A stretch of DNA of 24,000 nt. Origin: Promethearchaeota archaeon. Its GTDB lineage: Archaea; Asgardarchaeota; Lokiarchaeia; Sigyniarchaeales; SOKP01. The stretch's first letter is position 1; each line of letters begins with the position of its first letter. The DNA is taken from NCBI GenBank assembly GCA_004524535.1, contig SDNY01000042.1:4184-28183 (forward strand). Direction: 5' to 3'. The notes under the pieces were generated by a model. That model was not told the origin of the DNA and ran no database searches. It worked only from the letters and a program-made list of their open reading frames with translations. The position numbers were made by a program, and so were the translations under genes. Shown here in pieces: positions 1-24,000 of this stretch.

Positions 1-423
1 TCCAAAATTCAAAGGTTGGGAGCCTTCTTTGCGGAGTCTCTTATTATTTTGTAGAAAATCATGTAAATATTCTTTTTCACGTAAGAATTTAAAGGATTTC
101 AAGAGTGATCCTATTCTGAAACGTAAAAGCGTCCACCAACTAAGTTCCGTCTCAAACACTTTATTGAAAACCCCCCGTTCAATATCAATTGGCATCCCCA
201 TAAAATCCTCAGTCCAATAACCTGCAATCCTATCATCGGGATCTACATAATGAGTCATGTGTTTATATACATTCTTCATTGAAAGTGCAACTCGTATATT
301 CTGAGGGGTTCCATTATTCTCAGTTTCGAACCACTTATCACTATAATATTTTGCTCTTTCAATTGAAATTTTTGGCATTTCAGTCTGGTATCTTTTACGC
401 AATCTTTTAATTCTTTCGCTCAT
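1..423 (-). CDS. Glycyl radical enzyme (PFL2/glycerol-dehydratase-like), N-terminal 141 codons only; gene continues past the left edge
   Basis: Absent from the ORF track because there is no stop in the window. Hand translation of the minus strand from ATG 423..421 reads MSERIKRLRKRYQTEMPKISIERAKYYSDKWFETENNGTPQNIRVALSMKNVYKHMTHYVDPDDRIAGYWTEDFMGMPIDIERGVF... It stays open to position 1. It is colinear with the N-terminal region of the 850-aa GRE at 4030..6582 (LTADHWICLERAKFYTDSYKETEGQHPSIRTAKALKHTFENMTIAIYPEELLVG). It starts 29 nt after the stop of the upstream gene. Confidence 0.7.
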   Translation of the reverse strand, partial: MSERIKRLRKRYQTEMPKISIERAKYYSDKWFETENNGTPQNIRVALSMKNVYKHMTHYVDPDDRIAGYWTEDFMGMPIDIERGVFNKVFETELSWWTLLRFRIGSLLKSFKFLREKEYLHDFLQNNKRLRKEGSQPLNFG

Positions 424-452
424 CTTAATCTTCTAAATTTAAAAACTTATTT

Positions 453-1253
453 TTAATACCAATCCCATTTAATATACGAGTAGGGTAAAAATTCCTCTGG
501 ATCTACTTCAGTCATTATTTCTCCTGGAAACATTTCATTCTCAGATTGTAAATACATCCCCCCTAAAATTTTTACAACTTCTATTTCTCCCCATGGATCG
601 TGGATAGTAGAATTTAAGGTAACTTCAGCTTCTCCCATCTGCATAGATTTTATTTTAGATTTAGTTACCTGCTTTATTAACCAAGGAGTATAATCAAATC
701 CCTCTTTTGTAGGATGGGGAAAATGTTTGAAAAGATAATTTACAGTCCCCTTACCTCTTTTTGGAATCATTTGGATCTCAGATACAATTTTAGGGGTTTC
801 TGCATCATTAAACTTACCGGTAATTTTCAGTTTAGCTTCAAGATTTTTTACCCCATTGCGTTCAGAAAATCCGTAAATTTCGTTTCCATTTTTCTCAAAA
901 TGGACATTTGCAATCTTTTTGGGGAAGCCAAAAATTTCACGACCTGCGAAGGTTGCTCTATCATCTGTCAGAGGCATCGCAAGGAAGTAATTTCCCAATT
1001 CATCCTTATACTTACACCTTAAAATTAATGCTGCTTCTGTGTAAGGCAATCCATATGAATGAGAGGGATAGTTAGCTACAAACGCAAGAGCAATTGGGCG
1101 CTCAAGCGGTTCTAATGGGGGTGGAAGCACACGCTCAACAACTTCCTTCTTGGTCTCCCATAATACCCAAACCATTTCTGCCCCTTCAAACACACTTGTT
1201 ACCATTTCTTCCTTCTTCTTTTTTATTTCATCTAAATCTCTTTTAAAACTCAT
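453..1253 (-). CDS. Acetoacetate decarboxylase (ADC) family protein
   Basis: 266-aa ORF. VLPPPLEPLERPIALAFVANYPSHSYGLPYTEAALILRCKY...GNYFLAMPLTDDRATFAGREIFGFPKK matches the ADC-fold signature remembered as LPxPLEP...Y.EA...GREiwGfPKK. GAGGA Shine-Dalgarno (SD)-like element lies upstream. Start is 18 nt after the Fe-S gene stop. Confidence 0.75.
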   Translation of the reverse strand: MSFKRDLDEIKKKKEEMVTSVFEGAEMVWVLWETKKEVVERVLPPPLEPLERPIALAFVANYPSHSYGLPYTEAALILRCKYKDELGNYFLAMPLTDDRATFAGREIFGFPKKIANVHFEKNGNEIYGFSERNGVKNLEAKLKITGKFNDAETPKIVSEIQMIPKRGKGTVNYLFKHFPHPTKEGFDYTPWLIKQVTKSKIKSMQMGEAEVTLNSTIHDPWGEIEVVKILGGMYLQSENEMFPGEIMTEVDPEEFLPYSYIKWDWY

Positions 1254-1271
1254 TTTATATCCTCTTTTATT

Positions 1272-2480
1272 TTATTCTATAGCTTGATTTAATAATTCTA
1301 ATAGATCTATCATTTTCATATTCGAACCTAAAGCTTTAATCGCATCGCTTAAATTTCTATAGCAGAATGGGCAAATACTCACGAGATTATCCACCCCTGT
1401 TTCTTCGGCTTCTTTTATTCTGCTTTTAGCCATTTCTAATGATAACTCTGGAAATCCCTTTTTTAGACCGCCGCCTGCACCGCAACATTTTGCATGTTGT
1501 TTTATAGTTTTCATCTCCACAATCTCGGCTATTTTACTCAAGAGTTCCCTTGGTTCTTCATATAATCCGGTATGCCGCCCGGTGTGGCAAGGATCATGAT
1601 AGGTAACCTTGAGCCCTAGATCATTTAATTGGATATTGTTTTCAGCTAAATATGTCCTTAAAAATTCAACAGTATGAAGTATTTCGATATCCAAATCCTT
1701 AAATAACTCGGCATAATCCACTTTTAGGGTTCGATAACAGCCAGCGCAGCTAGTGATAATCTTTTTGGCACCGCTCTTTTTAAATAGTTCAAGATTACGT
1801 TCGGCCACAAAATTAAAAGCTTTTCGATCTCCGGTTCGCATGGCGACACTACCGCAGCATACTTCATTTTCTCCGAATATAGAAAAATCTATTCCTAATT
1901 TTTTGAGGACTTTAGCTGTATCTATCGCTACTGCTCGAATATTAGGAGTCAAGGCAGCCGTACATCCTACGAAATAAAGAAGATCTGCCTGCTCTTTACT
2001 TGCATCTTTTATTTTAAAGTCTAATTCTTCTATCCAATTTTCTTTTTCTTTATTATCCTTGTTATAAGGATTTAGTAGTTTGACCATCGCTTTATTCATA
2101 GAATCATGAGATTCCAATCCGCAACCTGCATCTACGAGCTCAGCCCGAAGTGCTTCATAAAGAGCAACATTATTCAAATTATAATTACATGCCTCAGCAC
2201 ATGCATTACATGTGGGACATTGATATATAACTTCAGCCAATCGCTTACTAAGGTTCAAATTTTTTTCCCAAATTGATCGAATGATTTGCATCTTTCCCCG
2301 TCCGAAGAAGGGCTCAAATCCAGTAGAGTGTTCTTTCGCCACGCAGACTCCCACAACTTGAGGATCCGCCGTTATATCTACAGTCTCGCGGCAATCCCCG
2401 CAGCTAATACACGAATTAATTATATCTTTTAATTTTGCTAAATGTTTGTATTTTATATCAGGGTTAATATCAATAGTAAT
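1272..2480 (-). CDS. Fe-S oxidoreductase subunit, GlcF/HdrD/LutA-like, with two CCG cysteine-rich domains and two 4Fe-4S motifs
   Basis: CPTCNACAEAC ferredoxin-type motif plus two CCG motifs (EVCCGSVAMRTG, AKCCGAGGG). The ORF track starts at GTG 2354. The same frame stays open up to TGA 2495..2493 and encodes ...IINSCISCGDCRETVD..., the expected first cluster motif. The 5' end is therefore upstream of 2354 but has no ATG/GTG/TTG. The end coordinate 2480 is the ATT that lies 7 nt after a GGAGG. See findings. Confidence 0.8.
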   Translation of the reverse strand: MTIDINPDIKYKHLAKLKDIINSCISCGDCRETVDITADPQVVGVCVAKEHSTGFEPFFGRGKMQIIRSIWEKNLNLSKRLAEVIYQCPTCNACAEACNYNLNNVALYEALRAELVDAGCGLESHDSMNKAMVKLLNPYNKDNKEKENWIEELDFKIKDASKEQADLLYFVGCTAALTPNIRAVAIDTAKVLKKLGIDFSIFGENEVCCGSVAMRTGDRKAFNFVAERNLELFKKSGAKKIITSCAGCYRTLKVDYAELFKDLDIEILHTVEFLRTYLAENNIQLNDLGLKVTYHDPCHTGRHTGLYEEPRELLSKIAEIVEMKTIKQHAKCCGAGGGLKKGFPELSLEMAKSRIKEAEETGVDNLVSICPFCYRNLSDAIKALGSNMKMIDLLELLNQAIE

Positions 2481-2482
2481 TT

Positions 2483-4015
2483 TTATTCCTCCTCATTTAT
2501 AATATATTTTGAAATATCATCTTCGTAGCTATACATATGGAACTTTTTTGGGCTAAGAATGAAATTAGGATCCACAAGCTTTTTCATATCTTTAAAGAAT
2601 TTCATAAATTCTGTGCTATAAGCTCCTGACTCCACGATAGATTGGGAAATAACCTCACCAAGCCAATAATGTACGCCACCATATTGTGCTTGATGTCGAA
2701 CTCTCTTATGCCACATCTTCATGGCTACTTCTCGTTGATCACTTTTTATGTTATCTGCATTAAAACCTCCAGCAAAAACACAATGACCATTTGATAGAAG
2801 ATGGATGGAAGTGGCAAATAATGAAAAACTCTGATCAGGGAATTCGCTTCTATGAGCGTTATCAAAATCCGTACTAAGTTTCTTTTTTTCGGCCATGGTT
2901 GATATAGGAAGTTTATGACAAGTGGTACAAGAAAGTTTTGGAGGTGCGAGGGACACGAATTTGTTAAAATATGTATAAGAAAATTTTAAATTGAATCTCC
3001 AATCTCTCGCTTCTTCTGCGGTTAAATCAATTTCGGTCCATTCAAAAGGTCTTGCGAAATCTTTCATAATTTTTCCCAGTTTTTCTTCATAAATCTCCAA
3101 AATACGCTCATCAGTAGCTTCTAATATGAACAATATAACAGGTCCCTTTAATTTCGCTCTCTTCGGAGGTCTCTTTTTAGCTTGTGATGCTAAAATCTGC
3201 ACCACCGTACGGGGAGTGACATATAAATCTTGCATACTGTCTCGTAATTCGGTCTGGCATTTATACATTAGTTCAAATAATCTATTATAATCATCATTCA
3301 GGAGCATATAGTTTCTTCGGATCTTATAGGGAGGGTTCGGATATAATTTCAAGGATGCTTTCGTTTTAATTCCCATTGTCCCTACATCCCCCATAAAGAG
3401 CCCTGTAAAGTCTGGAGAGATTCCATATCTACAGAATGGTTTGGCATATTTATTTGCAATTGAACCCGTGCGAATAATAGTCCCGTTTGGGTCTCCTAAT
3501 ACCACCTCAACCCCAAGGCAATTATCTGTAATTAAACCATATTTGGTTGACCCAAACCCTGCGGTGCTATTGGATAATCCCCCGCCGATAGTTGCTGAAA
3601 AACCGCTTCCGGGACCGATAATCCCAATAGATAAATCTTTTTTTAATAATTCTGAATTCAGTTCTCCCCAAGTTATCCCTGTTTCAATAAAACAATAGAA
3701 ATCTTTTTCATTTATTTCTATTATTTTGTTCATCCGGGTTAAGTCCATTAAAATTCCCCCTTGAGTAGCGGACCCTCCTACTAAATCTGCACCGCCACCT
3801 CTGGGAACTATCGATATTTTATATTTATTTGCTATCTTAACTATTTCGGACACTTCTTCGGTACTTTCGGGACGAACTATCATATCTGCCCACCTATCAG
3901 GAAATGCAGGATCTACATTTCGAGAATAAGCAGCTTTCATGAAATCTTCGTCTGTAATATAATCAGAGCCAACTATATCTTCAATGTCTTTATATATATT
4001 ATCAACTTTGGCCAT
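2483..4015 (-). CDS. FAD-binding PCMH-type oxidase/dehydrogenase (GlcD / D-lactate dehydrogenase-like)
   Basis: FAD_binding_4-like N-terminal half: IVRPESTEEVSEIVKIANKYKISIVPRGGGADLVGG...GGILMDLTRMNKIIEI...ETGITWGEL. Preferred start is ATG 4015 (MAKVDNIY), preceded by GAGGT 8 nt upstream. The track's TTG 4039 would overlap the GRE stop. Confidence 0.85.
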   Translation of the reverse strand: MAKVDNIYKDIEDIVGSDYITDEDFMKAAYSRNVDPAFPDRWADMIVRPESTEEVSEIVKIANKYKISIVPRGGGADLVGGSATQGGILMDLTRMNKIIEINEKDFYCFIETGITWGELNSELLKKDLSIGIIGPGSGFSATIGGGLSNSTAGFGSTKYGLITDNCLGVEVVLGDPNGTIIRTGSIANKYAKPFCRYGISPDFTGLFMGDVGTMGIKTKASLKLYPNPPYKIRRNYMLLNDDYNRLFELMYKCQTELRDSMQDLYVTPRTVVQILASQAKKRPPKRAKLKGPVILFILEATDERILEIYEEKLGKIMKDFARPFEWTEIDLTAEEARDWRFNLKFSYTYFNKFVSLAPPKLSCTTCHKLPISTMAEKKKLSTDFDNAHRSEFPDQSFSLFATSIHLLSNGHCVFAGGFNADNIKSDQREVAMKMWHKRVRHQAQYGGVHYWLGEVISQSIVESGAYSTEFMKFFKDMKKLVDPNFILSPKKFHMYSYEDDISKYIINEEE

Positions 4016-4029
4016 TTTTATAAAACCTC

Positions 4030-6582
4030 TTAAAAACAATTACAAAATTCAATTCTATCTATCAAATCATCTTGGATTGACCTGCCAAGCCTTGTAAAAT
4101 AGGCTGAATATCCAGAAACCCGTACAATTAAATCGGGATAATTTTCAGGATGTAGTTGAGCATCCTTTAATGTGTCAGTTCCCATATTATTGACTTGAAG
4201 ATGCATTCCTCCTTTTTCAAAGTAGGTTTCAAGCAAATTCTTAAAGGTTTCGAGGCCCTTATCATTATCTGTTAAGAAGGGTGGGAACCTCATATTCAGA
4301 GAATCACCATATCCTATATCCGTATGGTCAATTTTAGCTACTGAATTTAATGCTGCGGTAGGACCATTCAGTTCAGCACCATTACAAGGAGATATTGCGT
4401 TTGAAAGTGGCTCACCCGCTTTTCTTCCATTCGGAGTTGCGGGTTCTAATGCTCCTTCATACACATTTAGACCATAAGAACTAAAACTTGGTTTGAAAAA
4501 ATCTCCCATTGACAAATTTTTACTCTTTACCATTGCACAAAACTTTTTTACTAATTCAACGGCGATTTTATCTGTGTAATCATCATCATTTCCAAATTTT
4601 GGGCCATTCATTAAGATTTGCCTTAAAGGTTCGTTATCCTTAAAATTGGTTTGTATAGCATGAAGTAAATCGCTCATAGATATTGTTTTTTCTTCATACA
4701 CAAACTTCTTTATAGCCGCTAAAGAATCTACTATCGTTCCTAATCCCCCACCACCAATTGCATGGAACATGAGTTCAGCTCCTCCTTGAGTCATATCCTT
4801 AGCATTTTCAATACACCCATCAATAGTACATGAAATCAATGGATTATGATAATTTTCAGCCCAGACTTGATCTCTCAAATCTCCTGCTTTAGCACATACA
4901 TCAACAATACGTTCTAATTGAGTATAATATGCTTCCATAAACTCGTCAAATGACTTAAACTCTGCGGGATCTCCCGTATCAATATCTTTTTCTCCTCCAA
5001 AAAAGGTTGTAATACCCCGATTAAATGTCAAATCAAGAATAGATGGAAAATATAGTTTAGTACCACCAGTTGCTCCATATGTATCTCCATTACCACTTGG
5101 CTCTACACACCCCACTATACAGTAGTCTCTTGCAGCTTCCAATGAATATCCATCTTTTTCAAGAGCTTTAATAATAACCTCATCATTAAACATAGCTGGT
5201 CCGGCTGTATATTTTTGTAATTCCAAGACCTTTTTTATATATTCTTCAGGACTATTTTTTGAAATTCGGAAAGAGGATTGAGTAGCAAGCTTAGTATTTT
5301 TTATTGCTTCCATAAAGATATAAGTAAGGTCATTGGTCGCATCCTCTCCATTTCGATCTACTCCTCCAAAAGTAATATCTTGAACATCTGAACCTAAATG
5401 GTTAAGGCGAGCACCCAATACATTAGGCCATATCACTACATTATTGTTAATCTTTATGATAACTTCTTCAAGTAACCTTAAAGCATCATCATCCGTAATT
5501 AAATTGGCATTTTTATCTTTCTTATAATATGGATATAGGATTTGATCCAGACGCCCTGGAGTCATACCACCCATCCCATAACTGATTATTACCACATTAT
5601 GAGTAAACCAGAAAGATTGGACTGCTTCATAAAATGTTTCTGGAGGATTCCAAGGTACCTTTTCACAAATTTTTGCAATTTTCAATAATTCCTTTTTTCT
5701 TTCCTCATCAGGTTCAGTACTCGCTATCTCCTTAGCTAATTTTGTGAAGCGAAGACTAAAATCTCTCATTGCTTCACAAGTCATAATAACACCCTCCAGA
5801 AAACCCTTCTCTGAATCATTCTTAGCAGTCTTTAATCTGTTTTCAGCTTGTTCTTTTATACCTTTAAATCCAAATTTCACGACATTCTTATATCCTGGAA
5901 CAATATGACCTTGCATATCAATACATCTTCCCCTTCCTTTCACATTATCAGCAGTGCCTACTTTCATTAGTTTAATCCATTTTGGTAGTTGTAAAAAGAA
6001 TTTAACTTTATCAAAGAAATTAGCATCTGGGTCTGTCACCAGCTTACCTATGTGTTTCAAACCAAACGCATTTCTTAGTCTTTTTAATCCACCATTGCCT
6101 AAAGTAAGTTTGTCCGATAAATTATGTTCCTCAAATAATGGAACCTTCAGAGCTCTCACGGATTTATCTTTCCAGTAAGGTATAATCTCTTTATTAAGCC
6201 ATTTTTTATGCTCTTTCGTGATATGATATCCATATCTTTTCTTAAGAGTTGGTAAAAGATACTTTATTACCATATTCATGTCTCCTCTCTCAGGGGCAAT
6301 AGGGGGTGCAATATATTGGGAGGATCTATTTCCCACCAATAATTCCTCAGGATAAATAGCTATAGTCATATTCTCAAAGGTGTGCTTTAAAGCCTTTGCT
6401 GTACGGATTGAAGGATGTTGCCCTTCTGTTTCTTTATAACTATCCGTATAAAATTTCGCTCGCTCCAAGCAGATCCAATGATCTGCTGTTAATAAGCGAT
6501 CTTTTTGAATTTGATTTTGAGGATGAAGACCCGTTGAATTAAATTCTGGAACTTTTACCTGTTTTTTAATCTCAGCTTGCAT
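4030..6582 (-). CDS. Glycyl radical enzyme, PFL2/glycerol-dehydratase-like (eliminase-type Cys loop)
   Basis: 850 aa. C-terminal glycyl-radical motif LIVRVSGYSAYFTRLGRSIQDDLIDR, with the Gly codon at 4113..4111. Catalytic loop IVGCVEPSG, with the Cys-Val-Glu codons at 5109..5101. GTGAT SD-like element lies 5 nt before the ATG. Confidence 0.9.
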   Translation of the reverse strand: MQAEIKKQVKVPEFNSTGLHPQNQIQKDRLLTADHWICLERAKFYTDSYKETEGQHPSIRTAKALKHTFENMTIAIYPEELLVGNRSSQYIAPPIAPERGDMNMVIKYLLPTLKKRYGYHITKEHKKWLNKEIIPYWKDKSVRALKVPLFEEHNLSDKLTLGNGGLKRLRNAFGLKHIGKLVTDPDANFFDKVKFFLQLPKWIKLMKVGTADNVKGRGRCIDMQGHIVPGYKNVVKFGFKGIKEQAENRLKTAKNDSEKGFLEGVIMTCEAMRDFSLRFTKLAKEIASTEPDEERKKELLKIAKICEKVPWNPPETFYEAVQSFWFTHNVVIISYGMGGMTPGRLDQILYPYYKKDKNANLITDDDALRLLEEVIIKINNNVVIWPNVLGARLNHLGSDVQDITFGGVDRNGEDATNDLTYIFMEAIKNTKLATQSSFRISKNSPEEYIKKVLELQKYTAGPAMFNDEVIIKALEKDGYSLEAARDYCIVGCVEPSGNGDTYGATGGTKLYFPSILDLTFNRGITTFFGGEKDIDTGDPAEFKSFDEFMEAYYTQLERIVDVCAKAGDLRDQVWAENYHNPLISCTIDGCIENAKDMTQGGAELMFHAIGGGGLGTIVDSLAAIKKFVYEEKTISMSDLLHAIQTNFKDNEPLRQILMNGPKFGNDDDYTDKIAVELVKKFCAMVKSKNLSMGDFFKPSFSSYGLNVYEGALEPATPNGRKAGEPLSNAISPCNGAELNGPTAALNSVAKIDHTDIGYGDSLNMRFPPFLTDNDKGLETFKNLLETYFEKGGMHLQVNNMGTDTLKDAQLHPENYPDLIVRVSGYSAYFTRLGRSIQDDLIDRIEFCNCF

Positions 6583-6624
6583 TTTTTATCACTTTTAGAA
6601 TTAGAATCTGTTAAAAAATTAAAC

Positions 6625-6690
6625 ATTTCTAGAAATATCTGTAATATTCTTCAAGTTACACTAGTAGAAATAGGTATTTATAGTTTCTAC
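6625..6690. promoter_or_regulatory. Candidate operator/promoter of the GRE operon: 12-bp palindrome ATTTCTAGAAAT plus inverted repeat GTAGAAA-N13-TTTCTAC bracketing a TATA-like element
   Basis: Palindrome at 6625..6636. Inverted repeat at 6664..6670 and 6684..6690; on the coding (minus) strand its spacer reads CTATAAATACCTA. All elements share the half-site TTTCTA/TAGAAA. They lie 43-108 nt upstream of the GRE ATG (6582). Confidence 0.35.
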
Positions 6691-6813
6691 CTATTTAAGA
6701 GCATTTCTTTAAATATAAATTGAGTTTTTAAGGCTTTCAAGGTTCAGAAATTAAATTAAACTGTTATGAGAATTAAATTCTTTTTTTATAAATTACATCT
6801 CTCACTATAGCTC

Positions 6814-7686
6814 TTATCCTTTAAATCCTGCAGCAAGTTGTGCATCTGCAGTCGGCCTTAAAAGAATATAAGTACGACGTGTATATTCAATAAGTTCTTC
6901 ATGGTCTGAATAAAGTGCTGAAGCTTCTTTAATGTTTATTCTATTATTTTTTACATCACTTTTAATTAACGTCATAATTAATTCCCGATTATCGACCATT
7001 GTCATTCTTATGGGAGGGGCAAAATTAATTGCTTTAACATCAATATCAGTGGTTGTCTGACCATCGATCAAACCAATCGGTTCAAGTATTTCCTTTCTAA
7101 AGTGGATCCTAAATTTGGGTGGCCCTCCATAAAGAATCTTTATTTTTATACCCTTTTTTATTGCTTTTTGTATATAATCTCGCAAAAGATCCTCTTCATA
7201 TTTTAATAAATAAGCCATAATTAGGATAATTTCATCTTTTGCGCCCTCTAGAATATTTCTCATAAGTTTATGATACTCTTCTAAACCAGTCACGAAATTA
7301 AGGGGAGGCACTTCACTAAATGGGTAATTTATACCGAGTTTGGGTAATAATTTAATTTCATTGAATATGGATTCAGAAGCTTTTTCTAATTCATTTTTAC
7401 GCGACTTTAATAAATTCTCAATGGCAATTGCAGGTTCTATAGGTCTTATAAACATAGGGCGAGTATTATCAATCTGAATCAATTTTCTTTCTTCTAATCT
7501 TTTAATAATATTATATACTTTTGGTTTTGAATATTTTGAAAGCTCTATTAAGTCAGTCGCCTTTATTTTATTATAAATACTTTTTGAATCTTTTCTTGGA
7601 ATCAAAGATAACTGAATTAATAATTTGTAAATATTTTCTTCAGCATCATTAAAATTAAATTCTGAAAAGGGATTATAGATTGACAT
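6814..7686 (-). CDS. TrmB-family transcriptional regulator (N-terminal wHTH plus TrmB-type C-terminal domain)
   Basis: 290 aa. wHTH segment ATDLIELSKYSKPKVYNIIKRLEERKLIQI. Then a coiled-coil linker (LLKSRKNELEKASESIFNEI) and a C-terminal domain (EIILIMAYLLKYEE...IKIKILYG) arranged as in TrmB-like regulators. Sits directly upstream of, and co-oriented with, the GRE operon. Confidence 0.7.
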   Translation of the reverse strand: MSIYNPFSEFNFNDAEENIYKLLIQLSLIPRKDSKSIYNKIKATDLIELSKYSKPKVYNIIKRLEERKLIQIDNTRPMFIRPIEPAIAIENLLKSRKNELEKASESIFNEIKLLPKLGINYPFSEVPPLNFVTGLEEYHKLMRNILEGAKDEIILIMAYLLKYEEDLLRDYIQKAIKKGIKIKILYGGPPKFRIHFRKEILEPIGLIDGQTTTDIDVKAINFAPPIRMTMVDNRELIMTLIKSDVKNNRINIKEASALYSDHEELIEYTRRTYILLRPTADAQLAAGFKG

Positions 7687-7741
7687 ATTATCGACTCATC
7701 TATGTGTAAATTTAAATAAACTCTCTTTAAGTAATAAATAG

Positions 7742-7754
7742 AATACTGAGTATT
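7742..7754. promoter_or_regulatory. Palindrome AATACT-G-AGTATT in the divergent TrmB / crotonase intergenic region (candidate TrmB-type operator)
   Basis: Perfect 6-bp arms around one central base, 56-68 nt upstream of the TrmB-family ATG (7686). Contains a TACT...AGTA core. Confidence 0.3.
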
Positions 7755-7775
7755 TTAAGTTAAGTATTTACTTTT

Positions 7776-7812
7776 TTAACAACTAACTAGTTATAAAAAT
7801 CCTTAACAACTA
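7776..7812. repeat. Direct 10-bp repeat TTAACAACTA (two copies, starts 27 bp apart) in the same divergent intergenic region
   Basis: Copies at 7776..7785 and 7803..7812, read directly from the sequence. Confidence 0.4.
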
Positions 7813-7996
7813 TCTAAAATCTCATTTAATGATTAAGCTATCCCATGAATAATTCATTTCTATTTTAATGAAAGCTAGTAACAATGCCAATCCACAGTCT
7901 CTTTTCCATGAAAATTCAGACATATTATTTTTTATTCAATATAAATTTTATATTCTAAGTGGTATATTATAGATTTATTAATAGTAGGAGATAGAA

Positions 7997-8800
7997 ATGA
8001 TAGAGGAGAAAAGTAAGACTAAACCTTTCTTATTCACTCAAAAGGATGCAGTAGCAATAATATCAATAAATAAACCCCCAATGAACACCATGAGTTTGGA
8101 GTTCTTCGATAAGTTGGAAAAACTTGTCCCGAAGCTCTCCGAAGACCGAAATGTTCGCGCCATCGTTATTACGGCAGAAGGGGAGGATAATTTCTCTGTG
8201 GGTATGGATCTTAAACAGATTGCAGGGGTAGGGCGCAACAAAAAGCGTATACAAGACATCTTAGACCAACGCTTACGAGTCCTCAATGCGATTGAGAAAA
8301 TGAGAAAGCCCGTAGTGGCCACACTTTTTGGATATTGCCTTGGAGGGGGATTAGAACTACCTCTATCATGCCATTTTCGACTAGCTGCTGAAAAAGGTGC
8401 AAAGATCGGTCTACCTGAGCTGGATCTAGGCACGGTCCCAGCATGGGGAGGAAGCGCACGCTTAACCCGATGTGTGGGGCGATTATACGCACTTGATATG
8501 ATACTCCGAGCTAAAAAGATTTCTGGTCCGGAAGCATATCGGATTGGCTTAGTAAACGAAGTTGTCCCAAACGCAGAGCTTAAAGATCGTGCTTTTGAGT
8601 TAGCTAAAGAACTTTCTGATATGCCAATGATGGCCGTTTCTGAAATGCTAAGTTGTATAGTTGAATACGGAGATCAACCATTACAGCAAGGATTATATCA
8701 GGAACGCCAAGCAGTACTTAAAACTATGGGTACAAAGGACAACATGGAAGGAATGATGGCTTTCCTCCAAAAACGCAAACCAAAATTCAACCAATTCTGA
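7997..8800 (+). CDS. Enoyl-CoA hydratase/isomerase (crotonase superfamily)
   Basis: 267 aa. AIVITAEGEDNFSVGMDLK, GYCLGGGLELPLSCHFRLAAEKGAKIGLPELDLGTVPAWGGSARLTRCVG and a C-terminal EGMMAFLQKRKPKF are classic crotonase-fold motifs. AGGAG SD lies 6 nt before the ATG. Confidence 0.9.
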   Translation: MIEEKSKTKPFLFTQKDAVAIISINKPPMNTMSLEFFDKLEKLVPKLSEDRNVRAIVITAEGEDNFSVGMDLKQIAGVGRNKKRIQDILDQRLRVLNAIEKMRKPVVATLFGYCLGGGLELPLSCHFRLAAEKGAKIGLPELDLGTVPAWGGSARLTRCVGRLYALDMILRAKKISGPEAYRIGLVNEVVPNAELKDRAFELAKELSDMPMMAVSEMLSCIVEYGDQPLQQGLYQERQAVLKTMGTKDNMEGMMAFLQKRKPKFNQF

Positions 8801-8840
8801 ATTTTAAATTATCCACAGTTGCTTTATCCTATATTTATAT

Positions 8841-9257
8841 TCATCCTATCAACTTATTCCGCTTCCAATGGAACCAAAGGTCTCCCAGTAATTGGATTGT
8901 CCCAGGGATTAACGCAATATAAGCACCTAGAATAAGATAAATTATCGAAATCACTGCATACCATATAAGCGCACCTTTTAGAAATGGAGTTATTGGATCC
9001 ATTTTGAGCATCGGATATAAGAGAATGATGCTAAGGATATTTATCCCAATTACTATATACATTGAGACCGTCGCATCAAATCTAAAGCTTTCGGGAAATT
9101 TAATATTCCATATTATCACTAGGATTATTGCCATAATATTACAGAGGAAAATCCATATCATAAAAATGGGGATAAAGGTTTTTGGAGCATCCTTCCTTTC
9201 GAGTGTCATAAAAAAATGAATGAATTTTTTATTAAAAAAGATTATATTATAATTCAT
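8841..9257 (-). CDS. Small integral membrane protein (about 4 predicted TM helices), unknown function
   Basis: 138-aa ORF dominated by hydrophobic stretches (FIPIFMIWIFLCNIMAIILVIIW, MYIVIGINILSIILLYPM, ALIWYAVISIIYLILGAYIALIPG). The real start may be the internal Met (MTLERKD). Confidence 0.5.
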   Translation of the reverse strand: MNYNIIFFNKKFIHFFMTLERKDAPKTFIPIFMIWIFLCNIMAIILVIIWNIKFPESFRFDATVSMYIVIGINILSIILLYPMLKMDPITPFLKGALIWYAVISIIYLILGAYIALIPGTIQLLGDLWFHWKRNKLIG

Positions 9258-9426
9258 TAATATAATTTAATAAGTATGATTTCTAGACGAGAGATTAGTA
9301 ATTTAGATGTTTAAGTTTATATTTTTCCCACTTTTAATATTATCGTTTTATGCTAAAGATTTTTTAAATTCAAAAAATTTACCTTTTTACCCAAATATTT
9401 ACAATTAAATATGAGATAAATTAAAT

Positions 9427-10485
9427 TTGAAGGGATTCCCTCTATTTGACGATGTTGGTAGCTTTCCACTGCCTGATAATGTGGATATTGAATGGTATCG
9501 CAAATTCTATTGGGTAACTTACAAAGCAATTATTAATAAAAATGAAAATGATATTTTAGAGCATACAGGAATTAATAATTATTTCATAAATCCGTTTCTT
9601 AATTCATTCCAATTAAAACTAAAAGCGGGAGTAGAAATAATCAATTACCCTCAGCATTTAGATATGTACAATCAATTCTTAAAACCAATTTCAGAATACG
9701 AAACTGCCCCAGGTTTAATAAATCCTCAAAATGCTTTTATACCCGAGATATTTATCCTTAAGAATTTTGCAAAAAATAATTATGAAGAAACGGGACATCC
9801 TTTAGATGTTAAAATTTGTGTTACAGGCCCATTAGAATTATATATTAAACAGCATAATTTTACTGTGTACTTAGATTTGGCTTTAAATTTTGCAAGATCA
9901 GTAAACTCCTTTATAAAAAGTGCGATAGTCAATAATAAATATATAAAAACATCTGTCGTTGCGATTGATGAGCCTTCCTTCGGTTATGTTGATATGTTTA
10001 ATATAACCAATGATGATATCATCAATATCTTTGATAAATCTTTAGAAGGTATTGATACCACAAATCAAATTCATCTTCATACTTTAAATAAAGCTATCCT
10101 TCCAATGCAGACAAAAAAGATTGATGTGTTAACATGTGAATACGCTTCAGATCCGAGCAATAAAATTCCGAAAAAAGAATTGGATCAGTACGATAAATTT
10201 ATTCGAGTGGGCATCACTAGAACCAATATTGATAACATTATCGCTGAGAAATTAGATATGGGAAGTTCTTTAGATGATTTCAAAACTATTTCGGGAAAAT
10301 TAAGCTTAATTGATTCTAAAGAAAGGATTAGAAAAAATTTATTAACTGCGATTGAATTATACGGCGAACGGCTAAAATTCATAGGACCCGATTGCGGTTT
10401 AGGAGGTTGGGAACTTCCACAAATCGCTTTTGAATTACTCCGTCGAACAAGTGGAGTCATAGAACAAATCAAAAAAGAAATGTAA
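9427..10485 (+). CDS. Cobalamin-independent methionine synthase (MetE) C-terminal-domain-like / UROD-fold methyltransferase-like protein
   Basis: 352 aa, TTG start. N-terminal FDDVGSFPLP resembles the TTxxGSxPRP of short archaeal MetE. VAIDEPSFG, IHLHT and FIGPDCGLGGW are colinear with the MetE IQIDEPA / HxC / PDCGL blocks. Confidence 0.55.
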   Translation: MKGFPLFDDVGSFPLPDNVDIEWYRKFYWVTYKAIINKNENDILEHTGINNYFINPFLNSFQLKLKAGVEIINYPQHLDMYNQFLKPISEYETAPGLINPQNAFIPEIFILKNFAKNNYEETGHPLDVKICVTGPLELYIKQHNFTVYLDLALNFARSVNSFIKSAIVNNKYIKTSVVAIDEPSFGYVDMFNITNDDIINIFDKSLEGIDTTNQIHLHTLNKAILPMQTKKIDVLTCEYASDPSNKIPKKELDQYDKFIRVGITRTNIDNIIAEKLDMGSSLDDFKTISGKLSLIDSKERIRKNLLTAIELYGERLKFIGPDCGLGGWELPQIAFELLRRTSGVIEQIKKEM

Positions 10486-10631
10486 AAAAATGCAAAAGAA
10501 ATTTACATAATTGCAATTATTTACTAAAGTCTCTTTTATTATAAAAACAATAGATTTAAATAGTCTTTTCACTATTTTTTAAGTGTAAAGGACTTATTGA
10601 CAAAAAGTAATTTACATGTCCCAAAATAAAG

Positions 10632-11258
10632 GTGGTAAATGTGTCGGACGATTATGATGAATTTATAGACAATATAAAAAAATTGTTTAAATTTAATTCA
10701 AAATTTTTTGATGCAGATTTCTTTTTTATTCCAGAATCGGATAATAATTTAGATTTTGATAAGAAAAATACTAGAGGATTTAAAGTTTCATATCACTATG
10801 ATTCAGGAATGGACGAGCCAGATATCAAAATAGAAGGTAATATAGATGAGAAAAAACTTCGAGAATATTTTCAGAAGCATAATATTAAAGTAGACTCGAG
10901 ATTTAAGAATATATTCAATCCTAAGCAAATAGGAGAAATTGACGCTAGCGAACTTACTTTAGAACCAGAACCTGGTATACATACAGCAGAATCACGCGTT
11001 ATGGAACCATATACAGAAATTAACGATTTTGACAATTCTTATGAGATTATGGTTGAAGTTCCTGGTATAAATAAGGACGATATTATCTTAAATTTAAACG
11101 AATTAGATAGAAAAATAATATTTTCTGCTCGAAATTACCTAAAGCATTATCTTAAACATATTTATTTACCCTTTAATATTTCTATGGAGGATTACAACTT
11201 AGAAGTTAATAATGGGATTGCGACATTAAAGTTTAGAAAGAATTCAAATCAAGATTAA
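10632..11258 (+). CDS. Hsp20/alpha-crystallin-domain protein with a long N-terminal extension
   Basis: C-terminal part EPYTEINDFDNSYEIMVEVPGINKDDIILNLNELDRKIIFSAR...LEVNNGIATLKFRK fits the ACD pattern (xPGvxkeDIxv...L.I...nGvL.i...K). The likely true start is GTG 10641, 5 nt after GGTGG, rather than GTG 10632. Confidence 0.65.
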   Translation: MVNVSDDYDEFIDNIKKLFKFNSKFFDADFFFIPESDNNLDFDKKNTRGFKVSYHYDSGMDEPDIKIEGNIDEKKLREYFQKHNIKVDSRFKNIFNPKQIGEIDASELTLEPEPGIHTAESRVMEPYTEINDFDNSYEIMVEVPGINKDDIILNLNELDRKIIFSARNYLKHYLKHIYLPFNISMEDYNLEVNNGIATLKFRKNSNQD

Positions 11259-11323
11259 ATCTTAATTAATAAATAGTATTATATTAATTGAAAAAAAATA
11301 AAAATTAATATACTGGGAAAAAG

Positions 11324-13546
11324 ATGAGTGGTTTTACAAGTGGATATGAAAGAGAGGGGAATAAGTTAAGAGTAAAAGATGCTTTTAAGGAAGATGCTGG
11401 ACGGGGTATTGTAAGAATTGATCCTGATTTAACGGCAGAATTAAATATAAAAACAGGAGATGTTATAGAAATATCCCATCCTACAACTAATTTAAAAACT
11501 GCAGCATTGTTATACCCTGGAAGGTTAGAAGATAAAGGAGCTGGCATAATTCGAATCGATCAATCCTTGAGAAGAAATTTAGGCGCTTCTTTAGATGACA
11601 TCGTGGAAATTCGCAAAATAGAAGCTGCCTTAGCAAGTAAAATAACATTTGCGGGTTTAAAAGAAGCTGTAATATTAAGAAATCCTCAACAATTAGCGAG
11701 AAAATTAGAGAATCGTGTAATTACAAAAGACGATCTTATAAGTTTTTACGCTTATGCTCGTAGAGTAGATCTTGTGGTTGTAGATTTTCATCCGAAAGCT
11801 GATGCGGTTCGAATCCATTTAGACACGAAGGTTGTTTTTAGTGAAAAAAGTCATATGGAGCTTATAGAGTTAGAGAAAGCAAAAGTTACTTACGAGGATA
11901 TAGGAGGGTTAGAAGAAGAAATTCAGAGAATCCGTGAAATGATTGAATTACCTATAAGACACCCCGAGTTGTACAAAAGAATTGGAATTAATCCTCCCAA
12001 AGGCGTTTTACTTCATGGACCCCCTGGTACAGGGAAAACATTGTTAGCAAGAGCAGTCTCATACGAGACTGATGCCCATTTTATAACGATTAGCGGACCT
12101 GAAATTATGAGCAAATTTTATGGTCAAAGTGAAGAAAATCTTCGCAAAATTTTCGACGATGCAAAGGATAACGCTCCTTCAATAATTTTTATTGATGAAT
12201 TAGATTCGATAGCTCCTAAAAGAGGCGAAGTAACTGGTGAAGTAGAGAGGAGAGTTGTTGCTCAACTTCTTTCCTTGTTAGATGGTTTGGAAGGAAGAGG
12301 TGAAACTATTGTCATCGGAGCAACTAATAGAGTAAATGATATTGATCCTGCGCTTAGAAGACCTGGAAGATTTGACCGTGAAATTGAAATTGGCGTCCCA
12401 GACACAGATGGACGATATGAAATATTATTAATTCACACGCGTGGAATGCCATTATATAAAGATGTTAATTTACGATTAATGGCTGAAAAAACTCACGGAT
12501 TTGTTGGAGCAGATGTCGAAGCATTGGCAAAAGAAGCGGCAATGTTATCAATAAGAGAAATATTGCCAAAAATTGATTTAGAGAAACCTATCCCCCCTGA
12601 AATTTTAAACAATCTTCAAATTACAATGAATCATTTTGAATCTGCGTTAAATAGTATTGAACCTTCAGCATTAAGAGAAGTCTTGATAACACAACCTACT
12701 GAAACTTGGGAAGATATTGGTGGTTTAGAAGAGGTAATCTTACAATTAAAGGAAGTAATCGAGTGGCCTTTAAAATATCCTGAATTATATCGCCATTTGA
12801 ATTCAAAACCTCCAAATGGAATTTTACTTCATGGACCCCCTGGTACTGGGAAAACATTGTTAGCGAAGGCATTAGCTCATGAGAGCGAATTGAATTTTAT
12901 TTCGGTTAAGGGCCCCGAATTTTTATCCAAATGGGTTGGCGAAAGTGAAAAAGCAGTGAGAGAAACTTTTCGAAAAGCAAGGTCAGCATCTCCTTGTATT
13001 ATTTTCTTCGATGAAATTGATGCTATAGCAGCAATAAGGGGAAGATCAGCTGGTTCTCACGTAACTGAATCAGTTATATCACAATTACTAACTGAAATGG
13101 ATGGATTAGAAGGATTAAAAGATGTTATTTTACTTGCTGCAACAAATAGGGTTGATATGCTCGATCCAGCAATGTTACGTTCAGGAAGATTCGGCAGACA
13201 CATTGAAATACCAATGCCTGATAAAAAAGCACGCAAAGAAATATTTAAAATTCATCTTAAGAATAAACCCTTAGCTAAAGATGTTGATATTGATAAAATG
13301 ACACAAAGTATGGAAAATTATACTGGTGCAGATATACAAGGAATATGCGAAGAAGCAACTCTGTTAACTATTCGAAGAGCTCTAGCCGATCCTACGATTA
13401 ATTCACAAGATTCAGAATCAGTAAAGAAAGTAAAAATTTCAAAAAAGGAATTCGATGATGCTATGGAGAAAATATTAAAATCCGCAGACCGGGCTAAAAT
13501 TGCTCAAGATAGATATGCAAAAGAACCAGAAGAAATGTATAGATGA
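11324..13546 (+). CDS. cdc48: Cdc48/VAT/p97-type AAA+ ATPase (N domain plus D1 plus D2)
   Basis: 740 aa. Cdc48-N-like start ([36 protein letters not shown]). Two Walker A loops ([11 protein letters not shown] twice). Walker B IIFIDELD and IIFFDEID. Second-region-of-homology Arg motifs. C-terminus ...EPEEMYR has the form hydrophobic-Tyr-X (HbYX). Confidence 0.95.
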
Positions 13547-13585
13547 TTAAAATTTTAAATACAAATAAAAATATTAAATAAAAGT

Positions 13586-14422
13586 GTGAGTTTTTATATG
13601 GAAGTAGAAGAAAGTGAAGGAAATAGTAATTTTATCAGTTTAGATAATTTATTGGAAATATTGGGAAATCCAACGAGAAGATTAATTTTATCAAAATTAG
13701 CTAAAGTTCCTCACTCCACTTCAGAATTAGCTAATGAATTAGGAATATCAAGACAAGCAGTTCATAGTCAATTAAAAATTCTACTTAGTTATAATATAAT
13801 TGAAGAAATAATTCCCGAAAAGCCTGGAGGAGAATATTGTATTAAGAGTAATCTTTCAATAAGAATAGATATAAATCCTCATTATTACAATATTAAGTAT
13901 AGTTCAGAAGAAATAAAGGGAGATAGCGATATAATTCAACTCAAAGATACTGATTTTTCTTCTGATTATCAAAGAATTAAATCACCTAATAAAAAAATTA
14001 GATTCCTAGGAGAAAGAATTAAAGAAATAGAAGATAATGTCAGAATTTTAGAAATTGAGAGAAGTATGTTGCTACAAAATAAACAATGCTTTCTTGGTGA
14101 GCTAAAAAATATAATGGAACGGCAATATAAGGAAAAGCTTCTTAAATCAATTAAAGAACGACGTAAAAAAGATAAACTCATTAAGGAAAGTCTAAATTTG
14201 GGAGAAGAAATTTTTTTTACTTTGTTTTTCAATCCCGAAAAATATTTCAAAAAAACGTCTGTTAGTCTGTTAGATCGGTTAGTAGACGAGCTCTTTTCTT
14301 CAGATATGGATATAGATTTACGAGCGAGAAATCGAGTTTCAATAGAACCATTGCTTAAGGATTTATCAAAAATAATGGATTTTCTCCATGAAGAAGAAGA
14401 TGATTGGTTTTTTGATTTATAA
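13586..14422 (+). CDS. ArsR-type winged-HTH protein with a long coiled-coil and an acidic-aromatic C-terminal tail
   Basis: LLEILGNPTRRLILSKLAKVPHSTSELANELGISRQAVHSQLKILLSYNIIEE is a typical ArsR/SmtB-type HTH. A K/E/R-rich helical segment follows, and the tail is ...LHEEEDDWFFDL. In-frame ATG 13598 is a plausible alternative start. Begins 39 nt after the cdc48 stop. Confidence 0.65.
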   Translation: MSFYMEVEESEGNSNFISLDNLLEILGNPTRRLILSKLAKVPHSTSELANELGISRQAVHSQLKILLSYNIIEEIIPEKPGGEYCIKSNLSIRIDINPHYYNIKYSSEEIKGDSDIIQLKDTDFSSDYQRIKSPNKKIRFLGERIKEIEDNVRILEIERSMLLQNKQCFLGELKNIMERQYKEKLLKSIKERRKKDKLIKESLNLGEEIFFTLFFNPEKYFKKTSVSLLDRLVDELFSSDMDIDLRARNRVSIEPLLKDLSKIMDFLHEEEDDWFFDL

Positions 14423-14449
14423 TTTAGTAAAAATTAAAACAAAAATCGG

Positions 14450-14959
14450 GTGAATAATATAAATCTTAAAGAATTAAAGAAAGAAATTCCTGATATTTTT
14501 GAAAAGGTTAGAATTGATGTAAAGCAGATCCTTGGGCGCCATAGGGCTGGTCTAAACTTAGGTTTAGCAGAAATGGGAATGTATCGAGGCGGATTTATTG
14601 GCGGAATGCATTTCCCTCCAGGAACCGACATTGTTATGAATAAAACACCGTTGAAAATTATTCTTGAAGAACAACCCTATGAAATTGTTTGGGCCTACAC
14701 TTATCACATTCTTTTACACGAATACTTACATTCTCTTGGTATCTGGGATGAGAGATTATGTCGAGCCATAACCCTTAGGATTAGCGAAGAAATTTTTAAA
14801 GACGCAGACCATCCCGCAATAATTCTAGCAAAAAATGGGATTGGAACATATTTTCCTAATTTGCATTTGATATATGCTCCTTCTGAATATCATCCAGATG
14901 GAATTTCTATAGAATATGTAATGGATTTTGATAGAGAAAGCTATTCGTATTATTCATAA
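14450..14959 (+). CDS. Small putative zinc metallopeptidase-like protein (HExxHxxGxxD motif), otherwise uncharacterised
   Basis: 169 aa, GTG start 27 nt after the upstream stop. Contains YHILLHEYLHSLGIWDE, i.e. H-E-x-x-H-x-x-G-x-x-D. A later EYVMDF is a possible Met-turn. No signal peptide or TM segment is apparent. Confidence 0.5.
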   Translation: MNNINLKELKKEIPDIFEKVRIDVKQILGRHRAGLNLGLAEMGMYRGGFIGGMHFPPGTDIVMNKTPLKIILEEQPYEIVWAYTYHILLHEYLHSLGIWDERLCRAITLRISEEIFKDADHPAIILAKNGIGTYFPNLHLIYAPSEYHPDGISIEYVMDFDRESYSYYS

Positions 14960-15313
14960 ACTTTTTGCGAAAACATTTGAAAAATAATTTATTATAGGTG
15001 TAAAAAATTTTTACAAGAGTATGTTTTATTTTTCATAGATATTAAAATTAATTAGCAAGAAGAATTTAGAATGAGCGGTAAAAATAAAGCTGTATTTCCC
15101 AAGGCTAATACTGGCTTTATGATATTTTTAAAAACAGAAGGTAATTAAAGCTTTATTTTATAATCTCACAAATTTTAATTGGGTCTAAAAGTTTAAAAAC
15201 TCTAAATTTACTAGCTATTTAAATAGTAAAAAAATAAGAATATATAAAAAAAGAAAATACACTGAAATATTTTTAAAATTCGACAATTCATTAAATACTT
15301 ATTTGTGGTTTAA

Positions 15314-16687
15314 TTGGTTTATTTTCAGATTAGTCGCATAGGATTTAATTGCGGATATGATAAAAAAGAATGTGATAAATATCCAAATCATTGTACGGAA
15401 TGTGTTATGATTCGGATTCGAGAACTTGGTCTCGAAATAAATGATAATATAAGAGTTTTCGAGATGGATTCTGAAGAAAAACGCATGCAAATGCTACATG
15501 ACTTAATCTGGCAAAAATTCTTAGATGTTTTGAACTTAAAGCATATTTTAATATTGTCAAAAGAGTCTGGGTTACCTATTGTGAATTATCCAATTTCAAG
15601 GATAGGGATGGATATAGATTTATTGACCGGTTTTATGCAAGCGAATATTATTTTTTCTGAAACAGACAACGCTTCAGAAGATAGTACAAATTTTGCAACA
15701 GACCAACAATTCTACGAATTCAATTACAAAAACTTCAATGTCTTACTCAAAAATGGAGAATTTATAAGAGTCTGCTTGATATTGGACGAAATTGCTTCTG
15801 ACGACCTAAAGAATCTCCTTAATGCATTTTTGAACGTTTATGAAAGGAATTATCGAGATAAAATTATAGAGAATTTAAAAACAGGAGTTCTCAATTTTGA
15901 TGATACAATTGATTTTATGGTTGATACTTTCAATGTCAAATTAGTGTTTCCAATGGTTCTTACACATACTTTTTCCCCGGATGTAATAGAATCAATAAAT
16001 AAGAATTATATTCAAAAAGCAGCAGTAGACTTTGCTAAAGAATTTCTAGCATCAAAACCATTCTTTTTTATTAATAATTTACTTAATGAGGTTAAAACAA
16101 CTTTCAAGATTGATCCGAAGGTTATTCTTTATGAAATCTATCAGCTTTTAGAAAAAAATGTTATAATTCCCACTTCTCTTGAAACAGTTCAAAACCATGT
16201 TGAAACCTTTGAAGAAACATATGCAATAAGAATAGCTAGTAATAAACTAATTTCCCCAATAATTGCTGCTGATAATGAGATAGAAGAATTAAAAGAAAAA
16301 GCTAAACATATGGACAATGAAGAGGCAAAAGAATTAATAGATCAATTCATTAAGAAAGCTCAAACTGCCGAAAAGACTTTAGCCTATACAGAAGCCCAAA
16401 AAGAATATGAAAAAGCGCTTTATCTGGCAACCGGGTTTAATTTTAAAAAAACGATTGGTAAAATTTCATTCATGATTCTAGAACTTGATAAAAAGTATAA
16501 AGAAATGGAACTTGAATACACCCAAAATGCTGGGGAAAAAGCTGAGAAAAAGAGTGATTACTTCAATGCCATACGACATTATCAAAAAGCACTTTCTTTA
16601 CTTCGAGAGTTCTCGATTTATTCTGATAACAAGTCTAGTAGAAGGAAAATAGAAAAAAAAATTGCTAAACTTCAAACTCAACTATAA
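15314..16687 (+). CDS. Hypothetical protein: N-terminal 4-Cys knuckle, central mixed alpha/beta domain (roadblock/longin-like by eye), C-terminal TPR/MIT-like helical repeats
   Basis: 457-aa ORF, TTG start immediately after an in-frame TAA. The N-terminus may instead be an internal ATG. See finding for motifs. Confidence 0.55.
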   Translation: MVYFQISRIGFNCGYDKKECDKYPNHCTECVMIRIRELGLEINDNIRVFEMDSEEKRMQMLHDLIWQKFLDVLNLKHILILSKESGLPIVNYPISRIGMDIDLLTGFMQANIIFSETDNASEDSTNFATDQQFYEFNYKNFNVLLKNGEFIRVCLILDEIASDDLKNLLNAFLNVYERNYRDKIIENLKTGVLNFDDTIDFMVDTFNVKLVFPMVLTHTFSPDVIESINKNYIQKAAVDFAKEFLASKPFFFINNLLNEVKTTFKIDPKVILYEIYQLLEKNVIIPTSLETVQNHVETFEETYAIRIASNKLISPIIAADNEIEELKEKAKHMDNEEAKELIDQFIKKAQTAEKTLAYTEAQKEYEKALYLATGFNFKKTIGKISFMILELDKKYKEMELEYTQNAGEKAEKKSDYFNAIRHYQKALSLLREFSIYSDNKSSRRKIEKKIAKLQTQL

Positions 16688-16820
16688 ATTGATTTATTTG
16701 AGTTGATTTTTTAGAGATCTATTTATAAATTCTTAATAGCAATTATTTTTTTATTTTAACTTTTAGTCATTAAAATTAATTACCAAGAACAATTTTTATT
16801 ACTTAGTAGAAAGTGAAAAT

Positions 16821-17910
16821 ATGAAATGGTCGATTAAAAATAACTCAAGCATCTAAAGAAGATAATGTTCAAGATGAAACAGAAGAGAAAATTGAAAAAG
16901 GGTTAGAAATTGGGCCAGATCAATTCGTTCTCAACTGGAAATATAAGGATATTAGTAAAGAACTTACGTACGACATTAAAAAATGTATAGGTTGTAGTTT
17001 ATGTAAACTTGTATGTCCCGTTGACGCCATTGAGCTTGGACCAATTCCAGAAATAGCTCAAAACATTTTAGACGAATCTAATCCAAAACTTTTAATTGAC
17101 CATGAAAAATGCTGCTACTGCATGTTGTGCGCCATAGTTTGCCCAACCGACGCATTTCACGAAAATTTTGAACCTGAAGGGCAAATTGACCTTGAAGAAT
17201 TTCCTACAATAGGTAAATTTTACAAAATCGATGAGGATAAATGTGTTGAAGATCTTAATAACGAGATTTGTCAATTATGTTTAAAGGTGCGAGATAGAAA
17301 CAGCGTAAAAGTTTATTTCAGAATTGAAAAAGAGTGTCCCACTCAATGTTTTCATATCGATTCTCCTATAGAGGGAGAAGTAATTATCAAAAAAAATATG
17401 TTGTGGAAGTGTGACCCCCAAGGTTGTAAAGCTTGTGTTAATATATGCCCCACAGAATCTTTTTTTATTCCAGAAAGCGCCGAAGATGTCATAAAATATG
17501 GAAAAATTGCATGTAATGAAGATGCATGTTTTTACTGCGGTGCTTGCGAGAATTCATGCCCTGATGATTTAATCGTGGTCGAAAGAAAAAATATCGTTAT
17601 AGAGGACCCAAAAAAGCAAGGAAATTATCCCTGGATTAAAGGATGGGTTAAAAACATTAAAGAAATCTTGAGAAAGAGACTTATTGAAGGAAAAGAACAG
17701 TTTAGTATTCCAATTATCGAAAAAGAAATTGAAAAAGTAAAAGAAAAAATAATAGAGGCAATACCTCAATTATCGGAAGAAGACCGTCAAAAATTAAATG
17801 AATTAAACGAAAAAATTCAAACCTTACTGAAATCTAAAAAAATTCGATATTGGATAAAAGATAAAAAAGTTGATAAAATCTTAAAAGAATTAAGAAAGCA
17901 ACTACAGTAA
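16821..17910 (+). CDS. Polyferredoxin-like protein (4-5 Cys-cluster motifs) with a K/E-rich helical C-terminal tail; 5' end anomalous (frame change or non-canonical start)
   Basis: Motifs CIGCSLCKLVCP (16984..17019), CCYCMLCAIVCP, CKACVNICP, CFYCGACENSCP, plus a degenerate C-x-x-C...CP. The track starts at ATG 17122, inside the second motif. The frame is open back to TGA 16822..16824 with no ATG/GTG/TTG. ATG 16821 is in the preceding frame. Confidence 0.75.
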
Positions 17911-17922
17911 AAAGAAAATAAT

Positions 17923-18456
17923 TTATTTATTCTCTTCATATAATGATGGTAAAAAATTTGTAAATTCACTTATCTCTTCTATATTATGTTTACGCAGAGC
18001 TTTTAAAAACCATCGAGGAGTCTTTGCCGGTAACCGAAATGTTGTACGTAATCGCGTCCCATCATCAATAGACTCATATTCATGTAATATCCAACTGAGA
18101 GGTTTATCGTTGCTATCAAGGATACTCCCTGCCAATAGATGGCTGTAGGTTGCTTTTATGGGTATTGAACTTGGGTCTTCCCAACGAATCCGTAACATGG
18201 TGGGAACTTTTACAGTTTCTATGACATGTTGGATTGCACCAACATGCCCGTTTTCGGGAGATTTTTCCCATTTAAATGAAATATGATCTTTAGGATGCCA
18301 TAATTTATAGCGCTCTGTAGTATTAATGTGATCCCACCACCAATCAATCATTTCTGCAGTAACCCGTTGTAATTTATGATCAACAATCAAATCAACTGTT
18401 TCAGAGTTTGATGCACTAGCGATCTCTTCCATTACTCGAAATGACTCTCTACTCAT
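17923..18456 (-). CDS. Hypothetical protein, Bet v1/SRPBCC-like by eye (possibly DAPG/phloretin-hydrolase-domain-like)
   Basis: 177-aa ORF. MIDWWWDHINTTERYKLWHPKDHISFKWE...LRIRWED...LRTTFRLP shows the beta-rich pattern with a terminal helix seen in Bet v1-fold proteins. The family assignment is a recollection, not a search result. Confidence 0.4.
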   Translation of the reverse strand: MSRESFRVMEEIASASNSETVDLIVDHKLQRVTAEMIDWWWDHINTTERYKLWHPKDHISFKWEKSPENGHVGAIQHVIETVKVPTMLRIRWEDPSSIPIKATYSHLLAGSILDSNDKPLSWILHEYESIDDGTRLRTTFRLPAKTPRWFLKALRKHNIEEISEFTNFLPSLYEENK

Positions 18457-18597
18457 CTCCTCTATCTTTTCTTGATCTTCCCTTAATATTATTCCTAAAT
18501 CACTTAATCATTTATTTATAAGATGTCAAATATAATAGTACTTAAATTAATTTATTTCATATTATAATTTATAACTTATTTTAATGAGGTTTAATAA

Positions 18598-19140
18598 ATG
18601 ATTTTAGAAAAATTAAATGAGTGGCCATCTCCAAAAATTACTAAGCATTTACTAATTTTTAGCATAATATTAACTATTATCGTGTATCCGATTATGGCAT
18701 ATTTTTTTATATTATCAAAATACCCTGTTGGATTCATAGAAAGTCAATTATCGTTCAGTGGCTCCGTATTAAAAGGACATTATAAAATAACTAACATAAA
18801 CTATTATAGAATTATGCAAATTTTAGATTACGCATATATGATTTCTTACGGAACTTTTTCTTTTAGTTTAGCTTTAATAATTTCTCGAAAATTTGAGAAT
18901 GGCTCATTTTGGAGTAATTCGGGTCATTTAATAAGCATTTTAGGTATTTTTGCTGCTTGTTGTGATGCGATTGAAAATGCTTTTATATTAGCTATGCTTA
19001 CAGACCCTTCAGGCTTCCCAGATATATGGGCTATAACGCATAGCTGTTTTGCCCTCGTGAAGTATATTTTATTATTTACATGTATTGGCTGGGCAATTGT
19101 GGCTGCTATTACTCTTTTGATCAAGAAAAGATCCTCTTAG
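18598..19140 (+). CDS. Integral membrane protein, unknown function
   Basis: 180-aa ORF with about 5 hydrophobic helices (LLIFSIILTIIVYPIMAYFFIL, ISYGTFSFSLALIIS, LISILGIFAACCDAIENAFILAML, ILLFTCIGWAIVAAITLLI). Confidence 0.6.
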   Translation: MILEKLNEWPSPKITKHLLIFSIILTIIVYPIMAYFFILSKYPVGFIESQLSFSGSVLKGHYKITNINYYRIMQILDYAYMISYGTFSFSLALIISRKFENGSFWSNSGHLISILGIFAACCDAIENAFILAMLTDPSGFPDIWAITHSCFALVKYILLFTCIGWAIVAAITLLIKKRSS

Positions 19141-19255
19141 ATCTCATTTTTTTATTTCTATTCCTTTTTTTTAAAAAGAGAATTGTTTAAATAATTTTTT
19201 ATATAATTATAGTGCTTAAATTAATTTTCAATCAGAATTAATAGGAAATATCAGA

Positions 19256-19522
19256 ATGATTCTAAAACTAATTATTAAGAATAATAAAAAAACAGGAAAA
19301 CATGATTTAAAGGCATGCATTCAAAAAAATAAAGATTTTGACAATGAAATCAAACAAATTTTTCAATTTTTTAAAGACAACATTAAAATCTCTGCTAAGA
19401 GAAGATTTTATAATTATTATAAAGTCAATTCGGATAATCCTGCTATTATGATGTCGCTATTCTCAACTGTCCTCGATTTAATACCAGATATTTATTTTAA
19501 TTCCGAAGAGCCTAAAGATTAG
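19256..19522 (+). CDS. Hypothetical small protein (88 aa), low-complexity K/N-rich
   Basis: ORF only. No recognisable motif, AT-rich composition, ends 12 nt from the tRNA. Coding status is uncertain. Confidence 0.3.
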   Translation: MILKLIIKNNKKTGKHDLKACIQKNKDFDNEIKQIFQFFKDNIKISAKRRFYNYYKVNSDNPAIMMSLFSTVLDLIPDIYFNSEEPKD

Positions 19523-19533
19523 AATCATGAAAA

Positions 19534-19635
19534 TGGGAGGAGGGGGATTCGAACCCCCGGCCTCCTGGTGTTTTGCTCCAACCTTTCTGTTTGAAGTCCC
19601 AAACCAGGAATCATACCAAGCTAGACCACCCTCCC
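19534..19635 (-). tRNA. tRNA-Pro (anticodon UGG) with a 28-nt intron at the canonical 37/38 position
   Basis: Reverse complement folds by hand as follows. Acceptor GGGAGGG/UCCUCCC. D arm with GG. Anticodon stem CCUGG/CCAGG. Loop UU-UGG-G(A). T arm GGGGG-UUCGAAU-CCCCC. Discriminator A, with no encoded CCA. Intron 19597..19570 is bounded by a bulge-helix-bulge: 4-bp helix UUUG/CAAA flanked by 3-nt bulges GGA and ACA, with outer helix CUUC/GGAG. Confidence 0.9.
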
Positions 19636-19793
19636 GAGGAGGATCTATAAATAATAATAATTATACAATTCAAAAGTTAATCTTATTTTTTCAATTTTGC
19701 TTTTTTTGAACAATTATAAAATAATATTTCATAACTTACATTTTCATAGTTTGAATAATTAAATCGAAAACAAATACAATATATGTTTTAATT

Positions 19794-20372
19794 TTGAAAA
19801 AAGTAATTTATCTTCAAAAAATTGGCGATGTGGATGACATCGTTCTGAAGAAATTAAAGAAAAACTTGAATTCGTTTTTTAAAGAGTTTATTGATTCAGT
19901 AGAAATTTCGCCTGACTCTATTCCACTCAAAGTATCTGAATATAGTCCATCAAAGAGACAATATAATGGTTCATTAACTGTAAGAAGGCTTTATAAATAT
20001 TGTAATGAGAGAAAACATTTTCGCACATTAGGAATAATCGATAAAGACATATTTTCAGGAGAATTCAAATTTATATTTGGTAATGCAATAATTCCAAAAA
20101 AGCAAGATCTAAATTCGCCTGGAGCTTCTTTAATTCAAATAAAGCGCCTTAAAGAAGGATTTTATAATCGTCCTGAAAATAAAGCTCAATTTGAATTGAG
20201 AGTTCTTAAAGAAGCAATACATGAGCTCGGGCATACTTTTTGCTTGGAACATTGTAATAATAAATGTGTTATGCAATTTTCAAACAGTTTACTCGAAGCA
20301 GATGAAAAACCAGCTAAATTCTGCTTGTCTTGTTCTAAAAAATTAAAGGATCTTTTTGGGAATTTAGATTAA
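19794..20372 (+). CDS. amzA: Archaemetzincin (AmzA-type zinc metallopeptidase)
   Basis: 192 aa, TTG start. HELGHTFCLEHCNNKCVMQFSNSLLEADEKPAKFCLSC matches the archaemetzincin signature HExxHxxGxxHC...CxM...CxxC, with Cys in place of the Gly. Confidence 0.8.
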   Translation: MKKVIYLQKIGDVDDIVLKKLKKNLNSFFKEFIDSVEISPDSIPLKVSEYSPSKRQYNGSLTVRRLYKYCNERKHFRTLGIIDKDIFSGEFKFIFGNAIIPKKQDLNSPGASLIQIKRLKEGFYNRPENKAQFELRVLKEAIHELGHTFCLEHCNNKCVMQFSNSLLEADEKPAKFCLSCSKKLKDLFGNLD

Positions 20373-20377
20373 ATGAT

Positions 20378-21382
20378 TTAATATCTCTCCTTAAATTTTT
20401 CATAGAGAGATTCCGCTAATTGCAATATTTCTTTATAATTTTTTATCAATTTTATCAAATCCTCAGGAATCTTATTTAAACCATAATATGCACCAATTAA
20501 ACTACCACCGATTGCTCCAATCGTGTCGCTATCTCCACCAGCAGTAGATAACTCAAAGATACATTCTTTAAATGATGAATTCATTTTTTTTAGAAATATA
20601 AAAATTGCACAGGCAACGGTACTTAACGTGTAAGGATGTACAAATGCTTGGCCTAAAAATTGTTCAATAAAATAGGGTGATTTCACTCCTACCTGAGAAA
20701 ACTTAATTAGACCAGCTTCTACTGATAAATCAAGATTGCGCCTTAGTTTTTTTAAAATCTCAATAAATTCCTCCCAAATCTCCATATCAGAACCAGAAAT
20801 GAAGGATATTAATACATTAAAAAAATCTTCAATTGAAAAATGCATTTCTGATCCTCTTTCTATTAGATAAGCAATTGCTCTGGCGATTACAACAGCACCA
20901 GCAGATGCAGCTGGATGGGAATGTGTAATAATACTTGAACGTATCGCATTTATTTTTAAATCTTCTAGATCTTTACAATAAAATAATCCTATTGGAGCTA
21001 CACGCATAGCTGTTCCATTTCCTCCCGAATTTGAAGCCGCTTTTTCCCAAGGAATGCCATATTTTATTTTTTGAATTGATGAAAGACATCCGTAACCAGG
21101 TCCGATTGGGGGATCATCTAACCATTTAACATATTCTCGGATGAAATTATTAAAATTAAATCCACCTCCTTGAATTAGCGCTTCGGCTGTATGTATTGTG
21201 AGTTGTGTGTCGTCAGTATATGTATTGAAGAGCCTTTTATTATTTTGAATAAACTCCTCAAATTTATCAAAACGAGAATAGATATCTGATCTTAATCTTC
21301 CTTCAAAAGGATGCCCTAGAGTATCACCGATAGCTACGGAGATGAGAGTACCTTGAAATTTGTCTAAATAATCAGCTTTCAT
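20378..21382 (-). CDS. ADP-ribosylglycohydrolase family protein (ARH/DraG-like)
   Basis: 334 aa. GTLISVAIGDTLGHPFEG, YTDDTQLT, GNGTAMRVAPIG and GGDSDTIGAIGGSLIGAYYG are the family's conserved metal-binding blocks. Confidence 0.85.
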   Translation of the reverse strand: MKADYLDKFQGTLISVAIGDTLGHPFEGRLRSDIYSRFDKFEEFIQNNKRLFNTYTDDTQLTIHTAEALIQGGGFNFNNFIREYVKWLDDPPIGPGYGCLSSIQKIKYGIPWEKAASNSGGNGTAMRVAPIGLFYCKDLEDLKINAIRSSIITHSHPAASAGAVVIARAIAYLIERGSEMHFSIEDFFNVLISFISGSDMEIWEEFIEILKKLRRNLDLSVEAGLIKFSQVGVKSPYFIEQFLGQAFVHPYTLSTVACAIFIFLKKMNSSFKECIFELSTAGGDSDTIGAIGGSLIGAYYGLNKIPEDLIKLIKNYKEILQLAESLYEKFKERY

Positions 21383-21484
21383 TTTAAAGATTTAAGAATT
21401 ATAGACTTAGTAAATTAAGTGTTTTAAATTGATTTATTTTTTTTGAAATGTACTTTTTAAGTTAAATTCACTAAAATTTGTAAT

Positions 21485-21841
21485 TTATAATACATTTTTA
21501 ATTATTTTTAGGAATTTTTCCATTGAAAATGGTTTTTCAATGAATTCAATGGCTCCAATTGATAGTGCTAGGTTTTTTACACTATTATCAGCACTTACAA
21601 AAATAATTTTTGAGTGATTGCTAATTTTTAGGATTTCCTTTGTCGCTTCAATCCCGTTTTTGATAGGCATTCTATGATCCATTATTATTATTTCTGGTTT
21701 TACAGAAAATGATTCATACAGCTTTACCCCCTCTTCCCCATTATTTGCAAGTCCCACAACTTGATGTCCTGAGGTGCTTAAAATCATATCATATAATTTC
21801 TGTAGAGAAATATCATCTTCAATAATGAAAATGGTTGCCAT
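21485..21841 (-). CDS. Stand-alone CheY-like response-regulator receiver domain
   Basis: 118 aa. IFIIEDD acidic pocket, phospho-acceptor Asp in IIIMDHRMP, FVSAD and IEKPF blocks. No output domain. ATG lies 1 nt after the kinase stop, so the two genes are translationally coupled. Confidence 0.9.
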   Translation of the reverse strand: MATIFIIEDDISLQKLYDMILSTSGHQVVGLANNGEEGVKLYESFSVKPEIIIMDHRMPIKNGIEATKEILKISNHSKIIFVSADNSVKNLALSIGAIEFIEKPFSMEKFLKIIKNVL

Positions 21842-21842
21842 T

Positions 21843-23744
21843 TCATTTTTCCTCTGGTAATAAAATAATAAAATTGCTTCCTTGAGTATAATCCCCTTCT
21901 ATACGATCTTCAACTTTTATTTCACCATTAAAACTTTCAATCACTTTTTTTGTGAACAATAATCCTAATCCTATACCTGAGGGGAGTTTATAGTTTAGAT
22001 ATTCTTTATATTCTCTTTGGAATATTTCACCTTTCATGGAGTCTGAAATCCCAACACCATTATCAATAAATTCTATTTTTATTATTTTTTTATCATCTTT
22101 TACGTCTTTTGATAAATTAATATCGATCTTGATAATTTCATTGTTATTATGTTTCACAGCGTTAAATAAAAGATTTTCAAAAGCGTTTTGTAATAACTCA
22201 TTTGCTATAACAAAATACTCGTTTTGTATTGATTCAGTCTTAATATTTATTTTTTTATTTGGAAAACTCTTTCTTACAAAATTTATTGCCTTTTTTAAAA
22301 CTTCGTTAACTTCAATTGAAAATAGAGATGGTTCATAATTTTCGATTGCTGATAGGTTCTGAACATTTGATACTAACATAGTACCTCTTAAAATTTGTTG
22401 TACTATTAAATTTTCAATTTCCTCAAGTTCGAATTGCTTTTCAGGATCTTTTCTATATAAATTGTAGAGTTCGATTGAAGATAAGATATTTTGGAATATG
22501 TTATTTATATCATGGGTAAATAAATCTTTATAAAGATTACTACTATTATACGCTTCTCGATACATTTTTTCTGATTTTTTTAATTTATCTTCAATATGCT
22601 TCTTTTCCGTTATTTCAGAGGTAACCTCTACGCCGCCTATTAAATTTCCTTTTTCATCAATAATAGGATATCCTTTAATAAACCAAACTCTCCCATCAAT
22701 AGTTGTGATTTCATTGACCTCTGGTTTTTTCGTTTTAAATGAACGTTCAACTGGACAGTTTTCACAAACCTCATTACTACCTTGCCATATTTCATGACAC
22801 TTTCTTCCTATTAACTGTTCTGCCTTTTGATTAACAGAATCACAGGCAGCTTTATTAGGATATATTACTGTATGATCTAAACTCTGAAAAACTATATGTT
22901 CCAAGATATTTTCTAAGATAATAGATTTTTCCTGTTTTTCTTTCTTAAGGATCTCTTCAATGTTTTTTCTGTCAGTGATGTCTTCATGTGTAAAAATGGC
23001 TCCGATAACATCCTCATTTTTAAAGAGGGGAACGGCCCTTATATTGAAATAACCATCCGATCCAGTAGTTAAACTAGGAAAATATTGATCTTTTAGATTT
23101 AAAGGTTCTCCTTCAAGCACTTTTTTATATTTTTCAGAGAGTCCTGCGTTCATAATAGTAGGATGTGTAAAAATATTTTTTCCGATGAATTCTTCTTTGC
23201 GTGTTTTACCCATAGCGAGGTGTTTGAGGTGATAAGGATTTATATCAATGATTATCCCCTCTTTATCGACTAAAATGAGGGATGTAGGGACTGTGTCAAA
23301 AATGTTCCTATAACGCTCCTGACTCTCTCGCAATTCTTCTTCAGATCTTTTTAGTTCTTGTTGAGCTTTCTTGCGCTGGGTTATATCTTCCGTGTGTATT
23401 ATTACTAAATCAGGGGATACAAAGTTATATTTCACAGATAAATATTTTTTCTCTCCCGTCGACACAAATTTATATTCCATCTCTCTGTAAATATCGACCT
23501 GTTTATTAACACAATTATATAATTCTTTCAAAATTTCTGGTTGATCCTTATATAATTCTGTGGCTTTTATTCCAATATATTCCTCTATTCGTCCTTTAGT
23601 AACTTTTTCAGCAGCAATATTATAATCAATTAATATTAGATCTTCATCACTTTTCTGCCATGTATAAATTGGTATAGAAATTGATTTAAGCACTATCTTA
23701 CATCTTTCTTCATTTAATTCTAAATTATTATCCTTTTCGGTCAA
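21843..23744 (-). CDS. Cytoplasmic multi-PAS sensor histidine kinase
   Basis: 633 aa. At least three PAS-like modules, e.g. RYRNIFDTVPTSLILVDKEGIIIDIN and ILENILEHIVFQSLDHTVIYPNKAA. H-box FTHDINNIFQNIL. N-box LLFNAVKHN. G1 DNGVGIS. G2 SGIGLGL. No TM helices. Confidence 0.9.
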   Translation of the reverse strand: MTEKDNNLELNEERCKIVLKSISIPIYTWQKSDEDLILIDYNIAAEKVTKGRIEEYIGIKATELYKDQPEILKELYNCVNKQVDIYREMEYKFVSTGEKKYLSVKYNFVSPDLVIIHTEDITQRKKAQQELKRSEEELRESQERYRNIFDTVPTSLILVDKEGIIIDINPYHLKHLAMGKTRKEEFIGKNIFTHPTIMNAGLSEKYKKVLEGEPLNLKDQYFPSLTTGSDGYFNIRAVPLFKNEDVIGAIFTHEDITDRKNIEEILKKEKQEKSIILENILEHIVFQSLDHTVIYPNKAACDSVNQKAEQLIGRKCHEIWQGSNEVCENCPVERSFKTKKPEVNEITTIDGRVWFIKGYPIIDEKGNLIGGVEVTSEITEKKHIEDKLKKSEKMYREAYNSSNLYKDLFTHDINNIFQNILSSIELYNLYRKDPEKQFELEEIENLIVQQILRGTMLVSNVQNLSAIENYEPSLFSIEVNEVLKKAINFVRKSFPNKKINIKTESIQNEYFVIANELLQNAFENLLFNAVKHNNNEIIKIDINLSKDVKDDKKIIKIEFIDNGVGISDSMKGEIFQREYKEYLNYKLPSGIGLGLLFTKKVIESFNGEIKVEDRIEGDYTQGSNFIILLPEEK

Positions 23745-23924
23745 AATATCGAATTTTTGTTATTTGTTTTAAAAAACTAAAATAAATTGTTAATTTCAAA
23801 TTAATATTTGAAAATTCAATATTTATGTTTTTTTATTATCATCTAGTAATTTCTTAAAAAATAAGAGGGGAAAAAATAAATTATATCAAATCTTTATATC
23901 TTTATTCTTTTGAGATGATGGAAT

Positions 23925-24000
23925 ATGAATCAATTAGGACCCAAAAAGGATAAATACGATAAGATTTTATTAATGTATTCAGGAGGATTAGAATATATAC
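23925..24000 (+). CDS. 5' end of an unidentified gene (possible PP-loop ATP-pyrophosphatase-like N-terminus); runs off the right edge
   Basis: Hand translation from ATG 23925 gives MNQLGPKKDKYDKILLMYSGGLEYI... with no stop to 24000. LLMYSGGLE resembles the SGGxDS PP-loop but is not canonical. Only 25 codons are visible. Confidence 0.3.
   Translation, partial: MNQLGPKKDKYDKILLMYSGGLEYI

Follow-up and report, generated by a model that had tools for sequence, protein, structure and literature searches.

Gene content and organization of the locus

Two glycyl radical enzymes (GREs), encoded in one archaeal operon together with an acetoacetate decarboxylase (ADC)-fold protein, a flavoprotein and an Fe-S subunit, raise the question of what such an operon degrades and where the radicals of its GREs come from. 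We analyzed a 24 kb stretch of DNA (the window) from a Lokiarchaeon-type archaeon of the Asgard group (Promethearchaeota), and the operon most likely serves the anaerobic degradation of a hydroxylated compound, probably one of sugar origin.

All seven genes named in a preliminary description of the window were recovered in place. On the minus strand, these are GRE-1, an eliminase-type GRE of 850 aa (4030..6582; PFL-like domain at 8e-171, Gly_radical at 2e-29), a VAO/PCMH-superfamily flavoprotein of 510 aa whose cap domain is divergent (2483..4015; FAD_binding_4 at 3e-38), an Fe-S subunit of ~402 aa (about 1272..2480; two CCG domains at 5e-38 and two ferredoxin-type Cys motifs), an ADC-fold Schiff-base enzyme of 266 aa (453..1253; PF06314 at 1e-49), and the N-terminal 141 codons of GRE-2 (1..423; PFL-like at 2.7e-10), which runs off the start of the window (423..<1). 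From GRE-1 to GRE-2 the genes are separated by 14, 2, 18, and 29 nt, and such short same-strand gaps indicate co-transcription. A TrmB-family HTH regulator of 290 aa (6814..7686, minus strand; PF01978 at 3.5e-7, HTH 30.4 bits vs. a cutoff of 25.6) is encoded upstream of GRE-1. The divergent crotonase/enoyl-CoA hydratase gene (7997..8800, plus strand; ECH_1 at 1.7e-52), previously noted beyond the regulator, is missing from all other GRE-1 loci examined; its position is taken by ABC-transporter genes in the related contig L006 and by a sulfatase and a radical-SAM gene in L001 and L095, and it probably lies outside the operon unit. The gene combination had earlier been left without an assignment, in agreement with our finding that both GREs score below every NCBIfam equivalog cutoff.

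The TrmB-like gene is found 5′ of GRE-1 in L001, L006, L021, L092, L093, and L095 and is not found in flavoprotein-ADC loci without a GRE; GRE-1 and the regulator travel together. The promoter/operator region between them (6583..6813, minus strand) contains the blocks TTTATATTTAAAG, AAATAGGTnGAAACTATAAATA, and TTCTnCTAGTGTAAC, which are largely conserved among the six TrmB-GRE-1 loci compared, and a window-specific palindrome, GTAGAAA-N13-TTTCTAC, at 6664-6690. The operon would have a promoter of its own, downstream of a dedicated regulator. The TrmB-like protein had been taken as a hint of sugar sensing; however, it has the HTH domain only, and sugar sensing is therefore not inferable from the protein.

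Glycyl radical enzymes

Full-length GRE-2 in relatives comprises 851 aa. The N-terminus encoded in the window is 96% identical to the start of the 851-aa GRE in L006 (L006:10831-13383), which has PFL-like and Gly_radical domains and the motifs QGHV, MGCVEM, and KVGGYSAYF. With no more than 32-34% identity between them, GRE-1 and GRE-2 represent separate families and not close paralogs, and calling them paralogous was an overstatement at 32% identity. His226, Cys492, Glu494, and the RVSGY motif of GRE-1 align with His164, Cys433, Glu435, and the radical Gly of glycerol dehydratase (GD), in which the catalytic roles of the Cys loop, His164, and the Gly have been described (PMC13450708). GRE-1 and GRE-2 show no variation in the CXE Cys loop, the His164 equivalent, or the Gly fingerprint; the earlier idea that a GRE acts as an eliminase fits this eliminase/dehydratase catalytic set, which both enzymes hold. 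The substrate pocket differs: H281, S282, Y339, and D447 of GD correspond to G338, G339, V400, and G506 in GRE-1, whose pocket residues are unlike those of every characterized GRE and whose pocket motifs are kept across 45 archaeal and bacterial homologs. GREs are common in Asgard archaea, where dozens of clusters match at 60-97% identity, contrary to the view that such enzymes are uncommon in archaea.

Flavoprotein, Fe-S subunit, and ADC-fold protein

The classification of the flavoprotein and Fe-S subunit as a GlcD/GlcF-type pair holds at the domain level but not at the family level, where the scores are 124 bits vs. a cutoff of 568 for GlcD and 59 bits vs. a cutoff of 333 for GlcF. Only the FAD domain of the flavoprotein belongs with the VAO/GlcD superfamily; its PDB matches, led by p-cresol methylhydroxylase (9h40) and followed by D-lactate dehydrogenase, span only residues about 6-257, and a domain search detected no FAD-oxidase_C domain. 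An SCTTCHK motif is invariant. The Fe-S subunit is TfrB/HdrD-like, its best NCBIfam match being TfrB (236 bits, under the cutoff). No ATG, GTG, or TTG is present 5′ of its first Cys motif, and the gene probably starts at an ATT, which occupies the position where nine of 11 checked homologs have ATG and which has GGAGG 8 nt upstream. The gene is missing from the closest relatives (L005, L006, L093, and L124) and contains apparent frameshifts in L001. Given the ATT start, the L001 frameshifts, and the absence from L005 and L006, the gene may be decaying.

In the ADC-fold protein, the GREIFGFPKK motif and Glu73, corresponding to K115/K116/E76 of ADC, are invariant, while Ala replaces Arg29 and Glu61 of ADC. 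The AlphaFold model (pLDDT 89) has its best fold matches among true ADCs (TM 0.74-0.82), and the ADC-like family score is 65 bits vs. a cutoff of 150.

Conservation of the operon

The gene order was found again in no fewer than 10 related contigs, with the same or permuted order in L001, L005, L006, L021, L088, L093, L095, L124, and L161 and partial versions in L147 and L164. Asgard loci have flavoprotein-(FeS)-ADC as their recurring core, the flavoprotein being encoded immediately 5′ of the ADC in 21 of the 31 Asgard ADC-anchored loci. As most flavoprotein-ADC loci are without a GRE (present in only six of the 31) and about half of the Asgard GRE-1 loci are without flavoprotein-ADC, the coupling is facultative. 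Bacterial GRE-1 homologs (53-61% identity) have identical pocket motifs. In L097, L104, L110, and L122 they adjoin ADC and acyl-CoA dehydrogenase genes, and in L109 and L125 an ADC gene is seen before the contig ends; among the bacterial ADC loci, an acyl-CoA dehydrogenase adjoins the ADC in 32 of 49, mostly directly downstream. Because bacterial GRE-1 homologs sometimes precede ADC-like and acyl-CoA dehydrogenase genes, the GRE/ADC/flavoprotein link spans both domains, with non-homologous flavoprotein partners (VAO-type in Asgard archaea, acyl-CoA dehydrogenase in bacteria).

Activase

The reported absence of an activase from the 24 kb was borne out: tblastn of the window with E. coli PflA and a bacterial GRE activase gave nothing better than E = 0.75, and no CxxxCxxC motif occurs in any window open frame of ≥80 codons. 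The lack is no anomaly of this locus but typical of Asgard GRE-1/GRE-2 loci; an activase was found in 0 of 27 loci with GC ≤0.52 vs. 29 of 31 high-GC bacterial loci. Canonical activases are nevertheless found in Asgard genomes, where they adjoin a third family, GRE-3, in six of six contexts, and contig JAHLWS010000079.1 carries activase-GRE-3 and flavoprotein-ADC modules together. The radicals of GRE-1 and GRE-2 may be installed in trans by the single canonical activase encoded beside GRE-3, elsewhere in the genome. The bacterial GRE-1 activase is a short PflA-type protein and the only Asgard activase found is a GRE-3-linked ferredoxin-insert type; because of this difference, cross-activation is an assumption.

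Proposed pathway and alternatives

We give about an even chance to a five-gene catabolic operon in which GRE eliminases, the ADC-fold enzyme, and the flavoprotein/Fe-S pair act on hydroxylated, probably sugar-derived substrates, with activation in trans. GRE-1 and GRE-2 are most likely radical 1,2-eliminases, of the dehydratase type or the related ring-opening isomerase type, and would yield a carbonyl compound. The ADC-fold enzyme could then form a lysine Schiff base with this carbonyl compound or keto acid, followed by decarboxylation or aldol-wise cleavage, while the flavoprotein would catalyze an accompanying hydroxy/keto oxidation, its electrons being taken up by the HdrD/TfrB-like subunit where present. 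The sugar origin, proposed earlier from the regulator, gains some contextual support from neighboring genes: an SGSH-like sulfatase upstream in L001 and L095, MFS_2 and Sugar_tr transporters and an AOR near flavoprotein-ADC modules, a glycosidase-like gene adjoining GRE-1 in L097, a contig that also carries PTS genes, and an FGGY kinase and KDPG aldolase operon around the related GRE-3. Points that weigh against the scheme are the divergent GRE-1 pocket, the facultative coupling, the non-homologous flavoprotein partners in the two domains, the Ala replacements and low score of the ADC-fold protein, the different activase types, and the possible decay of the Fe-S gene.

The closest solved relative of the flavoprotein, 9h40, points instead to lignin-derived methoxylated or phenolic aromatics, with GREs acting on aryl side chains (e.g., arylacetate decarboxylation), the flavoprotein oxidizing a 4-alkylphenol, and an ADC-like decarboxylase/aldolase downstream. 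Eugenol and vanillyl-alcohol oxidases are likewise among its high-ranking matches, but the homology is limited to the FAD domain, D-lactate dehydrogenases score nearly as high, and the Tyr-Arg phenolate pair of p-cresol methylhydroxylase aligns with Tyr-Trp. URO-D-type methyltransferase and corrinoid-protein genes directly follow GRE-2 (two pairs in L006, at least one in L095), which we take to resemble O-demethylase systems; they lie, however, outside the window and in two relatives only. A DAPG-hydrolase-like ORF lies inside the window, and ADC-superfamily genes of Saccharolobus are induced by phenol (PMC7820114), both of which would suit aromatics. We nevertheless consider this reading unlikely, as both GREs score far higher with dehydratase/lyase models than with arylacetate decarboxylase models (565/550/527 vs. 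362/300 bits for GRE-1) and retain the His protonating the leaving hydroxyl.

The GREs also argue against hydrocarbon activation by fumarate addition, proposed for Hermodarchaeota and Thorarchaeota homologs. On the basis of 29-33% identity to AssA/BssA and a single Cys, Asgard GREs were annotated as alkyl-/benzylsuccinate synthases (Zhang et al. 2021, PMC8163825). GRE-1 shares 69% identity with a GRE of Hermodarchaeota (P0016), and in the bacterial locus L104 the GRE has family III CoA-transferases, an acyl-CoA dehydrogenase, and enoyl-CoA hydratases in its vicinity. Yet nearly all non-PFL GREs have a single Cys, GRE-1 scores only 258 and 242 bits with the solved MasD and BSS-alpha vs. 490 bits with glycerol dehydratase, the CXE motif and His164 equivalent are eliminase/isomerase features, and the 2-29 nt gaps leave no room for small beta/gamma subunit genes, making such a function highly improbable. 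It is also distinctly unlikely that the flavoprotein-ADC module and the GREs are independent catabolic units, neighbors by chance in some genomes. The facultative coupling described above, the variable presence of the Fe-S gene, and the mosaic nature of the cassette (GRE-1 97% but flavoprotein only 79% identical to L006; 79% and 85% for L088) would agree with independence; however, the adjacency recurs among Asgard loci in different permutations and, independently of these, in bacteria, where the flavoprotein is of another kind and an activase adjoins, and the window genes lie on one strand at those same short gaps.

Comparison with known systems

The preferred reading, a catabolic operon with GRE eliminases, has its closest enzymatic parallel in the B12-independent GD and the other C-O-cleaving 1,2-eliminases, such as PD, HypD, and HpfG. 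GRE-1 resembles them in fold and domains (best solved match 1r8w, 1.9e-145), and both GREs keep the Gly fingerprint, Cys-x-Glu loop, and His164 equivalent. Unlike these enzymes, GRE-1 has Gly or Val as substrate-contact residues and a ~50-residue insertion before the barrel. Equivalog scores reach only about half of the cutoff throughout, and the operon, in an archaeal host, lacks both an adjoining activase and microcompartment genes. The PflD/YbiW isomerases, which open the ring of anhydrohexitol-6-phosphates, share the CXE motif and act on sugar-derived substrates; with matches of 1e-99 to 1e-105 for their solved structures, they are farther removed than the dehydratases. The NCBIfam model for PflD gives 423 bits vs. 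a cutoff of 1109, and their gene neighborhood differs.

Glycolate oxidase GlcDF and the lactate-utilization pairs of sulfate reducers combine a D-lactate dehydrogenase/GlcD-type flavoprotein with an HdrD/GlcF-like CCG Fe-S protein. As in these pairs, the operon encodes an FAD_binding_4 protein and, after it, a protein bearing two CCG domains and two motifs of the ferredoxin type; in contrast to them, the flavoprotein cap has no relation to FAD-oxidase_C, no family score reaches its cutoff, and close relatives can do without the Fe-S partner. The ADC-fold protein shares its fold, Schiff-base Lys, adjoining Lys, and Glu76 with the ADCs of Clostridium and Chromobacterium and matches the ADC-superfamily aldolase-dehydratases MppR and Sbi00515 at TM 0.65-0.72, with identity at ~20%; the context of ADC is CoA-transferase/solventogenesis, whereas here it is the flavoprotein and GREs. 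The uncharacterized bacterial TetR-GRE-activase loci found in this study have an adjacent activase, a TetR in place of a TrmB-like regulator, high-GC genomes, and no GRE-2, and in six of them the ADC-like family of the Asgard operon adjoins the GRE.

Gene content and origin of the locus

On the minus strand of window positions 1–7686, open reading frames and domain matches bear out the genes listed in the preliminary description. GRE-1, the first of two glycyl radical enzymes (GREs), occupies 6582..4030 (850 aa; PFL-like PF02901, 8e-171; Gly_radical PF01228, 2e-29) and is followed on the same strand by an FAD_binding_4 flavoprotein (FAD, 4015..2483), an Fe-S protein with two CCG domains and ferredoxin-type Cys motifs (CCG, about 2480..1272), an acetoacetate decarboxylase (ADC)-family protein (1253..453; PF06314, 1e-49), and the N-terminus only of GRE-2 (423..1; 141 residues, PFL-like). 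The intergenic gaps are 14, 2, 18, and 29 nt. Upstream of GRE-1, separated from it by 231 nt and in the same orientation, is an HTH gene of the TrmB family (7686..6814), and a crotonase gene (7997..8800), found in no other locus compared, is divergent to the operon. The rest of the window encodes CDC48, an archaemetzincin, a MIT-domain protein, and a tRNA, and this gene content, together with the names of the homologs, places the window in Asgard archaea (Promethearchaeota/Lokiarchaeia). Among public genomes, MAG LW60_4 is nearest: its contig JAHPZI010000002.1 (locus L006) shows 88–91% nucleotide identity. The tRNA (19534–19635, minus strand; Rfam, 49 bits) spans 102 nt against a model of 71 positions, which suggests that it is archaeal and intron-containing; ARAGORN, run in its bacterial mode, called no tRNA anywhere in the window. 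A truncated DAPG-hydrolase-like ORF of 177 aa (17926–18456, minus strand) adjoins a polyferredoxin-like ORF (17122–17910, plus strand).

Catalytic residues of GRE-1 and GRE-2

The full GRE-2 sequence was obtained from L006 (851 aa; 96% identical over the 141 residues in the window). The two GREs had been described as paralogous, a view we revise: they belong to different families sharing 32–34% identity. GRE-1 and the L006 ortholog of GRE-2 each contain both the PFL-like barrel and the C-terminal glycyl radical domain. The GRE fingerprint given in a 2026 review (PMC13450708) consists of RVxG[FWY]x6-8[FL]x4Qx2[IV]x2R and a catalytic Cys, and the same review summarizes the roles of the glycyl, Cys-x-Glu, and His164-type residues. 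In GRE-1 the fingerprint reads RVSGYSAYFTRLGRSIQDDLIDR, where Leu occupies the [IV] position, and the catalytic Cys is Cys492; the fingerprint of GRE-2 from L006 is KVGGYSAYFCELGIEIQNEIIAR, with Lys for Arg. The glycyl motifs are RVSGYSAYF and KVGGYSAYF, respectively. The Cys-x-Glu loop (GCVEP in GRE-1, GCVEM in GRE-2) and the equivalent of His164 in the B12-independent glycerol dehydratase (GD) (His226 in GRE-1, QGHV in GRE-2) are each invariant within their own family. At the level of sequence, GRE-1 and GRE-2 thus both retain the catalytic set of radical eliminases.

Partner proteins and regulator

The predicted model of the ADC-like protein (pLDDT 89) matches the fold of true ADCs at TM 0.74–0.82 with ~20% identity; MppR and Sbi00515 rank behind them. 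The Schiff-base Lys, the Lys beside it, and Glu76 of ADC (Lys115, Lys116, and Glu76) are conserved, and FPKK and Glu73 are invariant. Arg29 and Glu61 of ADC correspond to Ala25 and Ala57, and the NF002614 model gives 64.9 bits (cutoff 150). Judged from these residues, the protein is probably a Schiff-base enzyme, although its identity as an acetoacetate decarboxylase is not demonstrable.

The flavoprotein and the Fe-S protein had been regarded as a GlcD/GlcF-type pair. The FAD_binding_4 and CCG domains this implies are present, but FAD-oxidase_C is not, and the scores fall far below the cutoffs for GlcD (TIGR00387, 124/568 bits) and GlcF (NF008434, 59/333 bits). The best match of the Fe-S protein is TfrB (236 bits, cutoff 385), and it is nearer to TfrB/HdrD than to GlcF. 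In PDB searches only the FAD domain of the flavoprotein aligns (p-cresol methylhydroxylase, 4e-30; D-lactate dehydrogenase, 4e-27), and its subfamily is therefore not assignable by single-sequence or profile search. The cap domain matches no solved family and carries an invariant SCTTCHK (CxxCH-like) motif together with invariant C166, C195, and C412 in our alignment of the flavoprotein family (A3), which may form a metal or cluster site. The CCG gene is missing in the close relatives L005 and L006. In the window, no canonical start codon precedes its first Cys motif. Of 11 homologs checked, nine have ATG at a position where the window has ATT, 8 nt after GGAGG (2478–2495); this ATT reflects either the use of a rare non-canonical start or incipient gene decay.

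The TrmB-like protein was recognized by its HTH domain (30.4 bits), with no match to the C-terminal sugar-binding domain that marks sugar-sensing TrmB regulators, and scores of 21–23 bits were obtained with the TrmB, TrmBL1, and TrmBL2 models against cutoffs of 500–650. AT-rich blocks are conserved upstream of GRE-1 in six loci. At 6664–6690, a TATA-like box is enclosed by the perfect 7-bp palindrome GTAGAAA-N13-TTTCTAC, which occurs once in the window (0.01 expected by chance); a role as operator is not supported, since the palindrome was found in no relative.

Conservation of the locus

Locus scans were anchored on ADC in species-representative genomes and on the GREs in metagenomes, followed by tblastn with all window proteins. 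The gene order is kept in relatives, as several loci show either the same order as the window or a rearranged form of that order. L088 shows GRE1-FAD-CCG-ADC-GRE2, and L095 shows TrmB-GRE1-FAD-CCG-ADC-GRE2 with genes for URO-D and corrinoid proteins behind it; L005 and L006 have the L095 order without CCG. In L001, TrmB-GRE1-GRE1'-FAD-CCG-ADC is followed by three unknown genes and GRE2, while L021 has TrmB-GRE1-FAD-CCG-ADC, L093 has TrmB-GRE1-GRE2-FAD-ADC, and L124, L147, L161, and L164 contain partial versions. The commonest conserved unit is flavoprotein-(CCG)-ADC, contiguous in 21 of the 31 Asgard ADC-anchored loci and frequently doubled (FAD-ADC-FAD-CCG-ADC); GREs accompany it in only six of the 31. 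The TrmB-like gene goes with GRE-1 and not with the FAD-ADC unit. Between the window and L006, GRE-1 is 97% identical and the flavoprotein 79%, and between the window and L088, which have the CCG gene in common, the values are 79% and 85%. This suggests that the flavoprotein(+CCG) segment was replaced by recombination and that the cassette is a mosaic.

Further genes were observed around these loci. URO-D methyltransferase and corrinoid-protein genes lie directly after GRE-2 (L006:13402–17414; L095:18769–20910), L006 having two such pairs and L095 at least one. An N-terminal HMG-CoA_red_N-like domain occurs in one of the methyltransferases. Together these genes could constitute a methyl-ether or methylamine demethylase system. 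Divergent and upstream of TrmB-GRE-1 are genes for an SGSH-like sulfatase and a 437-aa radical-SAM/SPASM-like protein (L001:5818–8693; L095:5826–8693), the latter probably a sulfatase maturase. The flavoprotein and CCG genes of L001 (15157–17880, JGI contig) both look frameshifted, reflecting either gene decay or assembly error.

Bacterial homologs of GRE-1

Homologs of GRE-1 with 53–61% identity were found on high-GC bacterial contigs, in a clade for which cluster look-ups gave no name. The pocket motifs Q[AG]HI, G[AMS]GG[IM]T, VGCVEP, GATGG[ST], and SYGLN are common to bacterial and Asgard GRE-1, and this identity argues for one shared substrate. A PflA-type activase, the radical-SAM enzyme that installs the glycyl radical, directly follows GRE-1 in 29 of 31 high-GC bacterial loci (TIGR02494, 240 bits), and a TetR gene is usually located upstream. 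An ADC-like gene and an acyl-CoA dehydrogenase gene adjoin the GRE-1 locus in L097, L104, L110, and L122, with family III CoA-transferases and enoyl-CoA hydratases also present in L104; on the contigs of L109 and L125, an ADC-like gene comes before the contig breaks off. Of 49 bacterial loci anchored on ADC, most of them from Desulfobacterota, 32 have the acyl-CoA dehydrogenase gene beside ADC, in the majority of cases directly downstream. The triad of GRE-1, ADC-like enzyme, and flavin dehydrogenase therefore recurs across both domains, with flavoproteins that are non-homologous between bacteria and Asgard archaea. Among the bacterial ADC loci L035–L085, an AraC/GyrI-type regulator was observed upstream in nine and an SDR after in up to 14.

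Activase

The preliminary description reported no radical-SAM activase within the 24 kb. Our searches agree: used as tblastn queries, neither PflA nor a bona fide GRE activase matched anything in the window, and CxxxCxxC is absent from every open frame of at least 80 codons. None of the 27 GRE-1 loci with a GC content of ≤0.52 contains an activase. Asgard GRE-1/GRE-2 loci are thus normally without one, and its absence from the window is the normal state. The shorter activase type of bacterial GRE-1 was not found in the Asgard loci examined. The low-GC locus L166, which contains a GRE-2-like gene (54% identical), does have an activase of 302 aa with a ferredoxin insert and a radical-SAM domain; the proteins most similar to it are labeled Lokiarchaeota, Promethearchaeota, Hermodarchaeota, and Helarchaeota. 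In each of the six contexts inspected (L165, L166, L168, L170, L172, and L174), this ferredoxin-insert activase lies next to GRE-3, which is a third GRE family of Asgard archaea. GRE-3 proteins are 806–865 aa long with a TGCVDM/TGCVDL Cys loop, in which Asp replaces Glu (aligned sequences from L165–L168 and L170). The GRE-3 operon of L166 also encodes a D-2-hydroxyacid dehydrogenase, a metallo-beta-lactamase-fold protein, KDPG aldolase, and an FGGY kinase. On contig JAHLWS010000079.1, activase-GRE-3 is found at ~22–26 kb and FAD-ADC-FAD-CCG-ADC at ~89–95 kb.

On the simplest reading, GRE-1 and GRE-2 would be activated in trans by the GRE-3-linked activase. No activase was located in MAG LW60_4, and the contigs of four Asgard activase proteins were traced to other MAGs. 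Radical-SAM genes near the loci in L001/L095 (437 aa), L003 (312 aa), and L087 (B12-rSAM) were rejected as activases, as they match NirJ/SPASM/PTO1314-type models, and so were the polyferredoxin-like ORFs at 17122–17910 of the window and upstream of GRE-1 in L003/L004, which contain Fer4 only.

Proposed pathway and substrate

In the best-supported reading, the operon would be under the control of the TrmB-like regulator, and one or both GREs would convert a hydroxylated substrate, by radical 1,2-elimination or the ring-opening reaction related to it, into a carbonyl compound, which the ADC-like enzyme could decarboxylate or cleave via a lysine imine, with the flavoprotein catalyzing an accompanying oxidation. 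Radical dehydration of a vicinal-diol acid to a beta-keto acid would provide the chemical link between the GRE and ADC-like steps. A sugar origin of the substrate is suggested by gene context: the SGSH-like sulfatase gene that precedes TrmB-GRE-1 in L001/L095, the MFS_2 and Sugar_tr transporters as well as an aldehyde:ferredoxin oxidoreductase in the vicinity of FAD-ADC modules, the glycosidase-like gene adjoining GRE-1 in bacterial L097 with PTS genes on the same contig, and the sugar-type operon around GRE-3. The locus may instead act on aromatics (methoxylated phenols), to which the PCMH-like top PDB match of the flavoprotein would point, as would the genes for corrinoid methyltransferases that come behind GRE-2 in L006/L095.

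The 2026 review notes that PFL-like GREs of known function are all bacterial and that archaeal GREs are the clearest gap (PMC13450708), and our literature search found no paper on a cluster of GRE, ADC, and flavoprotein. With this locus, two archaeal GRE families become available that are conserved and whose partners are defined, and the bacterial sister clade of GRE-1, carrying its own activase, offers a tractable route to biochemistry. What is new here is the GRE subfamilies, their new partners, and the unusual activase arrangement, in which one GRE family of Asgard genomes is flanked by one activase gene and the other families have no adjacent activase. Somewhat short of an even chance, in our estimate, is the full proposal that GRE-1 (with its bacterial homologs) and GRE-2 act on substrates new to the superfamily and pass their products to a Schiff-base decarboxylase and a flavoprotein in the first defined archaeal GRE pathway, with three GRE families served by one trans-acting activase or with non-canonical activation of GRE-1 and GRE-2.

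Comparison with characterized GREs

Neither GRE reaches any NCBIfam cutoff for the characterized equivalogs (GD/PD, HypD, HpfG, HpsG, CutC, and PflD). The best scores of GRE-1, in bits against the cutoff, are PFL2-3 (565/678), HypD (550/1100), and HpsG (527/1000), followed by CutC (492/1050) and PflD (423/1109); those of GRE-2 are lower than those of GRE-1. Compared with GD, the glycerol contacts H281, S282, Y339, and D447 are replaced by G338, G339, V400, and G506 in GRE-1, and its pocket loops are therefore Gly-rich.

Asgard GREs have been read as hydrocarbon-activating alkyl- or benzylsuccinate synthases (Ass/Bss) in a published study (PMC8163825), an assignment that does not fit the features tested here and that bears on models of carbon metabolism in the closest archaeal relatives of eukaryotes. 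Since the gaps in the operon are only 2–29 nt, there is no room for ORFs of small beta/gamma subunits. Moreover, GRE-1 matches solved X-succinate synthases (MasD, 258 bits; BSS-alpha, 242 bits) only about half as strongly as it matches the dehydratases (GD, 490 bits).
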